Part shown: in pieces, positions 1 through 64,000 of the stretch
Layout of the letters: every line of letters starts with the position of its first letter
Position numbering within the stretch: the first letter of the stretch is position 1
Assembly: GCF_044324875.1 (NCBI RefSeq)
Contig: NZ_CP172185.1
Source of the DNA: Escherichia coli
GTDB taxonomy: Bacteria; Pseudomonadota; Gammaproteobacteria; Enterobacterales; Enterobacteriaceae
Length of the DNA: 64,000 bases
Strand: one strand, 5' to 3'
Notes under the pieces: model-generated
The model's input: the letters and a program-made list of their open reading frames with translations, nothing else
The model's database searches: none
What the model was told of the DNA's origin: nothing
Made by a program: the position numbers and the translations under genes

Positions 1-1523
<1,523 letters not shown>

Positions 1524-1786
1524 GAAGGTGAATAAGTGATAGCCCAATCGCCTTTCTGCATTTCATTCACAAAGCGCCAAACCTGAGAAGCACCAGAGCG
1601 AACTGTGCCTGGCTTAGTCTGTGGCTCAAGCTCCTGATACCGGATAAACAACTGCTCTCTTGAGCATCCAGGTTTCACATAGGGAGCGAGCTGCGACCAA
1701 CCAATTGCAACAACCTGTTTGTCTCTGAAGTCGTCGTACAATTTTCCGCCATCACCGCGGATCATCCACATCTTAGTCGCCACAAT
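1524..1786 (-). pseudogene. 5' portion of the IS-interrupted ORF (N-terminus (V/M)ATKMWMIRGDGGKLYDDFRDKQVVAIGW..)
   Basis: Reverse-strand ORF with AGGA about 6 nt upstream of a GTG/ATG start near 1771-1786; protein-like sequence through about codon 85, after which the frame runs into IS-derived sequence. Confidence 0.4.
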
Positions 1787-1893
1787 AATTCCTTCTGAAA
1801 ATACTTCATCGTTATACCGGGACGTGATCATTCCATTCAGCCACCTTATCCAGGGGAAAAACACCGATAAGATGGCTAATCAAAATGTCTGTT

Positions 1894-4800
1894 CTAAACC
1901 TGACGCCTATCAAGACTATTATAAATAGCCTCAATCTCACCTTTCAGGTTATCACCAGAGTAAACCATCGATGTATCGTATCGTTCATATCGCGCTTCCC
2001 GTGTCGCACTAAACCAGTTGAACGATCCCACGCATAGCAAACCATCATCACCAATAACAATTTTGCTATGAACACGGTTTACCAGCTTTGTAGCAATACC
2101 CAGCGCATTCAGTTTCTCCAGCGCCGCTTTAAGGTTCTGCTGCTTCTCTTTTCGCTTCTCAAAATCTTTATGTTCAGTGTTATAGCTTCTGTCAGTGACT
2201 ATCGTGACGTTAATTCCACGTGAACACGCCGCAATCATGGAATCAAGAAAACCCGTTTGCTCCAGCTTTTGCCAGGTCAGCCATGGAGAAACTATCGTGA
2301 TGTGTTTATCGGTATTTTCAAACGTCTGATTCAGGAAATTATCATGCTGCTCCACACCATGGAGTGTGTAGATTTTGGTCTCGGAAGTTTTTAAATCCTT
2401 ACGCTCTTTATAATCAAAAGAGAGCGCATTCTTCTCGGACTCAAAGAGATATTTTGCCAGTAATCCCCGCGGAGATGAGGCTGGCTGGATCTCAAACAGG
2501 TCCATATCGCCGAAGACCAGGAAACTGTCCTTCGCACGGGAGACAGCAACGTTCAGCATGCTGTTATCGCTATCAATAAACCCGCCATCCTCATGCTTTG
2601 AATAGACTGGCGAGAATATAACAATCGCTCTTTCCGCCCCCTGAAGAGAATGCACGGTGCCCACGGTGAGCGACGTTTCATTCGCGCCTGTACTGATGCC
2701 TTGTTTACCCAGCGCCTGTTTGATAGTCGATACCTGCGCGCTAAAAGGCGTCACGATACCGACAACTTCATGAAGCGATTTGCCGTAATGCGCTTCAATA
2801 TCTTGCTGGTTATCTGTCAGCCAGGCAGCTATCGTTTCAGCCTCAAGCAAATTATATCGACTTCCGCTACTTGCCAGCGCTCCTTTACCATCAATATGGA
2901 GATAACCCATTGCGGGCATTAAATTGCTCTCTTCACGCCCTCTTTTAGGCAACAACTTACCGTGATAGCAGAGCGTATTACAGTATCCAATAATATTATC
3001 GAAGCACCGGCGGTGTTCATATAGGTACATACCACGAGCCAGTTCGGGATCATATTGATAGCGCGAAGCAAACTGAGCTATTTTCATAACGCTGCCAGAT
3101 GCGGCACTTTTACCAAGGTCTGCGATTGCCGTATATTTCTCGGTAATCTCTTCTTGCGTACTGCCAGACAGAATTTTTTCCGCCAGCATGTTACCGATAT
3201 CAATCGCAGGAGCAATACTCCATATTGGCGGGATCTGCTCCGTATCGCCAATCACTAATGCCTTCTTAGCTAATGCAAACGAGGCAGCAGCCACTTCAGG
3301 AAGCACCTGTCCGGCTTCATCGACAATGAGTAAATCGGCAAAATCATACAAATAACTTTTCTCGAATTTACGTTGTCCTTTGTGCTCACTTATCTGCATA
3401 TTGCCGGGCAGCATATAGCATGTCATCACCACACATGGAATGAGTTTCATTCGACGTTGCCAACGGGCAGTTACTCCTTTAGCGCCTTTTTTCTTCTTCT
3501 CTTCCTGCAGATCATCAATTCTGGCCATATCCATCAGCCAACGACCTTCCCAGTAGTGAGTCGTCAGTAAAAATGCAGGGAAGCGAATCTGCGTATCAGC
3601 CAGTTCATCGGCCTGTGAGAAGCTCAGTTCCTCGTCGCCCTCATACCCTAAATCAAGTGTCAGCCTCTGCCACTCCTGAACCGCCTGCTGTTCTTTAAGA
3701 ACGATTTCATGGGCGGAGTCAATCTGCTTCCGGTATGTTGTTTGCTCGCGTTCAGCGGAATTGAGCAGCCCATCAATATTACGTTCGATAGTTTCAGGAT
3801 CAGACCACTGATTTCCTGCAATCAGCGCGCCTAATTTATCTTCGAGAAACAGCTGTATTTGGTACTGTCGCTTATTGCGAACCGCCGGGAGCCAGGAAAA
3901 TAATGAATAGATCAGTGATTCACCGGCGCGATATTTTTTCCATTCCGTTTTAGCACTCTTCAGTAGAGTAACTTTTTGTTCTTGCCCGGAGAGTAATTTA
4001 TTTAAATTATCGAGATATTGCTCAATGTTATCAGCAATAAGCTCACGCGCCGCCCGAACCTGGCTTAACGTTTGCCATGTTGCGTTCAGTCTTATCAGTT
4101 GCTCGGATTTTGCTGCCAACTGACCATGCAGGAGTTCAATGACCTTTTCAGGGGATGAACACTCTTTTTCAGGAAAGGCTGCCTTAGCCTTCTCCAGATA
4201 AAACAGCAGTGCATCCTCTACATACTCTTTTGACTCAACCTGGTTGAAGAAATCTTCAGTTTGATATTTTTTGGCGGCCTCAGCTTTACGAGTGCTTGAG
4301 GGAAAATAAGCGCCGAAGCTTTTCAGCTCTGGCAACCATCGTCCGGCCATCGCACCGGTGCCCTGGGAAAAATCTTTCCCGAACGCCTCGATAATGTTCG
4401 TGACAGCCTGGTTATTCGTTGAGGTCGCGATAATGACCGGAGGCTCAGATTTTTCGAGAGCCGCTCGGGCCCACTGCGTGGCGATGATAGAAAGCACCAG
4501 CGTGGTTTTTCCGGTTCCCGGAGGGCCATTAACAGCAAGGATATCGCCATGTCTGGCATCCAGAAAATGGCTTAAGGCATCGCGCTGAGCCTTTGCCAGC
4601 GGAAACTTATCTCCGGAGTGTCCAAGCCTGTCGCTGAATTTTGCTCCTGGGGCCAGCAAAGACTCTGCAGCATGAACCTCTCGCGAGGCGAAGCGATTGA
4701 AGAGTGGCACATCCTTCTTGCAAACAAGCAGGTGATCATAAAGCGAAAGGATATGGAAACTGGCACCGCCAGATTGCGCCGTTTTAACAATATAACCGTG

Positions 4801-5409
4801 CTCAGCGAGTTCATATTGCTCAGGATTTTTAATCCAGTCGCCGGCAACGTTCTTCAGCAGCCTCTCTGAATCATCCAGATATTGACGCCAATCCTGCTGC
4901 AAGGCTGCATATCGTGCTTCCCGTTCTTCATCCGTTTCGGCAGTGTTATCAACGCTGTCATCAAACTTGATAGAGAATGACGTATGTGTCGTTTTATATT
5001 TGTCATACTGCTCAATCTCACCAATCGAAAATGCCCCTTTTGGCAAAGGTTCAAGCAGGTCTCTGGGAATGGAGGTCGCTGGCGTCGGGTATAAAAAACC
5101 CTCACGGCTTAGCAAGGCTGGCGTCACTAGCGGGGTAACAATATCAGGCACGCCTGCGGAACGGTCCTTACCATGCTGCAGTAACCGAAAATAAACTTTT
5201 GGGCGCAAGACGACATCGACCGTTTCGACATCGTCTTTTTCTCCCTCAAAAAATTTACTGACAATCGCTTCGTCAAGACGTCCCGCCGCTATCCCATGCC
5301 AGTGAGTGAAATTTTGGGCGTCTTTCCGTTCAAAGCTGCCCTTTCCTGACTCAGCATCCGCAAGCGAGTTGCGCCAGTATGAGGCAAACCCTAAAGCATT
5401 TTCATCCAT
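1894..5409 (-). CDS. Superfamily-1 (Upf1/DNA2-like, COG1112-type) helicase fused to a C-terminal phospholipase-D (HKD) family nuclease domain; candidate defense protein (Mokosh type II-like architecture)
   Basis: 1171-aa ORF. Walker [13 protein letters not shown]; motif [10 protein letters not shown]; motif [14 protein letters not shown]; motif [20 protein letters not shown]-terminal HKD motif [25 protein letters not shown] about 8 nt upstream of ATG. Confidence 0.85.
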
Positions 5410-5734
5410 TACCAGTCCTATGACTCAATGAAATCCATTGATTTATCGAATATAAAATCACCGTATGGATAACTATTGTCCACGTTGAAAGGCTGGCTGC
5501 AATGTTTTGTTCACGCTTCGATACAAATACTCAGGTTATACGGAGTTCAGAAAACGACCATATCATGCTGCATGGCACATAAAAGCTTTATAACCGAAGC
5601 AGCAAAGGATTACCGGCTGCGCAGCACGCCACGAAAGCCCGTGAGCTCTACTGGACAGCGTTCAGTGCAATATTGGAGTCTGTAAGTCCAGAAAATATCA
5701 CTGTCGAAGATGGTTCTGTATGTAGGTGCGCCAG

Positions 5735-6112
5735 CTATTGTTTTGTCCGATGCTTGCGAATAAAAGCATTCAAAATGTCGCCTTCACCATGCATGACAGA
5801 AAAAGAATATTCACATTCTTTCTTTATCAAGATTCCACATAATTCCTTGTGCAAATCTACATTAACTCCCTTTCCTTTCTGTGCTTTCTTCACACCGAGC
5901 TCACATGAACTGATTAATTCAACGTTACAGGGTTTCTTCAAATAATTCACACCATCAATTAAGCCCTGGAGAATGCATCTATTTGCGGTCGTATTACTGT
6001 AGGAGAAGGTCAGATATTTTATTTTCCCTTCACATTCCAGCACAACTTCCGCCGAACCTTCACGTGTTGCAGCATCACAACTTCCTGTTGAATATATTTT
6101 CACCATCTTCAT
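5735..6112 (-). CDS. Small RNase HI-like fold protein with substituted catalytic residues (predicted inactive pseudo-RNase H)
   Basis: 125-aa ORF; by-eye alignment to E. coli RNase HI: VKIYSTGSCD vs VEIFTDGSCL, NTTANRCILQG vs RTTNNRMELMA, VELISSCELG vs VILSTDSQYV, VNVDLHKEL..HGEGD vs KNVDLWQRL..HAGHPENERCD, with the DEDD positions replaced. Strong SD (GGGGAAAGG) upstream. Confidence 0.55.
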   Translation of the reverse strand: MKMVKIYSTGSCDAATREGSAEVVLECEGKIKYLTFSYSNTTANRCILQGLIDGVNYLKKPCNVELISSCELGVKKAQKGKGVNVDLHKELCGILIKKECEYSFSVMHGEGDILNAFIRKHRTKQ

Positions 6113-6180
6113 TTTGTACCTTTCCCCTTACCAAACGAATCATGACATCCTATATCAAAGGCATTCTCGTCAAAACTTTA

Positions 6181-6960
6181 CTATCTCAGTAAATTCTCCC
6201 GATGCCACTCCAGATAACAATACGATTCAACAGAAAACGCCTTTATTTTCTCCGGCAACAAACATTGCTCTTTAACGCTAATATCCAGCTCCTTACTAAT
6301 TAATAAATGCCCATCGTTCTCAAACGAAATCCATCCCTGATCGAATAGAATATCAATATGCGCAGCCAATATAATTCCATTAAAAGGATCAAGACGTTCA
6401 TTTCCATTCTCGCAGGCAGCCCACGGCTTTATATGGCTGGCACGCAGTAAAGGTGCAAAAGTCGTTCCCGTAACAGGGCATGCCGGATACAACATGAGAC
6501 AATTTTTCCGAAAGGTACCTTGCCCCAGCCGTGCCGCAATCAGCTGCTCGCGTACGGTATCTTCAATACTTTTATCCTGCTGAATAGCAAGACAGTCACG
6601 TTGTGCCTGTTCATCTCTATCAGTCGATATTAACGAAAGAACGCGCTGCTCAATTGCACTATCAGAAAGCACACTCAATCGCTGATGAACACGCTGCGCT
6701 GAATGAGAAAGCGCAGCAGGAGCACCCTGCTCGTCACGCCAACCGACACGCACATCACTAAGCCAGGAATCAAAACGGTCACGACTATTTTTCAGACTAT
6801 TGTGAAACTCGCTGGCAGTTTTGCCCGCTCCAAATCGAGGATAAAACAAGGCAAAAGCCTCTTTCCATTTCTGAACACCCAGTCCTGCGGGTGGTTGAGA
6901 GTTACCATACTTCGACAAATACCACGCCACTTCAAGCAAATCGTCTTCAGAGCTATTCAA
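6181..6960 (-). CDS. HNH-family endonuclease (259 aa); apparent TTG start
   Basis: C-terminal HNH motif ..LRASHIKPWAACENGNERLDPFNGIILAAHIDILFDQGW..; frame is open only back to a TAA at 6988-6990 and the first plausible start is TTG at 6958-6960 with AGGA 7 nt upstream; no in-frame ATG near the N-terminus. Confidence 0.7.
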   Translation of the reverse strand: MNSSEDDLLEVAWYLSKYGNSQPPAGLGVQKWKEAFALFYPRFGAGKTASEFHNSLKNSRDRFDSWLSDVRVGWRDEQGAPAALSHSAQRVHQRLSVLSDSAIEQRVLSLISTDRDEQAQRDCLAIQQDKSIEDTVREQLIAARLGQGTFRKNCLMLYPACPVTGTTFAPLLRASHIKPWAACENGNERLDPFNGIILAAHIDILFDQGWISFENDGHLLISKELDISVKEQCLLPEKIKAFSVESYCYLEWHRENLLR

Positions 6961-7030
6961 TATTACGTCCTGTTTTTGCAGAGTAAATTATCACCAGATT
7001 ATATCTGAAAAAATCATTTACTAAACTGAT

Positions 7031-7174
7031 CTGCTTACCTGCAAAACGGTACTGCAAACGCTAATACTCAGAACCATTAAAAGGAACAAGCAGGTGCATA
7101 CCGCTGCCATCGGTCAGTTTGTACTGCTTATCCGTTGGCCTGGCTGTTCTGACCTTGATATCTGTTAACGCCAT
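7031..7174 (-). pseudogene. intB: 5' remnant of a P4-type tyrosine integrase (intB-like) adjacent to leuX; in-frame amber then loss of homology
   Basis: Reverse-strand ATG at 7174 with strong SD (GGGAGGGG) encodes MALTDIKVRTARPTDKQYKLTDGSGMHLLVPFNGSEY-stop-RLQYRFAGKQ, matching the conserved N-terminus of P4-family integrases; TAG at 7061-7063 sits where a conserved Trp is expected; no integrase-like sequence below about 7030. Confidence 0.75.
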
Positions 7175-7324
7175 GCTTATCCCCTCCCTGTTGGTACAAG
7201 CATTATCGAACCGGAAATACCATCATCTGTACCAACATGTGTTGGTAGATGTACGTTGATATCGGTTGACCTTGAGAGAGTTAATATAGCGAAAAAGGTA
7301 GGTAACTGCTGGATTTCAGGCATA

Positions 7325-7350
7325 AAAAAAGACCTCAGTTGAGGTCTATT
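7325..7350 (-). terminator. Rho-independent terminator downstream of leuX
   Basis: Hairpin GACCTCAGTTGAGGTC followed by a T-run on the minus strand immediately 3' of the tRNA. Confidence 0.7.
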
Positions 7351-7360
7351 TACATACTTT

Positions 7361-7445
7361 TGGTGCCGAAGGCCGGACTCGAACCGGCACGTATTTCTAC
7401 GGTTGATTTTGAATCAACTGCGTCTACCGATTTCGCCACTTCGGC
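7361..7445 (-). tRNA. leuX: tRNA-Leu (anticodon CAA)
   Basis: Reverse complement reads GCCGAAGTGGCGAAATCGGTAGACGCAGTTGATTCAAAATCAACCGTAGAAATACGTGCCGGTTCGAGTCCGGCCTTCGGCACCA: cloverleaf with CAA anticodon loop, long variable arm, encoded CCA. Confidence 0.92.
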
Positions 7446-7640
7446 ACTGAAGAGGTATGCGGAAAACGTTGTGGATTATACCTGTCGCACGCCACCATGC
7501 AAGCGCCAGCTTGCTCGCACCTCGCTAAGTGCTGAAATTTTCAGCATTGCATACAGCGATGTGTAACCTTTGTCACACTCCAGGCACCCCGCCCTGCCAT
7601 GCTCTACACTTCCCAGACAACACCAGAGAAGGACTAAAAA

Positions 7641-8660
7641 ATGTCGATGATAAAAAGCTATGCCGCAAAAGAAGCGGGCGGCGAACTGGAACTTTATGAG
7701 TACGATCCCGGTGAATTGAAGCCACAAGATGTTGAAGTGCAGGTGGATTACTGCGGGATCTGCCATTCCGATCTGTCGATGATCGACAACGAATGGGGAT
7801 TTTCACAATATCCGCTGGTTGCCGGGCATGAGGTGATTGGGCGCGTGGTGGCGCTCGGGAGCGCCGCGCAGGATAAAGGTTTGCAGGTCGGTCAGCGTGT
7901 CGGGATTGGCTGGACGGCACGCAGCTGCGGGCATTGCGATGCCTGTATTAGCGGTAATCAGATCAACTGCGAGCAAGGTGCGGTGCCAACAATTATGAAT
8001 CGCGGCGGTTTTGCCGAGAAGTTGCGTGCGGACTGGCAATGGGTGATTCCGCTGCCAGAAAATATTGATATCGAGTCTGCCGGGCCGCTGTTGTGCGGCG
8101 GTATCACGGTCTTTAAACCACTGTTGATGCACCATATCACTGCCACCAGCCGCGTTGGGGTAATTGGTATTGGCGGGCTGGGGCATATCGCTATAAAACT
8201 TCTGCACGCAATGGGATGCGAGGTGACAGCCTTTAGTTCGAATCCGGCGAAAGAGCAGGAAGTGCTGGCGATGGGTGCCGATAAAGTGGTGAATAGCCGC
8301 GATCCGCAGGCACTGAGTGCCCTGGCAGGGCAGTTCGATCTCATTATCAACACCGTCAACGTCAGCCTCGACTGGCAGCCTTATTTTGAGGCGCTGACGT
8401 ATGGCGGTAATTTCCACACCGTCGGTGCGGTTCTCACGCCGCTGTCTGTTCCGGCCTTTACGTTAATTGCGGGCGATCGCAGTGTCTCAGGTTCGGCAAC
8501 CGGTACGCCTTATGAGCTGCGTAAGCTGATGCGCTTTGCCGCCCGCAGCAAGGTTGCGCCGACTACCGAACTGTTCCCGATGTCGAAAATTAACGACGCT
8601 ATCCAGCATGTACGCGATGGTAAAGCGCGCTACCGCGTGGTTCTGAAAGCCGACTTCTGA
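7641..8660 (+). CDS. ahr: NADPH-dependent aldehyde reductase (zinc-type alcohol dehydrogenase)
   Basis: 339-aa ORF; Zn-ADH motifs ([26 protein letters not shown]); matches E. coli Ahr/YjgB by recall. Confidence 0.9.
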
Positions 8661-8789
8661 TCCCTTTGCCGGGTGCCTGTCGCCCGGCGTTTAAATCTCT
8701 TTGGAAGGCGTCTCGCAATCTGCTGAATTTAGCGGTGAAGAGTGCGCAGCCGTTGCCTATACTCCAGGCAGGAAACTGGAGGATATCTC

Positions 8790-10292
8790 ATGAGCGAACC
8801 CCTGTTAATTGCCCGCACGTCGGACACAGAACTGTTTTTATTGCCGGGAATGGCGAATCGTCACGGGCTGATTACTGGCGCAACGGGGACGGGTAAAACC
8901 GTTACGCTGCAAAAGCTGGCGGAGTCATTGTCGGAAATCGGTGTTCCGGTGTTTATGGCTGATGTGAAAGGTGATTTAACGGGAGTTGCGGAGGAAGGTA
9001 CATCTTCGGAAAAACTGCTCGCAAGGCTTAAAAATATCGGCGTAAATGACTGGCAACCTCATGCTAATCCGGTGGTGGTGTGGGATATCTTTGGCGAGAA
9101 AGGCCACCCAGTGCGGGCGACGGTTTCGGATTTGGGGCCTCTGTTGCTGGCGCGACTGTTGAATCTCAACGATGTGCAATCTGGCGTGCTGAATATTATC
9201 TTCCGCATTGCGGACGATCAGGGATTGTTGCTGCTCGACTTTAAAGATTTGCGGGCGATTACCCAGTACATCGGCGATAACGCCAAATCCTTCCAGAATC
9301 AGTACGGTAATATCAGTAGCGCATCGGTTGGTGCCATCCAGCGCGGGCTGTTATCGCTGGAACAGCAAGGCGCAGCACACTTCTTTGGTGAGCCGATGCT
9401 GGATATCAAAGACTGGATGCGTACCGATACCAACGGTAAAGGCGTTATCAATATCCTCAGCGCCGAGAAGCTTTATCAGATGCCGAAACTGTACGCCGCC
9501 AGCCTGCTGTGGATGCTTTCAGAATTGTATGAACAATTGCCTGAAGCGGGCGATCTGGAGAAACCTAAACTGGTGTTTTTCTTCGACGAAGCACATCTGC
9601 TGTTTAACGATGCGCCACAGGTACTACTGGATAAGATTGAGCAGGTGATAAGGCTTATTCGCTCAAAAGGCGTGGGCGTCTGGTTCGTTTCGCAAAACCC
9701 GTCAGATATTCCGGATAATGTGCTCGGGCAGCTAGGTAATCGCGTTCAACACGCTTTACGGGCTTTTACGCCCAAAGATCAGAAAGCAGTAAAAGCTGCG
9801 GCGCAAACCATGCGGGCCAATCCGGCGTTTGATACCGAAAAGGCAATCCAGGAACTGGGGACCGGCGAGGCGTTAATCTCGTTTCTCGATGCGAAAGGAA
9901 GCCCTTCAGTGGTGGAACGGGCGATGGTGATTGCCCCCTGTTCACGAATGGGGCCGGTGACGGAAGATGAGCGTAATGGCTTGATTAATCACTCTCCAGT
10001 GTATGGTAAGTACGAGGATGACGTGGACCGGGAATCCGCCTATGAGATGTTGCAAAAAGGCTTTCAGGCCAGTACCGAGCAGCAAAATAATCCTCCCGCG
10101 AAAGGGAAAGAGGTGGCGGTGGATGACGGTATTCTCGGTGGATTGAAGGATATTTTGTTTGGCACTACCGGACCACGCGGCGGGAAGAAAGATGGTGTGG
10201 TGCAAACAATGGCGAAAAGCGCCGCCCGCCAGGTGACGAATCAGATTGTGCGTGGGATGTTGGGGAGTTTGCTGGGGGGGAGAAAAAGGTAA
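8790..10292 (+). CDS. yjgR: DUF853-family P-loop NTPase YjgR
   Basis: Start [12 protein letters not shown]..; Walker A GATGTGKT; 500 aa, as in K-12 YjgR. Confidence 0.85.
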
Positions 10293-10452
10293 GTCAGGTG
10301 CGATTTGTCTTTGCCTGATGCGACGCTGGCGCGCTTTATCATGCCTACACTACTGCAATATATTGAATTTTCATGATTTTTCAGGCATGAACGAAGCACA
10401 CTTTGCTAACAATAATAAAGGGAGCTTTCGCTCCCTTTATTCGTTCATCAGG

Positions 10453-11535
10453 TTACGATTTTCTCATTAACAGCCACAGGCTGATTAAGAAGAAGCTGGC
10501 GCTTGGCAGCAACGCGCCGATAATCGGCGGGATGCCGTAAACCAACGTCAGCGGGCCGAAGATCTGGTCCAGTACGTAGAAGACAAAACCGAAGCTGATA
10601 CCGGTGACCACACGCACGCCCATCGGTACGCTACGCAGTGGGCCAAAGATAAACGACAGCGCCATCAGCATCATCACCGCCACGGATAGCGGCTGGAAGA
10701 TTTTGCTCCACATGTTGAGCTGATAACGTCCGGCATCCTGACCGCTCGACTTCAGATACTTCACATAGTTGTGCAAACCACTGATGGAGAGTGCATCCGG
10801 GTCCAGCGCCACCACGCCCAGTTTGTCTGGCGTGAGGTTGGTTTTCCAGGTGCCGCTCACCGTCTGCGAACCGGTGATCTGTTTCGGATTGGTCAGATCA
10901 GATTCATCAACCTGCGACAGACGCCAGACTTTATGTTCCGGGTCAAACTTCGCGGTAGCGGCATAGCGTACGGATTGCAGACGACGATTCTCGTTAAAGG
11001 CATAGATACTGATGCCACCTAACTCTTCGTCACCTTTAACCCGCTCAATGTAGACAAAGTTGTTGCCATCTTTCGCCCATAAGCCTTGCTGGGTAGAGAG
11101 CAACGAGCCGCCGTACATCGCCTGCGCACGGTAGTTACGCGCCATCTGCTCGCCCTGCGGCGCGACCCATTCGCCAATCGCCATCGTCAGCAAGACCAGC
11201 GGAATGGCGGTTTTCATCACCGACAGCGCTACCTGCATACGGGTAAAACCAGAAGCCTGCATCACCACCAGTTCGCTGCGCTGCGCCAGCATCCCAAGAC
11301 CAAGCAACGCCCCAAGCAGAGCCGCCATCGGGAAGAAGATTTGCACATCTTTCGGCACGCTCAGCAAGGTATACATTCCTGCGCCTAACGCGTCGTAACT
11401 CCCCTGCCCGGCTTTTTTCAGCTGATCGACAAACTTGATAATGCCCGACAGCGACACCAGCATGAACAGCGTCATCATGATGGTGGTAAAAATAGTTTTA
11501 CCGATATAGCGGTCAAGTACGCCAAAAGGTTGCAT
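10453..11535 (-). CDS. lptG: LPS export ABC transporter permease LptG
   Basis: 360-aa polytopic membrane protein beginning MQPFGVLDRYIGKTIF; directly downstream of and 1-nt overlapping lptF. Confidence 0.9.
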   Translation of the reverse strand: MQPFGVLDRYIGKTIFTTIMMTLFMLVSLSGIIKFVDQLKKAGQGSYDALGAGMYTLLSVPKDVQIFFPMAALLGALLGLGMLAQRSELVVMQASGFTRMQVALSVMKTAIPLVLLTMAIGEWVAPQGEQMARNYRAQAMYGGSLLSTQQGLWAKDGNNFVYIERVKGDEELGGISIYAFNENRRLQSVRYAATAKFDPEHKVWRLSQVDESDLTNPKQITGSQTVSGTWKTNLTPDKLGVVALDPDALSISGLHNYVKYLKSSGQDAGRYQLNMWSKIFQPLSVAVMMLMALSFIFGPLRSVPMGVRVVTGISFGFVFYVLDQIFGPLTLVYGIPPIIGALLPSASFFLISLWLLMRKS

Positions 11536-25892: not shown

Positions 25893-26172
25893 GCAATAGT
25901 GTTAGCCGTTCGTTTTCACACTCCGCCCTATAAGTCGGATGAATGGAATAAAATGCATATCTGATTGCGTGAAAGTGAAAAAGAAAAAAGCAGGAAATGT
26001 CTGCAATTATTGATACCGAACGACAGTTCTCCCCCAGAATCACATCAAATAAAAATGCATGTATTTTGACTTTTAATTCAAATAAACCGTTTGCGCTGAC
26101 AAAATATTGCATCAAATGCTTGCACCGCTTCTGACGATGAGTATAATGCCGGACAATTTGCCGGGAGGATGT

Positions 26173-26307
26173 ATGGTTCAGTGTGTTCGACATTTTGTCT
26201 TACCGCGTCTGAAAAAAGACGCTGGCCTGCCGTTTTTCTTCCCGTTGATCACCCATTCCCAGCCCCTCAATCGAGGGGCTTTTTTTTGCCCAGGCGTCAG
26301 GAGATAA
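26173..26307 (+). CDS. pyrL: pyrBI operon leader peptide
   Basis: 44-codon ORF MVQCVRHFVLPRLKKDAGLPFFFPLITHSQPLNRGAFFCPGVRR ending 4 nt before pyrB; spans the attenuator. Confidence 0.85.
   Translation: MVQCVRHFVLPRLKKDAGLPFFFPLITHSQPLNRGAFFCPGVRR
26262..26290 (+). terminator. pyrBI transcriptional attenuator
   Basis: GCCCCTCAATCGAGGGGC hairpin followed by T8 inside the pyrL reading frame. Confidence 0.85.
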
Positions 26308-26310
26308 AAG

Positions 26311-27246
26311 ATGGCTAATCCGCTATATCAGAAACATATCATTTCCATAAACGACCTTAGTCGCGATGACCTTAATCTGGTGCTGGCGACAGCGGCGAAA
26401 CTGAAAGCAAACCCGCAACCAGAGCTGTTGAAGCACAAAGTCATTGCCAGCTGTTTCTTCGAAGCCTCTACCCGTACCCGCCTCTCTTTCGAAACTTCCA
26501 TGCACCGCCTGGGTGCCAGCGTGGTGGGCTTCTCCGACAGCGCCAATACATCACTGGGTAAAAAAGGCGAAACGCTGGCCGATACCATTTCGGTTATCAG
26601 CACTTACGTCGATGCGATAGTGATGCGTCATCCGCAGGAAGGTGCGGCGCGCCTGGCCACCGAATTTTCTGGCAATGTACCGGTACTGAATGCCGGTGAT
26701 GGCTCCAACCAACATCCGACGCAAACCTTGCTGGACTTATTCACCATTCAGGAAACCCAGGGGCGTCTGGACAATCTCCACGTCGCAATGGTTGGTGACC
26801 TGAAATATGGCCGCACCGTTCACTCCCTGACTCAGGCGTTAGCGAAGTTCGACGGCAACCGTTTTTACTTCATCGCGCCGGACGCGCTGGCAATGCCGCA
26901 ATACATTCTGGATATGCTTGATGAAAAAGGGATCGCCTGGAGTCTGCACAGCTCTATTGAAGAAGTGATGGCGGAAGTAGACATCCTGTACATGACCCGC
27001 GTGCAAAAAGAGCGTCTGGACCCGTCCGAGTACGCCAACGTGAAAGCGCAGTTTGTTCTTCGCGCCAGCGATCTCCACAACGCCAAAGCCAATATGAAAG
27101 TGCTGCATCCGCTGCCGCGTGTTGATGAGATTGCCACCGATGTTGATAAAACGCCGCACGCCTGGTACTTCCAGCAGGCAGGCAACGGGATTTTCGCTCG
27201 CCAGGCGTTACTGGCACTGGTTCTGAATCGCGATCTGGTACTGTAA
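26311..27246 (+). CDS. pyrB: Aspartate carbamoyltransferase catalytic subunit
   Basis: 311-aa [24 protein letters not shown]..; STRTR motif. Confidence 0.97.
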
Positions 27247-27258
27247 GGGGAAATAGAG

Positions 27259-27720
27259 ATGACACACGATAATAAATTGCAGGTTGAAGCTATTAAACGC
27301 GGCACGGTAATTGACCATATCCCCGCCCAGATCGGTTTTAAGCTGTTGAGTTTGTTCAAGCTGACCGAAACGGATCAGCGCATCACCATTGGTCTGAACC
27401 TGCCTTCTGGCGAGATGGGCCGCAAAGATCTGATCAAAATCGAAAATACCTTTTTGAGTGAAGATCAAGTAGACCAACTGGCATTGTATGCACCGCAAGC
27501 CACGGTTAACCGTATCGACAACTATGAAGTGGTGGGCAAATCGCGCCCCAGTCTGCCGGAGCGCATCGACAATGTGCTGGTCTGCCCGAACAGCAACTGT
27601 ATCAGCCATGCCGAACCGGTTTCTTCCAGCTTTGCCGTGCGAAAACGCGCCAATGACATCGCGCTCAAATGCAAATACTGTGAAAAAGAGTTTTCCCATA
27701 ATGTGGTGCTGGCCAATTAA
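27259..27720 (+). CDS. pyrI: Aspartate carbamoyltransferase regulatory subunit
   Basis: 153-aa ORF with C-terminal Zn-binding Cys cluster (CPNSNC..CKYCEK). Confidence 0.97.
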
Positions 27721-27792
27721 TTGCGGTTGGTAATAAAAGTCTGGCTCCCTATAATGAGCCAGACTTTTTACCGCTGTAATAAAGGAGAAATC

Positions 27793-28179
27793 ATGAGCAA
27801 AACTATCGCGACGGAAAATGCACCGGCAGCTATCGGTCCTTACGTACAGGGCGTTGATCTGGGCAATATGATCATCACCTCCGGTCAGATCCCGGTAAAT
27901 CCGAAAACGGGCGAAGTACCTGCAGACGTCACTGCACAGGCTCGTCAGTCGCTGGATAACGTAAAAGCGATCGTCGAAGCCGCTGGCCTGAAAGTGGGCG
28001 ACATCGTTAAAACTACCGTGTTTGTAAAAGATCTGAACGACTTCGCAACCGTTAATGCTACCTACGAAGCCTTCTTCACCGAACACAACGCCACCTTCCC
28101 GGCACGTTCTTGCGTTGAAGTTGCCCGTCTGCCGAAAGACGTGAAGATTGAGATCGAAGCGATCGCTGTTCGTCGCTAA
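27793..28179 (+). CDS. ridA: Enamine/imine deaminase RidA
   Basis: 128 aa from MSKTIATENAPAAIGPYVQG; the ORF-track N-terminal extension is rejected. Confidence 0.93.
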   Translation: MSKTIATENAPAAIGPYVQGVDLGNMIITSGQIPVNPKTGEVPADVTAQARQSLDNVKAIVEAAGLKVGDIVKTTVFVKDLNDFATVNATYEAFFTEHNATFPARSCVEVARLPKDVKIEIEAIAVRR

Positions 28180-28199
28180 TCTTGATGGAAATCCGGGCT

Positions 28200-28330
28200 A
28201 TCATGCCCGGATTAAGTCTGATGACAAACGCAAAATCGCCTGATGCGCTACGCTTATTAGGCCTACGTGATTCCTGCAATTTATTGAATTTGTAGGCCGG
28301 ATTGGGCGTTTACGCCGCATCCGGCATGAA
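28200..28330. repeat. REP element(s) downstream of ridA
   Basis: GCCTGATGCGCTACGCTTATTAGGCCTAC and GTAGGCCGGATTGGGCGTTTACGCCGCATCCGGCA palindromic units. Confidence 0.85.
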
Positions 28331-28384
28331 CAAAGCTCACTTTGTCTGCAATATGAATTCGGGCCACCATGCCCAGTTTATTCT

Positions 28385-31081
28385 TTACTGCCAGCCGTAA
28401 CGACGGCTATAGAACCCTTTCACCAACTGGGTTAACGTCATATACCCTGCCAGAATCGCAACCAGCCACGGGAAATAGCTTAACGGCAGCGCCTGCAGCT
28501 GCAGATAACTGGCCAGCGGTGAAAACGGCAATGCGATCCCGACAATCATCACGATCACGGTCATGATCATTAACGGCCACGATGCACAGCTCTGAATAAA
28601 CGGTACACGACGGGTGCGGATCATATGCACAATCAGCGTTTGCGACAGTAAGCCCACCACAAACCAGCCCGACTGGAACAGCGTTTGCGTTTCCGGCGTG
28701 TTGGCATGGAATACCCACCACATCAGGCAAAACGTCAGAATATCGAAGATCGAGCTGATCGGTCCGAAGAAGATCATAAAGCGCCCCAGATCCGCCGGAT
28801 TCCAACGCTGCGGCTTTTGAATTTGCTCGTCGTCGACGTTATCAAACGGGATCGCCACCTGTGACACATCGTACAGCAGGTTCTGAATAAGCAAGTGTAA
28901 CGGCAACATCGGCAGGAAGGGCAAGAAAGCACTCGCCACCAGCACGCTGAACACATTACCGAAGTGAGAACTCGCCGTCATTTTGATGTATTTCAGCATG
29001 TTGGCGAAAGTGCGACGTCCCTCAATAACCCCCTCTTCCAGCACCATCAGGCTTTTTTCCAGCAGGATGATATCAGCCGCTTCACGGGCAATATCTACCG
29101 CGCCGTCCACAGAAATGCCGATATCCGCAGCACGTAAGGCGGGCGCATCATTTATACCATCGCCCATAAAGCCAACCACATGCCCTTCGCGCTTCAGTAA
29201 GGTCACAATGCGTTCTTTATGCATCGGCGTCAGGCGAGCAAACAGCGTGGAGCGCTGTGCGAGATTTGCCAGTTCGTCGTCAGATAGCGTTTCAATATCA
29301 CTACCAATGACCACCTCTCCCGCGTCCAGCCCCACTTCATGGCACACTTTCGCTGCAACTAACTCACTGTCGCCAGTAAGGATTTTTACGGTAATGCCAC
29401 TCGCTTTTAATGCCTTCAGTGCCGGAGCAGTTGTCTCTTTTGGCGGATCAAGGAAAGCAATATATCCTTCGAGGATCAGGTCGGATTCATCCGCTCGCTG
29501 GTAATCGCCTTCACGCGCTGGCAGGTATTTCGTCGCCACCGCAACCACGCGCAGCCCCTGACGATTCAGCGTATCAGTAACCCGCTTAATCTTACGCAGC
29601 ATGATGTCATCGAGTGGTACAATCTCGCCATTGTGACGCACCTGCGAACACACATTGAGGATTTCCTGCAATGCACCTTTGCAAACCAGCTGATGGTGCT
29701 CGGTATTTTCTGCCACTACCACCGACATCCGGCGACGCTCGAAATCAAACGGAATCTCATCAATTTTTTGCCAACGGCTGGCCAGCGAGCGCGCTGACTC
29801 TTCATCCGTACCTTCGAGCACCGCGGTATCAAGCAGGTTTTTAAGTCCGGTCTGGTAATGACTGTTCAACCACGCGCTATGCAGCACGCGTTCGCTGGTT
29901 TTACCGGAGATATCGGTATGATTCTCCAGCACAATTTTGTCCTGCGTCAGGGTGCCGGTTTTATCAGTGCACAGAATATCCATTGCGCCAAAGTTCTGAA
30001 TGGCATCCAGATGCTTGACGATCACTTTCTGTTTCGACAGCTTTACTGCGCCGCGCGCCAGCGTCGAGGTAACAATCATCGGCAACATTTCTGGCGTTAA
30101 GCCTACCGCGACCGAAAGCGCAAACAGTGCCGCTTCCCACCAGTCACCTTTGGTGTAACCGTTGATAAGCAACACCACCGGAGCCATCACCAGCATAAAG
30201 CGAATCAGCAGCATGCTGACGCGGCTGATCCCTTGCTGAAAGGCATTCGGCTCGCTTTCCTGCTCACTAACACGCCCCGCCAGTTGACCAAACCAAGTGT
30301 TGGCTCCTGTAGCAATCACCATTGCTTGTGCCGTGCCGCTCACCACGGTGGTGCCCATAAAACACAGGGTGTCGCACTCCAGCGGATTGCTGTGCTCCGG
30401 CTGGCGAGTGGTTGCAGCTTTTTCTACGGGCAGAGACTCGCCGGTTAACGACGCCTGAGCGACGAACAGATCCCGCGCCTGCAAGATACGTAAATCTGCC
30501 GGGATCATATCTCCCGCCGCCAGTTTTATAATATCGCCGGGCACCAGCTGGTCGATCGGGATCTCCAGCCAGCCATTTTCGCCTTTGTCGTTAATTACGC
30601 GCAGCACCGTCGCGGTATTGCTGACCATCGCTTTCAGGGCATCTGCCGCTTTAGTGGAACGTGCTTCCTGAATAAAGTTCAGCAACGTAGAAATAGCGAC
30701 CATTAGCGCGATAACACCCGCGGCAAATAAATCTTCCGTGGCGTAAGAAATAGCGCCGAGAATGGTGAGTAAAATATTAAAGGGGTTGCGATAGCAGACC
30801 CATAAATGAACCCACCACGGCGACGGTTGTTGTGCGGGTAATTTATTTTCACCATGTTGTTCGCGGGCAGATTCCACTTCCGCCTGATTTAATCCTTCCG
30901 GATGGGTGTCGAACGTTTTCCACAATTCTTCTTCGGGCATCACCGCCATTTTCAGGCAATGCGCACTTAAGGACGGCGGGACCGCCGTATTCACTGTCTG
31001 CTGCGCGCCAGGCAATGGATCGCGATGAACCAGACGGGAAGGTAAATGGCGAATGAACCGGGTAAAAATTTCTTTAAACAT
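28385..31081 (-). CDS. mgtA: Mg2+-importing P-type ATPase
   Basis: 898-aa ORF; DKTGTLT phosphorylation motif, TGDGINDAPAL hinge motif. Confidence 0.97.
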   Translation of the reverse strand: MFKEIFTRFIRHLPSRLVHRDPLPGAQQTVNTAVPPSLSAHCLKMAVMPEEELWKTFDTHPEGLNQAEVESAREQHGENKLPAQQPSPWWVHLWVCYRNPFNILLTILGAISYATEDLFAAGVIALMVAISTLLNFIQEARSTKAADALKAMVSNTATVLRVINDKGENGWLEIPIDQLVPGDIIKLAAGDMIPADLRILQARDLFVAQASLTGESLPVEKAATTRQPEHSNPLECDTLCFMGTTVVSGTAQAMVIATGANTWFGQLAGRVSEQESEPNAFQQGISRVSMLLIRFMLVMAPVVLLINGYTKGDWWEAALFALSVAVGLTPEMLPMIVTSTLARGAVKLSKQKVIVKHLDAIQNFGAMDILCTDKTGTLTQDKIVLENHTDISGKTSERVLHSAWLNSHYQTGLKNLLDTAVLEGTDEESARSLASRWQKIDEIPFDFERRRMSVVVAENTEHHQLVCKGALQEILNVCSQVRHNGEIVPLDDIMLRKIKRVTDTLNRQGLRVVAVATKYLPAREGDYQRADESDLILEGYIAFLDPPKETTAPALKALKASGITVKILTGDSELVAAKVCHEVGLDAGEVVIGSDIETLSDDELANLAQRSTLFARLTPMHKERIVTLLKREGHVVGFMGDGINDAPALRAADIGISVDGAVDIAREAADIILLEKSLMVLEEGVIEGRRTFANMLKYIKMTASSHFGNVFSVLVASAFLPFLPMLPLHLLIQNLLYDVSQVAIPFDNVDDEQIQKPQRWNPADLGRFMIFFGPISSIFDILTFCLMWWVFHANTPETQTLFQSGWFVVGLLSQTLIVHMIRTRRVPFIQSCASWPLMIMTVIVMIVGIALPFSPLASYLQLQALPLSYFPWLVAILAGYMTLTQLVKGFYSRRYGWQ

Positions 31082-31350
31082 AAGGAGTCCCTCCGCACTG
31101 TCTGAAACAGTACAGAAATGTCTTCAGGCGTGGCGAAGCCTTACCTGAAGGTAATAAAGCTGAGCAGGGACGTTAAAACGTCACGGCCTTACGCATCCGG
31201 TAACGCCGTGAAAAGACGGGCTTACCGGAAAAGTTTTAATCTCCGTCGAGGGAGAGGCGTGGGATCAGGTTCCATATAACCTCCGGTAAGTGAAAAAAGC
31301 GCCGCAAATAATAAGGAGAATCCAATAATATTCGTAGCATCTATGGCGAT
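31082..31350 (-). promoter_or_regulatory. mgtA 5' leader (Mg2+/proline-responsive) including the mgtL leader ORF
   Basis: Long untranslated leader upstream of mgtA containing a 17-codon proline-rich ORF; known regulatory architecture in enterobacteria. Confidence 0.6.
31222..31275 (-). CDS. mgtL: mgtA leader peptide
   Basis: 17-codon [20 protein letters not shown] within the leader. Confidence 0.7.
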
Positions 31351-31459
31351 ATAATACCTGCTGGCAACTAAACCAACGATAAACCAGACTTTACCCATTG
31401 CTGAATGCACGGGTAAAGTTAGGCTCAAATAATTAAACAACACGTTACGGGACAACAGG

Positions 31460-32407
31460 ATGCAAAATCGGCTGACCATCAAAGACATCGCGCGCTTAAG
31501 CGGCGTGGGGAAATCTACGGTTTCCCGGGTGCTGAATAACGAAAGCGGCGTGAGCCAGCGCACGCGCGAGCGTGTTGAAGCAGTGATGAATCAGCATGGA
31601 TTTTCCCCTTCCCGCTCTGCGCGCGCTATGCGTGGGCAAAGCGATAAAGTGGTCGCCATCATTGTTACCCGTCTGGATTCGTTGTCAGAAAATCTCGCCG
31701 TTCAAACCATGCTGCCAGCGTTCTATGAACAAGGTTACGATCCAATCATGATGGAAAGTCAGTTTTCCCCGCAATTAGTTGCCGAACATTTGGGGGTGCT
31801 GAAACGGCGTAATATCGACGGCGTAGTGCTGTTCGGTTTTACCGGCATAACAGAAGAAATGTTAGCCCACTGGCAGTCATCGCTGGTTCTGCTGGCGCGT
31901 GACGCAAAAGGCTTTGCTTCGGTCTGTTATGACGACGAAGGGGCAATCAAGATCCTGATGCAACGGCTGTATGACCAGGGACATCGTAATATCAGTTATC
32001 TCGGCGTGCCGCACAGTGACGTGACGACCGGTAAGCGACGTCACGAAGCCTACCTGGCGTTCTGCAAAGCGCATAAACTGCATCCCGTTGCCGCCCTGCC
32101 AGGCCTTGCTATGAAGCAAGGCTATGAGAACGTAGCAAAAGTGATTACGCCTGAAACTACCGCCTTACTGTGCGCAACCGACACGCTGGCACTTGGTGCA
32201 AGTAAATACCTGCAAGAGCAACGCATCGACACCTTGCAACTGGCGAGCGTCGGTAATACACCGTTAATGAAATTCCTCCATCCGGAGATCGTCACCGTAG
32301 ATCCCGGTTACGCCGAAGCTGGACGCCAGGCGGCCTGCCAGTTGATCGCGCAGGTAACCGGGCGCAGCGAACCGCAACAAATCATCATCCCCGCCACCCT
32401 GTCCTGA
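31460..32407 (+). CDS. treR: Trehalose operon repressor (LacI family)
   Basis: 315-aa ORF MQNRLTIKDIARLSGVGKSTVSRVLN (LacI HTH). Confidence 0.93.
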   Translation: MQNRLTIKDIARLSGVGKSTVSRVLNNESGVSQRTRERVEAVMNQHGFSPSRSARAMRGQSDKVVAIIVTRLDSLSENLAVQTMLPAFYEQGYDPIMMESQFSPQLVAEHLGVLKRRNIDGVVLFGFTGITEEMLAHWQSSLVLLARDAKGFASVCYDDEGAIKILMQRLYDQGHRNISYLGVPHSDVTTGKRRHEAYLAFCKAHKLHPVAALPGLAMKQGYENVAKVITPETTALLCATDTLALGASKYLQEQRIDTLQLASVGNTPLMKFLHPEIVTVDPGYAEAGRQAACQLIAQVTGRSEPQQIIIPATLS

Positions 32408-32446
32408 TCGTTTCCTGAACGATAAATTGTGATCTTCGCTGCGTTT

Positions 32447-32460
32447 CGGGAACGTTCCCG
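32447..32460 (+). promoter_or_regulatory. Palindrome in treB promoter (candidate TreR operator)
   Basis: Perfect palindrome CGGGAACGTTCCCG about 65 bp upstream of treB, with a CRP-like TGTGA half-site nearby. Confidence 0.45.
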
Positions 32461-32525
32461 TTTTTAAATTTTTCCGCGCAATATATTCTGCAGCCAACCA
32501 AAAATGTCATCTGCCATGGGGCTTT

Positions 32526-33947
32526 ATGATGAGCAAAATAAACCAAACGGATATCGATCGGTTGATTGAACTGGTCGGCGGGCGCGGCAATATTGCGACG
32601 GTGAGCCACTGTATTACTCGTCTGCGCTTTGTCCTCAACCAACCGGCCAATGCCAGACCGAAAGAAATTGAGCAACTCCCCATGGTGAAAGGCTGTTTCA
32701 CCAATGCCGGGCAATTTCAGGTGGTGATTGGCACCAACGTGGGTGATTACTATCAAGCACTGATAGCGTCAACCGGACAGGCGCAGGTTGATAAAGAGCA
32801 GGTAAAAAAAGCCGCCCGGCAGAATATGAAATGGCATGAGCAGTTGATCTCTCATTTCGCGGAGATCTTCTTCCCGTTGCTGCCCGCGCTGATTAGCGGC
32901 GGTTTGATCCTCGGTTTTCGCAATGTGATCGGCGATTTGCCCATGAGCAACGGTCAGACGCTGGCGCAAATGTACCCTTCCCTGCAAACGATCTACGATT
33001 TTCTGTGGTTGATCGGTGAAGCGATTTTCTTCTACCTGCCGGTCGGGATTTGCTGGTCAGCGGTGAAAAAAATGGGCGGCACGCCGATCCTTGGTATCGT
33101 GCTTGGCGTAACGCTGGTTTCTCCACAGCTGATGAACGCTTATCTGCTCGGGCAGCAGCTGCCGGAAGTGTGGGACTTTGGCATGTTCAGCATCGCCAAA
33201 GTGGGCTATCAGGCGCAGGTGATCCCGGCACTGTTAGCCGGGCTGGCGCTGGGCGTTATTGAAACTCGTCTTAAGCGCATCGTGCCGGATTACCTCTATC
33301 TGGTGGTGGTGCCCGTCTGTTCGCTGATCCTCGCGGTGTTCCTCGCCCATGCGCTGATTGGTCCGTTTGGTCGCATGATTGGCGATGGCGTTGCCTTTGC
33401 GGTACGTCACCTGATGACCGGCAGCTTTGCTCCGATTGGCGCGGCATTGTTTGGCTTCCTGTACGCCCCGCTGGTGATCACCGGCGTACACCAGACCACG
33501 CTTGCTATTGATTTGCAGATGATTCAAAGCATGGGTGGCACGCCAGTGTGGCCGCTGATTGCACTGTCGAATATCGCTCAGGGCTCCGCCGTGATAGGTA
33601 TTATCATTTCCAGCCGCAAGCACAATGAACGCGAGATCTCCGTGCCTGCCGCTATCTCCGCCTGGCTTGGAGTCACTGAGCCTGCTATGTACGGCATCAA
33701 CCTGAAATATCGCTTCCCGATGCTGTGCGCGATGATTGGTTCTGGTCTGGCAGGATTGCTATGCGGCCTGAACGGCGTTATGGCGAATGGCATCGGCGTA
33801 GGCGGCCTGCCGGGAATTCTCTCGATTCAACCGAGCTACTGGCAGGTGTTTGCGCTGGCAATGGCTATCGCCATCATCATCCCGATTGTACTCACCTCGT
33901 TTATCTATCAGCGGAAATACCGCCTGGGCACGCTGGACATTGTTTAA
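32526..33947 (+). CDS. treB: PTS trehalose-specific EIIBC component
   Basis: 473-aa ORF; N-terminal EIIB Cys motif (VSHCITRLRF), polytopic EIIC. Confidence 0.95.
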   Translation: MMSKINQTDIDRLIELVGGRGNIATVSHCITRLRFVLNQPANARPKEIEQLPMVKGCFTNAGQFQVVIGTNVGDYYQALIASTGQAQVDKEQVKKAARQNMKWHEQLISHFAEIFFPLLPALISGGLILGFRNVIGDLPMSNGQTLAQMYPSLQTIYDFLWLIGEAIFFYLPVGICWSAVKKMGGTPILGIVLGVTLVSPQLMNAYLLGQQLPEVWDFGMFSIAKVGYQAQVIPALLAGLALGVIETRLKRIVPDYLYLVVVPVCSLILAVFLAHALIGPFGRMIGDGVAFAVRHLMTGSFAPIGAALFGFLYAPLVITGVHQTTLAIDLQMIQSMGGTPVWPLIALSNIAQGSAVIGIIISSRKHNEREISVPAAISAWLGVTEPAMYGINLKYRFPMLCAMIGSGLAGLLCGLNGVMANGIGVGGLPGILSIQPSYWQVFALAMAIAIIIPIVLTSFIYQRKYRLGTLDIV

Positions 33948-33996
33948 TTTTCTTCGGGGCGCAATTGCGCCCCCTCGCATTTGCAGGAATAACGTA

Positions 33997-35652
33997 ATGA
34001 CTCATCTTCCCCACTGGTGGCAAAACGGCGTTATCTACCAGATTTATCCAAAGAGTTTTCAGGACACCACGGGTAGCGGCACCGGCGATTTACGTGGCGT
34101 TATCCAACGCCTGGACTATCTGCATAAACTGGGCGTTGATGCCATCTGGCTAACCCCCTTTTATGTCTCTCCCCAGGTCGATAACGGTTACGACGTAGCG
34201 AATTATACGGCGATTGATCCCACCTATGGCACGCTGGACGATTTTGACGAACTGGTGACGCAGGCAAAATCTCGCGGGATTCGTATCATTCTCGATATGG
34301 TGTTTAACCATACCTCTACCCAACATGCCTGGTTTCGCGAGGCGCTGAACAAAGAAAGCCCTTACCGCCAGTTTTATATCTGGCGCGATGGCGAACCAGA
34401 AACGCCACCGAACAACTGGCGTTCAAAATTTGGCGGTAGTGCGTGGCGCTGGCATGCGGAAAGCGAACAGTACTATTTGCATCTCTTTGCACCAGAACAG
34501 GCGGATCTCAACTGGGAGAATCCAGCGGTACGCGCAGAGCTGAAAAAAGTCTGTGAGTTCTGGGCCGATCGTGGGGTCGACGGGTTGCGGCTGGATGTGG
34601 TGAATCTGATCTCCAAAGATCCGCGTTACCCTGAAGACCTGGATGGCGACGGGCGTCGCTTCTACACCGACGGGCCACGAGCACACGAGTTTTTGCACGA
34701 GATGAACCGCGATGTGTTTACGCCACGCGGGTTAATGACCGTAGGTGAAATGTCCTCCACCAGCCTTGAGCATTGCCAGCGATACGCGGCTCTGACAGGC
34801 AGTGAATTGTCGATGACCTTTAATTTTCATCACCTGAAGGTCGATTATCCCGGTGGTGAGAAATGGACGCTGGCTAAACCTGACTTTGTGGCGTTGAAAA
34901 CATTGTTCCGCCACTGGCAACAAGGAATGCACAACGTGGCATGGAATGCCTTGTTCTGGTGTAACCACGATCAGCCGCGCATTGTTTCTCGCTTTGGTGA
35001 TGAAGGTGAATACCGCGTGCCTGCGGCAAAAATGCTGGCGATGGTGCTGCATGGCATGCAGGGAACGCCGTATATCTACCAGGGCGAAGAGATTGGCATG
35101 ACCAACCCGCATTTCACGCGCATTACTGACTATCGCGACGTGGAGAGCCTCAATATGTTTGCCGAGCTGCGCAACGATGGTCGTGATGCCGACGAGTTAT
35201 TGGCAATCCTCGCCAGTAAATCCCGTGACAACAGTCGCACCCCCATGCAATGGAGCAACGGCGATAATGCCGGGTTTACGGCTGGCGAACCGTGGATTAG
35301 CCTGGGCGATAACTATCAGGAAATCAACGTAGAAGCTGCGCTGACCGATGAGTCCTCGGTGTTTTACACCTACCAAAAGTTAATCGCACTGCGTAAGCAA
35401 GAAGCCGTCCTGACATGGGGCGATTACCAGGATCTGCTGCCAAACAGCCCTGTATTGTGGTGCTATCGCCGTGAATGGAAGGGGCAAACCTTGTTGGTCA
35501 TTGCCAACCTTAGCCGTGAGACCCAACCCTGGCAGCCAGGGAAAATGCTCGGCAACTGGCAGCTTGTGATGCATAACTACGAAGAAGCCTCACCACAACC
35601 CTGTGCCATGACTTTACGGCCTTTTGAGGCTGTCTGGTGGTTACAGAAGTAA
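33997..35652 (+). CDS. treC: Trehalose-6-phosphate hydrolase (GH13)
   Basis: 551 aa from MTHLPHWWQNGVIYQIYPKSF; GH13 motifs (GVDGLRLDVVN, EIGM); ORF-track upstream extension rejected. Confidence 0.95.
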   Translation: MTHLPHWWQNGVIYQIYPKSFQDTTGSGTGDLRGVIQRLDYLHKLGVDAIWLTPFYVSPQVDNGYDVANYTAIDPTYGTLDDFDELVTQAKSRGIRIILDMVFNHTSTQHAWFREALNKESPYRQFYIWRDGEPETPPNNWRSKFGGSAWRWHAESEQYYLHLFAPEQADLNWENPAVRAELKKVCEFWADRGVDGLRLDVVNLISKDPRYPEDLDGDGRRFYTDGPRAHEFLHEMNRDVFTPRGLMTVGEMSSTSLEHCQRYAALTGSELSMTFNFHHLKVDYPGGEKWTLAKPDFVALKTLFRHWQQGMHNVAWNALFWCNHDQPRIVSRFGDEGEYRVPAAKMLAMVLHGMQGTPYIYQGEEIGMTNPHFTRITDYRDVESLNMFAELRNDGRDADELLAILASKSRDNSRTPMQWSNGDNAGFTAGEPWISLGDNYQEINVEAALTDESSVFYTYQKLIALRKQEAVLTWGDYQDLLPNSPVLWCYRREWKGQTLLVIANLSRETQPWQPGKMLGNWQLVMHNYEEASPQPCAMTLRPFEAVWWLQK

Positions 35653-36045
35653 ATCTTCGCTAAGCCCCGGTAATGCCTGTCATTCCGGGGTTTTGCCTGT
35701 CAGTATGTTGTTTTTGTTGATTTTATAATCAAAAAATTCATTAAAAAATTTACATATCGCTGTAGCGCCCGTCATCCGTACGCTCTGCTTTTTACTTTGA
35801 GCTACATCAAAAAAAGTTCAAACATCCTTGATGCAAAGCACTATATATAGACTTTAAAATGCGTCCCAACCCAATATGTTGTATTAATCGACTATAATTG
35901 CTACTACAGCTCCCCACGAAAAAGGTGCGGCGTTGTGGATAAGCGGATGGCGATTGCGGAAAGCACCGGAAAACGAAACAAAAAAACCGGAAAACGTCTT
36001 TCCCAATTTCTGTGGATAACCTGTTCTTAAAAATATGGAGCGATC

Positions 36046-38184
36046 ATGACACCGCATGTGATGAAACGAGACGGCTGCAAAGTGCCGTTTAAATCAGAGC
36101 GCATCAAAGAAGCGATTCTGCGTGCAGCTAAAGCAGCGGAAGTCGATGATGCCGATTATTGCGCCACTGTTGCTGCGGTTGTCAGCGAGCAGATGCAGGG
36201 CCGCAACCAGGTGGATATCAATGAGATCCAGACCGCAGTTGAAAACCAGCTGATGTCGGGTCCATACAAACAACTGGCTCGTGCTTACATCGAGTACCGT
36301 CACGATCGCGACATTGAACGTGAAAAACGCGGTCGCCTGAACCAGGAGATCCGTGGTCTGGTCGAGCAGACCAACTCCTCGTTACTCAACGAAAACGCCA
36401 ACAAAGACAGCAAGGTGATTCCAACCCAGCGCGACCTGCTGGCCGGGATCGTGGCTAAACACTATGCACGCCAGCACCTGCTGCCGCGTGACGTGGTGCA
36501 GGCACATGAGCGTGGCGATATTCACTATCACGATCTCGATTACTCGCCGTTCTTCCCGATGTTCAACTGCATGTTGATCGACCTGAAAGGCATGCTGACC
36601 CAGGGCTTCAAGATGGGGAATGCCGAGATTGAACCGCCGAAGTCGATCTCTACGGCAACCGCTGTAACTGCGCAGATTATTGCTCAGGTCGCCAGCCATA
36701 TTTATGGCGGCACCACCATTAACCGTATCGATGAAGTGCTGGCACCGTTTGTCACCGCCAGCTACAACAAACATCGCAAGACCGCAGAAGAGTGGAACAT
36801 CCCGGACGCCGAAGGCTACGCTAACTCTCGAACCATCAAAGAGTGCTACGATGCCTTCCAGTCGCTGGAGTACGAAGTAAACACCCTGCACACCGCCAAC
36901 GGTCAAACACCGTTTGTGACCTTTGGTTTTGGTCTGGGCACCAGCTGGGAGTCGCGCCTGATTCAGGAATCTATCCTGCGTAATCGTATCGCAGGCCTCG
37001 GTAAAAACCGTAAAACTGCGGTGTTCCCGAAACTGGTGTTTGCGATTCGCGATGGCCTGAACCATAAAAAAGGCGATCCGAACTACGACATCAAACAGCT
37101 GGCGCTGGAGTGCGCAAGCAAGCGCATGTATCCGGATATCCTGAACTACGATCAGGTAGTGAAAGTCACCGGTTCGTTTAAAACCCCGATGGGCTGCCGC
37201 AGCTTCCTCGGCGTGTGGGAAAATGAAAACGGCGAGCAGATCCACGATGGTCGTAACAACCTCGGCGTGATCAGCCTGAACCTGCCGCGTATTGCTCTGG
37301 AAGCAAAAGGCGATGAAGCCACTTTCTGGAAGCTGCTGGATGAACGTCTGGTGCTGGCACGTAAGGCGCTGATGACCCGTATCGCCCGTCTGGAAGGCGT
37401 GAAGGCACGCGTAGCTCCTATCCTCTATATGGAAGGTGCTTGTGGCGTGCGTCTGAATGCTGACGATGATGTTTCTGAAATCTTCAAAAATGGTCGTGCG
37501 TCTATTTCGCTGGGCTACATCGGCATCCACGAAACCATTAACGCGTTGTTCGGCGGCGAGCATGTTTACGACAACGAGCAGCTTCGCGCGAAAGGTATCG
37601 CGATTGTTGAACGTCTGCGTCAGGCGGTGGATCAGTGGAAAGAAGAAACGGGTTACGGTTTCAGTCTCTACAGCACGCCGAGTGAAAACCTGTGCGACCG
37701 CTTCTGCCGTCTCGATACCGCTGAGTTTGGCGTGGTGCCGGGCGTGACCGATAAAGGTTACTACACCAACAGTTTCCACCTCGATGTGGAGAAGAAGGTG
37801 AATCCGTACGACAAGATCGACTTTGAAGCACCTTACCCGCCACTGGCGAACGGTGGCTTCATTTGCTACGGCGAGTATCCAAACATTCAGCACAACCTGA
37901 AGGCGCTGGAAGATGTCTGGGATTACAGCTATCAGCATGTACCGTATTACGGCACCAATACGCCGATCGATGAGTGCTACGAGTGTGGCTTTACCGGCGA
38001 GTTCGAGTGCACCAGCAAAGGCTTCACTTGTCCGAAATGTGGTAACCATGACGCCTCTCGTGTGTCGGTGACTCGCCGCGTGTGCGGATATTTAGGTAGC
38101 CCGGATGCACGTCCGTTTAACGCTGGTAAGCAGGAAGAAGTTAAGCGCCGCGTTAAACATTTGGGAAATGGGCAGATAGGGTAA
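36046..38184 (+). CDS. nrdD: Anaerobic ribonucleoside-triphosphate reductase (glycyl radical enzyme)
   Basis: 712-aa ORF; N-terminal ATP-cone, C-terminal Zn-ribbon (CYECGF..CPKCG) and glycyl radical region (RVCGYLG). Confidence 0.97.
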   Translation: MTPHVMKRDGCKVPFKSERIKEAILRAAKAAEVDDADYCATVAAVVSEQMQGRNQVDINEIQTAVENQLMSGPYKQLARAYIEYRHDRDIEREKRGRLNQEIRGLVEQTNSSLLNENANKDSKVIPTQRDLLAGIVAKHYARQHLLPRDVVQAHERGDIHYHDLDYSPFFPMFNCMLIDLKGMLTQGFKMGNAEIEPPKSISTATAVTAQIIAQVASHIYGGTTINRIDEVLAPFVTASYNKHRKTAEEWNIPDAEGYANSRTIKECYDAFQSLEYEVNTLHTANGQTPFVTFGFGLGTSWESRLIQESILRNRIAGLGKNRKTAVFPKLVFAIRDGLNHKKGDPNYDIKQLALECASKRMYPDILNYDQVVKVTGSFKTPMGCRSFLGVWENENGEQIHDGRNNLGVISLNLPRIALEAKGDEATFWKLLDERLVLARKALMTRIARLEGVKARVAPILYMEGACGVRLNADDDVSEIFKNGRASISLGYIGIHETINALFGGEHVYDNEQLRAKGIAIVERLRQAVDQWKEETGYGFSLYSTPSENLCDRFCRLDTAEFGVVPGVTDKGYYTNSFHLDVEKKVNPYDKIDFEAPYPPLANGGFICYGEYPNIQHNLKALEDVWDYSYQHVPYYGTNTPIDECYECGFTGEFECTSKGFTCPKCGNHDASRVSVTRRVCGYLGSPDARPFNAGKQEEVKRRVKHLGNGQIG

Positions 38185-38199
38185 TCTTCACTCTGCGTT

Positions 38200-38330
<131 letters not shown>

Positions 38331-38341
38331 CAGGCGAAATA

Positions 38342-38806
38342 ATGAATTATCATCAGTACTATCCTGTCGACATCGTCAACGGCCCCGGCACTCGCTGTAC
38401 CCTGTTTGTCTCCGGGTGTGTTCATGAATGCCCCGGTTGCTATAACAAAAGCACCTGGCGGGTAAATTCCGGTCAGCCATTTACCAAAGCAATGGAAGAC
38501 CAGATCATTAACGATCTAAATGACACTCGCATCAAACGCCAGGGTATTTCCCTCTCCGGCGGCGATCCGCTGCATCCGCAAAACGTGCCGGATATTCTGA
38601 AACTGGTACAACGCATCCGCGCCGAATGTCCGGGTAAAGACATCTGGGTGTGGACAGGCTATAAACTCGACGAACTCAACGCTGCGCAAATGCAGGTTGT
38701 TGATTTGATTAACGTACTGGTCGACGGCAAATTTGTGCAGGATTTAAAAGACCCTTCCCTGATCTGGCGCGGCAGCAGCAATCAGGTGGTGCATCATTTG
38801 CGATGA
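38342..38806 (+). CDS. nrdG: Anaerobic ribonucleotide reductase activating protein (radical SAM)
   Basis: 154-aa ORF; Cys cluster CVHECPGCYN. Confidence 0.95.
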   Translation: MNYHQYYPVDIVNGPGTRCTLFVSGCVHECPGCYNKSTWRVNSGQPFTKAMEDQIINDLNDTRIKRQGISLSGGDPLHPQNVPDILKLVQRIRAECPGKDIWVWTGYKLDELNAAQMQVVDLINVLVDGKFVQDLKDPSLIWRGSSNQVVHHLR

Positions 38807-38850
38807 TAAGTTCCCTGTTACCTGAGTGCAGGCAACAGGGAAATAAGGAA

Positions 38851-39240
<390 letters not shown>

Positions 39241-39420
39241 TCACTTCCTTTTTTATTTACACTTCATCCTTCACACTGCCTCATCGACGGCTACGCTCAT
39301 TCGCCCGAGTCACGTACTACGAGTACGCTCCCCGGCTCTTATTCGCTTTCCGTCTCGATGCAGTGCGAATGATTTTGTGTAATTTTTTAGTTTATAGCGC
39401 GGCAGGTCGCGCCAGTTTTT

Positions 39421-40773
39421 TTACTGCCCGGCGATTTTCATCTCCGGCAACAGCACAGAACCACACTGTATATTACTGCGTGTTTCAATATCGTTACCGA
39501 CGGTGACAATATTGCGCCACATATCTTTTAAATTACCTGCGATGGTGATTTCACTCACCGGATACTGAATTTCGCCATTCTCTACCCAGAAGCCCGCTGC
39601 ACCACGGGAATAATCACCGGTAATGGCACTTACGCCCTGGCCCATCAGCTCCGTCACCACCAGCCCGGTGCCCATCTCTTTGAGCATTTGTTCGAAGCTT
39701 AGCCCTTGTCCGGCAATCCGCCAGTTGTGAATACCGCCCGCATGTCCGGTGCTTTTCAGCCCCAGTTTCCGCGCCGAATAGCTGGTCAGCAGCCACTGAG
39801 TCAGGATGCCATCTTTGACGATATCGCGGCGCTCGGTGCGCACACCTTCGCTGTCGAATGGCGTCGACGCCAGCCCTTTCAGCAGATGCGGATGCTCTTC
39901 AATGGTCAGCCAGTCCGGCAGAATTTGTTTACCCAGCGAATCCAGCAGGAAGGTAGATTTACGGTAAACCGATCCACCCGCTATCGCCCCCACCAGATGC
40001 CCAAAAAGCCCGGTTGCCACTTCATTGGCAAAAATGACCGGCGCTTTCATGGTGGAGAGTTTACGCGGTGACAGGCGCGATAAAGTACGGCGAGCACAGT
40101 CGGCCCCAACCCACTCTGGCGTTTGCAGATCGCTCATCGCACGACCAATGGTGTAGGCGTAATCACGCTCCATATCGCCATTTTCTTCAGCAATTACACA
40201 GCTGGAGAGCGAATGACGCGTTGAGCAGTAACCCTGCAACATGCCGTGGCTGTTGCCAAAAACTTTGACACCGTAGTGGCTGTTAAAGCTGCCACCTTCG
40301 GTATTGGTGATGCGTTTGTCCGCCTGCAATGCTGCCTGTTCTGCGCGGGCCGCCAGTTCAATGGCTTCATCCGGGGAAACTTCCGCAGGGTGGAACAAGT
40401 CGAGATCCGGTGCGTCAAAGGCCAGCAGCTCTTTGTCTGCCACGCCGGCACAGGGATCTGGCGAGGTATAACGGGCAATATCTAGCGCCGCCTGTACGGT
40501 GCGAGCAATGGCCTGCGGGCTTAAATCGGTAGACGATGCGCTACCTTTGCGGTTCTGGTGATAAACAGTGATCCCCAGCGCGCCATCGCTATTGAATTCA
40601 ACATTCTCCACTTCACCATAACGCGTGCTTACGCTAATGCCGGTGGTCTTGCTGACGGCAACTTCCGCACCGTCCGATTTGCCTGAGGCCAACTCCAGCG
40701 CAGTGGAAACTGCTTCTTCCAGAATCTTGCGCTGCGCTTCAACTTGAGAGATTACTTTCATTGCAAGTGCCAT
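39421..40773 (-). CDS. pmbA: Metalloprotease PmbA/TldE
   Basis: 450-aa [25 protein letters not shown].. Confidence 0.95.
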
Positions 40774-40866
40774 AATGTAGAGAGTTTCTCTGAAGTCTAA
40801 CAGAGAACCGTTTTTCAGTGCGCATCTTAACTGGTAACATTAGCCTCTTTTTTTAAGGAGCCTGAG

Positions 40867-41418
40867 ATGACTAAGCAGCCCGAAGACTGGCTCGACGACG
40901 TTCCCGGTGATGACATCGAAGACGAAGACGATGAAATTATCTGGGTCAGTAAAAGTGAAATTAAACGCGATGCCGAGGAGCTAAAACGCCTGGGCGCGGA
41001 AATTGTTGATCTGGGGAAAAACGCGCTGGATAAGATCCCGTTAGATGCGGATCTGCGTGCGGCTATTGAGCTCGCCCAGCGTATTAAGATGGAAGGTCGC
41101 CGCCGCCAGTTGCAGCTCATCGGTAAGATGCTGCGCCAGCGCGACGTAGAACCGATCCGTCAGGCGCTGGATAAGCTGAAAAACCGCCACAACCAGCAGG
41201 TGGTGCTGTTCCATAAACTGGAAAACCTGCGCGATCGTCTGATCGACCAGGGTGATGATGCCATCGCTGAAGTATTAAATCTGTGGCCCGATGCCGATCG
41301 TCAGCAACTGCGTACTCTGATCCGCAACGCGAAGAAAGAGAAAGAAGGGAATAAGCCGCCGAAATCCGCACGCCAGATTTTCCAGTATCTGCGCGAGTTA
41401 GCAGAGAACGAAGGGTAA
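40867..41418 (+). CDS. yjgA: Ribosome-associated protein YjgA (DarP)
   Basis: 183-aa charged ORF, divergent from pmbA. Confidence 0.9.
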
Positions 41419-41444
41419 TTTTCGTTGTTGATGTGAGTATGGTT

Positions 41445-41560
41445 TGCCGGATACGGTGCACCTGTAGGCCTGATAAGACGCATCAAGCGTCGCATCAGGC
41501 ACTATGCTCAAATGCCGGATGCGGCGTAAACGCCTTATCCGGCATACACACATGCAAGGC
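41445..41560. repeat. REP elements between yjgA and mpl
   Basis: GTAGGCCTGATAAGACGCATCAAGCGTCGCATCAGGC and GCCGGATGCGGCGTAAACGCCTTATCCGGC units. Confidence 0.88.
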
Positions 41561-41567
41561 TTCAGAA

Positions 41568-42941
41568 TTACTGCGCGGCTTCCGCTTTCTTCGCCAGACC
41601 ATCCAGCAGTTTCTGATGGATCCCACCAAAACCGCCGTTGCTCATCACCAGAATATGGTCGCCAGGCTGAGCGGTTTTCACCACCATATCTGCCAGCGTA
41701 TCCACATCGCCGCTCCAGTGTGCAGGCTGAACGCAGGCTTCTGCCACTTCTGCCACCTGCCACGGAATATGCGCCGGTTGCAGCAGGAAGACTTCATCGG
41801 CACGACCTAATGAAGGTGCCAGATCGTCTTTGCAGATCCCCATTTTCATGGTATTCGAGCGCGGTTCCAGCACAGCAATAATGCGCGCCGTACCACCAAC
41901 TTTGCCACGCAGCGCCGCCAGCGTTGCCAGAATCGCCGTCGGGTGATGGGCGAAATCGTCATATACCGTCACACCATTCGCTTCACCACGCAACTCCAGA
42001 CGGCGACGAGCATTAATAAACGAACCCAGCGCGTTAGCGGCATCTGCCGGCGCTACACCAACATGGCGAGCCGCCGCAATCGCCATCAGGCCATTGTGCA
42101 TATTATGTTCGCCTACCAGCGACCATTTCACTTCGCCCACTTTTTCGCCATCCAGCAAGACTTCCCATTCGGAAGCATCGGTGGTCTGCTTTTTCGCCTG
42201 CCAGTGACCCTGCTCGCCCACCAGCTCCTGCTCGCTCCAGCAGCCCATCGCCATGGTCTGTTTCAGGTTGATGTCGTTTTCCGGCCAGATAATACGGCCC
42301 TGCCCCGGAACGATACGCACCAGATGGTGGAACTGTTTCTGGATCGCTTTCAGGTCGTCAAAGATATCGGCGTGATCGAACTCAAGGTTGTTGAGGATCA
42401 GCGTACGCGGGCAGTAATGGACAAATTTAGAGCGTTTGTCGAAGAAGGCGCAGTCGTACTCATCCGCTTCGATAACAAAGAAGTCGCTTTCGCCCAGACG
42501 CGCCGAGACCTCAAAGTTCCCCGGCACACCGCCGATCACAAATCCGGGTTTGTAACCGCACTGTTCCAGAATCCAGGTCGCCATTCCCGCCGTGGTGGTT
42601 TTGCCGTGTGTACCAGCAACGGCCAGCACCCAGCGGTCGCGCAGCACAAAATCGTGCAGCCACTGCGGACCTGACATATAAGGGATGTTTTTTTCCAGTA
42701 CCGCTTCCACACACGGATTTCCACGGGTCATGGCGTTGCCAATAATCACCAGATCCGGCTGCGGGTCGAGCTGGCTGGCATCGTAACCCTGAATCAGTTC
42801 AATGCCTTGCTTCTCAAGTAAGGTGCTCATCGGCGGATACACATTGGCGTCCGAACCCGTTACTTCATGGCCTAACTGGCGCGCCAGCATCGCCAGACCG
42901 CCCATAAACGTGCCACAAATTCCTAAAATATGAATGCGCAT
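41568..42941 (-). CDS. mpl: UDP-N-acetylmuramate:L-alanyl-gamma-D-glutamyl-meso-DAP ligase (murein peptide ligase)
   Basis: 457-aa Mur-ligase family [20 protein letters not shown].. Confidence 0.95.
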
Positions 42942-43116
42942 ACGTCACTATCCTTTTTTAATCTGGCGCTCATTTTACGCATATGTCGGGCAAGTGAGAA
43001 ACGCATTTCAGGATAATCCGCAATTTGCTGGCGCGATTCACCTGAGCGAAGCATTGAGATTATTTGTTAAGATTGTTGCGGTCGCTTTACTCCATAAACA
43101 TTGCAGGGAAAGTTTT

Positions 43117-44115
43117 ATGAAAACGTTAGGTGAATTTATTGTCGAAAAGCAGCACGAGTTTTCTCATGCTACCGGTGAGCTCACTGCTTTGCTGTCGGCA
43201 ATAAAACTGGGCGCCAAGATTATCCATCGCGATATCAACAAAGCAGGACTGGTTGATATCCTGGGTGCCAGCGGTGCTGAGAACGTGCAGGGCGAGGTTC
43301 AGCAGAAACTCGACTTGTTCGCTAATGAAAAACTGAAAGCCGCACTGAAAGCACGCGATATCGTTGCGGGCATTGCCTCTGAAGAAGAAGATGAGATTGT
43401 CGTCTTTGAAGGCTGTGAACACGCAAAATACGTGGTGCTGATGGACCCCCTGGATGGCTCGTCCAACATCGATGTTAACGTCTCTGTCGGTACCATTTTC
43501 TCCATCTACCGCCGCGTTACGCCTGTTGGCACGCCGGTAACGGAAGAAGATTTCCTCCAGCCTGGTAACAAACAGGTTGCGGCAGGTTACGTGGTATACG
43601 GCTCCTCTACCATGCTGGTTTACACCACCGGATGCGGTGTTCACGCCTTTACTTACGATCCTTCGCTCGGCGTTTTCTGCCTGTGCCAGGAGCGGATGCG
43701 CTTCCCGGAGAAAGGTAAAACCTACTCCATCAACGAAGGAAACTACATTAAGTTTCCGAACGGGGTGAAGAAGTACATTAAATTCTGCCAGGAAGAAGAT
43801 AAATCCACCAATCGCCCGTATACCTCGCGTTATATCGGTTCACTGGTTGCGGATTTCCACCGTAACCTGCTGAAAGGCGGTATTTATCTCTACCCAAGCA
43901 CCGCCAGCCACCCGGACGGCAAACTGCGTTTGCTGTATGAGTGCAACCCGATGGCATTCCTGGCGGAACAAGCGGGCGGTAAAGCGAGCGATGGCAAAGA
44001 GCGTATTCTGGATATCATCCCGGAAACCCTGCACCAGCGCCGTTCATTCTTTGTCGGCAACGACCATATGGTTGAAGATGTCGAACGCTTTATCCGTGAG
44101 TTCCCGGACGCGTAA
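43117..44115 (+). CDS. fbp: Fructose-1,6-bisphosphatase class I
   Basis: 332 aa from [15 protein letters not shown]..; ORF-track N-terminal extension rejected. Confidence 0.95.
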
Positions 44116-44147
44116 TCTCCTGCGCCTCTCCACACGGAGAGGCGTTT

Positions 44148-45143
44148 TTATCGCTGCGCAATATTGACTCTTGTCACAGGCGAACTCTGACGATTCTCCC
44201 ACAGCACCGTTAATCCACGCTGTAATGCTATAAAAATAAACAACAAAATACCGATGGCGATTTTCGTCCACCATGAGCTCAGCGTGCCATCAAAGTTTAT
44301 GTAAGTCTGAATCAGTCCCTGAATCGCCACGCCAAAAAGCGTCCCTAATACCGTTCCAACGCCACCGCTCAAAAGCGTACCACCAATCACCACCGACGCG
44401 ATGGCGTCCAGTTCCACACCTACGCCCGCCAGCGCATATCCTGCCTGGGTATAAATCGAGAAGACAATCCCCGCCAGCGTTGCCAGTCCGGTGGAGAGCA
44501 TATAAATGCGAATAGTGGTGCTGCGAGTGGAAATCCCCATCAGGTTCGCCGACGTTGCGTTGCCGCCAATGGCGTATACCTGATTACCAAAACGGGTACG
44601 ATGCGCGAGGAATATGCCGATAACCACCACCGCCAGCATCAGCAGCCCCATCGTACTTAAGCGACCGCCGCCAGGGATTTTCCATGCAAGGCTTGAGAGC
44701 GTGTCATAAACAGGATGATTTATCGGGATCGACTCTTCCGAAACGAGATAGCTGACGCCACGCAAAAAGAACATTCCCGCCAGAGTAATAATAAACGCCG
44801 GGATCTTCAGGGCGTCGATCAAAAGCCCCATAAATGCGCCGAAGGCACAGCCCATCACCAGCACTAGCGGAAACGCCAGCAACGGCGAGAGGCCGAAATC
44901 GCCAATCACTTTTGCCAGAAACACGCCGGTAAAGGCGATCACCGAACCGACGGAGAGATCGATCCCACCGGAGAGGATCACAAAGGTCATACCAACGGCG
45001 ATTATCCCAAGAAAGGCATTATCAGTCAGGATATTGCAGATCACTCTTGTGGAAGCAAAACCGGGAAACTGGGTCAGACAGTAGATATAACCCAACACAA
45101 AGACGCCGATGGTGATCATCAGTGGCAAATTACGTTTTATCAC
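44148..45143 (-). CDS. yjfF: Sugar ABC transporter permease YjfF
   Basis: 331-aa polytopic membrane ORF, last gene of the ytfQRT-yjfF operon. Confidence 0.9.
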   Translation of the reverse strand: MIKRNLPLMITIGVFVLGYIYCLTQFPGFASTRVICNILTDNAFLGIIAVGMTFVILSGGIDLSVGSVIAFTGVFLAKVIGDFGLSPLLAFPLVLVMGCAFGAFMGLLIDALKIPAFIITLAGMFFLRGVSYLVSEESIPINHPVYDTLSSLAWKIPGGGRLSTMGLLMLAVVVIGIFLAHRTRFGNQVYAIGGNATSANLMGISTRSTTIRIYMLSTGLATLAGIVFSIYTQAGYALAGVGVELDAIASVVIGGTLLSGGVGTVLGTLFGVAIQGLIQTYINFDGTLSSWWTKIAIGILLFIFIALQRGLTVLWENRQSSPVTRVNIAQR

Positions 45144-46155
45144 GGTTACGTACCCCTTTAATCAGACTGATAAAGCGTTGCGACTGGACAATCAGCACGC
45201 AAAGCACCACCACCGCTTTCACCACCTGGTTCATCTCCGGCGGAAAGCCCGAAAGCAAAATTCCGGTGTTCATCCCCTGAATAATCAGCGCCCCCACCAC
45301 CGAAAGCAGTAGGTTAAAACGTCCGCCCATCAGCGAACCACCGCCAATCACCACCGCGAGAATGGCGTCCAGCTCCAGCCATAATCCGGCGTTGTTGGCA
45401 TCGGCACCGCGAATATCCGCCGCCACGATAATGCCCGCAATCGCCGCACATAGCCCGCTCAACACGTAGGTGAGCATGACGATGATTCGCGTGTTTACCC
45501 CGGCATTTTTTGCCGCCCGAATATTGATACCAACGGCTTCGATAAACATCCCCAGTGCCGTTTTGCGGGTCAACAGCCAGAACAGGAGAAGCGTCAGCAC
45601 CGCAATAATGACTGGCGTTGGCAGGAACAACAGCGATCCACTGCCGAACCAGGAGAGATCCGGTGAGTTAAATGTGACGATCTGTCCGGAGGTGATCAGT
45701 TGCGCCACGCCGCGCCCGGCGACCATCAGGATCAGGGTGGCGACAAACGGCTGAATTTTGAGGATCGCTACCAGTATGCCGTTCCACAATCCTGCCAGGA
45801 TGCCAGTGCCCAGGGCGCTTAACAAAACAATTGGCAGGCTGAATCCCGCGACCGTCATCGCAGCCGTTGTGGCTCCGGCGATAGCCATCACCGCCCCTAC
45901 GGAGAGATCAATCCCACCAGTGGCGATAACCAGCGTCATGCCAATCGCCAGTAGCGCAACGGGGGCCGCACGGTTAAGAATGTCGATAGGGCTACCGAAC
46001 AAACGCCCATCCTGAAGCACCACCTGCCAGAAATGCGGGGCCACCAGGCTATCGACCAGCAGCACCAGCAACAGTGCCGCCAGCTGCGGCATTCCTGTTG
46101 GCCAGCGAAAACGCCTTTTCGGCGGCGTAGTGTCCGGGAGAGATTGAGGCATCAC
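45130..46155 (-). CDS. ytfT: Sugar ABC transporter permease YtfT
   Basis: About 341-aa polytopic permease; start uncertain (GTG at 46155 or ATG at 46152 or 46176). Confidence 0.85.
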   Translation of the reverse strand: MMPQSLPDTTPPKRRFRWPTGMPQLAALLLVLLVDSLVAPHFWQVVLQDGRLFGSPIDILNRAAPVALLAIGMTLVIATGGIDLSVGAVMAIAGATTAAMTVAGFSLPIVLLSALGTGILAGLWNGILVAILKIQPFVATLILMVAGRGVAQLITSGQIVTFNSPDLSWFGSGSLLFLPTPVIIAVLTLLLFWLLTRKTALGMFIEAVGINIRAAKNAGVNTRIIVMLTYVLSGLCAAIAGIIVAADIRGADANNAGLWLELDAILAVVIGGGSLMGGRFNLLLSVVGALIIQGMNTGILLSGFPPEMNQVVKAVVVLCVLIVQSQRFISLIKGVRNRDKT

Positions 46156-46165
46156 ACTGTTCTCC

Positions 46166-47668
46166 TTACACCGCAATGGCGTTCATGATCGCCGGAACGG
46201 AAAGCTCTGCCAGCGGGATCTCCGCCACCTGTTTGCGATCGCGCATGATAATCACCCGGTCGGCATAGCCCACCAGCTCTTCCAGCTCGGAGGAGATCAC
46301 CAGCAGCGCCAGCCCATCGGCGCACAGCGTTTCAATCAGGCGGATGATCTCGGCGTGGGCACCAACATCAATTCCGCGCGTTGGCTCGTCGAGGATCAGA
46401 AATTGCGGTCGGGTCAGTAGCCAACGTGAAAGCAACACTTTTTGCTGATTGCCGCCGGAGAGAAATTCAATCGGTTGTTCGGTGGAAGGTGTGCGAATGC
46501 CAAGCTGGCGGATAAAGCGTTCGGCAATCTCTTGCTGCTCTTTGCGGGAAATTGGTCGCAGCCAGCCGCGCTGGGCCTGGAGAGCGAGGATGATATTTTC
46601 CCGCACCGAGGCGGCGGCGATAATGCCATCGGTTTTCCTGTCTTCCGGGCAGAAGCCAATGCCCAGTACCGAAGCCTGATGTGGCGATCGCAGGGTTTGC
46701 GGTTTGCCTTTGATCAACGCCGTGCCGCTATCTGCGGGTTTGATACCGAAGATCACTTCGGCGGTTTCGGTACGTCCGGATCCCAGCAGACCTGCCAGAC
46801 CGACGATTTCGCCGGGGCGCACTTCGAGATCAAACGGTGCGATCGTTCCTTTTTTGCCGTAATTTTTGAACGCGGCAACGGGTTTGTCGCTCAGCAATGT
46901 TCGTCCGGCACGCTGTAGCGCGTGGGTGTCCAGCTCGCGCCCCAGCATCATTTTTACCAGTTCGATCTGCGGTAGCTCGCGGGTTTCCCGACAGCCTACG
47001 AAACTGCCGTTGCGTAAGACGGTGATCCGATCGCTGACCTGATAGACCTGATCGAGAAAGTGAGTAACGAAGATCAGGCTGACGCCGCGATCGCGCAACT
47101 GACGCATCAGGCCAAACAGCAACTCTACTTCCTGAGTGTCGAGGCTGGCGGTGGGTTCATCGAGGATCAGCACTTTGGCGGAGAGATCGATGGCCCGGCA
47201 AATGGCGACGATTTGCTGCATCGCCACTGAAAAGCGGTTGAGCGGTTCCCGCACGTCGAGGGAGAAACCGTAAGATGCCATCAGTTCGGTGGCGCGCTTT
47301 TCCATCTCTTTACGGCGTAGAAGGCCGAAACGTTTGGGTTCGCGACCTATGAATAGATTATCAGCGACCGACATATTGGGTAGCAGGTTGACTTCCTGAT
47401 AGACGGTGCCGATGCCGAGTTGTTGTGCATGGGCGGTATTTTTCGGTGAGATAGTCTGGCCTTCCAGCCAGATGGTGCCACGATCGGCGTGGTAGACACC
47501 GGTTAATGCTTTGATTAGCGTTGATTTTCCCGCCCCGTTTTCACCGAGCAGCGCCATGATTTCACCACGGCGCAGGCTGAAATCAACGTTGTCTAACGCT
47601 TTGACGCCGGGGAAAAATTTACTTAATCCTTCGGTGCGGAGGATTTCCTGGTGTTGGTCGGTCGTCAT
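46166..47668 (-). CDS. ytfR: Sugar ABC transporter ATP-binding protein YtfR (duplicated ABC domains)
   Basis: 500-aa ORF with two Walker A motifs (GENGAGKST ..) and two ABC signature motifs. Confidence 0.93.
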   Translation of the reverse strand: MTTDQHQEILRTEGLSKFFPGVKALDNVDFSLRRGEIMALLGENGAGKSTLIKALTGVYHADRGTIWLEGQTISPKNTAHAQQLGIGTVYQEVNLLPNMSVADNLFIGREPKRFGLLRRKEMEKRATELMASYGFSLDVREPLNRFSVAMQQIVAICRAIDLSAKVLILDEPTASLDTQEVELLFGLMRQLRDRGVSLIFVTHFLDQVYQVSDRITVLRNGSFVGCRETRELPQIELVKMMLGRELDTHALQRAGRTLLSDKPVAAFKNYGKKGTIAPFDLEVRPGEIVGLAGLLGSGRTETAEVIFGIKPADSGTALIKGKPQTLRSPHQASVLGIGFCPEDRKTDGIIAAASVRENIILALQAQRGWLRPISRKEQQEIAERFIRQLGIRTPSTEQPIEFLSGGNQQKVLLSRWLLTRPQFLILDEPTRGIDVGAHAEIIRLIETLCADGLALLVISSELEELVGYADRVIIMRDRKQVAEIPLAELSVPAIMNAIAV

Positions 47669-47699
47669 GGTTTCTCCCGGTGTAAAGCGTGCTCCCAGT

Positions 47700-47795
47700 A
47701 GGCATGATAAGACGCGGTAAGCGTCGCATCAGGCTTCAGTGCACCATCGCCGGATGCGGCGCGAGCGCCTTATCCGGCCTACGAATCGGCATCAG
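47700..47795. repeat. REP elements between ytfR and ytfQ
   Basis: GGCATGATAAGACGCGGTAAGCGTCGCATCAGGC and GCCGGATGCGGCGCGAGCGCCTTATCCGGCCTAC units. Confidence 0.88.
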
Positions 47796-47807
47796 GCATA
47801 GCAACCC

Positions 47808-64000: not shown

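Follow-up and report, generated by a model that had tools for sequence, protein, structure and literature searches.

The leuX-proximal end of an Escherichia coli defence island is very likely an assembly of independently acquired single-gene cassettes that includes Mokosh type II

Analyzing a 64,000-nucleotide stretch of Escherichia coli DNA (NZ_CP172185.1, GCF_044324875.1; hereafter the window), we found that the region next to leuX is very likely the leuX-proximal end of an E. coli defence island in which single-gene cassettes were acquired independently, and not an operon-like system. The initial annotation had read three genes here, encoding an HNH endonuclease, an RNase H-like protein and a helicase-nuclease fusion, as one undescribed three-gene defence module. 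Its defence reading holds for the setting, a defence island at leuX, but not for a single three-gene system. Among 5,426 complete E. coli genomes, mkoC, the helicase-nuclease gene, occurs in 839, compared to 141 with the HNH and RNase H-like genes and 140 with the whole block; moreover, a published defending construct, SG150, carries mkoC only, and the three cassettes are found in every combination. The annotation is corrected here to Mokosh type II, a solitary HNH gene that is probably type IV-like, and an IS-disrupted Mrr-like gene, instead of a new system (Table 1).

Table 1. Features at the leuX-proximal end of the island, in window coordinates
Feature	Position	Strand	Basis or remark
leuX, tRNA-Leu(CAA)	7361-7445	-	ARAGORN; Rfam tRNA, 59 bits; integration site anchoring the island
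P4-type (DUF4102) integrase stub, decayed	7174-7038	-	Translation; RefSeq partial DUF4102 pseudogene
HNH_2 endonuclease gene, 259 aa	6181-6960	-	Pfam HNH_2
RNase H-like gene, 125 aa	5735-6112	-	Pfam RNase_H, AlphaFold, Foldseek
Region upstream of mkoC, 325 nt	5410-5734	-	Within published defending construct
mkoC, Mokosh type II, 1171 aa	1894-5409	-	PADLOC MkoC, Pfam, motifs
DUF8426/Mrr_cat restriction endonuclease, N-terminal 84 codons	1513-1765	-	PADLOC PDC-S02
IS621 (IS110 family) insertion	235-1512	-	Transposase ORF 340-1320; alignment to IS-free L001
Rest of interrupted Mrr-like gene	1-234	-	blastn to L001, L008-L011; exits window edge

The layout described by the initial annotation was accurate: the three genes are co-directional on the minus strand, with coordinates that proved exact, and they follow a decayed integrase stub by leuX. 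This stub is the N-terminus of a P4-type integrase, 46 codons long, whose translation, MALTDIKVRTARPTDKQYKLTDGSGMHLLVPFNGSEY*RLQYRFAGK, comprises 36 codons, an in-frame TAG and 9 further codons with homology, ending after codon 46 at the start of the HNH cassette; by eye, it hardly differs from the N-terminal end of the 419-aa integrase that is intact in locus L016. All three are real genes and not chance ORFs, with dN/dS values of 0.07-0.17 for the HNH gene and mkoC against diverged copies and of 0.18, from 12 substitutions only, for the RNase H-like gene against locus L002.

When the three proteins were searched with PADLOC profiles, the large one, taken by the initial annotation as part of an undescribed system, proved to be the already named MkoC. 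The 1171-aa protein aligns with profile PDLC03924 over its full length (E=0, 1688 bits), its residues 1-1169 covering positions 1-1135 of the 1136 in the profile, which identifies the helicase-PLD gene, at the level of sequence, as Mokosh type II, an already known autonomous single-gene system. The proposed fusion of an SF1 helicase to a PLD nuclease is borne out by the Pfam domains AAA_11 (residues 272-487 and 679-729), AAA_12 (776-969) and PLDc_2 (1028-1143) and by intact Walker A (GPPGTGKT, residues 295-302, window 4504-4527), Walker B (DEAGQ, residues 697-701, window 3307-3321) and HKD (HSKIVIGD, residues 1114-1121, window 2047-2070) motifs. Weak matches to Upf1, IGHMBP2 and Dna2 were found among PDB sequences. 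As in Mokosh type II, a single polypeptide carries an SF1 helicase of the COG1112/Upf1-like kind and, after it, a PLD nuclease with one HKD motif, and its size (computed mass, 131.4 kDa) is that of purified EcMokosh II, a monomer of ~132 kDa. The mkoC of the window does not differ in substance from this system; it is one more allele of that E. coli gene, with 95-100% DNA identity across the 839 genomes. In published work, mkoC together with the intergenic region upstream of it protects E. coli from phage, a defence that is lost when either the ATP-binding site or the PLD active site is mutated, and the authors hypothesize that the Upf1-like helicase recognizes phage RNA or RNA/DNA replication intermediates, after which the PLD nuclease cleaves nucleic acid. 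[quoted passage not shown]

The published construct sets the limits of this system. SG150 is listed as "Mokosh type II" from E. coli 5-366-08_S1_C1, with observed defense marked "v" (Millman et al. preprint, Table S2), and it consists of 3903 bp, taken from the orthologous locus of that strain, with a single gene, encoding an MkoC of 1171 aa (Millman et al. 2022). Its MkoC is 97.5% identical to that of the window across the first 399 aa, and its 5' end aligns to window 5735-5536. Since the construct takes in only the last base of the stop codon of the RNase H-like gene, both this gene and the HNH gene are outside it. The resemblance to Mokosh noted in the initial annotation therefore stands for the helicase-PLD protein, a full-length MkoC, but not for the two small genes, which are excluded from Mokosh type II as defined. 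The 325-nt region upstream of mkoC presumably holds its promoter. It had no Rfam match and no promoter-like site in a simple scan, and the 146-189 nt nearest the gene are kept in mkoC-only contexts (window up to 5555 in L003 and up to 5598 in L099).

A joint system of HNH, pseudo-RNase H and MkoC, as an extended Mokosh variant, is very improbable and largely refuted by these and further observations. Such a system would fit the tight spacing of the three genes on one strand, where a simple scan predicted no terminator-like sites between them, so that read-through transcription is possible, and it would fit the recurrence of the block in 140 E. coli genomes, in Enterobacter hormaechei and in one metagenome contig. 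In principle, a dead RNase H could also bind RNA/DNA hybrids, which are the proposed target of recognition by Mokosh. However, the validated SG150 construct lacks both small genes, as do about 700 of the 839 E. coli genomes that have mkoC, and purified EcMokosh II is a monomer. In Enterobacter asburiae, a 62%-identical MkoC likewise adjoins an HNH_2 protein, but this protein is unrelated to that of the window, bears a different N-terminal domain (SBD) and is encoded convergently with mkoC rather than co-directionally.

The independence of the cassettes is seen in blastn break-points among close relatives, in which each of the three genes was found by itself, as were HNH with mkoC, RNase H-like with mkoC, and all three genes. 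The existence of every single and pairwise combination argues against the joint system. The HNH cassette spans window 7037 to 6176/6182, its boundary at 7037 being common to L014, L015 and L098. It stands alone in Atlantibacter and adjoins mkoC directly in Citrobacter koseri, in both cases with an HNH gene at 92-94% identity and no RNase H-like gene, and at the C. koseri locus L014 exactly the RNase H cassette (window 6175-5716) is missing. The RNase H-like cassette, with limits at 6203/6153 and 5747/5716, is alone in L005 and L013 and is joined to mkoC without HNH in Klebsiella. The mkoC cassette extends from 5715/5598/5555 to 1868/1825, and in two mkoC-only genomes that were examined, the gene stands by itself, flanked by an integrase at tRNA-Phe on one side and PAI genes on the other.

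Diverged homologues (50-65% identity) of each gene likewise occur without the other two, with the one exception in E. asburiae, and HNH homologues at 53-65% identity stand alone, twice beside integrases. The three-gene cassette, for which the initial annotation had looked to wider conservation, is confined to one recent lineage: of 80 loci anchored on HNH_2 in other species, none carried the RNase H-like gene and 2 carried a MkoC. The occurrence of the triple block in E. hormaechei and the metagenome contig, with different flanks, indicates that it can move as one piece, but all of its copies share at least 91% DNA identity, which points to one recent lineage and not to independent conservation. 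The locus provides a base-resolved example of how single-gene cassettes, exchanged independently of one another, build up defence islands, with an exchange that spans E. coli, Klebsiella, Citrobacter, Enterobacter and Atlantibacter.

The first of the small genes is an HNH endonuclease gene, as had been annotated, with Pfam HNH_2 at residues 161-214 (E=4e-12). Its product matches PDB 6yex (E=2e-41); among 14 homologues, H176, N194 and D203 do not vary and H201 hardly does, and the HNH domain is 58% identical to that of enterobacterial SBD-HNH proteins. Its sequence makes a solitary, VcaM4I-like restriction enzyme of type IV (modification-dependent) the most likely identity of the protein. The C-terminal half shows homology to the catalytic domain of VcaM4I, an EVE-HNH enzyme that depends on 5mC/5hmC, and the helical N-terminal domain, conserved in this enterobacterial HNH family, fills the slot taken in relatives by EVE, SRA, SBD or winged-helix readers, a position from which it would direct cleavage to some modified foreign DNA. 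Like the VcaM4I-type enzymes (EVE-HNH, SRA-HNH, SBD-HNH such as ScoMcrA, and wH-HNH), it is the product of a single gene, has about 260 aa with a non-catalytic N-terminal domain, and adjoins an integrase in an island. It differs from them in that this domain (about residues 1-115) belongs to none of EVE, PUA, SRA and SBD and has no match among Pfam families or solved folds. Published wH-HNH enzymes read the Dam mark (G6mATC), and such a reader would be self-toxic in Dam+ enterobacteria (PMC11037411).

The second small gene carries the only residual novelty of the locus. Its 125-aa product matches Pfam RNase_H (E=4e-5), and its AlphaFold (AF2) model (pLDDT 87) has its best Foldseek matches to E. 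coli RNase HI (E=2.4e-10; TM 0.75 to 1wsj). Compared to RNase HI (type 1, PF00075), the fold and topology and the GSC and TT-NR motifs are kept, whereas all four catalytic carboxylates are replaced (D10 by T, E48 by I, D70 by S, and D134 not conserved) and the basic protrusion is deleted, for which reasons the initial label of a degenerate, non-catalytic RNase H is correct. Judged from sequence and model, the protein has retained the RNase H fold without the ability to cleave, and its probable role is that of a nucleic-acid-binding module. It belongs to an uncharacterized family (240 representative relatives) that plasmids, ICEs and islands commonly carry, and by pattern matching in 147 retrieved relatives, the equivalents of Asp10 and Glu48 are missing in most of the closest ones. 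A scan of 48 multi-domain members revealed fusions to GIY-YIG (2-3 members), to a DUF559/Vsr-like domain (1 member) and also to a DnaG zinc ribbon. There is a slim chance that this undescribed dead-RNase-H family serves as a sensor of RNA/DNA hybrids or structured DNA that partners nucleases, here the upstream HNH, or modulates Mokosh.

A related proposal is that HNH and the dead RNase H form a module of their own, independent of the adjacent Mokosh, in which the pseudo-RNase H senses nucleic acid for the nuclease or regulates it. The two genes are co-directional, separated by a 68-nt gap with a good ribosome-binding site. With HNH upstream, as in E. coli and E. hormaechei, the reading frame of the RNase H-like gene is undamaged, and it is broken where HNH is absent or replaced, by a nonsense codon 10 with a GTG start in Klebsiella and by a frameshift in L013, a decay that hints at dependence on HNH. 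The C-terminal fusions of the pseudo-RNase H to the GIY-YIG and DUF559/Vsr-like nuclease domains point the same way, as does one stand-alone relative that follows a T5orf172/MUG113 (GIY-YIG-like) gene. However, the pairing is contradicted by the HNH genes of Atlantibacter and C. koseri described above, by the absence of the RNase H-like gene from all five full-length HNH relatives from other species as well as from the 80 HNH_2 loci, by pseudo-RNase H relatives with no nuclease gene beside them, among which are those of an IncFII plasmid and of Pantoea, and by the lack of any HNH fusion among the 48 scanned members. We regard this module as quite improbable; if it were real, HNH and pseudo-RNase H would make up a new two-component defence or counter-defence module.

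The contexts of the family also bear on another possible role of the pseudo-RNase H, in anti-defence or in the maintenance of mobile elements, for example as an RNA/DNA-hybrid decoy; the gene would then hitch-hike on the island and take no part in host defence. Relatives at 47-59% identity, none of them near MkoC or HNH_2, occur on a conjugative plasmid (IncFII/TraI), in ICE-like regions where they follow DUF1173 and have TraX nearby, after the T5orf172 gene, and beside toxin-antitoxin genes (Fic/Phd); a Pantoea relative lies near an ORF that we read as plasmid Rep-like, and the Klebsiella copy is at the end of a CP4-like island carrying Antirestrict, RadC and CbtA genes. These contexts are heterogeneous, though, and the protein has no homology to characterized anti-defence proteins, as PADLOC returned nothing for it and PHROGs only a generic RNase H family. 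Such a role is unlikely.

On the other side of mkoC, the island continues with the Mrr-like gene. Locus L001, which lacks the insertion, aligns by blastn to window 7500-1513 and 234-1, and the Mrr-like gene is intact there. In IS-free strains, the gene downstream of mkoC is a full-length match of the PADLOC candidate PDC-S02 (DUF8426 and Mrr_cat), to which an intact homologue of 329 aa aligns with E=1.5e-80. The window copy differs in being split by IS621, by which it is presumably inactivated, and at locus L002, RefSeq annotates an "IS110-like element IS621 family transposase" together with a "restriction endonuclease, missing C-terminus".

The locus is a known single-gene defence system with independent cassettes on its flanks, within a mosaic defence island (see the table). 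The 1171-aa helicase-PLD protein is a full-length match to the PADLOC MkoC profile of Mokosh type II (E=0, 1688 bits; residues 1-1169 align to profile positions 1-1135 of 1136), confirming the resemblance to Mokosh noted in the initial annotation, and its Walker A, Walker B, and HKD motifs are all intact. Mutating either active site of Mokosh abolishes defence. According to a 2025 preprint, EcMokosh II protects against an ssDNA phage and the purified protein is a monomer of ~132 kDa; the computed mass of MkoC is 131.4 kDa. EcMokosh II is reported to stop phage SECphi17.

The published type II construct, SG150, consists of 3903 bp from Escherichia coli 5-366-08_S1_C1 with a single gene, MkoC, of 1171 residues, and is listed as "Mokosh type II" with observed defense "v" (Millman et al. 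preprint, Table S2). Its first 200 bases match window positions 5735-5536 at 96% identity, so the clone takes in no more of the RNase H-like gene than the final base of its stop codon, and given the 3903-bp length the 3' end of the clone should lie ~60 nt beyond the mkoC stop. Over the first 399 residues, the SG150 and window MkoC proteins are 97.5% identical. Together, the start of the clone and the MkoC identity show that the validated Mokosh II came from the same locus type as the window and that both upstream genes were deliberately left out.

Features of the leuX locus and limits of the cassettes (window coordinates)
Feature	Position	Strand	Remark
ahr, yjgR, lptG, lptF			right of leuX
tRNA-Leu(CAA), leuX	7361-7445	minus	
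P4-type integrase stub	7174-7038	minus	in-frame TAG after codon 36; homology stops at codon 46
HNH_2 protein	6181-6960	minus	259 aa
RNase H-like protein	5735-6112	minus	125 aa
Gap between RNase H-like gene and mkoC			325 nt
Helicase-PLD protein (MkoC)	1894-5409	minus	1171 aa
Mrr-like restriction gene, first part	1765-1513	minus	first 84 codons; broken by IS621
IS621 (IS110 family)	235-1512	minus	transposase 340-1320; within DUF8426/Mrr_cat (PADLOC PDC-S02) gene downstream of mkoC
Mrr-like gene, remainder	234-1	minus	continues past window edge
HNH cassette	7037 to 6176/6182		
RNase H-like cassette	6203/6153 to 5747/5716		
mkoC cassette	5715/5598/5555 to 1868/1825		

The window is E. coli chromosome, and the coordinates and domain calls of the initial annotation are correct, as is its placement of a decayed integrase stub before the three genes. 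The truncation of the stub coincides exactly with the edge of the HNH cassette at 7037. In strains such as E. coli GN06156, which also has the three-gene block intact, the Mrr-like gene is uninterrupted and encodes 329 aa. Beyond the left edge of the window lie more defence genes that vary by strain, including a TIR (ThsB-like) gene, type I R-M, and an N-6 methylase with an AAA ATPase in GN06156 (L001, 1-11000) and a DISARM-like set (DUF1156, PLD, DUF3780) in AH01 (L002, 1-5900).

Aligning window positions 7500-1 to loci of other organisms, we found that the break-points are discrete and recurrent. The HNH cassette is solitary in Atlantibacter subterranea (92%), the RNase H-like cassette in metagenome contig L013, and the mkoC cassette at a tRNA-Phe island and in L099, another of the compared loci. 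In Citrobacter koseri the HNH cassette directly adjoins mkoC, with window 6175-5716, the RNase H-like gene and its flanks, precisely missing, and Klebsiella carries the RNase H-like cassette, mkoC, and the Mrr-like gene without HNH. All three genes together are likewise present in Enterobacter hormaechei and in a single metagenome contig, where the flanking sequences differ. All these copies share at least 91% DNA identity, indicating one recent lineage. In C. koseri NCTC10786 (L014, 9097-12612), mkoC is split into three ORFs of 335, 298, and 583 aa, through either frameshift or assembly errors.

Among 5,426 complete E. coli genomes, counted at a query coverage of at least 80%, mkoC is present in 839, the HNH plus RNase H-like segment in 141, and the whole 6.1-kb block in 140. 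In the other ~700 mkoC-positive genomes, what is shared 5' of mkoC is limited to the first 100-146 nt, and in both such genomes inspected the solitary mkoC lies between a tRNA-Phe integrase and a pap-type pathogenicity island. The interpretation in the initial annotation is partly supported: its view of the region as defence-related holds, with the large gene being Mokosh, but a novel three-gene system is not supported.

The 125-aa protein is, as first described, a degenerate RNase H. It is confidently modelled as an RNase H fold (pLDDT 87; TM 0.75 against RNase HI of E. coli), yet T, I, and S replace D10, E48, and D70, and both D134 and the basic protrusion are missing. An exhaustive phmmer search retrieved 240 representatives, which true RNase HI sequences join only from ~E=5e-9; by pattern match, the Asp10 and Glu48 equivalents are missing in most of the closest relatives. 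Pfam detects only weak RNase_H similarity, and motifs resemble IYS-x-GSC and TTANRCII. The relatives P0132-P0278 represent a large, uncharacterised family of RNase H domains that are catalytically dead. Its members stand alone or are fused to GIY-YIG, DUF559 (Vsr-like), a DnaG zinc ribbon, a C-terminal HTH, or C-terminal extensions of ~250 aa, and some are tandem duplications.

Partnership of this protein with the HNH enzyme is an explanation we consider improbable. In its favour, the RNase H-like gene is intact where HNH lies upstream and broken where HNH is absent (in Klebsiella the start is GTG and codon 10 is a stop; in L013 there is a frameshift), and the domain is in some members fused to other nucleases. 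However, each gene is widespread without the other, the RNase H-like gene without any nuclease neighbour. None of eight contexts of stand-alone relatives (Pantoea, a DUF1173 neighbour, Fic/Phd, T5orf172, an IncFII/TraI plasmid, and others) has an MkoC or HNH_2 gene nearby, and a single HNH family profile scan of species-representative genomes gave 80 loci, none with the RNase H-like gene.

In Klebsiella and related contigs (L008-L011, 9932-10309), gene callers give the broken copy as a 102-aa product, which is indexed in 514 blocks of the contig collection. Next to it, both mkoC and the Mrr-like gene are intact. DNA identity to the window is 97.6% for the RNase H-like gene versus 93.7% for mkoC, a gap that suggests mosaic recombination.

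From its architecture, the HNH protein is best read as a stand-alone type IV-like restriction enzyme whose reader domain is of an unrecognised kind. Relatives with a common C-terminal domain carry an N-terminal SBD (PF26340) or other domains; the N-terminal 115 residues of the window protein are conserved and predicted helical, with no Pfam family match, SBD alignment, or solved-fold match. MkoC was found at two of the 80 profile loci, in C. koseri and Enterobacter asburiae. In E. asburiae INSAq146 (L019, 7476-12021), a 62%-identical MkoC is convergent (tail-to-tail) with a 316-aa SBD-HNH of phosphorothioate-reader type, whose HNH domain is 59% identical to that of the window; this second pairing of Mokosh II with a neighbouring HNH_2 enzyme, arranged differently from the window, may be a defence-island coincidence. 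Full-length relatives occur at five of the 80 loci (53-94% identity), and two of them, in L016 (9026-10285; 65% identity) and L018 (6675-7973; 53% identity), are the leading cargo gene of their island, each directly adjoining a tyrosine integrase that is intact.

Follow-up and report, generated by a model that had tools for sequence, protein, structure and literature searches.

Genomic locus and island context

The window, a stretch of 64,000 nucleotides of Escherichia coli DNA, carries near one end the long gene mkoC, between a tRNA-Leu gene and a restriction endonuclease gene that is split by an insertion sequence. The features of this region are as follows:

235 to 1512, minus strand: IS621 of the IS110 family, 1278 bp, which interrupts the restriction endonuclease gene downstream of mkoC (NCBIfam IS110 transposase, E 6e-76)
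1513 to 1764, minus strand: 5' part of the restriction endonuclease (PDC-S02-like) gene that IS621 splits (PADLOC PDC-S02, E 6.2e-19)
1894 to 5409, minus strand: mkoC coding sequence, type II Mokosh (ORF list, translation, PADLOC MkoC PDLC03924, SG150 comparison)
5410 to 5735, minus strand: upstream region of mkoC, matching the 326 bp cloned by Millman et al. as native promoter
5735 to 6112, minus strand: gene of a 125-aa RNase H-like protein, not part of the system (NCBIfam RNase HI)
6181 to 6960, minus strand: HNH endonuclease gene, 259 aa (PADLOC HNH PDLC04132, E 8.8e-21; RefSeq 'HNH endonuclease')
7064 to 7174, minus strand: island integrase remnant, a DUF4102 N-terminal fragment of 111 bp (RefSeq annotation of the near-identical loci L001 and L002, with coordinate offset)
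7361 to 7445, minus strand: tRNA-Leu(CAA), leuX, at which the island is integrated (ARAGORN, Rfam tRNA)

The mkoC frame runs from an ATG at 5409 to a stop codon at 1896-1894 and encodes 1171 amino acids plus stop (131.6 kDa). A preliminary description of this DNA had placed a 1171-aa ORF at exactly these coordinates and left the strand unstated; translation assigns it to the minus strand, since a plus-strand reading of 1894-5409 yields stops throughout and was rejected. A stop codon lies in frame six codons 5' of the ATG, and an AGGA sequence is found about 9 nt 5' of it. The uninterrupted frame of 3.5 kb, together with domain-profile matches at E = 0, rules out a chance ORF. An identical protein sequence has been deposited from E. 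coli genomes, the corresponding 90%-identity cluster comprises 2682 members, and WP_000344099.1 from other complete genomes differs from the window protein at two residues. RefSeq names the protein just 'AAA domain-containing protein' or 'DNA helicase'. Between mkoC and the upstream gene lies a gap of 325 bp, in which a promoter scan detected no strong sigma-70 consensus, so that the mkoC promoter was not located. Besides tRNA, an Rfam scan of window positions 1-8000 found no structured RNA.

To the right of leuX follow ahr and yjgR. On the other side of mkoC, the uninterrupted locus L001 served as the reference for the boundaries of IS621, and the 3' part of the split restriction endonuclease gene occupies positions 1-234 and extends past the window edge. 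The same gene is intact, with 990 bp, in L001 and L009, and is present as two partial pseudogene pieces in L002. The RNase H-like protein matches NCBIfam RNase HI with 43.5 bits against a cut-off of 160, and with its N-terminal half only; in a BLASTP comparison with E. coli RNase HI, equivalents of the catalytic residues D10 and E48 are missing. This gene is absent beside mkoC in the other strains examined, and the HNH gene is not linked to mkoC there.

Among complete E. coli genomes, mkoC is present in 839 of 5426 (about 15%) and never on plasmids. In three other strains (SF-468, BH100, and G1/2), the gene adjoins a P4-type integrase in islands at pheU, pheV or leuX, and no conserved partner gene accompanies it. 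mkoC is an accessory, island-borne gene, found in tRNA-linked islands wherever examined and in a leuX defence island in the window. The HNH, RNase H-like and restriction endonuclease genes were considered as obligatory partners of mkoC. This reading was dropped because mkoC in the three strains has the integrase immediately on one side and unrelated cargo on the other, and because the published system was cloned as a single gene.

Domain architecture of MkoC

The protein is built of an N-terminal domain, a helicase core, and a C-terminal nuclease domain, within which the following features were located:

4615 to 5409, minus strand: N-terminal family-specific alpha/beta domain, residues 1 to about 265 (MkoC profile, homologue alignment)
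2485 to 4614, minus strand: Upf1-like SF1B helicase core, residues about 266-975 (Pfam AAA_11/AAA_12, PDB sequence matches, Foldseek)
4504 to 4527, minus strand: Walker A / motif I GPPGTGKT, residues 295-302 (motif search)
3445 to 4230, minus strand: long insertion in RecA1 made up wholly of helices, between motifs Ia and II, residues about 394-655 (DSSP of the AlphaFold2 model)
3307 to 3321, minus strand: Walker B / motif II DEAGQ, residues 697-701 (motif search)
3226 to 3249, minus strand: motif GDTEQIPP, residues 721-728 (motif search)
2629 to 2655, minus strand: motif V region VHSLQGAER, residues 919-927 (motif search)
1897 to 2397, minus strand: C-terminal single-HKD PLD-family nuclease domain, residues about 1005-1171 (Pfam, PADLOC, NCBIfam)
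2047 to 2070, minus strand: sole HxKx4D motif HSKIVIGD, residues 1114-1121 (motif search of the whole protein)

The helicase core comprises two RecA-like domains with the SF1 motifs I, Ia, II, III, V, and VI, and motifs and model together reveal a fold like that of Upf1, Senataxin, and IGHMBP2, which is characteristic of Upf1-like SF1B helicases. The AlphaFold2 model of the window protein has a pLDDT of 92.9 and a pTM of 0.88. In the family alignment, P296, P297, and G300 of motif I are invariant, and G295, G298, T299, K301, and T302 are conserved at 90% or more, as is each of D697, E698, A699, G700, and Q701 in motif II. G721, D722, and Q725 of the GDTEQIPP motif are likewise invariant, and so is Q923 in the motif V region, in which H920, G924, and R927 reach 90% or more. 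Sequence matches in the PDB are a Senataxin-like helicase, IGHMBP2, Dna2, Upf1, and Sen1. Foldseek against the PDB retrieved Senataxin, Upf1, IGHMBP2, and Aquarius (E 1e-17 to 1e-14, probability 1.0), with Dna2 also among the neighbours. The preliminary description had proposed an Upf1-like SF1 helicase with a complete motif set, which agrees with these neighbours and with the location of all the motifs it quoted.

The helicase core fold and the motifs are thus common to MkoC and the eukaryotic Upf1-like SF1B helicases (Upf1, Senataxin/Sen1, IGHMBP2, Aquarius, Dna2, and MOV10L1). However, sequence identity amounts to 11-14%, MkoC has neither a CH domain nor any other eukaryotic accessory domain, and, unlike its eukaryotic relatives, it fuses helicase and nuclease in one chain. 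A solved Mokosh structure was not found, and these eukaryotic helicases constitute the best matches in the PDB by both sequence and fold. The insertion in RecA1 is made up of helices at residues 394-411, 420-458, 462-495, 508-530, 538-586, 597-630, and 643-654 (DSSP of the AlphaFold2 model), and its position matches that of the 1B/1C accessory insertions of Upf1. Judging from family membership, MkoC would translocate and unwind in the 5'-to-3' direction in an ATP-dependent manner; a literature search found no published unwinding assay for MkoC.

The N-terminal domain of about 265 residues has no neighbour in Pfam, NCBIfam or the PDB. Initially described as motif-less, it proved to be a conserved, integral part of MkoC: the MkoC profile extends over it, as does the alignment of 65 homologues, and it carries an IPRDxLEP motif. 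Presumably, it acts in sensing or regulation. There are also helicase-only homologues of about 990 aa without a PLD domain, one of which follows a GGDEF gene.

Assignment of the C-terminal domain to the PLD superfamily is based on an HxKx4D motif within a PLD fold, as indicated by profiles and the predicted domain, which is alpha/beta with a pLDDT of about 84-97 in the AlphaFold2 model. Pfam PLDc_2 matches residues 1028-1143 (E 1.1e-9) and the PLDc active-site motif matches residues 1110-1133 (E 9.6e-4). The domain is also matched by the PADLOC profiles MkoB and DrmC and by the NCBIfam models for NucT, DrmC, and cardiolipin synthase, and weakly by the sequences of NucT (6ehi) and Nuc (1byr). 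The active site reads HSKIVIGDD at 1114-1122, followed by GSFNWF at 1128-1133; D1121 is invariant in the family alignment, with H1114 and K1116 at 90% or more. Exactly one HxKx4D is present in the protein, in line with the single HKD motif originally noted for a C-terminal PLD nuclease. A two-HKD active site, formed by a homodimer or by internal duplication, was not identified, and no second, degenerate PLD half was found in the chain.

In having one HxKx4D with a downstream GSxN in a domain of about 165 residues, MkoC resembles Nuc of pKM101, NucT of Helicobacter pylori, and DrmC of DISARM, the profile matches being weak yet consistent. Whereas these three are small proteins that stand alone, MkoC has its PLD domain attached to a helicase, and MkoC as a whole is reportedly a monomer. 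Known single-HKD PLD nucleases form one active site from two HKD halves, and Nuc acts as a homodimer.

Identification as type II Mokosh

The domain composition and the comparisons described below identify the ORF with high confidence as mkoC, the one gene that makes up a type II Mokosh anti-phage system, located in a defence island at leuX and encoding a three-module protein whose helicase would guide PLD cleavage. The PADLOC MkoC profile (PDLC03924) aligns with residues 1-1169 over profile positions 1-1135 of 1136 (E = 0, 1688 bits). A profile search had been suggested as a check in the preliminary description, and Pfam detects AAA_11 (272-487 and 679-729), AAA_12 (776-969), and PLDc_2 (1028-1143), in that order in one ORF. 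This corresponds to the definition of type II Mokosh, i.e., one polypeptide in which a COG1112/Upf1-like SF1 helicase precedes a PLD-family nuclease (Millman et al., 2022; bioRxiv 10.1101/2022.05.11.491447). The earlier reservation that the domain order may differ from that of characterised members is thereby removed, as it is exactly theirs. The ATP-binding site and the HKD site are both intact in sequence and conserved family-wide. Conservation of the catalytic residues extends through the 65 homologues and holds for all seven E. coli alleles to which the window was compared.

The verified type II MkoC is that of system SG150 from E. coli 5-366-08_S1_C1 (IMG gene 2586378093, 1171 aa; Millman et al., 2022). 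Over the first 399 residues, which are those printed in Table S2 of that study, it is 97.5% (389/399) identical to the window protein, with which it shares its length and architecture. Nine of the ten substitutions (Q32K, V87A, E133G, T141I, K148N, V153I, N155K, D173E, and R175H) fall in the N-terminal domain, and the tenth, T351S, in the helicase. This near identity and the full-length profile match corroborate the initial suggestion of a helicase-nuclease effector such as type II Mokosh. At its printed start, the SG150 insert that was cloned has 9 mismatches to the window in 399 nt. Type II Mokosh, cloned as one gene with the native sequence upstream of it, protects E. coli from phage, and defence is abolished by mutation of the ATP-binding site and likewise of the PLD active site (Millman et al., 2022).

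Type I Mokosh consists of two genes, mkoA and mkoB, and MkoA carries a Ser/Thr kinase domain, whereas the window protein is a fusion without a kinase: the Pfam scan detected no Ser/Thr kinase domain in it. There is no separate MkoB (PLD) gene beside mkoC, its neighbours being the RNase H-like, HNH, and restriction endonuclease genes. The RecA2 / motif II-VI region of MkoA is homologous to window residues 692-974 (PADLOC MkoA, E 7e-36), and the PLD domain of MkoB to residues 1005-1138 (PADLOC MkoB, E 1.6e-17). The N-terminal domain and the RecA1 insertion have no match to the MkoA profiles.

Recently, a type II protein termed EcMokosh II was purified ('Nuclease-NTPase systems use shared molecular features...', bioRxiv 10.1101/2025.07.10.664194). 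According to this preprint, it is a monomer of about 132-138 kDa, which cuts ssDNA (M13; an ssDNA phage rendered 'SEC 17') and nicks plasmid DNA, but leaves linear dsDNA uncut. A nuclease mutant does not cleave M13 ssDNA in vitro, whereas an NTPase mutant still cuts M13. Among 11 phages, EcMokosh II restricts only the ssDNA phage rendered 'SEC 17'. On the active concentration the preprint contradicts itself, giving 'all concentrations' in the text and 'only at 1 uM' in the legends. Its constructs are described as 'M1-A995 / L996-end' with 132 kDa, and the window protein has A995 and L996 and a mass of 131.6 kDa. From residue numbering and mass, we infer that EcMokosh II is essentially the window protein. 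The fit of boundary and mass implies that the properties of EcMokosh II, i.e., monomeric state, HKD-dependent ssDNA cleavage, and plasmid nicking, most likely apply to the window protein as well. Given its sequence similarity, the window allele probably confers phage resistance, as published for the near-identical SG150 gene and for EcMokosh II. The window carries an ordinary mkoC allele. Type II Mokosh as a system was described, tested, and purified earlier, and there is nothing new in this copy.

Alternative roles and substrates

Several other readings of the locus can be weighed against defence by a functional MkoC. That the protein is a housekeeping or DNA-repair helicase-nuclease (Dna2-, RecD- or AddAB-like) without a role in immunity might be suggested by weak matches to RecD and RecD2 in the Walker A region, by Dna2 among the structural neighbours, and by the unspecific RefSeq names. 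The RecD matches, however, reach 24-26 bits against cut-offs of 310-500 and concern the P-loop only, and the best full-length match is the MkoC defence profile, with a near-identical gene shown to defend. Moreover, mkoC occurs in just a minority of complete genomes, in tRNA-linked islands beside an integrase or other defence genes, and this distribution and context rule the housekeeping reading out; its probability is negligible. Nearly as improbable is a decaying, non-functional allele in an eroding island, of which the integrase fragment and the IS621 splitting the adjacent restriction endonuclease gene are reminiscent: the mkoC frame is intact at 1171 aa with the two differences from WP_000344099.1, all catalytic and family-invariant residues are present, and the sequence upstream agrees at 390/399 nt with the promoter region that was functional when cloned. 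Alternatively, mkoC could primarily serve its mobile island, excluding competing elements such as ssDNA-transferring plasmids, satellites or filamentous phages, or stabilising the island, with defence against lytic phages as a by-product. In the three islands at pheU, pheV, and leuX, mkoC is the first cargo gene after the P4-type integrase, the enzyme prefers ssDNA, and the sole phage restricted in the panel of 11 has an ssDNA genome; conjugative transfer also delivers ssDNA. In the window, however, only 111 bp of the integrase remain and mkoC lies among other defence genes, a pattern like that of a host-retained defence island, and service to the island seems unlikely.

A more serious alternative, although still a tentative one, concerns the substrate: MkoC might be RNA-directed like Upf1, or like MOV10L1 with Zucchini/PLD6, such that the helicase tracks phage transcripts or R-loops, the PLD domain cuts RNA, and ssDNA cleavage is a side activity. 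RNA or RNA/DNA intermediates were proposed as the Mokosh target early on (Millman et al., 2022). The nearest folds are RNA or RNA/DNA helicases (Senataxin with ssRNA, Upf1-RNA, IGHMBP2-RNA, and Aquarius), and the substrate panel used for EcMokosh II did not include RNA (bioRxiv 10.1101/2025.07.10.664194). Furthermore, the piRNA-pathway proteins MOV10L1 and PLD6 (Zucchini) have been linked to Mokosh domains, and the pairing of helicase and PLD domain in MkoC parallels theirs in piRNA biogenesis (Cury et al.). The biochemistry to date, however, consists of HKD-dependent ssDNA cleavage, with defence limited to an ssDNA phage. Fold similarity cannot decide on the substrate, because the Upf1-like helicases Dna2, IGHMBP2, and Upf1 act on ssDNA too, and Dna2 is among the neighbours of MkoC.

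Proposed mechanism and significance

As a type II Mokosh effector, MkoC would operate with three modules: the family-specific N-terminal domain, the Upf1-like SF1B helicase/ATPase with its large helical insertion, and the C-terminal single-HKD PLD nuclease. The helicase module might spend ATP to load onto, or translocate along, phage-derived single-stranded nucleic acid, which could be ssDNA intermediates of replication and, perhaps, transcripts or R-loops. The PLD domain would thus be brought to the substrate and cleave it, presumably through a phosphohistidine intermediate. Since single-HKD PLD nucleases pair two HKD halves, cleavage would probably depend on two MkoC molecules, or a pair of PLD domains, coming together on the substrate. 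Purely by analogy, we infer that MkoC might dimerise there; the monomer observed for EcMokosh II in solution has no obvious fit to a two-HKD site. A speculative and rather doubtful extension is a built-in licensing switch, in which the nuclease would become competent only when ATP-driven translocation unites two MkoC on one phage-derived strand, with the N-terminal domain as sensor or gate. Were this true, the helicase-only homologues would mean that the N-terminal domain and the helicase constitute a reusable sensor module for other effectors.

Questions about Mokosh at large concern the nucleic acid sensed in vivo (RNA or ssDNA), the role of the orphan N-terminal domain, and the activation of a lone HKD in a monomer, and they gain interest from an evolutionary link that has been proposed to the piRNA machinery of animals (MOV10L1/PLD6). 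The window locus gives no leverage on them beyond the published E. coli protein. Its allele is routine, the defence gene being published and annotated widely, and PADLOC or DefenseFinder would label it. It can serve as a positive control, in which a real helicase-PLD immune effector was recognised from raw sequence.

Identification of mkoC as a Type II Mokosh Gene

The locus is a defence gene that is already known and characterised, in a typical setting. The single gene, mkoC, lies at 1894-5409 on the minus strand, where its frame runs unbroken for 1171 aa from the ATG at 5409 to the stop at 1896-1894; the preliminary description gave this frame and its coordinates correctly but named no strand, and a plus-strand reading is ruled out by stops that interrupt translation. 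The start is unambiguous, because a stop closes the frame six codons before the ATG and an AGGA sits about 9 nt ahead of it. The motifs quoted in that description all recur in the translation (calculated mass 131.6 kDa), and its single HKD is borne out by a pattern search, which returns one HxKx4D in the whole protein:

Residues 295-302, GPPGTGKT
Residues 697-701, DEAGQ
Residues 721-728, GDTEQIPP
Residues 919-927, VHSLQGAER
Residues 1114-1122, HSKIVIGDD
Residues 1128-1133, GSFNWF

The proposed reading as a Upf1-like helicase with a PLD domain, i.e., a type II Mokosh protein, is supported by profile and structure searches. The PADLOC-DB MkoC profile PDLC03924 aligns residues 1-1169 with profile positions 1-1135/1136 (E = 0, 1688 bits); lesser matches are to MkoA (RecA2 region only) and to MkoB and the DISARM protein DrmC (PLD region). 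Pfam matches AAA_11, AAA_12 and PLDc_2, in that order, with the PLDc active-site motif at residues 1110-1133 and no kinase domain. NCBIfam yielded no equivalog model for MkoC, and its partial, sub-threshold matches are to PLuB helicase-like protein, IGHMBP2-family helicase, RecD, NucT, cardiolipin synthase and DrmC. The nearest PDB structures by sequence are a Senataxin-like 5'-3' RNA helicase, IGHMBP2, Dna2, Upf1 and Sen1. A confident AlphaFold2 model built with 65 full-length homologues as input (mean pLDDT 92.9, pTM 0.88) retrieved Senataxin-ssRNA, Upf1, IGHMBP2, Aquarius, Sen1, Dna2, ZNFX1 and coronavirus nsp13 from the PDB in Foldseek (E 3e-17 to 1e-10, 11-20% identity); the search found no solved Mokosh structure. 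Public E. coli entries with the identical protein are named “AAA domain-containing protein” or “DNA helicase,” and the 90%-identity cluster that includes it counts 2682 proteins.

Conservation and Domain Architecture

Searched exhaustively with HMMER, a set of 1.84 billion representative proteins yielded 1140 clusters at E <= 1e-30, of which the best 150 are mostly co-linear over nearly the whole query (~1120-1280 aa). In an alignment of 65 homologues, positions invariant or conserved at >=90% comprise Walker A, DEAGQ, GDxxQ, Q923/G924/R927 and H1114/K1116/D1121, as well as Y11, D18, G104, R116, L119, P121 and Y224 in the N-terminal region. The ~300 N-terminal residues, previously described as motif-less, form a conserved domain (residues 1 to ~265; consensus IPRDxLEP), which folds confidently when modelled alone (pLDDT 89.7). 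A monomer with one HKD is unusual among PLD nucleases and could have been accounted for by a hidden second PLD half, which was sought in this domain and not found. A long all-helical insertion in RecA1 (residues ~394-655 of the model) would match the 1B/1C accessory domains of Upf1 in position.

Some homologues (~40-47% identity) end at about residue 996, retaining the N-terminal domain and helicase without the PLD domain:

Locus L006, 5001-7973, and locus L007, 288-3218, genes of PLD-less homologues
P0044, P0052, P0053, P0055, P0056, P0061 and P0063, PLD-less homologues

No PLD gene lies beside the helicase gene at either of these two loci; at L006, a GGDEF-domain gene precedes it by 8 nt. 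This suggests that PLD-less variants may work through another effector, and it is possible that they are truncated or decayed copies.

Comparison With Published Mokosh Proteins

By definition, Mokosh systems pair a COG1112/Upf1-like helicase with a PLD nuclease; three such systems defended E. coli, and defence was lost when the ATP-binding site or the PLD active site was mutated (Millman et al., bioRxiv 10.1101/2022.05.11.491447). Table S2 of the same work gives the verified type II system as SG150, an 1171-aa MkoC from E. coli 5-366-08_S1_C1 (IMG gene 2586378093), and prints its residues 1-399 and nt 1-399 of the cloned insert. Over these, 389/399 residues and 390/399 nt agree with the window, the DNA stretch covering 326 bp before the gene and 73 nt of its start.

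A second protein, EcMokosh II, was purified, divided into constructs “M1-A995” and “L996-end,” and modelled as a 132 kDa monomer (10.1101/2025.07.10.664194). Residues 995 and 996 of the window protein are likewise A and L, and its mass is 131.6 kDa; from this numbering and mass, EcMokosh II is therefore taken to be the window protein or a close allele. Mass photometry showed a monomer of ~138 kDa; in a panel of DNA substrates, ssDNA alone was cleaved (M13 and an ssDNA phage rendered as “SEC 17”), plasmid DNA was nicked, and dsDNA stayed uncleaved; cleavage was lost in the nuclease mutant and kept in the NTPase mutant (10.1101/2025.07.10.664194). The main text describes activity “at all concentrations tested” (10 nM to 1 uM), whereas the captions to Figure 4c and Extended Data Figure 7 restrict cleavage to 1 uM (10.1101/2025.07.10.664194), a conflict relevant to the question of whether protein molecules must meet one another for activity.

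The leuX Island

In the window, mkoC lies in an island to the left of leuX on the E. coli chromosome; on the other side of leuX come ahr, yjgR, lptG and lptF:

1-234 and 1513-1764, minus strand, disrupted restriction endonuclease (intact copy in L001, a near-identical uninterrupted locus, 5496-6485)
235-1512, minus strand, IS621 (IS110 family, 1278 bp; junctions 233-234 and 1513-1514)
5735-6112, minus strand, RNase H-like gene (125 aa; N-terminal half aligns to RNase HI)
6181-6960, HNH endonuclease gene, upstream of the RNase H-like gene
~7064-7174, minus strand, integrase remnant (111 bp; N-terminal DUF4102 fragment of the island tyrosine integrase)
7361-7445, leuX, tRNA-Leu(CAA)

GN06156 and M7424, the complete genomes nearest to the window (99.7% identity), carry left of leuX, in order, an integrase remnant, HNH endonuclease, RNase H-like gene, mkoC, a PDC-S02-like restriction endonuclease, a TIR-domain protein and a type I restriction-modification system; in uninterrupted relatives the endonuclease gene has these last two after it. 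The window therefore starts within a defence island of several systems, and only 111 bp of the island integrase are left. M7424 has, in addition, a P4-like satellite (integrase, primase-helicase, Icd-like) that adjoins the remnant on the tRNA-ward side; leuX lies beyond the stretch shown for that strain.

Three other strains carry mkoC in pathogenicity islands, immediately after an intact P4-type integrase:

SF-468, island at pheU, pap genes present
G1/2, island at pheV, sigA present
BH100, island at leuX, full 1263-bp integrase between leuX and mkoC

None of these three islands has the HNH or RNase H-like gene, which rules both out as partners of mkoC, in agreement with the single-gene cloning of Millman et al. 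Given the full integrase of BH100 against the 111-bp remnant, the two genes appear to have displaced most of the integrase gene. The RNase H-like gene is always paired with an HNH gene (141/5426 complete E. coli genomes), at the leuX island in all loci examined, and the pair might be a two-gene module in its own right. The 125-aa protein reaches 43.5 bits against NCBIfam RNase HI (cut-off 160) and has T and I at the positions of catalytic D10 and E48 of RNase HI, which makes an inactive RNase H-like fold probable.

Just downstream of mkoC, IS621, a bridge-RNA-guided recombinase of the IS110 family, splits a gene annotated “restriction endonuclease,” which hits PDC-S02, a candidate defence family in PADLOC (E 6e-19). 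The uninterrupted minus-strand site, ATCGGACCTAT, matches the published target, ATCGGGCCTAC, at 9/11 positions with the CT core in place (PMC11208160), which makes it an off-consensus, non-REP target within a coding gene. Strains with an mkoC region only 96.7% identical in DNA (e.g., 2c3) have IS621 at the same position; the window's closest relatives (99.7%) lack it.

Mechanism and Alternative Readings

The gene is present at >=80% coverage in 839/5426 complete E. coli genomes (15%), chromosomal every time, with best-match nucleotide identity >=95% in 874/888 genomes with any match; seven alleles are all 1171 aa, 95.6-99.8% identical to the window protein, with every catalytic residue intact. 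On this distribution, together with context and conservation, the readings as a housekeeping helicase and as a dead allele are both rejected.

The best-supported mechanism joins the published account to inference. For the near-identical published protein, one gene is enough for defence, the ATP and HKD sites are both required in vivo, and in vitro ssDNA cleavage by the solution monomer is HKD-dependent and NTPase-independent. The SF1B motor would load on or track phage single-stranded nucleic acid and deliver the PLD domain to it, and an active site would form there only once two PLD domains come together, as with Nuc-type enzymes. The chief rival still standing is an in vivo substrate of RNA or R-loops rather than ssDNA: the closest structural relatives of MkoC are RNA helicases, and the ssDNA activity comes from a panel of DNA substrates (10.1101/2025.07.10.664194). 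How the half-site is activated, what the orphan N-terminal domain does and which ligand is bound in vivo are questions for Mokosh generally rather than for the window locus.

Judged by ORF lengths and order against the K-12 map, 8000-64000 is presumably ordinary core chromosome (yjgR, lptG/lptF, pepA, valS, argI, pyrBI, mgtA, treRBC, nrdDG, tamAB). Lower-GC stretches lie at 18-24 kb and 59-62 kb.

Follow-up and report, generated by a model that had tools for sequence, protein, structure and literature searches.

Within a stretch of 64,000 nucleotides of Escherichia coli DNA (RefSeq assembly GCF_044324875.1, contig NZ_CP172185.1), which we refer to as the window, we analyzed a non-coding interval on the minus strand together with the genes on both sides of it. 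Along the minus strand, the order of features is the tRNA-Leu (CAA) gene leuX (7361-7445), which is the integration site of the island; the remnant of a P4-type integrase gene (6962-7174); a gene for an HNH_2 endonuclease (6181-6960); an RNase HI-like ORF of 125 aa (5735-6112); the interval itself (5410-5734); the helicase-PLD defence gene mkoC, which encodes 1171 aa (1894-5409); and an Mrr-like gene. The ahr/yjgB gene lies on the far side of leuX and the DNA is 96-99.7% identical to E. coli chromosomes; the locus is therefore the leuX island of E. coli. The interval measures exactly 325 bp, from the stop codon of the RNase H-like ORF (TAG, 5737-5735) to the ATG of the 1171-aa ORF at 5409, and it constitutes the 5' non-coding part of SG150, a published Mokosh type II construct.

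A first-pass annotation had reported an unusually long gap at 5410-5734, inside a candidate defence cassette of HNH, RNase H-like and helicase-PLD genes, and had proposed that it holds an internal promoter, a regulatory RNA or a small unannotated ORF. These coordinates proved exact, and Pfam searches bore out the identities of the neighbours (HNH_2; a weak RNase_H match of 24.3 bits, under the 25.8 cut-off; AAA_11, AAA_12 and PLDc_2). The tight spacing described for the HNH and RNase H-like genes amounts to 68 bp. The length of the gap turned out to be ordinary: within 50 kb of annotated sequence surrounding this locus in strain M7424, many co-directional gaps measure 100-260 bp, and one is 411 bp long. 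An interval of 325 bp is on the long side, yet normal for a boundary between transcription units.

The large gene encodes MkoC. The PADLOC MkoC profile matches it with 1688 bits, aligning residues 1-1169 with profile positions 1-1135 of 1136, and Pfam places AAA_11 at residues 272-487, AAA_12 at 776-969 and PLDc_2 at 1028-1143. Type II Mokosh is defined by one protein that joins an Upf1-like SF1 helicase at the N-terminus to a PLD-family nuclease at the C-terminus, and the gene is a self-contained, single-gene system of this type. Type II Mokosh was described as a single gene that protects E. coli, and the supplementary table of that study lists SG150, a segment of 3903 bp from E. coli 5-366-08_S1_C1, as a verified type II construct (Millman et al. 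2022). The sequence of SG150 starts with GCTGGCGCGCCTACATACAG at the equivalent of window position 5735, 326 nt ahead of the ATG; it runs colinear with the window and differs at 9 of the first 399 nt (97.7% identity). Eight of these nine mismatches fall in the distal part of the gap and the ninth in the spacer between the candidate -35 and -10 elements described below, so that 5410-5532 contains a single one. The construct holds the whole gap and mkoC, without the HNH and RNase H-like genes, and defence was obtained from it under the native promoter (Millman et al. 2022). Since the gap and mkoC alone suffice for defence, SG150 provides strong but indirect support for a promoter within the gap; read-through from the vector, which is formally possible, is the only caveat. 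The interval was treated in that study only as 'intergenic space to include the native promoter', and the text on SG150 describes no promoter, start site or conserved module for it (Millman et al. 2022). In substance, then, the gap is known, as the ordinary native promoter region of a verified defence gene; what is modestly new is the delineation of a portable, constrained module of ~100 bp and the neutrality of the remaining spacer.

The genes upstream of the gap have a different standing. In a phmmer comparison, the 125-aa protein aligned with E. coli RNase HI at E ~1e-5 over its N-terminal half (residues 2-69). In this ungapped alignment, the catalytic residues D10 and E48 of RNase HI correspond to T9 and I47, and D70 corresponds to S69, one residue past the aligned region. 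Because the catalytic carboxylates are replaced, the protein is probably inactive as a nuclease and would represent a dead RNase H fold. The family it belongs to is tiny (11 clusters among 5.8 billion proteins), and the gene was found only at the leuX locus of E. coli, in Klebsiella and on one metagenome contig. The Klebsiella locus carries it with the gap, mkoC and the Mrr-like gene, and its identity there is 97%, above that of mkoC itself. The protein may serve Mokosh as an optional accessory, or it may be a passenger unrelated to it.

Further upstream, the integrase remnant beside leuX (aa 1-69) is 55% identical to the integrase of the pheU island (tblastn, E 3e-16). The remnant abuts the start of the HNH gene, which suggests that most of an integrase gene once preceding mkoC, as one still does in the pheU and pheV islands, gave way to the HNH gene, alone or together with the RNase H-like gene. 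The HNH gene is missing in Klebsiella, the RNase H-like gene is missing in Citrobacter koseri and Salmonella, and both are missing in ~740 E. coli genomes and in most genera; across genomes, the HNH, RNase H-like and helicase-PLD genes did not consistently occur together. The upstream partners vary across relatives, and therefore the trio is not a conserved or obligate cassette but a local neighbourhood in a defence island. The placement of the gap inside a defence cassette is therefore misleading, as MkoC is a single-gene system and the HNH and RNase H-like genes are variable neighbours.

The distribution of the gap across genomes separates it into two parts. Among complete E. coli genomes, 880 match the gap, and 142 of them match it over its whole length. 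The other ~738 match only from 5410 to ~5563, at 82-85% identity. We sampled five of these partial-match loci: ST131 at pheU, O104:H4 at pheU, EV36 at pheV, KH_005 at pheV and a poultry isolate at selC. Four of the five carry mkoC without the HNH or RNase H-like gene, downstream of an integrase or TPR gene, and the remaining spacer at these four loci is unrelated to that of the window. The mkoC gene is frameshifted at the O104:H4 pheU locus, and at the KH_005 pheV locus an IS5 element stands in place of mkoC, with only part of the promoter left. More generally, the mkoC loci of pheU, pheV and selC islands (ST131, ST95, K1 and others) share with the window the same proximal ~150 bp, at 82-88% identity, and an orthologous mkoC; they differ in having an integrase or TPR gene upstream and a spacer (451 bp after the integrase) unrelated to 5564-5734. 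A 13-bp GC-rich hairpin closes the integrase gene upstream of mkoC at pheV-type loci, and for this reason mkoC most likely needs its own promoter there.

Outside E. coli, different genes are joined to the gap at different points. Klebsiella possesses the RNase H-like gene, the gap, mkoC and the Mrr-like gene, without HNH, and homology begins at 6153. In C. koseri the gap follows directly after HNH; a segment of 460 bp (6175-5716) that includes the RNase H-like gene is absent, and with it the 19 bp that follow the stop codon of the RNase H-like ORF (5716-5734). The junction lies at ~5708 in Salmonella, with an N-terminal integrase fragment, and at ~5528 in Citrobacter sp. NCU1, with 2.26 kb of other genes. 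In the latter locus (L004), two inserted ORFs of 371 and 227 aa (2828-4637) separate an HNH remnant from the promoter module of mkoC. The breakpoints of the upstream neighbours thus lie at ~5708-5716, ~5563 and ~5528 in different genomes. In plasmid and phage collections, the sole matches were three short, poorly annotated Salmonella records of the same locus.

The Salmonella integrase fragment reads ~24 nt into sequence that is common with the window spacer, and the distal spacer is probably a remnant of integrase-proximal sequence. A decayed integrase fragment was considered as its identity; the window spacer itself gives no significant match to an integrase (E = 1.0), which leaves this as a plausible origin only.

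To the 3' side of these breakpoints, the sequence is conserved with mkoC. Our scan for mkoC, taking one genome per species, retrieved ~28 full-length loci with 62-96% protein identity, from Escherichia, Citrobacter, Enterobacter, Pantoea, Cedecea, Providencia, Tatumella, Yersinia, Xenorhabdus, Erwinia, Phytobacter, Buttiauxella, Serratia and Aeromonas. Some 25 of these loci, from Enterobacterales and Aeromonas, are unrelated to one another upstream of ~5512 and conserved from 5511 to the ATG, whatever gene lies upstream, and per-column information is near zero upstream of 5512. An HMM of this ~100-bp module (5410-5511), searched with nhmmer, found one copy per locus, always abutting the start of mkoC, and no other in the 64-kb window. 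Homologous loci that lack the spacer had been named in advance as an observation that would refute the proposal; such loci exist for the distal two-thirds of the gap, whereas the proximal ~100-150 bp is retained.

The same division emerged from comparison with the closest relatives. Third codon positions of mkoC are ~86% identical in both Klebsiella and C. koseri. Similar values were observed for the distal gap, where 5734-5564 is 86.5% identical in Klebsiella and 88.8% in C. koseri, and 5563-5512 is 88.5% and 90.4% identical, respectively; the distal spacer as a whole (5512-5734, ~220 bp) therefore lies at 86.5-90%, near the third-position value, and with its breakpoints it has the appearance of unconstrained mosaic DNA. 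The proximal segment, 5511-5410, is identical at 102 of 102 positions in both species, where ~14 substitutions would be expected at the third-position rate. Perfect runs were compared for Klebsiella, C. koseri and Salmonella; for the first two, the longest stretch without a mismatch anywhere in the 4.2-kb alignment is 5532-5363 (170-173 bp). The Klebsiella comparison contains one other perfect run, of 131 bp, and recent recombination, rather than selection, could account for part of the 170-bp identity. Nevertheless, when pairwise identity and cross-genus conservation are taken together, purifying selection on the proximal part, with neutrality of the distal part, is the simplest reading. The distal spacer is best described as neutrally drifting filler, judging by its sequence; the ~220 bp from 5734 to 5512 would have been left by the recombination events that placed different genes before mkoC. 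In this distal part we found no Rfam match, terminator or consensus promoter.

The module begins with candidate elements of a sigma-70 promoter. Its 5' edge of conservation is an A-tract, AACAAAAC (5504-5511), which by its position may act as an UP-like element. A conserved TTGC block (5499-5502) follows, in which TTG is invariant or nearly so among 23 sequences; it opens the candidate -35 element TTGCAG (5497-5502), which reads TTGCGA in most genera. The candidate -10 element GACAAT (5475-5480) lies 16 bp after it, within the block TGGACAAT (5475-5482), where T, G, A, A and T are invariant; positions A-11, A-9 and T-7 of the hexamer are all invariant. Over both elements, the bases invariant among the 23 sequences are T and G at 5501-5500, A5479, A5477 and T5475. 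The distance between the two hexamers is fixed at 16 bp, apart from the ST131, EV36 and E. albertii type, which has 17 bp. The key sigma-70 positions (TTG; A-11 and T-7) are accordingly conserved in the orthologues, and conservation begins at the candidate promoter. Downstream, a CCAT block (5465-5468) contains a CA that is invariant or nearly so, and because this CA sits 8-9 nt after the -10 element, we place the putative start site at ~5466, +/-3. The predicted AT-rich 5' leader of ~57 nt (5410-5466) contains two further conserved blocks, TTTATAT (5450-5456) and AAATCAAT (5437-5444), and a Shine-Dalgarno sequence, AGGA (5416-5419), 6 nt before the ATG, with a conserved GGA at 5418-5416.

The performance of this candidate promoter in scoring was modest. 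The pair TTGCAG-16-GACAAT matches the consensus at 7 of 12 positions in the window, and its counterpart at 8 of 12 in most genera. Promoter prediction, which had been recommended as a check, gave a divided answer: a consensus scan that required at least 9 of 12 matches left the mkoC strand of the gap without a promoter, and an approximate sigma-70 PWM, built from compilation frequencies, lists TTGCAG-16-GACAAT with 6.6 bits as the third-best sense-strand match in the gap. In the window, TGGACA-17-GATTTT (5482-5454) and one other site score slightly higher on this matrix; the TTGCnn/GAnAAT pair was the best match in 15 of 31 other mkoC upstream regions scanned. We propose TTGCAG-16-GACAAT as a candidate -35/-10 assignment, rivalled by TGGACA-17-GATTTT; on either assignment, the promoter lies within ~5502-5449. 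A scan of 5200-6300 for GC-rich hairpins followed by a T-run returned no terminator-like site. With no predicted terminator behind the RNase H-like gene, transcripts that enter from upstream may contribute to mkoC expression at the window locus.

These observations make it probable that the gap is the upstream region of a stand-alone mkoC, with a portable promoter-leader module in its last ~100 bp and filler in the rest. The A-tract, the -35 element TTGCAG, the 16-bp spacer, the -10 element GACAAT, a start near 5466, the ~57-nt leader and AGGA would be the parts of this module, and together they would give mkoC its own, probably modest, sigma-70 transcription, independent of the upstream genes. 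Which hexamers act as -35 and -10, where transcription starts and what the leader does are provisional assignments from the alignment. A promoter at this position explains why conservation starts where it does, and why the invariant bases fall on key sigma-70 positions. Of the options that had been raised for the interval, it is the internal promoter that the comparative conservation and the native-promoter construct SG150 support. The likeness to an ordinary sigma-70 promoter and 5' UTR of a horizontally transferred gene is close, with the same elements, the 16-bp spacing, the A-rich tract, the Shine-Dalgarno placement and the adjoining gene; the differences are that the mkoC hexamers are weak (7-8 of 12) and that the leader is conserved beyond the needs of a minimal UTR.

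For discovery the result matters little, since the gap is the expected promoter region and the apparent cassette a chance neighbourhood. It does define the minimal portable unit of enterobacterial type II Mokosh as ~100 bp of upstream sequence plus mkoC. These 100 bp are far more constrained than the neighbouring sequence and thus offer a defined mutagenesis target for Mokosh regulation, in which the A-tract, TTGCAG-16-GACAAT, the dyad described below and the leader blocks are the sites to alter.

The conservation of the leader leads to a further possibility, which we consider rather unlikely, that the ~100-bp module is more than a constitutive promoter and serves as a regulated switch travelling with mkoC. 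This reading is based on the unstructured conserved leader blocks (TTTATAT and AAATCAAT), on a dyad over the -10 element and start site, and on a palindrome found in most genera. The dyad, TGGACAATAGTTATCCA (5466-5482), is imperfect in the window, where it overlaps the -10 element and the predicted start site as a candidate operator; it is perfect in ST131-type loci, and only TGG...CCA is conserved across the family. In most mkoC promoters outside E. coli, an inverted repeat TGCGA-N6-TCGCA overlaps the -35 element and the spacer, where an operator would be placed. It was observed ~95-80 nt upstream of mkoC at L006, L009, L011, L012, L016, L017, L020, L026-L028 and L030, and its window equivalent (5501-5486) is degenerate (TGCAG CCAGCC TTTCA). 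No regulator gene was found linked to this palindrome in the mkoC loci. The cross-genus conservation of the leader, together with the palindrome, suggests a regulator, and the candidate sites could serve an Enterobacterales-wide host regulator or MkoC itself. The leader blocks could also be an S1/AU-rich translation enhancer, a second promoter or regulator sites. If the module were such a switch, Mokosh expression would be tied to infection or stress, and the 170-bp identity amid 14% synonymous divergence would reflect dense regulatory constraint.

Searches for sites of known regulators gave little. The sequence TCGATAAATC at 5449-5440 matches 9 of 10 positions of the H-NS nucleation motif TCGATAAATT; matches with one mismatch number 8 in the window against 5.7 expected, which is no evidence for such a site. 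An IHF-like WATCAA-N4-TT pattern over the conserved AAATCAAT...TT columns usually has T in place of the final purine and carries low information, and we keep it as a lead. Inspection of the alignment by eye for DnaA-box, LexA-box, CRP and sigma-54 patterns revealed no match that was consistent among the sequences. A terminator or attenuator in the leader was also considered; TATGGACAATAGTTGTCCATA with a T-run reaches a score at ST131-type loci alone, and other loci do not conserve it.

Improbable, in our judgement, is a single operon of HNH, RNase H-like gene and mkoC that is transcribed from upstream of HNH, with the conserved block serving as a translation-initiation region or leader. The lack of a predicted intrinsic terminator in the gap and the weakness of the hexamers would agree with it, as would the locus of Serratia marcescens (L033), where a type I restriction gene, hsdR (1688-4933), ends 67 nt before mkoC (5001-8519) and only the 3' half of the leader module is present. 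A related arrangement occurs in Yersinia artesiana (L021), where the module is retained from the -10 element onward behind a 3' remnant resembling hsdR; the leader half is thus retained at both loci even where the promoter half has been replaced. Against a common operon, conservation begins at the A-tract and TTG and not at the leader, mkoC occurs without these neighbours at several of the sampled E. coli loci and in many genera, the upstream integrase of pheV-type loci ends in a strong hairpin, and SG150 works without the HNH or RNase H-like gene.

A structured regulatory RNA, whether an sRNA, a riboswitch-like leader or a guide-like RNA for the helicase-nuclease, we regard as very improbable. 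The leader shows a degree of conservation uncommon in a 5' UTR, RNA sensing by Mokosh has been proposed (Millman et al. 2022), and hairpins do occur, namely a 6-bp TCAATG/CATTGA hairpin at 5441-5425 in the window clade and a terminator-like hairpin in ST131-type loci. These hairpins are clade-specific, however, and the distal part of the gap evolves neutrally. A scan of 4900-6300 against Rfam, on both strands and at E <= 10, gave best values of E 2.6-6.4, far under gathering scores. Folding of the gap compared with shuffled sequences, again on both strands, gave z = +0.06 and -0.74, with no excess stability. Covariation across homologous loci, another recommended check, was absent from 23 orthologous leaders, for which RNAalifold returned -0.66 kcal/mol, 4 pairs and 0 compensatory changes. 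The regulatory RNA that had been offered as an option is therefore without signal in Rfam, folding and RNAalifold alike. As to the ST131-type hairpin, the dyad there (6055-6075 of L001, minus strand) forms a perfect hairpin with 9-bp arms followed by CGGTGGTTTT, which is terminator-like in this clade only.

The remaining option, a small unannotated protein gene, is hardly credible: the gap contains no ORF of at least 70 aa on either strand, and its candidates, a 69-aa ORF with a TTG start on the plus strand (5476-5685), minus-strand ORFs of 21-23 aa and, in some genera, ORFs of 9-13 codons from the conserved CCATG, vary between loci. The 69-aa ORF runs antisense through the promoter, its counterpart has 60 aa in Salmonella and 105 aa with an unrelated tail in Citrobacter NCU1, and its substitutions relative to Klebsiella number 7/7/10 on codon positions 1/2/3, with no third-position bias. 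The minus-strand mini-ORFs of the leader, including those from CCATG, differ between genera in frame, length or presence. Conserved frame and length with a third-position bias, as expected of a small protein, were thus not observed for any of these ORFs.

Mobile elements were also noted. In E. coli M7424 (L003/L050), the closest complete genome, a P4-like satellite lies between leuX and the HNH-mkoC block, at ~18098-29533 of L050; it contains integrase, psu, delta-like, Icd-like and primase-helicase genes, all absent from the window. On the other side of mkoC, an IS110-family element at ~239-1512 of the window (transposase ORF 340-1320, minus strand) splits the DUF8426/Mrr_cat restriction-like gene that follows mkoC. 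In intact Klebsiella loci, homology spans this insertion, so that window position 1513 joins window position 238.

What the first reader, a model, noticed from the sequence alone, without database searches (positions are those of the whole stretch)
5735..6112. RNase HI-like small protein with all DEDD catalytic positions substituted
The 125-aa product aligns by eye along the whole length of E. coli RNase HI, yet the residues at the four catalytic carboxylate positions are replaced (TDGSC to STGSC, E48 to I, STDS to ISSC, D134 region altered). An RNase H fold that binds but cannot cut RNA:DNA hybrids could act as a sensor or specificity subunit for the adjacent nucleases.
Basis: partly seen in the sequence, partly recalled or inferred. 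Interest (0 to 1): 0.75.

Follow-up and report, generated by a model that had tools for sequence, protein, structure and literature searches.

The report
Catalytically dead RNase HI look-alike
A small, well-conserved E. coli gene in a phage-defence island encodes a protein with the shape of the RNA-cutting enzyme RNase HI but none of its cutting residues, and it belongs to an undescribed family carried by plasmids and genomic islands that probably binds nucleic acid without cleaving it.

Summary
Window 5735-6112 (- strand) encodes a 125-aa protein that is a true RNase HI homologue (NCBIfam RNase HI E=2.3e-11; PDB E. coli RNase HI E~1e-5; AlphaFold pLDDT 95.4; Foldseek top hits E. coli RNase HI, TM 0.76). 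It has T9/I47/S69 at D10/E48/D70, no acid at D134, and lacks the basic protrusion. It is not a relic: dN/dS is 0.17 over 10 alleles. It belongs to a family of about 240 cluster representatives. In 132 family domains the DEDD positions are almost never acidic. The conserved polar residues match RNase HI T43, N45, R46 and N100, on its substrate-binding face.

It sits between a VcaM4I-like HNH endonuclease and a type II Mokosh gene (MkoC), but neither needs it. MkoC stands alone in about 700 E. coli genomes. HNH orthologues in Salmonella and Yersinia have no such neighbour. Homologues lie on Pantoea and Klebsiella plasmids beside rep genes, PLD-Nuc, DUF1173 and SRAP. Others are fused to GIY-YIG, DUF559, a primase zinc ribbon or the RNase H1 hybrid-binding domain.

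Best reading: an autonomous, mobile-element-borne, non-catalytic nucleic-acid binder, probably of RNA:DNA hybrids. What it does in the cell is unknown. I found no paper describing it. New variant of a known kind; moderate interest.

The parts
5735..6112 (-). Gene for the 125-aa catalytically dead RNase HI-like protein (dRNH). Annotated in RefSeq as WP_000784771.1 'hypothetical protein', or for other alleles 'ribonuclease H family protein'.
   Evidence: ORF. RNase HI homology. Fold. DEDD positions substituted. dN/dS 0.17, all 18 sampled copies intact. RefSeq names.
6113..6180 (-). 68-bp spacer between the HNH stop codon and the dRNH start. It carries a Shine-Dalgarno-like AAGGGGAAAGG (about 6119-6129). 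No terminator-like or promoter-like site was found, so co-transcription with the HNH gene is possible (inferred).
   Evidence: Sequence. Promoter and terminator scan.
5410..5734 (-). 325-bp spacer between dRNH and mkoC. Only the 120-150 bp next to mkoC are shared with loci where mkoC stands alone, so the cassette boundary lies inside this spacer. It holds no credible ORF and no unusual RNA structure.
   Evidence: Alignment with mkoC-only loci. ORFs. Fold z-score 0.06. No Rfam hit.
6181..6960 (-). Context, not a demonstrated partner: a 259-aa HNH_2 endonuclease. Its C-terminal half resembles the HNH domain of PDB 6yex; its N-terminal ~120 aa match no known domain.
   Evidence: Pfam HNH_2 E=4.3e-12. 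PDB 6yex E=1.5e-28 over residues 123-258. PADLOC HNH. Orthologues lack dRNH.
1894..5409 (-). Context, not a demonstrated partner: a 1171-aa MkoC (type II Mokosh), combining a Upf1-like helicase with a PLD nuclease.
   Evidence: PADLOC MkoC E=0, 1688 bits, full length. Occurs alone in most E. coli carriers. Described as a single-gene system (bioRxiv 10.1101/2022.05.11.491447).
7361..7445 (-). tRNA-Leu(CAA) (leuX), the attachment site of the island. An integrase remnant is annotated between it and the HNH gene in related genomes.
   Evidence: ARAGORN. Rfam. RefSeq annotation of the same locus.

Best explanation
The gene encodes a stand-alone pseudo-enzyme. It has the RNase HI fold, but all four metal-binding carboxylates are replaced and the basic protrusion is deleted. 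It therefore cannot perform two-metal hydrolysis.

It is under purifying selection and belongs to a family spread on plasmids, a Tn7-like element's cargo region and integrative islands. It is an autonomous module. In this window it was brought next to two self-sufficient defence genes (a VcaM4I-like HNH endonuclease and type II Mokosh MkoC) by island mosaicism. It is not an obligate subunit of either.

The most likely mechanism is inferred, not shown. It still docks on nucleic acid, most probably RNA:DNA hybrids or R-loop-like intermediates, through the retained DNA-phosphate pocket and groove residues. It would then act without cutting: occupying or shielding the hybrid from host RNase HI, or marking it for other enzymes.

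Shown here: gene, fold, loss of catalytic residues, selection, family, independence from its neighbours. Inferred: nucleic-acid binding and what follows from it.
For: Fold and homology.

Catalytic residues absent across the family: 127 of 135 domains have none of D/E/D, and acidic fractions are 0.02/0/0.015/0-0.11.

Selection: dN/dS 0.17, against 0.15 for HNH and 0.08 for MkoC, with 18 of 18 copies intact. Homologues at 40-59% identity keep the length and motifs.

Retained binding face: the polar residues among the best-conserved positions are T42, N44, R45, N84 and D86, aligned with RNase HI T43, N45, R46, N100 and D102. [quoted passage not shown] T43 is a DNA contact (PMC4005664). Family median pI is 9.1, and 85% of members are above 8.

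Fusions with nucleic-acid modules: Cauli_VI hybrid-binding domain, GIY-YIG, DUF559, DnaG zinc ribbon, GreA/B C-terminal domain.

Autonomy: MkoC in 840 genomes against dRNH in 142, with MkoC alone beside an integrase and a cassette boundary in the spacer. HNH orthologues occur without dRNH. dRNH homologues occur without either neighbour.

Mobile-element carriage: 14 plasmids of Pantoea, Klebsiella, unclassified Enterobacteriaceae, Pseudomonas and Butyrivibrio, sited beside RepB, IncFII RepA, PLD-Nuc, SRAP, umuDC and DUF1173. One is in the cargo region of a Tn7-like element. GC is 0.39-0.42 against 0.53-0.56 in the flanking core genome.
Against: No binding was measured.

Loss of the basic protrusion removes a major affinity element of E. 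coli RNase HI (own knowledge), and N44 of RNase HI is Ala here.

The mapping of N84 to the N100 pocket residue rests on alignment plus my recollection of the human RNase H1-hybrid structure. I could not retrieve that paper.

No single conserved genomic partner or context emerged that would point to a cellular role.

Within the E. coli lineage the gene is always linked to mkoC. A degraded metagenome contig keeps the HNH-dRNH-MkoC trio at lower identity. An accessory role for Mokosh is therefore not excluded.

The Klebsiella oxytoca copy is N-terminally truncated while mkoC stays intact. The gene is thus dispensable in at least one lineage.
Confidence: 0.5

Rival explanations
1. One reading: the dead RNase H is a sensor or specificity subunit that recognises RNA:DNA hybrids and directs or licenses a neighbouring nuclease (the HNH protein and/or MkoC). 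Together they would form a multi-gene defence system.
For: It lies 68 bp downstream of the HNH gene on the same strand, with no terminator predicted between them. HNH (144 genomes) and dRNH (142) have nearly equal prevalence in E. coli. dRNH and mkoC are always adjacent in the E. coli lineage, and the trio recurs in a more divergent contig.

Across the family, the gene just upstream or the fused domain is often a nuclease-fold protein. Examples are PLD-Nuc at 40 bp, DUF1173 at 42 bp (PD-(D/E)XK-like per PMC3045609), T5orf172, and GIY-YIG or DUF559 fusions. In Desulfosporosinus a UvrD-like helicase lies 190 bp upstream.
Against: Both neighbours occur commonly without it: MkoC, which is a single-gene system, and HNH orthologues in Salmonella and Yersinia. 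The MkoC proteins with and without it are about 96% identical.

The equal E. coli prevalence reflects one island lineage, not independent co-occurrence.

Many homologues have no adjacent nuclease: they sit downstream of RepB, or next to toxin-antitoxin genes.

No PADLOC model includes it.

The K. oxytoca copy is truncated beside an intact mkoC.
Confidence: 0.2
2. It is a mobile-element replication or maintenance factor. By binding but not cutting R-loops or RNA primers, it would antagonise host RNase HI locally, stabilising priming or origin opening of the plasmid or island. Alternatively it would modulate processing of ribonucleotides in DNA. Its presence in the E. coli defence island would be cargo left from a mobile element.
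For: Homologues in several divergent plasmid lineages lie 0.5-2 kb from replication initiator genes. These include RepB in Pantoea, a copy convergent with IncFII repA across the expected origin region, and a ParAB/Rep plasmid contig. They sit among DNA-metabolism accessory genes: umuDC, a pol III theta homologue, a 3'-5' exonuclease and an SRAP peptidase. One family member is fused to a primase zinc ribbon.

RNase HI is known to process or remove replication-relevant hybrids (established knowledge).
Against: Proximity to rep genes may only reflect the compact accessory region of plasmids. The E. coli copy is chromosomal, with no replication genes nearby. No origin-like repeats were examined. 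There is no experimental link.
Confidence: 0.2
3. The fold has been repurposed for protein binding rather than nucleic-acid binding. It could be an inhibitor or immunity protein for a nuclease, or an anti-defence decoy carried by plasmids.
For: It is often adjacent to nuclease-fold genes of unrelated families. It is carried on plasmids. It is small and stands alone. The former active-site positions are variable (position 9 is R, T, I or V), so they are not under specific constraint.
Against: The conserved polar residues are those of the RNase HI substrate face, not a new surface. The family is basic. Fusions are to nucleic-acid-binding or -cutting domains within one polypeptide, which is unusual for an inhibitor. 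No PADLOC or PHROG anti-defence family matches; the only PHROG hit is 'RNase H'.
Confidence: 0.1
4. It is a decaying, non-functional remnant of an rnhA-like gene.
For: All catalytic residues are lost. It is truncated in K. oxytoca and in one other contig. Some RefSeq records annotate it as hypothetical.
Against: dN/dS is 0.17 and 18 of 18 E. coli-type copies are intact. A 240-representative family keeps its length and motifs down to about 30% identity. The structure model is confident. The domain is reused in fusions and tandem duplications.
Confidence: 0.03

Closest known systems
E. coli ribonuclease HI (RnhA; Pfam PF00075, NCBIfam NF001236)
   Same: Same fold and order of secondary-structure elements; Foldseek TM 0.76 and about 25% identity. 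Shares the GSC motif, the TT-N-R motif at the start of helix A, N100/D102 equivalents and a basic character.
   Different: D10, E48, D70 and D134 are all non-acidic. The aC helix and basic protrusion (about 17 residues) are deleted. N44 is Ala. It scores 43.5 bits against a 160-bit family cutoff. It is carried by mobile elements rather than being a housekeeping gene.
Engineered catalytically dead RNase H used as an R-loop or hybrid probe (for example human RNase H1 D210N) - own knowledge
   Same: The concept is the same: an RNase H fold that binds hybrids but cannot cut.
   Different: [quoted passage not shown] This is a natural, diverged family with all four carboxylates replaced. Its binding is untested.
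Natural pseudo-RNase H folds: the HIV-1 RT connection subdomain, the Prp8 RNase H-like domain, and the inactive PIWI domain of short prokaryotic Argonautes (own knowledge)
   Same: RNase H-like folds that lost catalysis and serve as nucleic-acid-binding or scaffold modules. Short pAgos also sit in defence islands and pair with effector nucleases.
   Different: These belong to other branches of the RNase H-like superfamily and are domains of larger proteins or complexes. This protein is a minimal, stand-alone, type-1 RNase HI derivative.
Type II Mokosh (MkoC)
   Same: It lies immediately next to mkoC in this island. Mokosh was proposed to sense RNA or RNA/DNA intermediates.
   Different: Mokosh II is defined as a single gene. 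dRNH matches no PADLOC model and is absent from about 700 of 840 E. coli MkoC loci.
HNH endonuclease of PDB entry 6yex (VcaM4I, an EVE-HNH modification-dependent restriction enzyme; the name and function are my recollection, the PDB table says only 'HNH endonuclease')
   Same: The neighbouring 259-aa protein shares its HNH domain (E=1.5e-28). Such enzymes are self-contained, with a sensor domain and a nuclease in one chain.
   Different: This concerns the neighbour, not the finding. The neighbour's N-terminal domain is unrelated by sequence to the EVE domain. Its orthologues do not carry dRNH.

Membership tests
Type-1 RNase H (RNase HI, PF00075 / NF001236) | RNase H fold: a five-stranded mixed sheet with the order b1-b2-b3-aA-b4-aB-aD-b5-aE | tested here: met
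   AlphaFold2 pLDDT 95.4 with this element order. Foldseek top 50 hits are all type-1 RNase H, TM up to 0.78.
Type-1 RNase H (RNase HI, PF00075 / NF001236) | Profile score above the curated family threshold | tested here: not met
   NF001236 scores 43.5 bits against a 160-bit cutoff, matching only residues 1-69. Pfam RNase_H scores 24.1 bits, E=4.4e-5, for residues 3-76.
Type-1 RNase H (RNase HI, PF00075 / NF001236) | Four conserved carboxylates (D10, E48, D70, D134 in E. coli) that bind the two catalytic metal ions | tested here: not met
   T9, I47, S69 and I118/R119 in this protein. Acidic fraction is 0.02 or less at the first three positions and 0.11 or less at the fourth, in 132 family domains.
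Type-1 RNase H (RNase HI, PF00075 / NF001236) | DNA phosphate-binding pocket at the N-terminus of helix A (T43 and N100 in E. coli numbering) | tested here: met
   T42 is conserved in 105 of 132 domains (plus Ser) and N84 in 128 of 132, aligned to T43 and N100. Pocket location from PMC4132731 and T43 contact from PMC4005664. The role of N100 is from my own knowledge.
Type-1 RNase H (RNase HI, PF00075 / NF001236) | [quoted passage not shown] | not testable with these tools
   Needs an enzyme assay. It is predicted absent from the loss of all metal ligands.
Type II Mokosh defence system | The protein matches a system component model | tested here: not met
   PADLOC finds 0 families for the 125-aa protein, while the neighbour matches MkoC over its full length.
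Type II Mokosh defence system | Consistent co-occurrence with MkoC | tested here: not met
   MkoC at 80% coverage or more is in 840 E. coli genomes; dRNH is in 142. MkoC-only loci were inspected. Distant dRNH homologues lack MkoC.
Two-gene HNH + accessory module | The accessory gene is conserved next to orthologues of the HNH protein in other genera | tested here: not met
   The Salmonella (65% identity) and Yersinia (59%) orthologues are followed after 65-115 bp by convergent genes, with no dRNH.
Modular nuclease-associated nucleic-acid-binding domain | The domain is found fused in one polypeptide with nuclease or nucleic-acid-binding domains | tested here: met
   Pfam on 35 multidomain members at E<=0.001 (E<=0.1 in brackets): GIY-YIG 2 (3), Cauli_VI 1 (2), DUF559 1, Zn_ribbon_DnaG 1, GreA_GreB 1. 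PHROG primase hits for P0035.
Modular nuclease-associated nucleic-acid-binding domain | Direct binding to nucleic acid | not testable with these tools
   Only indirect support: the conserved substrate-face residues and basic pI.

The most novel reading that the evidence does not exclude
The family is a natural RNA:DNA-hybrid reader: an RNase HI that evolved into a non-cutting sensor. Mobile elements and defence islands would plug it into different effectors (HNH, PLD, GIY-YIG and PD-(D/E)XK nucleases, Upf1- or UvrD-like helicases). It would either trigger attack on invaders that expose hybrids, or shield the element's own replication hybrids from host RNase HI. In this island it would tune Mokosh and/or the HNH enzyme towards RNA/DNA replication intermediates.
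Probability: 0.2. Interest if true: 0.75.

Novelty: new variant of a known kind. Interest (0 to 1): 0.5.

Why it matters
RNase HI is among the best-studied nucleases, and laboratories mutate it deliberately to obtain hybrid-binding probes. A natural, selected and widespread family that has done the same thing, riding on plasmids and defence islands, would show that bacteria or their mobile elements use hybrid recognition without cleavage as a function in its own right.

That bears on three questions: how defence systems such as Mokosh sense RNA/DNA intermediates, how plasmids manage R-loops and primers in the face of host RNase HI, and whether compact natural R-loop binders could serve as tools.

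It also corrects annotation. 'Ribonuclease H family protein' in RefSeq implies an activity that this protein almost certainly lacks.

Tried and rejected
- PADLOC on the small protein found no family. PHROGs gave only the generic 'RNase H' phrog_531. Pfam gave no RVT_3 or other family.
- The word-indexed protein search found only 11 close relatives. The exhaustive representative search was needed to reveal the family.
- Scanning viral contigs with the family motif found no relatives. tblastn against phage genomes found only ordinary RNase H genes and a few weak hits. The family is therefore not typically phage-borne.
- The species-representative genome scan gave only 3 loci.
- I searched for a conserved partner gene across about 14 independent contexts. 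No single partner emerged.
- The idea that it is part of Mokosh was rejected.
- The idea that it is an obligate HNH partner was rejected.
- I looked for a hidden feature in the dRNH-mkoC spacer and found none: no ORF, no RNA structure, no Rfam hit.
- Literature searches for a described dead RNase HI family, or for an RNase H link to Mokosh, found nothing relevant.
- I could not retrieve the primary paper for the human RNase H1 phosphate-pocket residues.
- I did not run a second structure prediction, such as a complex with HNH or MkoC. The tool folds single chains only, and no paired alignment was available.

Full report
**Setting.** The window is Escherichia coli chromosome around tRNA-Leu(CAA) (leuX, 7361-7445, - strand). 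The conserved genes ahr, yjgR, lptG, lptF and pepA lie to the right. To the left of the tRNA lies an integrated island, all on the - strand.
- In related genomes an integrase remnant is annotated next to the tRNA.
- A 259-aa HNH endonuclease lies at 6181-6960.
- The 125-aa ORF of the finding lies at 5735-6112.
- A 1171-aa protein lies at 1894-5409. It matches the PADLOC model of MkoC, the single protein of type II Mokosh, over its whole length (E=0, 1688 bits).
- An Mrr-like restriction endonuclease is cut by an IS621-type IS110 element at 340-1320.
- In uninterrupted relatives the island continues with a TIR-domain gene and a type I restriction-modification system.

It is a typical defence island. 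About 140 of 5426 complete E. coli genomes carry this arrangement.

**The observation.**
- Sequence profiles identify it as an RNase HI relative. NCBIfam ribonuclease HI gives E=2.3e-11, Pfam RNase_H gives E=4.4e-5, and E. coli RNase HI chains in the PDB give E about 1e-5.
- The significant sequence match covers only the N-terminal 70 residues. There the alignment is ungapped, so T9, I47 and S69 fall on D10, E48 and D70.
- An AlphaFold2 model built on 41 family sequences is very confident (pLDDT 95.4, pTM 0.88) and has the RNase H order of strands and helices.
- Foldseek returns E. coli RNase HI and other type-1 RNases H as its 50 best PDB hits. TM-scores reach 0.78 and alignments span 120-144 columns, so homology runs along the whole chain.
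- Relative to E. coli RNase HI, about 17 residues are missing: helix C and the basic protrusion. The D134 position is I118/R119.

**It is a family, not an accident.**
- An exhaustive HMMER search of 1.84 billion cluster representatives found 240 proteins at E<=0.001 and 59 at E<=1e-10.
- I extracted 135 domains from the 150 listed hits, after setting aside the query and its near-identical copies. Of these, 127 have none of D, E, D at the three N-terminal catalytic positions. The few exceptions include ordinary active RNases H at the bottom of the list.
- In 132 family domains the acidic fraction is 0.02 at the D10 position, 0.00 at E48 (I, M, L or V instead), 0.015 at D70 and at most 0.11 at D134.
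- Among the positions conserved in at least 65% of members, the polar ones are T42, N44, R45, N84 and D86 (plus K32, K59 and K81). The first five align with RNase HI T43, N45, R46, N100 and D102.
[quoted passage not shown] T43 is described as a DNA contact in E. coli RNase HI (PMC4005664). The role of N100 is my own recollection of the human RNase H1-hybrid structure; I could not retrieve that paper.
- The family is basic, with median pI 9.1.

The chemistry is gone but the docking surface looks preserved.

**It is a working gene.** Ten distinct alleles from 18 E. coli-type loci are all intact. They give dN/dS = 0.17, similar to the HNH gene (0.15) and somewhat higher than mkoC (0.08). Homologues at 40-59% identity in other genera keep the same length. 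The region has GC 0.39-0.42 against 0.53-0.56 in the flanking core genes, so it is foreign DNA. RefSeq calls it 'hypothetical protein' or, for some alleles, 'ribonuclease H family protein'.

**Is it a subunit of its neighbours?** For MkoC the answer is no.
- mkoC at 80% coverage or more is in 840 E. coli genomes, whereas the small gene is in 142.
- In the loci I opened, mkoC sits directly beside an integrase at tRNA-Phe, encoding a protein about 96% identical to the one here.
- The DNA shared upstream of mkoC between the two contexts is only about 120-150 bp. The cassette boundary therefore falls inside the 325-bp spacer.
- Mokosh type II was defined and tested as a single gene (bioRxiv 10.1101/2022.05.11.491447).

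For the HNH gene the local picture first looked favourable. It lies 68 bp upstream on the same strand with no predicted terminator, and it occurs in 144 genomes against 142. All of that is one island lineage, however.
- Full-length orthologues of the HNH protein in Salmonella (65% identity) and Yersinia intermedia (59%) are followed within 65-115 bp by convergent genes. There is no small RNase H-like gene.
- The HNH domain is homologous to that of PDB 6yex (E=1.5e-28). I recall that entry as the EVE-HNH modification-dependent endonuclease VcaM4I, a self-contained enzyme type.
- One metagenomic E. coli-type locus has lost the HNH gene but keeps the small gene (L035). The Klebsiella oxytoca version keeps mkoC but has an N-terminally truncated small gene (L044).

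Both neighbours are therefore independent of it. Its linkage to them in E. coli is best explained by descent of one mosaic island.

**Where else the family lives.**
- tblastn finds full-length homologues (31-49% identity, at least 80% of the query) on 14 plasmids of Pantoea, Klebsiella, unclassified Enterobacteriaceae, Pseudomonas and Butyrivibrio.
- In Pantoea plasmids the gene lies 0.5-0.6 kb downstream of a RepB-family initiator, near umuDC. In another it is convergent with IncFII repA.
- In Klebsiella and Enterobacteriaceae plasmids it follows a small PLD (Nuc/DrmC-like) nuclease by 40 bp and precedes an SRAP peptidase gene.
- In another enterobacterial lineage it follows a DUF1173 gene by 42 bp. 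DUF1173 is a PD-(D/E)XK-like fold without the active-site signature (PMC3045609).
- Elsewhere it sits next to a T5orf172 gene, next to a UvrD-like helicase in Desulfosporosinus, in the cargo region of a Tn7-like element, or beside toxin-antitoxin genes.
- Multidomain members fuse it to GIY-YIG, DUF559, a DnaG zinc ribbon, a GreA/B C-terminal domain, or the RNase H1 N-terminal hybrid-binding domain. Many are tandem duplications.
- Phage collections hold essentially none.

The common thread is mobile elements and enzymes that work on nucleic acids. There is no fixed partner.

**Mechanism.** Without the four carboxylates the two-metal mechanism of RNase H cannot operate; this follows from established knowledge of the family. 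The preserved pocket residues, the positive charge and the fusions (especially to the hybrid-binding domain and to nucleases) make a non-catalytic nucleic-acid-binding role the best-supported reading. RNA:DNA hybrids are the most likely ligand. What binding achieves is open.
- It could shield hybrids or primers from host RNase HI to help a mobile element replicate. The positions next to rep genes favour this.
- It could flag hybrids for associated nucleases or helicases. The fusions and several neighbourhoods favour this, as does the proposal that Mokosh senses RNA/DNA intermediates.
- I rate a protein-binding inhibitor role lower, because the conserved residues are the ancestral substrate face.
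- A pseudogene is excluded by selection and family conservation.

**Comparison and novelty.** It works like a natural version of the engineered dead RNases H used as R-loop probes. It resembles in principle other pseudo-RNase H folds, such as the RT connection domain, the Prp8 domain and the inactive PIWI of short Argonautes (own knowledge). It is not a member of RNase HI in the functional sense: the catalytic residues were tested and are not met, and the score is far below the curated cutoff. It is not a component of Mokosh. I found no paper describing the family. I rate it a new variant of a known kind. A specialist would find a conserved, mobile, dead RNase HI family interesting but not shocking, and its role is untested: interest 0.5.

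Noticed in passing
window 340-1320 (-) and 1418-1864 (-): An IS110-family transposase, annotated as IS621 family in the matching RefSeq locus, has inserted into an Mrr-like restriction endonuclease (PADLOC PDC-S02). Only a 148-aa N-terminal fragment of that gene is left. In uninterrupted genomes the gene is about 330 aa.
   Followed up: partly
window 1894-5409 (-); E. coli K-12 yjhR: The N-terminal third of mkoC matches K-12 yjhR at about 70% nucleotide identity in more than a thousand genomes. The K-12 'helicase YjhR' therefore looks like a diverged or truncated Mokosh type II relative.
   Followed up: no
window 6181-6960 (-); L062/L063 5001-5780: The N-terminal ~120 aa of the HNH protein match no known domain. 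The same N-terminal segment (92% nucleotide identity) occurs as a truncated HNH pseudogene in an ICE-like region of about 100 other E. coli genomes. In Yersinia intermedia the orthologue sits 34 bp after the PLD gene of a DISARM-like helicase-MZB-PLD operon, in an island beside lptF/lptG, the same chromosomal neighbourhood as here.
   Followed up: partly
proteins P0071, P0058, P0014 and similar: Some relatives are tandem arrays: a dead plus an active RNase H domain in one chain (P0071), the hybrid-binding domain followed by two dead domains (P0058), or two dead domains (about a dozen 270-290-aa proteins). This suggests dimer-like use of the fold.
   Followed up: no
L044 6070-6378; protein P0003 (Klebsiella oxytoca, seen on 352 contigs): The Klebsiella oxytoca copy starts at residue 24 (MLECEGK...), so it lacks strand b1, yet it sits beside an intact mkoC and an intact Mrr-like gene. 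It is probably a decayed copy.
   Followed up: partly
window 5735-6112 versus its neighbours: Synonymous divergence among alleles of the small gene (mean dS 0.09) is about half that of the flanking HNH and mkoC genes (0.19-0.20). This may be noise in a short gene or a different recombination history.
   Followed up: no
L003, L026, L027 (Pantoea plasmids): The plasmid homologues lie close to plasmid-borne umuDC. Pol V is known to incorporate ribonucleotides that RNases H help remove (PMC3493448, seen). A link between a dead RNase H and pol V mutagenesis is conceivable but was not examined.
   Followed up: no

Follow-up and report, generated by a model that had tools for sequence, protein, structure and literature searches.

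At one edge of an Escherichia coli genomic island, a gene for an HNH endonuclease with an apparent TTG start codon sits directly behind the remains of an integrase. This raises the question as to whether the gene is genuine, what drives its expression, and what its product might do. The stretch of DNA analysed here (the window) is 64,000 nucleotides (nt) long, and its positions 1-7445 form the edge of the E. coli tRNA-Leu(CAA) leuX island. ARAGORN places the tRNA gene, which is the attachment site of the island, at 7361..7445, and the core genes ahr, yjgR, lptG, lptF and pepA lie beyond it. Reading from the tRNA along the minus strand, which carries the tRNA gene, the spacer behind it and the genes listed next, the order is the integrase remnant, the HNH gene, an RNase H-like gene, the gene for MkoC, and an Mrr_cat/DUF8426 restriction endonuclease (REase) gene that harbors an IS110 element. 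The leuX locus has been described as E. coli defence hotspot #37 (PMC12707154), and the island examined here resembles others at this hotspot, whose defence cargo includes type I R-M, DISARM and Mokosh. Some of this picture was already known: RefSeq contains the HNH gene with its TTG start, and leuX, a hotspot that has been studied extensively, typically harbors decayed integrases. The modestly new part is the N-terminal domain of the protein, which belongs to an undescribed family of putative sensor domains.

We began with the reading frame itself. The HNH gene spans 6181..6960 and encodes 259 amino acids (aa); in the list of open reading frames, its TTG initiation codon lies at 6960-6958 and its stop at 6181. 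RefSeq/PGAP annotates a coding sequence with identical 780-nt coordinates as WP_001088808.1, "HNH endonuclease." A preliminary description, made from the DNA letters and their translations, had assigned the same function, and this is borne out by the sole Pfam match in the protein, HNH_2 (PF13391; E value of 4.3e-12; residues 161-214, full model 1-66). It had also singled out the TTG as the start on account of a good Shine-Dalgarno sequence and an upstream stop that closes the frame. Both can be read from the sequence, with AGGA at 6968..6971, 7 nt 5' of the TTG, and an in-frame TAA at 6988..6990, 30 nt 5' of it. The first in-frame ATG occurs only at about codon 164, and the alternative in-frame starts at codon 8 (TTG) and codon 11 (GTG) both lack a Shine-Dalgarno sequence.

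Comparison with homologs settles the N-terminal extent of the protein. Twenty-two full-length homologs (54-94% identity) align from residue 1 onward, with conserved residues from E10 on. The codon aligned with the TTG is an ATG, in the same frame, in the homologs from Salmonella, Yersinia, Pantoea and locus L018, which share 55-65% identity with the HNH protein. The TTG itself is kept within a closer clade that comprises two further E. coli loci (L002 and L010), a locus from another genus (L012) and a mobile island (L015); orthologs that keep the TTG have diverged from the window at synonymous sites to a dS of 0.44 and of ~1.2 (1.25). The Shine-Dalgarno sequence is AGGAG in the L012 ortholog and AGGA in the L015 ortholog. 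The preliminary description had allowed that homologs might start with an ATG in a different frame, implying a sequencing error in the window. Because the homologous ATGs fall at the same codon and in the same frame, we rejected such an error at the start codon. Across the gene, dN/dS is 0.10 for codons 2-80 and 0.14 for codons 81-259 in the L012 ortholog, and 0.08 and 0.10, respectively, in the L015 ortholog. These similarly low values in both segments indicate that the N-terminal part is translated and under selection. Two near-identical E. coli alleles yield dN/dS values of 0.08-0.33, a range that depends on a handful of substitutions. The HNH region is present in 140 of 5,426 complete E. 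coli genomes. Taken together, these data show that the HNH gene is a genuine, stand-alone gene under selection in the E. coli leuX defence island, with translation beginning at the TTG at 6960. In L012, the frame is open 5' of the 89%-identical ortholog (3236-3268), and gene callers add 10-11 codons to reach an ATG or a GTG; the conserved TTG with its AGGAG is the likelier start there.

The same data bear on whether the gene is a defence gene at all. HNH domains are common among homing endonucleases, and a non-ATG start beside degraded mobile-element DNA might suggest a homing-type HNH endonuclease that acts selfishly, or else a pseudogene in decay whose start is spurious. However, dN/dS is ~0.1 across the open reading frame, the catalytic residues are invariant, the position of the start codon is conserved, and the gene has no intron or intein context and is always found among defence genes. 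We rejected both possibilities on these selection and context data, and we regard them as extremely improbable.

We next turned to the sequence between the gene and the tRNA. Megablast, alignment and translation identify positions 7031..7174 as the 48 N-terminal (arm-binding) codons of a P4-type tyrosine integrase. From its ATG at 7174 to ~7031 the remnant is colinear with the intact leuX integrase (MALTDIKVRTA...GKQ), and megablast similarity to intact integrases ends at 7032. The remnant translates as MALTDIKVRTARPTDKQYKLTDGSGMHLLVPFNGSEY*RLQYRFAGKQ, and the matching part of the intact integrase reads MALTDIKVRTAKPMDKQYKLTDGSGMHLLVHPNGSKYWRLQYRYDGKQ; the difference at codon 38 (7063-7061) is a TGG-to-TAG nonsense mutation. 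PGAP labels the remnant "DUF4102 domain-containing protein, incomplete," and no single open frame joins the arm-binding N terminus to a C-terminal catalytic domain, as expected of a pseudogene remnant. As with other degraded P4-type integrases at tRNA-anchored islands, an arm-type integrase adjoins leuX at the island edge. The case described here differs in that the integrase is reduced to 48 codons with a nonsense codon among them, so that the island can no longer be mobilised by its own integrase. Between the remnant and the tRNA, the tRNA-integrase spacer (7175..7360), which would hold the integrase promoter, has been retained and is colinear with the spacer before an intact integrase in locus L011.

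The remnant varies among carriers. About 76 of the 140 genomes have the stub seen in the window, and about 64 (e.g., CREC-544) have a shorter stub in which a further 49-nt deletion has removed the integrase ribosome-binding site, ATG and 13 codons and has left the HNH gene intact. Among the matches listed, no E. coli genome has an intact integrase directly before the HNH gene, and the two stub classes cover all 140 carriers. Locus L011, from E. coli 2018-11-3CC (6027-8288), carries an intact leuX integrase that is 92% identical to the stub over their shared part. It is followed after 205 nt by an SBD-HNH REase that binds phosphorothioated DNA, and then by more HNH genes, one of which is interrupted by IS1.

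The gap of about 70 bp that had been described between the integrase-like codons and the TTG is confirmed, with 70 nt (6961..7030) separating the two. This segment is conserved along with the HNH gene in L010, L012 and L015 and is absent from intact integrase genes. In L012, where leuX of another genus holds the same block of four genes, it aligns behind a different and more decayed integrase remnant. In L015, a mobile island rich in toxin-antitoxin genes, it aligns next to a divergently transcribed neighbor, with no adjacent integrase. Judged by this conservation, the 70 nt belong to the nuclease gene. They contain a TATAAT box resembling a -10 element at 7003-6998, with a weak -35-like TTTAGT 16 nt further up, and the upstream block conserved among the HNH orthologs keeps (T/C)ATAAT with such a weak hexamer 15-16 nt before it. 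A consensus promoter scan upstream of the gene made no call, because the -35 element matches at only 3 of 6 positions, and the -10 box was found through conservation alone. We infer that the 70 nt probably act as a promoter, and that the HNH gene would thus bring its own expression signals.

These observations speak to a model that builds on the preliminary description: an older integrated element gave way to an incoming cassette, the integrase promoter was kept, and the nuclease is now transcribed from it. The part of this model that holds is the retention of the tRNA-integrase spacer; the 70 nt before the TTG turned out to be the nuclease gene's own. In its favor, the spacer and the first 48 integrase codons are kept and point the same way as the nuclease gene, a weak terminator-like hairpin (7105-7089) is all that intervenes, and the same cassette is found in L012 behind a different integrase remnant, so cassette and integrase have separate histories. 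However, the gene carries its conserved 70-nt region with the -10 box even where an integrase is absent, and the HNH gene therefore does not need the integrase promoter. Moreover, ~64 genomes have lost the 5' end of the integrase with no damage to the nuclease gene, and the junction is accounted for just as well by simple decay or deletion, in situ, of the integrase that belonged to the island as by replacement of older cargo. Overall, we consider transcription from a retained integrase promoter after replacement to be unlikely. The adjoining fragment is best explained as the decayed P4-type integrase of the island, with no role in the nuclease.

On its other side, the HNH gene is followed by a block of defence-related genes, which raises the possibility that it is one component of a larger system. 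Next in order is a gene for a 125-aa RNase HI-like protein (5735..6112), which matches the NCBIfam RNase HI model below its cutoff (E value of 2e-11) and lacks the catalytic carboxylates. Aligned with E. coli RNase HI, it carries T in place of D10, I in place of E48 and, by eye, C in place of D70, and it thus appears to have lost catalytic activity. It is followed by MkoC, the 1,171-aa helicase-PLD defence protein of Mokosh type II (1894..5409), which matches the PADLOC MkoC model over its full length (E value of 0, 1,688 bits). Last comes the Mrr_cat/DUF8426 "PDC-S02" REase gene (1-234 and 1513-1765, with flanks that overlap by 2 bp), split by a 1,278-bp IS110-family element (235..1512) whose transposase lies at 340-1320 (NCBIfam, E value of 6e-76). 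The REase gene is whole (990 nt) in strain GN06156. The RNase HI-like protein is narrowly distributed (11 clusters, in Enterobacterales) and in Pantoea tagorei occurs on its own; within this Mokosh II variant, it may serve as a hybrid-binding accessory.

The HNH protein could in principle belong to an extended Mokosh type II operon together with the inactive RNase H-like protein and MkoC. The HNH, RNase H-like, MkoC and Mrr-type REase genes are colinear and co-oriented both in E. coli and in a second genus (89% protein identity), and the RNase H-like start lies only 68 nt past the HNH stop. Nevertheless, homologs with 55-81% identity occur in five other contexts that lack the RNase H-like and MkoC genes, and co-occurrence with MkoC is not conserved across the HNH homologs. 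Conversely, the RNase H-like/MkoC/REase trio is found without the HNH gene in Klebsiella-type loci, and the PADLOC model detects Mokosh type II as a single-gene system. As each occurs without the other, we rejected an obligatory partnership, and membership in an extended operon of this kind seems very unlikely to us. The HNH gene thus forms a single-gene cassette of its own.

The other settings of the HNH homologs are varied. In Yersinia intermedia and another enterobacterial genus (L005, L006 and L018-L020), the homolog is the last gene, 33-47 nt past the DISARM gene drmC, at the edge of the leuX island nearest the integrase, which is intact and on which it converges. The Salmonella homolog lies inside an ICE, and the L015 homolog lies in the toxin-antitoxin-rich mobile island mentioned above. 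In Pantoea (L008, 6362-8783, and L009), the homolog begins within 30 nt after the genes for a 337-aa protein of unknown function and a 198-aa SAM-dependent methyltransferase, whose stop and start overlap, and the three lie beside Mrr and a type I R-M system. This trio looks like a three-gene operon. It counts against a stand-alone reading and hints at more complex systems in some lineages. Eco57I-like methyltransferases lie near the DISARM-linked homologs, and likewise near some known enzymes of 224-283 aa that pair an N-terminal sensor with a C-terminal HNH domain.

The protein falls into two parts. Residues 113-259 (6181..6624) comprise linker helices and an HNH (beta-beta-alpha-metal) nuclease domain. 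A profile of the family aligns residues 80-259, linker included, with residues 127-307 of VcaM4I (E value of 8e-42), the only solved structure that was matched. VcaM4I is an EVE-HNH enzyme that cuts DNA containing 5mC or 5hmC; it dimerises via its HNH domains, is auto-inhibited by a linker helix, and has the catalytic residues H224, N241 and D250, and its isolated HNH domain is toxic (PMC7897488). These catalytic residues align with H176, N194 and D203 of the HNH protein, which are invariant in 23 homologs. In sequence, the nuclease half is closest to the phosphorothioate-dependent SBD-HNH enzymes (ScoMcrA-type; Pfam DNA-SBD_ScoMcrA PF26340 plus HNH_2; NCBIfam NF045808), with 58% identity by hhalign over residues 113-259 only. 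PADLOC HNH and REase models also match the nuclease, and a PHROGs search of the protein returned nothing beyond weak matches of unknown function to this half. By these sequence comparisons, the nuclease half comes from the same lineage as VcaM4I and the SBD-HNH enzymes, with its catalytic residues intact.

The likeness to these enzymes extends to the overall layout and stops at the front domain. The HNH protein is similar in size to known enzymes of 224-283 aa that combine an N-terminal sensor with a C-terminal HNH domain, and it follows the same layout logic. Like VcaM4I (PDB 6YEX; the TspA15I/VcaM4I/CmeDI group), it is a single chain with an N-terminal sensor (putative here), a helical linker and a C-terminal HNH domain. 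The N terminus of VcaM4I, however, is an EVE/PUA beta-barrel that reads 5mC and 5hmC, whereas that of the HNH protein is a five-helix domain with no solved relative. The HNH protein likewise lacks the sulphur-binding domain of the SBD-HNH enzymes, and NF045808 matches it with 17.3 bits against a cutoff of 180, over residues 172-235 only. An SBD-HNH enzyme fills the same slot after the leuX integrase in E. coli 2018-11-3CC, so that one slot accommodates a single nuclease lineage with alternative front domains. A full-length AlphaFold2 (AF2) model was weak (mean pLDDT of 68, and below 50 over HNH core residues 146-200), and a Foldseek search of the PDB with this model returned VcaM4I alone, with a poor TM-score. 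With the HNH core so poorly modeled, proposals of dimerisation and auto-inhibition draw on homology to VcaM4I.

The front domain itself, residues 1-112 (6625..6960), is a helical, uncharacterised, putative sensor or reader. It has no match in Pfam, NCBIfam or PADLOC, and no relationship was detected to known readers (EVE/PUA, SRA, SBD, winged helix or DUF3427). The HNH protein contains none of the established modules for reading modified DNA (PUA/EVE/SRA/YTH, SBD, winged helix, DUF3427 or MrcB_N). It is not an EVE-HNH enzyme, as Pfam finds no EVE domain and the N-terminal model is all-helical; nor does it have the winged-helix, DpnI_C-like reader of the wH-HNH 6mA-dependent REases. Two more distant relationships, to a divergent sulphur-binding domain and to the N-terminal domain of a 297- to 316-aa HNH_2 group, were rejected on negative hhalign results. 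When modeled on its own from a 74-sequence alignment, the domain is predicted with confidence to fold into five helices (pLDDT of 81.7, pTM of 0.72), and Foldseek against AFDB50 retrieves only members of the same family, named HNH, McrA, McrB or restriction endonuclease. Neither the RefSeq accessions nor any account of the domain turned up in literature searches.

Despite the absence of a Pfam entry or a solved relative, the domain is conserved, well predicted and confined to restriction-like proteins. Its profile matches 277 representative proteins at E values of ≤1e-3, and 189 at ≤1e-10, that range from ~70 to 939 aa; they amount to at least 277 clusters at 50% identity, spread over Proteobacteria, Bacteroidota and Cyanobacteria. 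Among 85 full-length matches, Pfam (E value of ≤1e-3) identifies as partner domains HNH (PF01844) in 27, NOV_C in 12, AAA_5 in 8, HNH_2 in 7, HATPase_c_3 in 2, and EVE and DpnI_C in 1 each, and PADLOC finds the modules REase_II, PDC-S02, PD-T4-1 and PDC-M26A in partner regions. The domain thus defines a widespread, undescribed family that is fused elsewhere to HNH nucleases, NOV_C-type nucleases and McrB-like AAA_5 GTPases, a distribution that would be expected of a sensor module for type IV restriction. As no relationship to a known reader is detectable, any ligand is proposed purely from the fusion partners. With this in mind, we tentatively suggest, at somewhat less than even odds, that residues 1-112 represent a new and widespread sensor family for restriction-type defence, which reads a DNA modification or some other mark of foreign DNA beyond the reach of the known readers (PUA/EVE/SRA/YTH, SBD, winged helix and DUF3427) and has been shuffled onto HNH, HNH_2, NOV_C and McrB-type effectors.

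What, then, might the HNH protein do? We propose, with a probability of roughly 0.6, that it is a type IV-like restriction nuclease that works on its own and carries a sensor domain of uncharacterised type. Its nuclease domain is homologous to those of proven modification-dependent enzymes (VcaM4I and SBD-HNH), as befits a type IV enzyme. No cognate methyltransferase lies beside the gene in the window or in L001, where it is flanked by the integrase stub on one side and the RNase H-like gene on the other; the exception is the Pantoea homolog, which follows the small SAM methyltransferase. By analogy with VcaM4I, the protein would dimerise through its HNH domains, and the linker would keep the nuclease inactive. 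The N-terminal domain would then recognise foreign DNA by one of its features, for which a modified base or backbone with no host counterpart is the likeliest candidate, and recognition would free the nuclease to cut nearby. Since the hosts are Dam+ and E. coli is also Dcm+, Dam and Dcm methylation are presumably excluded as the recognised mark. The weak TTG start may hold down the level of a potentially toxic nuclease.

The sensor could instead respond to a cue other than modification, such as a phage protein, free DNA ends, single-stranded DNA or a DNA structure, and thereby switch on the HNH domain, as happens in Shedu-like or abortive-infection nucleases. Against this, the main partners of the domain (HNH, HNH_2, NOV_C and McrB-type AAA_5 with McrB_lid) make up the classic type IV effector set, the nuclease half is closest to enzymes of proven modification dependence, and the equivalent slot of the 2018-11-3CC island holds an SBD-HNH enzyme. 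We consider a cue of this kind unlikely and favor recognition of a modification.

Should the N-terminal domain indeed read a DNA modification, the readers known from type IV restriction would gain a new family, and the domain could provide a reagent with which to map a modified base. It would also improve the annotation of several hundred proteins now labeled HNH endonuclease, McrA or McrB that lack a known specificity. The leuX locus, for its part, illustrates the swapping of single-gene restriction cassettes, each with its own expression signals, at the integrase-proximal edge of an island.

The family also includes fusions with a link to the island described here. In three proteins (P0133, P0140 and P0151), the N-terminal domain is joined in one polypeptide to a PDC-S02/DUF8426 N-terminal module, the same module that is found in the neighboring REase of the island. 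In one protein, the domain is joined to a PD-T4-1-like region.

Follow-up and report, generated by a model that had tools for sequence, protein, structure and literature searches.

The window analysed here, a 64-kb stretch of Escherichia coli DNA, carries a leuX gene for tRNA-Leu(CAA) that is 100% identical to leuX of K-12 and, on its lower-coordinate side, the start of an integrase gene followed by a cassette of putative defense genes (Table 1). The side on which this island lies is given by the core gene ahr, which is located beyond leuX at 7641-8660 on the plus strand. At 8660-8790 of the window, ahr is directly followed by yjgR, and the idnK-idnR (GntII) operon is absent, as in 13KWH46 and O17_K12a; K-12 and WP4-S18 possess this operon. 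The 3′ end of leuX (the 7361 side) is the attachment site of P4-type integrases, and the attP core of P4 closely matches it. A search for RNA families (Rfam) between 5000 and 9000 returned the tRNA only.

Table 1. Features of the leuX-proximal part of the island, listed by window coordinate.
Feature	Position	Strand	Basis
Internal segment of Mrr-like nuclease gene, far side of IS621	1..234	-	alignment to L001
IS621 (IS110 family) inside Mrr-like nuclease gene; 326-aa transposase at 340-1320	235..1512	-	NCBIfam IS110 E 6e-76; PGAP IS621 family
Mrr-like restriction endonuclease gene, 5′ fragment (PADLOC candidate system PDC-S02), cut by IS621	1513..1765	-	comparison with L001
MkoC, single-protein type II Mokosh (helicase + PLD nuclease), 1171 aa, predicted	1894..5409	-	PADLOC PDLC03924, 1688 bits
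125-aa ORF, N-terminal half RNase HI-like	5735..6112	-	NCBIfam NF001236 E 2e-11, well below family cut-off
HNH endonuclease, 259 aa, first cassette gene	6181..6960	-	PADLOC HNH E 9e-21; Pfam HNH_2; PGAP 'HNH endonuclease'
70-bp HNH leader with TATAAT hexamer, not integrase-derived	6961..7030	-	alignment with ICE loci L008, L009
Ten post-stop integrase codons, RLQYRFAGKQ	7031..7060	-	alignment, tblastn
TAG replacing conserved TGG	7061..7063	-	alignments to K-12, AH62, ten other-genus integrases, P4 int
Integrase stub, 37 codons of the N-terminal Arm DNA-binding domain	7064..7174	-	ORF, Pfam, tblastn, RefSeq
leuX-to-integrase spacer (old attL arm + int upstream region)	7175..7360	-	conserved with K-12 and AH62
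Terminator-like hairpin and T-run just 3′ of leuX	7330..7347	-	sequence
leuX, tRNA-Leu(CAA)	7361..7445	-	ARAGORN; Rfam RF00005, 59.4 bits

In the spacer that separates leuX from the integrase start, TGTTGGTA/TACCAACA occurs three times (7189-7196, 7230-7237 and 7240-7247), and one pair of these copies is near-palindromic. Since the annotated attP arm repeats of P4 occupy the equivalent position, these copies may be regarded as candidate arm-type binding sites. Two alleles of the spacer occur that are ~80% identical to each other, and the stub itself is 97-100% identical among its copies. In the 13KWH46-type allele, 12 nt of the repeat-bearing region (7189-7247) are deleted and another hairpin sequence takes the place of the hairpin that follows leuX in the window.

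All genes of the cassette are encoded on the minus strand, co-directional with the stub and separated by short gaps. The protein encoded by mkoC matches the PADLOC model over its full length (residues 1-1169 against model positions 1-1135 of 1136) and contains the Pfam domains AAA_11, AAA_12 and PLDc_2, so that its sequence is that expected of a type II Mokosh system, i.e., a single protein with a helicase and a C-terminal PLD nuclease domain. The RNase-HI-like part of the 125-aa ORF comprises ~70 residues; this ORF is always found between the HNH and MkoC genes and does not belong to the one-gene Mokosh II system as described.

The Mrr-like nuclease gene, which is intact at 13878-14867 of L001, the locus of the closest fully sequenced relative, is interrupted in the window by IS621, the two joints having 2 bp in common. 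Thirteen complete E. coli genomes carry this same insertion. The IS110 family is the group of bridge-RNA-guided recombinases, and the IS621 transposase is the sole recombinase encoded in 1-7360 of the window. Position 1 of the window corresponds to L001 14383, ~500 nt before the 3′ end of the nuclease gene; the island thus extends beyond the window start. In the related strain WP4-S18-ESBL-07 the island spans ~19.5 kb from leuX to nanS and lacks an integrase; its outer part has genes for a type I restriction-modification (R-M) system, for an N6 methylase and for an AAA ATPase. The distal cargo that follows the four-gene module varies: some strains have type I R-M, in part accompanied by a TIR protein, and others a DUF499/DUF3780/DUF1156/PLD system with ISL3 and fosA7.5.

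The integrase stub and its relatives

As a first-pass annotation had proposed from the sequence alone, the leuX-proximal end of the island consists of an N-terminal integrase fragment of about 37 codons, and its placement at 7031-7174 proved exact by ORF, alignment and tblastn. The ORF begins 186 nt downstream of the leuX 3′ end and reads away from the tRNA gene, which is the placement of a P4-type integrase and is the same for K-12 intB and AH62 int. It encodes the 37-aa peptide MALTDIKVRTARPTDKQYKLTDGSGMHLLVPFNGSEY* (7061-7174 on the minus strand including the stop), is terminated by TAG and has kept a start codon and a Shine-Dalgarno-like motif, GGAGGGG. The TAG occupies codon 38, the position of a conserved Trp (TGG), and is followed by ten more in-frame integrase codons, the last integrase-derived base being 7031; both the displaced Trp and the short continuation had been called correctly.

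When the integrase of AH62 (421 aa) was used as a tblastn query, residues 1-48 matched 7174-7031 with 83% identity (E 9e-20), and residues 49-421 were found neither in the 64-kb window nor in 40-kb stretches of related genomes. The claim that the integrase is gone is thereby upheld: both the central core-binding domain (PF22022; residues 98-192 in the AH62 relative) and the catalytic domain with the active-site Tyr (PF00589; residues 209-383) are missing from the window by tblastn. With the TAG read as Trp, the 48 residues match positions 1-43 of the 83 of Arm-DNA-bind_3 (PF13356, E 1.3e-9). The match to the start of a P4-type integrase is far beyond chance, and the partial domain match suffices to show ancestry, the domain itself being interrupted by the stop and not intact. 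As the central and catalytic domains are missing, the stub is best described as a pseudogene remnant of a family member and not as a functional member. Of the gene, 47 codons, or ~11% of the original length, are kept. RefSeq lists the same 111 nt as 'DUF4102 domain-containing protein, incomplete, missing C-terminus', i.e., the stub is an ordinary pseudogene that is already annotated in public E. coli genomes.

Alignment to the leuX-intB region of K-12, which the first-pass annotation had named as a check, shows near-identity from leuX to ~7031, TGG opposite the TAG, and then a loss of similarity. TGG is present at codon 38 in 12 of 12 relatives; it was seen in K-12 intB, in AH62 and in ten integrases from a scan of other species, and P4 int likewise has TGG at the aligned position, with a conserved GSKYW motif. 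The scan covered species-representative genomes, one per species, by exact-pattern matching with a degenerate 35-mer that ends before the breakpoint. It returned ten loci, in Rahnella, Lonsdalea, Escherichia sp., Serratia, Erwinia, Entomohabitans, Pantoea, Kosakonia and two oddly labelled contigs. All of them carry TGG and continue into integrase sequence, with open frames of ~420 aa where the contig permits, and none has the junction described below; two of the ten are themselves disrupted. Even between distant genera (Rahnella, Lonsdalea, Pantoea, Kosakonia, Entomohabitans), the DNA of this integrase lineage is ~90% identical. It is also found in contigs labelled Collinsella and Chryseobacterium, which look like contamination or mislabelling. 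The AH62 integrase, the nearest full-length relative of the stub, has an Arm-DNA-bind_3/Phage_int_M/Phage_integrase architecture (Pfam) and shares 58.5% identity with P4 Int across 97% of its length, which makes 'P4-type' a fair family label for the ancestor of the stub.

Every stub variant examined carries H31P, K36E and W38* at sites that are invariant in the 12 relatives. Pro32, also invariant in these relatives, is lost in all variants, being replaced by Phe in the window and by Leu in some alleles. At another invariant site K12R occurs in the window allele only, and D45A affects a D/E position. These replacements fit relaxed constraint, and could in part be lineage-specific instead of resulting from decay; they are not conclusive for decay because the best match found for a full-length parent integrase in E. 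coli is only 90.9% identical over the stub.

Truncation of the leuX-type integrase gene is commonplace. The gene is near full length in 1,837 genomes. Another recurrent truncation joins integrase nt 1-~450 to a phosphoethanolamine transferase gene, as seen with query positions 1-633 (the 186-nt leuX-int spacer included), and genomes of the EDL933 type have kept only ~35% of the gene.

The junction with the defense cassette

Integrase homology ends at 7030/7031 and gives way to the 70-bp leader and the HNH endonuclease gene, which starts at 6960, 70 nt after the breakpoint. In a four-way alignment the window tracks the integrase through ...CGTTTTGCAGGTAAGCAG (last base 7031) and, from ATCAGTTTAGTAAATGATTTTTTCAGATATAATCTGG... 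(7030 down), tracks the region upstream of an HNH gene in an integrative conjugative element (ICE) of strains CREC-2 and A31, the backbone of which is of the PFL_4669/STY4528 type. The ICE copy is 92% identical to the window over the leader and the entire HNH gene, and similarity ends ~10 nt past the HNH stop. The junction accordingly joins integrase codon 47 to a one-gene segment that is also present in ICE cargo regions. In the ICE loci L008 and L009, the HNH gene with its leader (~6930-7790, equivalent to window 6181-7030) is followed by other defense cargo, and in A31 the ICE HNH gene is itself cut after 246 nt.

Of 5,426 complete E. coli genomes, 141 match a 151-bp query centered on the junction; each has a single copy, chromosomal in every case, with 96.7-100% identity. 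A contiguous query running from the stub across the junction through the HNH gene and the RNase-H-like ORF was covered in exactly 141 genomes as well, indicating that the HNH/RNase-H-like cassette is always attached to the stub in this collection. The HNH gene alone matched 161 genomes; the 20 extra genomes have partial matches of 90-95% identity, and both of those examined are ICE copies. All junction neighborhoods that we examined lie in the leuX region. TAG and breakpoint are the same in five sequence variants (the window, O17_K12a, 13KWH46, 2016C-3878 and OkiPb01713), as well as in ten further assemblies that carry an identical HNH protein; the nonsense change and the shortening are both present in every copy. 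As TAG and breakpoint are shared across variants, always chromosomal and always joined to the HNH and RNase-H-like genes, we infer that a single ancestral event probably lies behind the junction. The recurrence of TAG and breakpoint in 141 genomes also bears out the description of this tRNA-proximal boundary as a fossil, and the single breakpoint makes the stub a handy marker for tracing the lineage of the island.

In our view the stub is very probably what is left of a P4-type tyrosine integrase gene, now inactive, by which the island was once integrated into the 3′ end of leuX. Two lesions killed this gene, the change of TGG to TAG at codon 38 and the loss of the sequence after codon 47. The loss could have occurred by an internal deletion or by illegitimate recombination with an ICE-like donor, and removed ~89% of the gene including the central and catalytic domains. 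The same event fused the stub directly to the HNH leader that heads the defense cassette (HNH, RNase-H-like ORF, MkoC, Mrr-like nuclease), and presumably happened once, to be carried on in the 141 of 5,426 genomes.

A more far-reaching interpretation is that the HNH gene and its 70-bp leader serve as a portable anchor common to ICE cargo regions and the leuX hotspot, the junction being the scar of an integrase-independent capture of ICE-derived defense cargo. We consider this improbable. If it were true, shared anchors and not integrases would drive the turnover of defense genes at the most heavily occupied defense hotspot of E. coli.

Mobility of the leuX island

The first-pass annotation had proposed a search beyond the window start for a distal copy of the leuX 3′ end to define the island. 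The 23-nt leuX 3′ end, with up to three mismatches allowed, was not found elsewhere in the window or in L001, and sliding 13- to 24-mers of the last 45 nt of leuX had no copy elsewhere in the window or in the ~20-kb islands of L001 and L004; since the island's own distal end lies beyond the window start, this absence covers the window and these relatives. In other relatives, namely islands of the 13KWH46 and OkiPb01713 types, degenerate distal leuX repeats with a 15-nt exact core are present; degenerate copies were located in L003, where the repeat is interrupted by 7 nt, and in L010. Between leuX and nanS, no integrase is annotated in L001 or L004, and tblastn detected none.

A second, older fossil boundary is found near nanS, where a degenerate leuX repeat accompanies a region resembling the int upstream region without an integrase (L003 ~1380-1590; L021 ~27400-27650; L010 23428-23448). 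It is followed by a fragment of a PT-DNA restriction endonuclease gene and another HNH gene. AH62 has the same int-less boundary beside a more eroded repeat.

An identity profile in 500-nt steps showed that 2513-8012 is ~100% identical to WP4-S18, with only 93-97% identity beyond ~8000, and that 7013-11000 is ~100% identical to O17_K12a, with 95-98% within the island. Positions 1513-2512 resemble the O17_K12a/13KWH46 type, and for window 1-2600 the best match in a complete genome is 97.6%. By this profile the window is a mosaic in which homologous recombination has combined two lineages, the breakpoints being located inside mkoC and near leuX/ahr, and the stub and cassette thus move between lineages by this route. 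This agrees with the identification of leuX as one of two major centers of phylogenetic incongruence, or recombination hotspots, in E. coli (Touchon et al. 2009, PMC2617782).

In several strains leuX and the stub are separated by further elements. One such element, of 12.4 kb (L007 35128-47466), is found in 2016C-3878, with a 43-bp copy of the leuX 3′ end at the joint. It encodes a 423-aa integrase that is unrelated to the P4-type integrases (no tblastn match), a serine recombinase and a 'phage baseplate protein'. OkiPb01713 has a P4-like satellite at this position, the flank of which is nearly identical to the P4 attP arm. Of the ten genomic contexts examined for an identical HNH protein, four contain another element at this place, in two cases a P4-like satellite and in one case each a resolvase/HNH_5 element and an H-NS/AlpA element, with leuX repeats that are either 24-25 bp long or degenerate and ~20 bp long. 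These insertions show that leuX, which is intact, still serves as an attachment site for integrase-bearing elements, which push the stub inward.

The stub island itself is probably unable to excise on its own, given that its integrase is missing and that a close relative also lacks a distal leuX repeat. It might nevertheless be mobilized in trans, if the leuX-specific integrase of a tandem element recombined leuX with a surviving distal repeat and took the island along as a passenger. In favor of this, tandem arrays are common, the OkiPb01713 and 13KWH46 types keep a distal repeat with a 15-nt exact core, and the int upstream region with its candidate arm repeats is retained. Against it, the surviving distal repeats are degenerate, and islands of the L001 and L004 types have none at all. 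In addition, the incoming integrases, which are ~58% identical to this lineage or belong to another family, may not recognize the arm sites, and the junction was never found on plasmids or, among the neighborhoods examined, outside the leuX region. Passenger mobilization is thus an unlikely route.

We therefore qualify the earlier view that the cassette downstream of the decayed integrase is probably fixed rather than mobile. It stands in part, in that there is no integrase and L001 has no distal leuX repeat; the mosaic structure, the variable cargo, the degenerate distal repeats of some relatives and the tandem elements speak against a cassette that is fixed in every respect. Under the preferred reading of the stub as the remnant of an inactivated P4-type integrase gene, the island would have no site-specific excision or integration of its own. 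It changes at present by homologous recombination via shared flanks, replacement of distal cargo, IS insertion and slow decay of the stub, and new integrase-bearing elements enter at leuX and shift it inward.

Alternative roles of the stub and comparison with known systems

The stub and leader might have persisted because they are useful, providing a promoter or 5′ transcript for the co-directional HNH-MkoC defense genes. Stub, leader and the four cassette genes share one strand with short gaps, and the leader, which accompanies the HNH gene in the ICE too, contains a perfect TATAAT; a sigma-70 consensus promoter, however, was not called anywhere in 6850-7470, and the ICE copy works from the leader without integrase sequence. 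The junction is unchanged in 141 genomes, which linkage to a selected cassette would explain equally well. Moreover, ~65 of these 141 genomes, as estimated from evenly spaced result rows, have lost 49 bp between two 9-bp direct repeats, TGCTTATCC (7125-7133 and 7174-7182), and with them the start codon and 16 codons of the stub; the cassette is still present in these genomes. A regulatory function of the stub and leader is, in light of these findings, doubtful.

It is much less probable still that the 37-aa ORF yields a small protein with a function of its own, which as a free Arm-domain peptide would bind to arm sites. In its favor, the start codon and Shine-Dalgarno-like motif are retained, and gene callers predict it in many assemblies; yet the peptide covers only 43 of the 83 Arm-domain positions, residues that are invariant in the 12 relatives are replaced, and nearly half of the carriers lack the start codon and first 16 codons. 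Because of these replacements and the variants with the 49-bp deletion, a functional micro-ORF was rejected. The first-pass annotation had also considered that a misread frame might conceal a full-length integrase gene, but none was found in the interval or in the 64-kb window, and a misreading or sequencing error has a negligible chance of being correct, as the sequence is identical in many independent complete genomes, the HNH gene begins 70 nt past the breakpoint and tblastn detects no further integrase similarity in any frame. Displacement of the rest of the integrase to another place, by inversion or by insertion of the cassette into the gene, was likewise rejected, because tblastn found nothing beyond residues 1-48.

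By itself an inactivated integrase gene at leuX matters little: decayed integrases at tRNA-linked islands are textbook knowledge, and RefSeq already flags the stub as an incomplete pseudogene. Its closest named relative is intB of the K-12 cryptic prophage PR-Y, which resembles the stub in locus, orientation to leuX and integrase family, can be closely aligned with it from leuX to codon 47, and is also inactivated by a nonsense mutation and annotated as a pseudogene. In contrast to the stub, K-12 intB is near full length, has its nonsense mutation in codon 19 (TAG for AAA), and retains TGG as codon 38. The P4 satellite shares with the AH62 relative of the stub the same three-domain integrase layout, at the 58.5% identity over 97% given above, whereas no P4 genes follow the stub in the island considered here, and the arm repeats of P4 are of the GGGGGCA type as opposed to the TGTTGGTA repeats at the stub.

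In classic tRNA-linked islands, virulence genes are enclosed by direct repeats of the tRNA 3′ end, and such islands can be stabilized by decay of their integrase, as is the case for PAI II of uropathogenic E. coli (UPEC) 536 at leuX. The stub island likewise has a P4-type integrase at its tRNA-proximal end and, like them, would have lost mobility through mutation and deletion of this integrase. It differs from them in that its cargo is devoted to anti-phage defense and its distal repeat is absent or degenerate.

The leuX site has been described as defense-island hotspot #37, at which 68% of the occupied cases have no detectable mobile element and the mode of mobilization is unclear (Hochhauser et al. 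2023, PMC10121019). Our island occupies the same site, with ahr and leuX on one flank and nanS on the other (as seen in L001), and carries defense cargo consisting of MkoC, the Mrr-like nuclease of PDC-S02 and HNH, with type I R-M further out. Its modest value is that of a worked example for the point made in PMC10121019 that most occupied leuX hotspots are without a recognizable mobile element: the stub island persists and diversifies by homologous recombination, tandem accretion of new elements at an intact leuX and piecemeal replacement of cargo. A leuX-proximal integrase has been described as the mobilizing activity at hotspot #37 (2025 review, PMC12707154); at the stub island, by contrast, this integrase is reduced to a remnant of 47 codons.

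Follow-up and report, generated by a model that had tools for sequence, protein, structure and literature searches.

The cluster of short repeats located between the tRNA gene leuX and an adjacent integrase stub is very probably the attL P′ arm of a P4-family island inserted at leuX. It would contain four arm-type sites for the N-terminal Arm-DNA-bind_3 domain of a tyrosine integrase, and in this strain it would be a relic. The cluster lies in a 64,000-nucleotide stretch of Escherichia coli DNA, which is called here the window. The preliminary description had taken the cluster for a protein-binding operator or the remnant of a recombination site, and its location in the attL P′ arm, between the leuX core and an Arm-DNA-bind_3 integrase, agrees with both terms; the word "remnant" is also appropriate because the distal end of the island has been lost in the strain of the window.

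The feature is of an ordinary and well-understood kind, namely the arm-type sites of a P4-family att site, orphaned here. Alone, the cluster matters little, since it belongs to the expected recombination and regulatory furniture of an island inserted at a tRNA gene. Nevertheless, for the leuX integrase type that is commonest in E. coli, it provides an arm-site consensus, TGTTGGTA, together with a map of the sites, and it places this type within a layout conserved from P4 across the integrase family, whose specificity classes follow the arm domain. It also offers a quick sequence test of whether a hotspot 37 island keeps both att arms and could be mobile.

The repeat cluster, leuX and the integrase stub

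The integration target is leuX, a tRNA-Leu(CAA) gene located at 7361-7445 on the minus strand, which was detected by ARAGORN and is annotated as tRNA-Leu in identical E. coli genomes. The gene ahr is found at 7641-8660, and the window corresponds to the E. coli leuX region. The 3′ 25 nt of leuX (7361-7385, minus strand; GGTTCGAGTCCGGCCTTCGGCACCA) constitute the att core, or direct-repeat segment. The 20-bp core of P4 attP falls inside this segment, of which AST81, O157 86-24 and 55989 have a second copy at a distal or tandem island junction. Just after leuX, on the island side of the crossover, a terminator scan found a terminator-like hairpin with a T-run (7323-7347, minus strand), and the same hairpin/T-run sequence is found after the displaced copy of leuX where two islands meet in O157. 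Around 70 bp of other sequence separates this hairpin from the first of the repeats, and the whole leuX-to-int intergenic region has a length of 186 bp.

The exact 8-mer TGTTGGTA is present at 7189-7196 (plus strand), 7230-7237 (minus) and 7240-7247 (plus). A fourth copy in the cluster is degenerate, being TGATGGTA at 7218-7225 (minus). When the region is read from the tRNA gene towards int, the order of the elements is an inverted site A, a 2-nt gap, the tandem sites B and C, a 17-bp spacer, an inverted site D, the Shine-Dalgarno sequence and the ATG. From the tandem pair onwards, this P′ string reads TGTTGGTACAGA/TGATGGTATTTC, then CGGTTCGATAATGCT, then TGTACCAACA, then the Shine-Dalgarno sequence. 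Site A (7240-7249, plus strand) is TGTTGGTAGA, or TCTACCAACA in the direction from tRNA to int. Site B (7228-7237, minus strand) is TGTTGGTACA, with TGTACCAACA on the plus strand, and is the first of the direct pair. Site C, the second and degenerate member (7216-7225, minus strand), has the 10-mer form TGATGGTATT and starts 12 bp from the start of site B; the preliminary description does not include it. The spacer (7199-7215, minus strand; TCCGGTTCGATAATGCT) holds the hexamer TTCGAT and a −10-like GATAAT (7202-7207). Site D (7189-7198, plus strand) is again TGTTGGTACA, or TGTACCAACA in the direction from tRNA to int, and abuts the Shine-Dalgarno sequence of the integrase gene, GGGAGGGG by direct reading (7181-7188, minus strand), which is followed 6 nt downstream by the ATG (7174-7172).

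The cluster is therefore placed, as had been claimed, just upstream of the integrase Shine-Dalgarno sequence, while two of the positions given for it need a correction. The 10-bp inverted pair exists with its first copy at 7189-7198, the second being at 7228-7237 and not at 7229-7238. The near-perfect palindrome, of 8+2+8 nucleotides (TACCAACA-TG-TGTTGGTA), is also present, at 7230-7247, but its centre is 7238/7239 instead of 7239/7240. The functional unit is the tandem pair together with one inverted copy, not the palindrome, which results from site B and a lineage-specific extra inverted copy, site A.

In the 64-kb window TGTTGGTA occurs four times, three of them within 59 bp, and it is the only non-trivial 8-mer of the window with three occurrences, on either strand, inside 62 bp. 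Repetition by chance, devoid of any function, has in its favour that some triple 8-mer cluster of this sort appeared in 13 of 300 Markov-1 simulated 64-kb sequences (4.3%). The statistical significance of the cluster alone is modest, and the case consequently rests on its context and on the comparison with other loci. An 18-nt direct repeat with 83% identity is also present, at 7152-7169 and 7253-7270 (ACCTTGATATCTGTTAAC / ACGTTGATATCGGTTGAC). One copy covers int codons 3-8 and the other is located upstream of site A, over a conserved ATCAAC box. This repeat may be due to chance; P4 likewise has one arm repeat annotated inside int (3621-3632).

The integrase stub (7064-7174, minus strand) consists of 36 codons of Arm-DNA-bind_3, as deduced from its translation (a partial match to Pfam PF13356), followed by TAG, and it is annotated as a partial DUF4102 pseudogene. 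The protein starts with MALTDIKVRTARPTDKQYKL, and its full reading from the ATG at 7174 to the stop is MALTDIKVRTARPTDKQYKLTDGSGMHLLVPFNGSEY. Residual in-frame homology continues past the stop codon to about 7031 (tblastn, aa 1-48), where a deletion joins the region of an HNH endonuclease gene. The identical stub/HNH junction was found in 141 of the 5,426 complete E. coli genomes, and no other integrase is encoded in the 64-kb window. The region is present, at a coverage of at least 80%, in 2,292 of the 5,426. Intact relatives are about 92% identical to this region at the DNA level and possess the same domains as P4 Int, Arm-DNA-bind_3 (PF13356), Phage_int_M (PF22022) and Phage_integrase (PF00589); P4 Int is 58% identical to these intact relatives of the stub.

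Other E. coli strains show different alterations at this place. For instance, BL21-AI (L002, around 2285-2345) lacks one nucleotide immediately in front of the integrase ATG (GGGAATACG-ATG), and the start annotated for its integrase is about 56 nt downstream of the O157 start. The strains NT1W22 (L008) and D72 (L009), at around 2180-2300, have a decayed P′ arm (ATGTTGGTACAGGCGTTGGTATT..CGGTTCGA) that abuts the type I restriction gene hsdR, the integrase gene being absent; this is a further stage in the decay of the same site.

The island cargo in the window (340-6960, minus strand) is a run of defence-type genes, coding for an HNH endonuclease (6181-6960), a hypothetical protein of 125 aa (5735-6112), an AAA/helicase protein of 1,171 aa (1894-5409) and a restriction endonuclease (340-1320), all of them on the minus strand. 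A type I restriction-modification system is found further along the island in an identical strain. This cargo fits the defence hotspot 37 described at leuX in E. coli (PMC12707154). The leuX islands of E. coli, such as PAI II536, KpLE2/intB and those of hotspot 37, share this insertion site and likewise have an integrase gene adjacent to leuX.

Comparison with phage P4 and with related loci

The closest guide to the cluster is the att site of phage P4. The GenBank record of P4 (NC_001609) annotates as "attP arm sequence repeat", an annotation of sequence repeats, a 12-bp tandem pair at 3965-3942 (ATTGGGGGCATA/ATTGGGGGCATC), which is followed by a 15-bp spacer, TTAACTTCGATTAGA, and by an inverted copy, ATGTGCCCCCAA, at the int start (3926-3915). 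A second tandem pair is located 53 bp away, on the other side of the core. The literature on the P4 attP arm repeats and Pint includes Pierson & Kahn 1987 and Piazzolla 2006, as cited in PMC7286903. Site B corresponds to the P4 repeat 3954-3965, site C to 3942-3953 and site D to 3915-3926.

P4 and the window share the target leuX, the 20-bp core and the three integrase Pfam domains. They also share, in the P′ arm, the 12-bp tandem pair, a spacer of 15-17 bp with TTCGAT, and the inverted copy adjoining the int start. However, the 8-mer is TGTTGGTA in the window and TGGGGGCA in P4; the window has the additional inverted site A, which creates the palindrome and which P4 lacks; and the tandem pair of the window is about 9 bp further from the core. 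The elements differ as well, since P4 is a satellite phage and the window contains a defence island that, unlike P4, keeps only a stub of int and has lost the distal att site.

The same layout was looked for in a survey with one genome per species, which comprises 80 loci whose integrases are 57-93% identical to the query and to which those from E. coli, Salmonella and P4 were added. The pattern sought in the approximately 330 bp upstream of int was an 8-mer with a copy 10-13 bp further on and an inverted copy 8-35 bp beyond. It was matched in 81 of 85 related loci, as compared with 25 of 1,700 shuffled sequences (1.5%), and nearly all the matches have a 12-bp period and a spacer of 15-23 bp, at a near-fixed distance from the ATG (nearly always 80 bp or less). 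Chance repetition, which these frequencies, the conserved cores and the presence of the same motif at distal island ends all oppose, can be given practically no credence.

All the 8-mer copies of a locus change together with the type of integrase. The class TGTTGGTA / TGATGGTA, to which the window belongs, is associated with the N-terminal type MALTDIKVRTAKPTDKQYKL; the class TGAGTATA with MALTDTKVRSAKPEEKEYSL; the class TGCGGGTA with MALSDVKVRSAKPEAKAYKL; the class TGGGGGTC with MALTDVVARTAKPREKAYKL; and the class TGGGGGCA with the N-terminal type of P4. The largest gap between identities within and between classes corresponds to the arm domain, residues 1-90 (0.75 vs 0.59), and the gaps of the central (0.71 vs 0.64) and catalytic domains (0.78 vs 0.74) are smaller, although common descent is a confounding factor in this correspondence between motif and arm domain, and an excisionase inherited along with the integrase would vary in step too. 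A natural hybrid is found in Rahnella bruchi (L068), around 80 bp upstream of int, where a tandem pair of the TGAGTATA class is combined with an inverted copy and an integrase N-terminus that both belong to the TGCGGGTA class; recombination apparently took place at the conserved spacer GGTTCGATAAT.

Among 12 distinct sequences of the window type, coming from several genera, only 1 of the 32 motif-core columns is variable, compared with 29 of the 116 other intergenic columns (Fisher p = 0.005), which suggests that the motif cores are under purifying selection. The 2-nt centre of the palindrome varies (CA/TA/GA), its arms being constant. Site A is restricted to the window-type, Salmonella-type and L054 lineages and is lacking in P4 and in the other motif classes, and its core varies in one of the 12 window-type sequences.

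These data bear on the idea that the palindrome is the operator of an unrelated transcription factor of the host or the island, for instance a GntR-family dimer acting on TTGGTA/TACCAA half-sites. Such half-sites presumably resemble GntR-type operators, the 8+2+8 palindrome is near-perfect, and sugar-acid regulons are close: the idn genes adjoin ahr, and uxuR is situated some 35 kb away. However, the half-sites face outwards, and site A, which is needed for the palindrome, is absent in most of the lineages that keep the other three sites. Moreover, the element moves with the island and not with host genes, and all its copies change together with the integrase type. The operator of an unrelated factor is consequently most improbable and, like chance repetition, it is contradicted by the comparative data.

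The spacer between sites C and D deserves separate consideration. Its 9-mer CCGGTTCGA (7206-7214) reappears unchanged in leuX, as the 5′ half of the T-arm (7379-7387), and the spacer is invariant in the alignment of related intergenic regions. A TTCGAT at this position is conserved across nearly all the motif classes, including that of P4; it is missing in L057, L060, L067 and L071, whose target tRNA has the T-loop TTCAAGT, and in L066, whose tRNA has CTCGATT. The element may represent a half-site resembling the core, or else a −10 box (GATAAT). That CCGGTTCGA might be a copy of the T-loop of the target tRNA was considered and rejected, because the preceding bases do not consistently track the target tRNA.

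The far boundary of the island

A search for the motif at the other island boundary had been proposed, and it gives a positive answer in relatives and a negative one in the strain of the window. E. coli O157:H7 86-24 has an intact integrase of the window type, and at the far end its first leuX island carries GTGTTGGTATCT GTGTTGGTATAA, with the displaced leuX 3′ end following after about 51 bp. The same far-end arrangement is found in E. coli 55989; in both strains, two tandem copies of GTGTTGGTAT precede the distal leuX direct repeat by about 51 bp. This distal segment is carried by 1,407-1,620 complete E. coli genomes. At an equal distance, GTTGGTAT tandem pairs are present in L040 (Enterobacteriaceae) and L076 (Pectobacterium), and P4-class tandem pairs in Photorhabdus, Xenorhabdus and L054. 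The leuX-island relatives resemble P4 in having a P-arm tandem pair 51-53 bp from the core. The att sites of PAI II536, another leuX island, were reportedly delineated by Wilde et al. in 2008.

In the window, the island runs off the left end, and the 64 kb contain no second copy of the leuX 3′ end or att site. In an identical strain (NZ_AP022087.1), nanS and an AAA ATPase gene flank the point at which the island ends, and neither a leuX direct repeat nor the tandem motif was detected within 50 kb, from leuX to nanS. The missing distal repeat and motif are consistent with a decayed island.

The repeats might be the sites of the island excisionase or recombination directionality factor (RDF), a winged-helix protein of the Vis/AlpA type, and not those of the integrase. 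RDF sites are typically direct repeats separated by about one helical turn, according to PMC7498355, and the B/C and P-arm pairs are spaced by 12 bp. In addition, Vis of P4 also represses Pint (PMC7286903). Against this assignment, a distribution over both arms and both orientations is what arm-type integrase sites typically show, the motif class follows the N-terminal domain of the integrase more strongly than its other domains, and the P4 record calls the repeats attP arm repeats. Excisionase sites might account for the tandem pairs, but they agree poorly with the inverted copies and with the occurrence of sites on two arms, and as a general explanation of the cluster they are improbable.

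Two further features of these distal regions can be mentioned. All the displaced copies of the leuX 3′ end that follow a P-arm tandem pair share a 1-nt deletion, having CCTTCG-CACCA instead of CCTTCGGCACCA. The deletion spans E. coli, Photorhabdus, Xenorhabdus, Pectobacterium and other genera, as well as two arm-motif classes (L013 at about 10220-10240, minus strand; L094 at 2688-2710; L018, L033, L040, L054 and L076, about 200-240 bp upstream of int); GG is retained at this position in both P4 attP and the functional leuX. It may mark the position of the crossover, or it may be a lock-in mutation. The second locus of AST81 was also tried as a motif comparison and discarded as uninformative, since its upstream arm is part of a different element. 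This strain (L006) has at 1630-1665 three 11-bp tandem repeats, GCGTTACGTAG GCGTTACGGTG GCGTTTCG, about 340 bp upstream of the second leuX direct repeat, which may be recognised by some other recombinase or regulator where another island ends.

Proposed mechanism, regulation and other systems

From the position and architecture of the sites, their conservation, their co-variation with the arm domain and the distal motif of the relatives, we infer that the integrase is the protein that binds sites A to D and that by this binding it represses int. In an intact element, the N-terminal domain of the integrase would occupy the arm sites and its C-terminal domains the core, in the T-arm and 3′ end of leuX, so that the protein would bridge both. 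The P′ sites, the two tandem P-arm sites at the far end, and bending or directionality factors would then form the intasome required for integration and excision. This bivalent binding has a known precedent in lambda, whose integrase is hetero-bivalent, with the N-domain on repeated arm sites and the C-domain on the core (PMC2951348). The similarity to the P′1-P′3 sites of lambda attP is one of principle, as these are three direct repeats that do not adjoin int, unlike those of the window.

Since the sites lie between the tRNA gene and the int start codon, an integrase bound to them would also repress its own gene, and the P′ arm sites probably double as the int operator. Regulation of this kind has been described in other systems. 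In P4, Int and Vis both repress Pint, and an IHF site is present; for PAI I536, repression of int by its own product, IntI, has been reported (PMC7286903). More generally, when the tRNA gene and int have the same orientation and are separated by an intergenic region of around 200 bp, attL overlaps the int promoter and autoregulation results (PMC2951348). The KplE1 attL/intS promoter (Panis et al. 2010, PMC2951348) is an example, as it has a co-oriented tRNA gene and int and an intergenic region of about 200 bp in which arm-type sites separate the core from int. For both KplE1 and the window, negative autoregulation is predicted, binding and repression being experimental in the former and deduced from comparison in the latter. 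The two differ in the integrase lineage, the target tRNA (argW in KplE1) and the arrangement of the sites.

In the leuX-int region, no sigma-70 promoter was above the threshold of the scan, and the only candidate was the −10-like GATAAT, with a poor −35. The IHF consensus WATCAANNNNTTR was compared by eye with a conserved ACATCAA box upstream of the sites, with which it showed no fit.

With the integrase reduced to 36 codons and the distal att site gone, the cluster would be a non-functional relic in the strain of the window, unless an integrase of the same arm specificity were supplied from elsewhere in the genome. A different proposal, which is unlikely, is that either the orphan cluster still docks IntB-type integrases supplied in trans, or TTCGAT/CCGGTTCGA is an undescribed core-type half-site. 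In the first case, the cluster would serve as a docking platform for the integrases of other or incoming leuX islands. In the second, one integrase would bridge an arm site and a pseudo-core within the P′ arm, for autoregulation or for the control of directionality.

The main role of the repeats could instead be exerted at the RNA level, with A/B and B/D stem-loops in a leuX-int co-transcript that would attenuate read-through or mask the Shine-Dalgarno sequence. One argument comes from ICEKp1, in which int is transcribed from the tRNA promoter, its 161-bp flank is promoterless, and the deletion of the predicted stem-loop SL3 approximately doubled the activity of a reporter (PMC13023037). Given that the int 5′ flank of ICEKp1 lacks promoter activity, the operator half of the arm-site model may not apply here. 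In the window, site D abuts the Shine-Dalgarno sequence and the minimum free energy (MFE) fold of 7165-7262 pairs site A with site B. However, this fold is unremarkable for the composition of the region (MFE of −25.5 kcal/mol, z = −1.83, with 7 of 200 shuffled sequences at least as stable), and a terminator-like hairpin is already present 3′ of leuX. In most loci of the TGCGGGTA class, the inverted copy shows a C-A mismatch to both direct copies. RNA pairing also leaves unexplained the tandem copy C, the P-arm tandem pair at the far end, and the fact that the motif tracks the arm-binding domain. An RNA-level main role is thus improbable, although such a role may coexist with DNA binding.

ICEKp1 itself has a P4-like integrase at tRNA-Asn and resembles the window in the location of the integrase gene beside a tRNA gene and in the inverted repeats of the tRNA-int intergenic region. 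The ICEKp1 paper (PMC13023037, 2026) reads these repeats as RNA stem-loops attenuating the tRNA-int co-transcript and never mentions arm sites (the word "arm" occurs zero times). In our survey set, the asn-tRNA loci carry the same tandem-plus-inverted layout.

Follow-up and report, generated by a model that had tools for sequence, protein, structure and literature searches.

The idnK-idnDOTR genes of Escherichia coli K-12 constitute the GntII system, by which L-idonate and 5-ketogluconate are taken up and catabolised. In this pathway L-idonate is converted to 5-ketogluconate, then to gluconate and finally to 6-phosphogluconate, and the genes encode a gluconokinase (idnK), L-idonate 5-dehydrogenase (idnD), 5-ketogluconate reductase (idnO), a transporter (idnT) and a LacI-type regulator (idnR). 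The K-12 GntII/idn locus and its part in L-idonate catabolism were reportedly described by Bausch et al. in 1998. In the stretch of E. coli DNA analysed here (64 kb, further referred to as the window) ahr and yjgR, the two genes that enclose the idn genes in K-12, are direct neighbors. What does this short junction represent: a scar left by deletion of the idn genes, a site from which they were moved elsewhere, an assembly error, or an alternative state of the locus with a history of its own?

The ahr-yjgR junction in the window and in K-12

Both genes are located on the plus strand and the spacer between them, counted from the ahr stop codon (8658-8660), measures 129 bp (8661-8789), which is what the initial annotation had estimated (only about 130 bp). 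The Ahr product is a zinc-type alcohol dehydrogenase with ADH_N and ADH_zinc_N domains (Pfam), while YjgR is a HerA_C/DUF853 protein (Pfam HerA_C, E = 1.5e-253). Compared with MG1655, ahr is 95.6% identical at the nucleotide and 99.1% at the amino-acid level, and yjgR 94.3% and 98.8%, respectively. The RefSeq annotation of M7424, which is 99.6% identical to the window over 5.3 kb, gives identical gene limits, and the spacing of ~130 bp is found in M7424, O157 and 2c3. No ORF with any family match is present in the 129-bp slot. The leuX gene is intact and lies 196 bp upstream of ahr, 1.2 kb from the slot, across ahr. The coordinates of these and other features are collected in Table 1.

Table 1. 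Features of the ahr-yjgR junction and of other parts of the window
Feature	Position	Strand	Basis or remark
326-aa ORF	340-1320	-	2c3 position annotated as IS110-like IS621 family transposase
1,171-aa superfamily-1 helicase-like AAA_11/AAA_12 protein with C-terminal PLD nuclease domain	1894-5409	-	leuX island
RNase H-family protein	5735-6112	-	leuX island
HNH endonuclease	6181-6960	-	leuX island
leuX, tRNA-Leu(CAA)	7361..7445	-	ARAGORN; Rfam tRNA; equal placement relative to ahr in MG1655; marker of the adjoining hotspot of integration and recombination
ahr (yjgB), NADPH-dependent aldehyde reductase	7641..8660	+	ORF; left flank of the slot
90-bp segment specific to the idn-less allele	8661..8750	+	MG1655 has the 5,087-bp idn cassette instead
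Intrinsic-terminator-like hairpin after ahr, GCCGGGUGC/GCGCCCGGC-type stem, then U-rich tail	8667..8704	+	pattern scan
Conserved 34-nt block, CTCGCAATCTGCTGAATTTAGCGGTGAAGAGTGC	8712..8745	+	only in idn-less junctions; non-coding
yjgR-proximal leader, present in both alleles	8751..8789	+	TATACT -10-like hexamer, CUCCAG/CUGGAG hairpin, GGAGGA ribosome-binding site
yjgR (DUF853, HerA-like C-terminal P-loop protein)	8790..10292	+	ORF, ATG at 8790; right flank of the slot
naRNA4 (REP-type), three copies	14490-14565, 41467-41544, 47701-47779		Rfam gathering threshold
Other Rfam matches	13460-13654, 31175-31290, 57391-57448, 62020-62142		gathering threshold

The window is oriented as the reverse complement of the MG1655 region, where the gene order is valS-holC-pepA-lptF-lptG-yjgR-idnR-idnT-idnO-idnD-idnK-ahr-leuX; the K-12 map therefore does place idnK-idnDOTR between ahr and yjgR, as the initial annotation had stated. 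The window is collinear with MG1655 4,434,708-4,496,817, from ahr onward over 55 kb, with the exception of the idn genes, an island beyond leuX (window 1-7031), small repetitive-element differences and a strongly diverged argI-yjgL segment. Alignment by blastn gave homology blocks at 7032-8660 and 8751-14522. The homology reaches precisely to the end of the ahr stop codon on one side (window 8660 = MG1655 4,495,190), and on the yjgR side it restarts at window 8751 (= MG1655 4,490,102), leaving 5,087 bp in K-12 versus 90 bp (8661-8750) in the window.

When the five MG1655 Idn proteins were searched against the whole 64-kb window (tblastn), no idn gene was found at the junction or elsewhere. The matches obtained were remote paralogues only, of 21-27% identity, i.e., a short-chain dehydrogenase at 24659-25351 (bdcA, 27%) and a LacI-family repressor at 31463-32356 (treR, 21%), and a nucleotide search of the window gave no idn match either. 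Re-examination of the junction thus uncovered none of idnK, idnD, idnO, idnT and idnR between ahr and yjgR, and the earlier claim that the accessory content differs here from K-12 holds for all five genes.

The 90-bp segment has no similarity anywhere in the 20-kb MG1655 locus (blastn). A search for idn remnants in the spacer, performed with word size 7 against the same locus, matched only the shared 40 bp of the yjgR leader. Homologues of the segment occur in E. albertii and in E. coli O157, 2c3 and M7424, and C. werkmanii has part of it. The hairpin in its ahr-proximal part (folding energy of the RNA -17.2 kcal/mol; z = -2.8 relative to shuffled sequences) is a putative ahr terminator. The 34-nt block that comes after it has 0-1 mismatches in other E. 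coli and E. albertii and 3 in C. werkmanii (31/34 kept), while the flanking genes of Escherichia and C. werkmanii are only ~82-83% identical. A pattern search did not find the block in MG1655, clone D i2 or Citrobacter FP75, nor in the Enterobacter/Leclercia loci. It is missing from K-12 because it is confined to idn-less genomes, and has therefore never been studied in K-12. The block matches no consensus promoter, and Rfam at E <= 1 over 8400-9000 revealed no RNA family; that it regulates yjgR would be a guess.

The yjgR leader of the window recurs without a single change in MG1655, clone D i2, O157 and E. albertii, and its core GGTTGCCTATACTCCA is also found in Enterobacter and Leclercia. 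It may serve as a promoter, judging from its motifs; a sigma-70 promoter for yjgR on the plus strand was sought by consensus scan and none was found. By alignments and pattern search, then, the window carries the spacing of ~130 bp and the 90-bp segment with hairpin and 34-nt block that mark the idn-less allele.

Several observations concern other differences between the window and its relatives. Positions 1-7031 form a leuX-associated island without an intact integrase; in 2c3, a syntenic relative, only an integrase fragment (DUF4102) is found beside leuX. The content of this island (Table 1) looks like that of a defence island; in 2c3 a PLD-like 'anti-phage protein' comes after the leuX island, and an IS621 family transposase interrupts a restriction endonuclease gene. 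K-12 carries PR-Y/intB/IS2 content at the leuX site, entirely unlike the window island. Since the nearest junction-identical genomes, GN06156 and KK05-19, do not have the IS621 copy at window 340-1320, their coverage is only 89% (first 12 kb, 99.6% identity). The segment 19958-22714 (rraB/argI/yjgL 5' part) is 90.5% identical to MG1655 and its surroundings 97.6-97.8%, which points to a divergent imported allele of argI-yjgL; the M7424 orthologue of argI is named argF in RefSeq. The pepA-holC interval differs in length from that of MG1655 by ~100 bp, possibly owing to the naRNA4 copy located there, and the remaining Rfam matches are Ysr276 antisense in pepA, an Mg riboswitch upstream of mgtA, STnc450 and ES239. 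On a 120-kb plasmid of E. coli strain 35 (NZ_CP172870.1, H30) a 'zinc-binding dehydrogenase' is 92% identical to ~400 bp of ahr and may be a mobilised chromosomal ahr copy.

Two states of one slot among E. coli genomes

In the 5,426 complete E. coli genomes available in RefSeq, a collection with heavy sampling bias, a contiguous ahr-yjgR junction is found in 3,212 (59%), and idnD-idnO in 2,054 (38%), always on the chromosome and never on a plasmid. The K-12-type idnK-ahr junction is present in 2,051 genomes and the K-12-type idnR-yjgR junction in 2,052, so that relocated idn clusters are practically non-existent among the 2,054 carriers. Any ahr was detected in 5,266 genomes, which equals the sum of 3,212 and 2,054 and therefore fits mutually exclusive states; the other ~3% have lost ahr or are rearranged in some other way. 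Apart from these, E. coli falls into two clear groups, with the slot empty in one and occupied in the other, and the idn-less arrangement is the majority state, K-12 being the strain with extra content. Partial idn remnants occur in a few E. coli, e.g., H100 retains only 94 bp of idnD. The 3.1-kb junction haplotype of the window is shared at 100% identity with ~30 complete genomes, including RM14516, GN06156, KK05-19 and M7424.

Variable idn content in E. coli is already established. ST131 H30 and H22 do not have idnK and SE15 does (PMC5369007); the five idn genes were found in 83% of pks-positive versus 31% of pks-negative genomes (PMC8545132); and HUS-associated non-O157 STEC are enriched in L-idonate degradation genes (PMC4216125). 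The absence of idn in the window is ordinary strain-to-strain variation of this known kind. As the empty state is commoner, K-12 is a poor reference for this slot, and in view of the reported correlation with pks-positive ExPEC and HUS-associated STEC, idn content can be taken as a minor lineage marker. For annotators it means that the strain has no subsidiary GntII route. Judging from gene content, the strain is probably unable to grow on L-idonate or 5-ketogluconate via GntII, and its use of gluconate via GntI, whose genes gntT/U/K lie outside the window, is expected to be intact.

The occupied allele has its own peculiarities. The G+C content of the cassette is 47.3% versus 53.8-55.6% for ahr, yjgR, lptFG and pepA. 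Low cassette diversity was measured in detail on one genome pair, MG1655 from phylogroup A and clone D i2 from B2. All five idn genes show 99.0-99.9% identity between the two, compared with 95.2% for ahr and 94.1% for yjgR, and the first mismatches appear within 100-200 bp of the cassette edges. Among the 2,054 idnDO copies, 2,001 are at least 99% identical to K-12. The MG1655 cassette contains five metabolic or regulatory genes only, without an integrase or transposase, and no terminal repeats were found at its edges (positions 8104 and 13190 of the 20-kb locus). The nearest repeat pair (D6, 19 nt, 84% identity) lying 70-85 bp outside the cassette edges was dismissed as chance-like. The marks of a classical genomic island or mobile element (integrase/transposase, direct repeats, insertion in a tRNA gene) are thus missing from the idn cassette, and those of a recombining horizontally acquired cassette (deviant base composition, cassette less diverged than flanks) are present. 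Within E. coli the cassette has the appearance of a recently spread insert.

The flanks are peculiar as well. In E. coli ahr and yjgR are unusually polymorphic, with 5-6% nucleotide divergence between phylogroups at ~99% protein identity, which is about half the E. coli-to-E. albertii distance, and lptFG, 1 kb beyond, are 98-99% identical. This polymorphism fits the published leuX recombination hotspot, the leuX-fimH region being one of two main recombination hotspots of E. coli (PMC2621348; PMC5635113). Moreover, one leuX-island type adjoins both idn states (H31-36 versus H37-39 and H57-60). The uniform cassette, its diverged flanks, the lack of integrase and repeats and the leuX island found with both states fit exchange by homologous recombination via the flanks, and idn looks like an old cassette that would be exchanged in this way near the leuX hotspot. 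The near-uniform cassette between flanks diverged by 5-6% illustrates how this hotspot shuffles accessory genes. This contrast, together with the conserved 34-nt block missing from K-12, is what makes the locus mildly interesting.

Origin of the idn-less allele

Species other than E. coli were sampled with YjgR as bait; the matches listed were mostly Betaproteobacteria and included eight enterobacterial loci, without Salmonella and E. fergusonii. In Citrobacter sp. FP75 the order ahr-idnK-idnD-idnO-idnT-idnR-yjgR and the breakpoints are as in K-12, and its nucleotide identity to K-12 is 78-83% for the idn genes and 82-85% for the flanks. Since the FP75 idn genes are about as diverged as their flanks, the occupied state must also be old. 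The 90-bp segment is absent from the K-12 locus and has homologues in E. albertii and C. werkmanii, which excludes deletion of the K-12 cassette as the source of the spacer; the strain therefore carries, to all appearances, an old alternative allele.

We consider it highly probable that the window represents the empty allele of a two-state ahr-yjgR slot, that this allele is old rather than a private deletion, and that the cassette is a recombining insert. The empty allele would be the one in which ahr and yjgR are joined by the 129-bp spacer with its terminator-like hairpin and 34-nt block, and in the other allele, that of K-12 and ~38% of E. coli, the 5.1-kb idnK and idnDOTR cassette would take the place of the first 90 bp of this spacer. 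The strain would have either inherited the old allele or regained it via homologous recombination with another idn-less E. coli. The cassette would be the inserted state, passing between lineages by homologous recombination via the conserved flanks beside the leuX hotspot. The direction of the event, insertion versus loss, cannot be proved, as both alleles are present in Escherichia and Citrobacter.

How do other explanations compare? If idn were ancestral to E. coli and simply deleted in this lineage, the junction would be a deletion scar; the Citrobacter idn genes, which are found at the same slot with flank-like divergence and so indicate an old occupied state, speak for such a history, as do the partial remnants in a few E. 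coli (94 bp of idnD in H100). However, joining of existing flanks creates no conserved sequence, and the 90 bp absent from the idn-carrying allele are common to E. albertii and C. werkmanii, with 31/34 positions of the 34-nt block kept in the latter; the G+C content of the cassette, 7-8 points under that of the flanks, argues against a simple deletion too, which makes it quite improbable. Relocation of idn to another chromosomal site or a plasmid could be proposed because the window is only 64 kb of the genome. Yet this is hardly credible in the face of 2,051 idnK-ahr and 2,052 idnR-yjgR junctions among 2,054 idnDO genomes, no plasmid copies, and an ahr total (5,266) that corresponds to mutually exclusive states. 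As 2,051-2,052 of the 2,054 carriers use this slot, a contiguous junction means almost certainly no idn anywhere in the genome, and on these population statistics the source strain is almost certainly idn-free genome-wide. An artefact of assembly or collapse is practically out of the question as the cause of the short junction, given that 3.1 kb across it are 100% identical in ~30 independent complete genomes and the arrangement recurs in 3,212.

A different matter is what keeps both alleles in existence. Instead of neutral gain and loss, the slot could be a long-lived balanced presence/absence polymorphism that crosses species boundaries. Both alleles occur with the same breakpoints in Escherichia and Citrobacter, their frequencies in E. 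coli are intermediate (59% and 38%), the flanks show unusually high synonymous divergence, and published surveys link idn to the pks island and to HUS-associated STEC lineages (PMC8545132; PMC4216125). The frequencies, however, come from a collection with heavy sampling bias, the leuX hotspot already explains high flank diversity, and the recent coalescence of the E. coli cassette (at least 99% identity) is a misfit with an old balanced allele, so balancing selection appears rather unlikely. The fuller scenario, in which selection would keep a trans-species two-allele slot at intermediate frequency, crossovers at the edges would spread the cassette and the 34-nt block would be a regulatory element of yjgR, is somewhat more doubtful still. 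The old empty allele beside a recombining cassette remains the preferred reading of the locus.

The slot compared with known systems

One may also suspect that the window comes from a divergent Escherichia species, because its junction shows no more than 93-94% identity to most E. coli. This possibility was rejected: the identity of the window to E. albertii is 89%, whereas to E. coli it reaches 96-98% outside ahr and yjgR, and at the junction ~30 E. coli genomes match it at 100%.

Comparison of the slot with its counterparts reveals different degrees of similarity. In Enterobacter cloacae, Enterobacter sp. Ag1 and Leclercia, unlike in the window, ahr and yjgR are ~1.8-1.9 kb apart. The E. cloacae slot contains cargo of a third type, a Dak1/Dak2 dihydroxyacetone kinase of 548 aa (7217-8863 of locus L006); it was identified in this species only, and the Ag1 (L007) and Leclercia (L008) loci are known by gap size. 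The K-12 GntII/idn locus shares with the window the neighborhood and the order of ahr, leuX, yjgR, lptGF and pepA and differs in the five idn genes, which the window does not have (90 bp versus 5,087 bp).

The idn-less loci are much closer. In C. werkmanii and E. albertii ahr and yjgR are adjacent as in the window, 129-137 bp apart, and their spacers likewise contain the yjgR leader, the 34-nt block and a hairpin next to ahr. The C. werkmanii hairpin is of other sequence at the equal position and the spacer is a few bases longer, whereas E. albertii has the whole spacer in common with the window. Other idn-less E. coli (O157:H7 FRIK944, M7424, RM14516, and ST131 according to PMC5369007) have an identical junction architecture, and the commonest idn-less E. 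coli haplotypes differ from the window in that their flanking genes are 5-6% diverged from it, almost all of the changes being synonymous.
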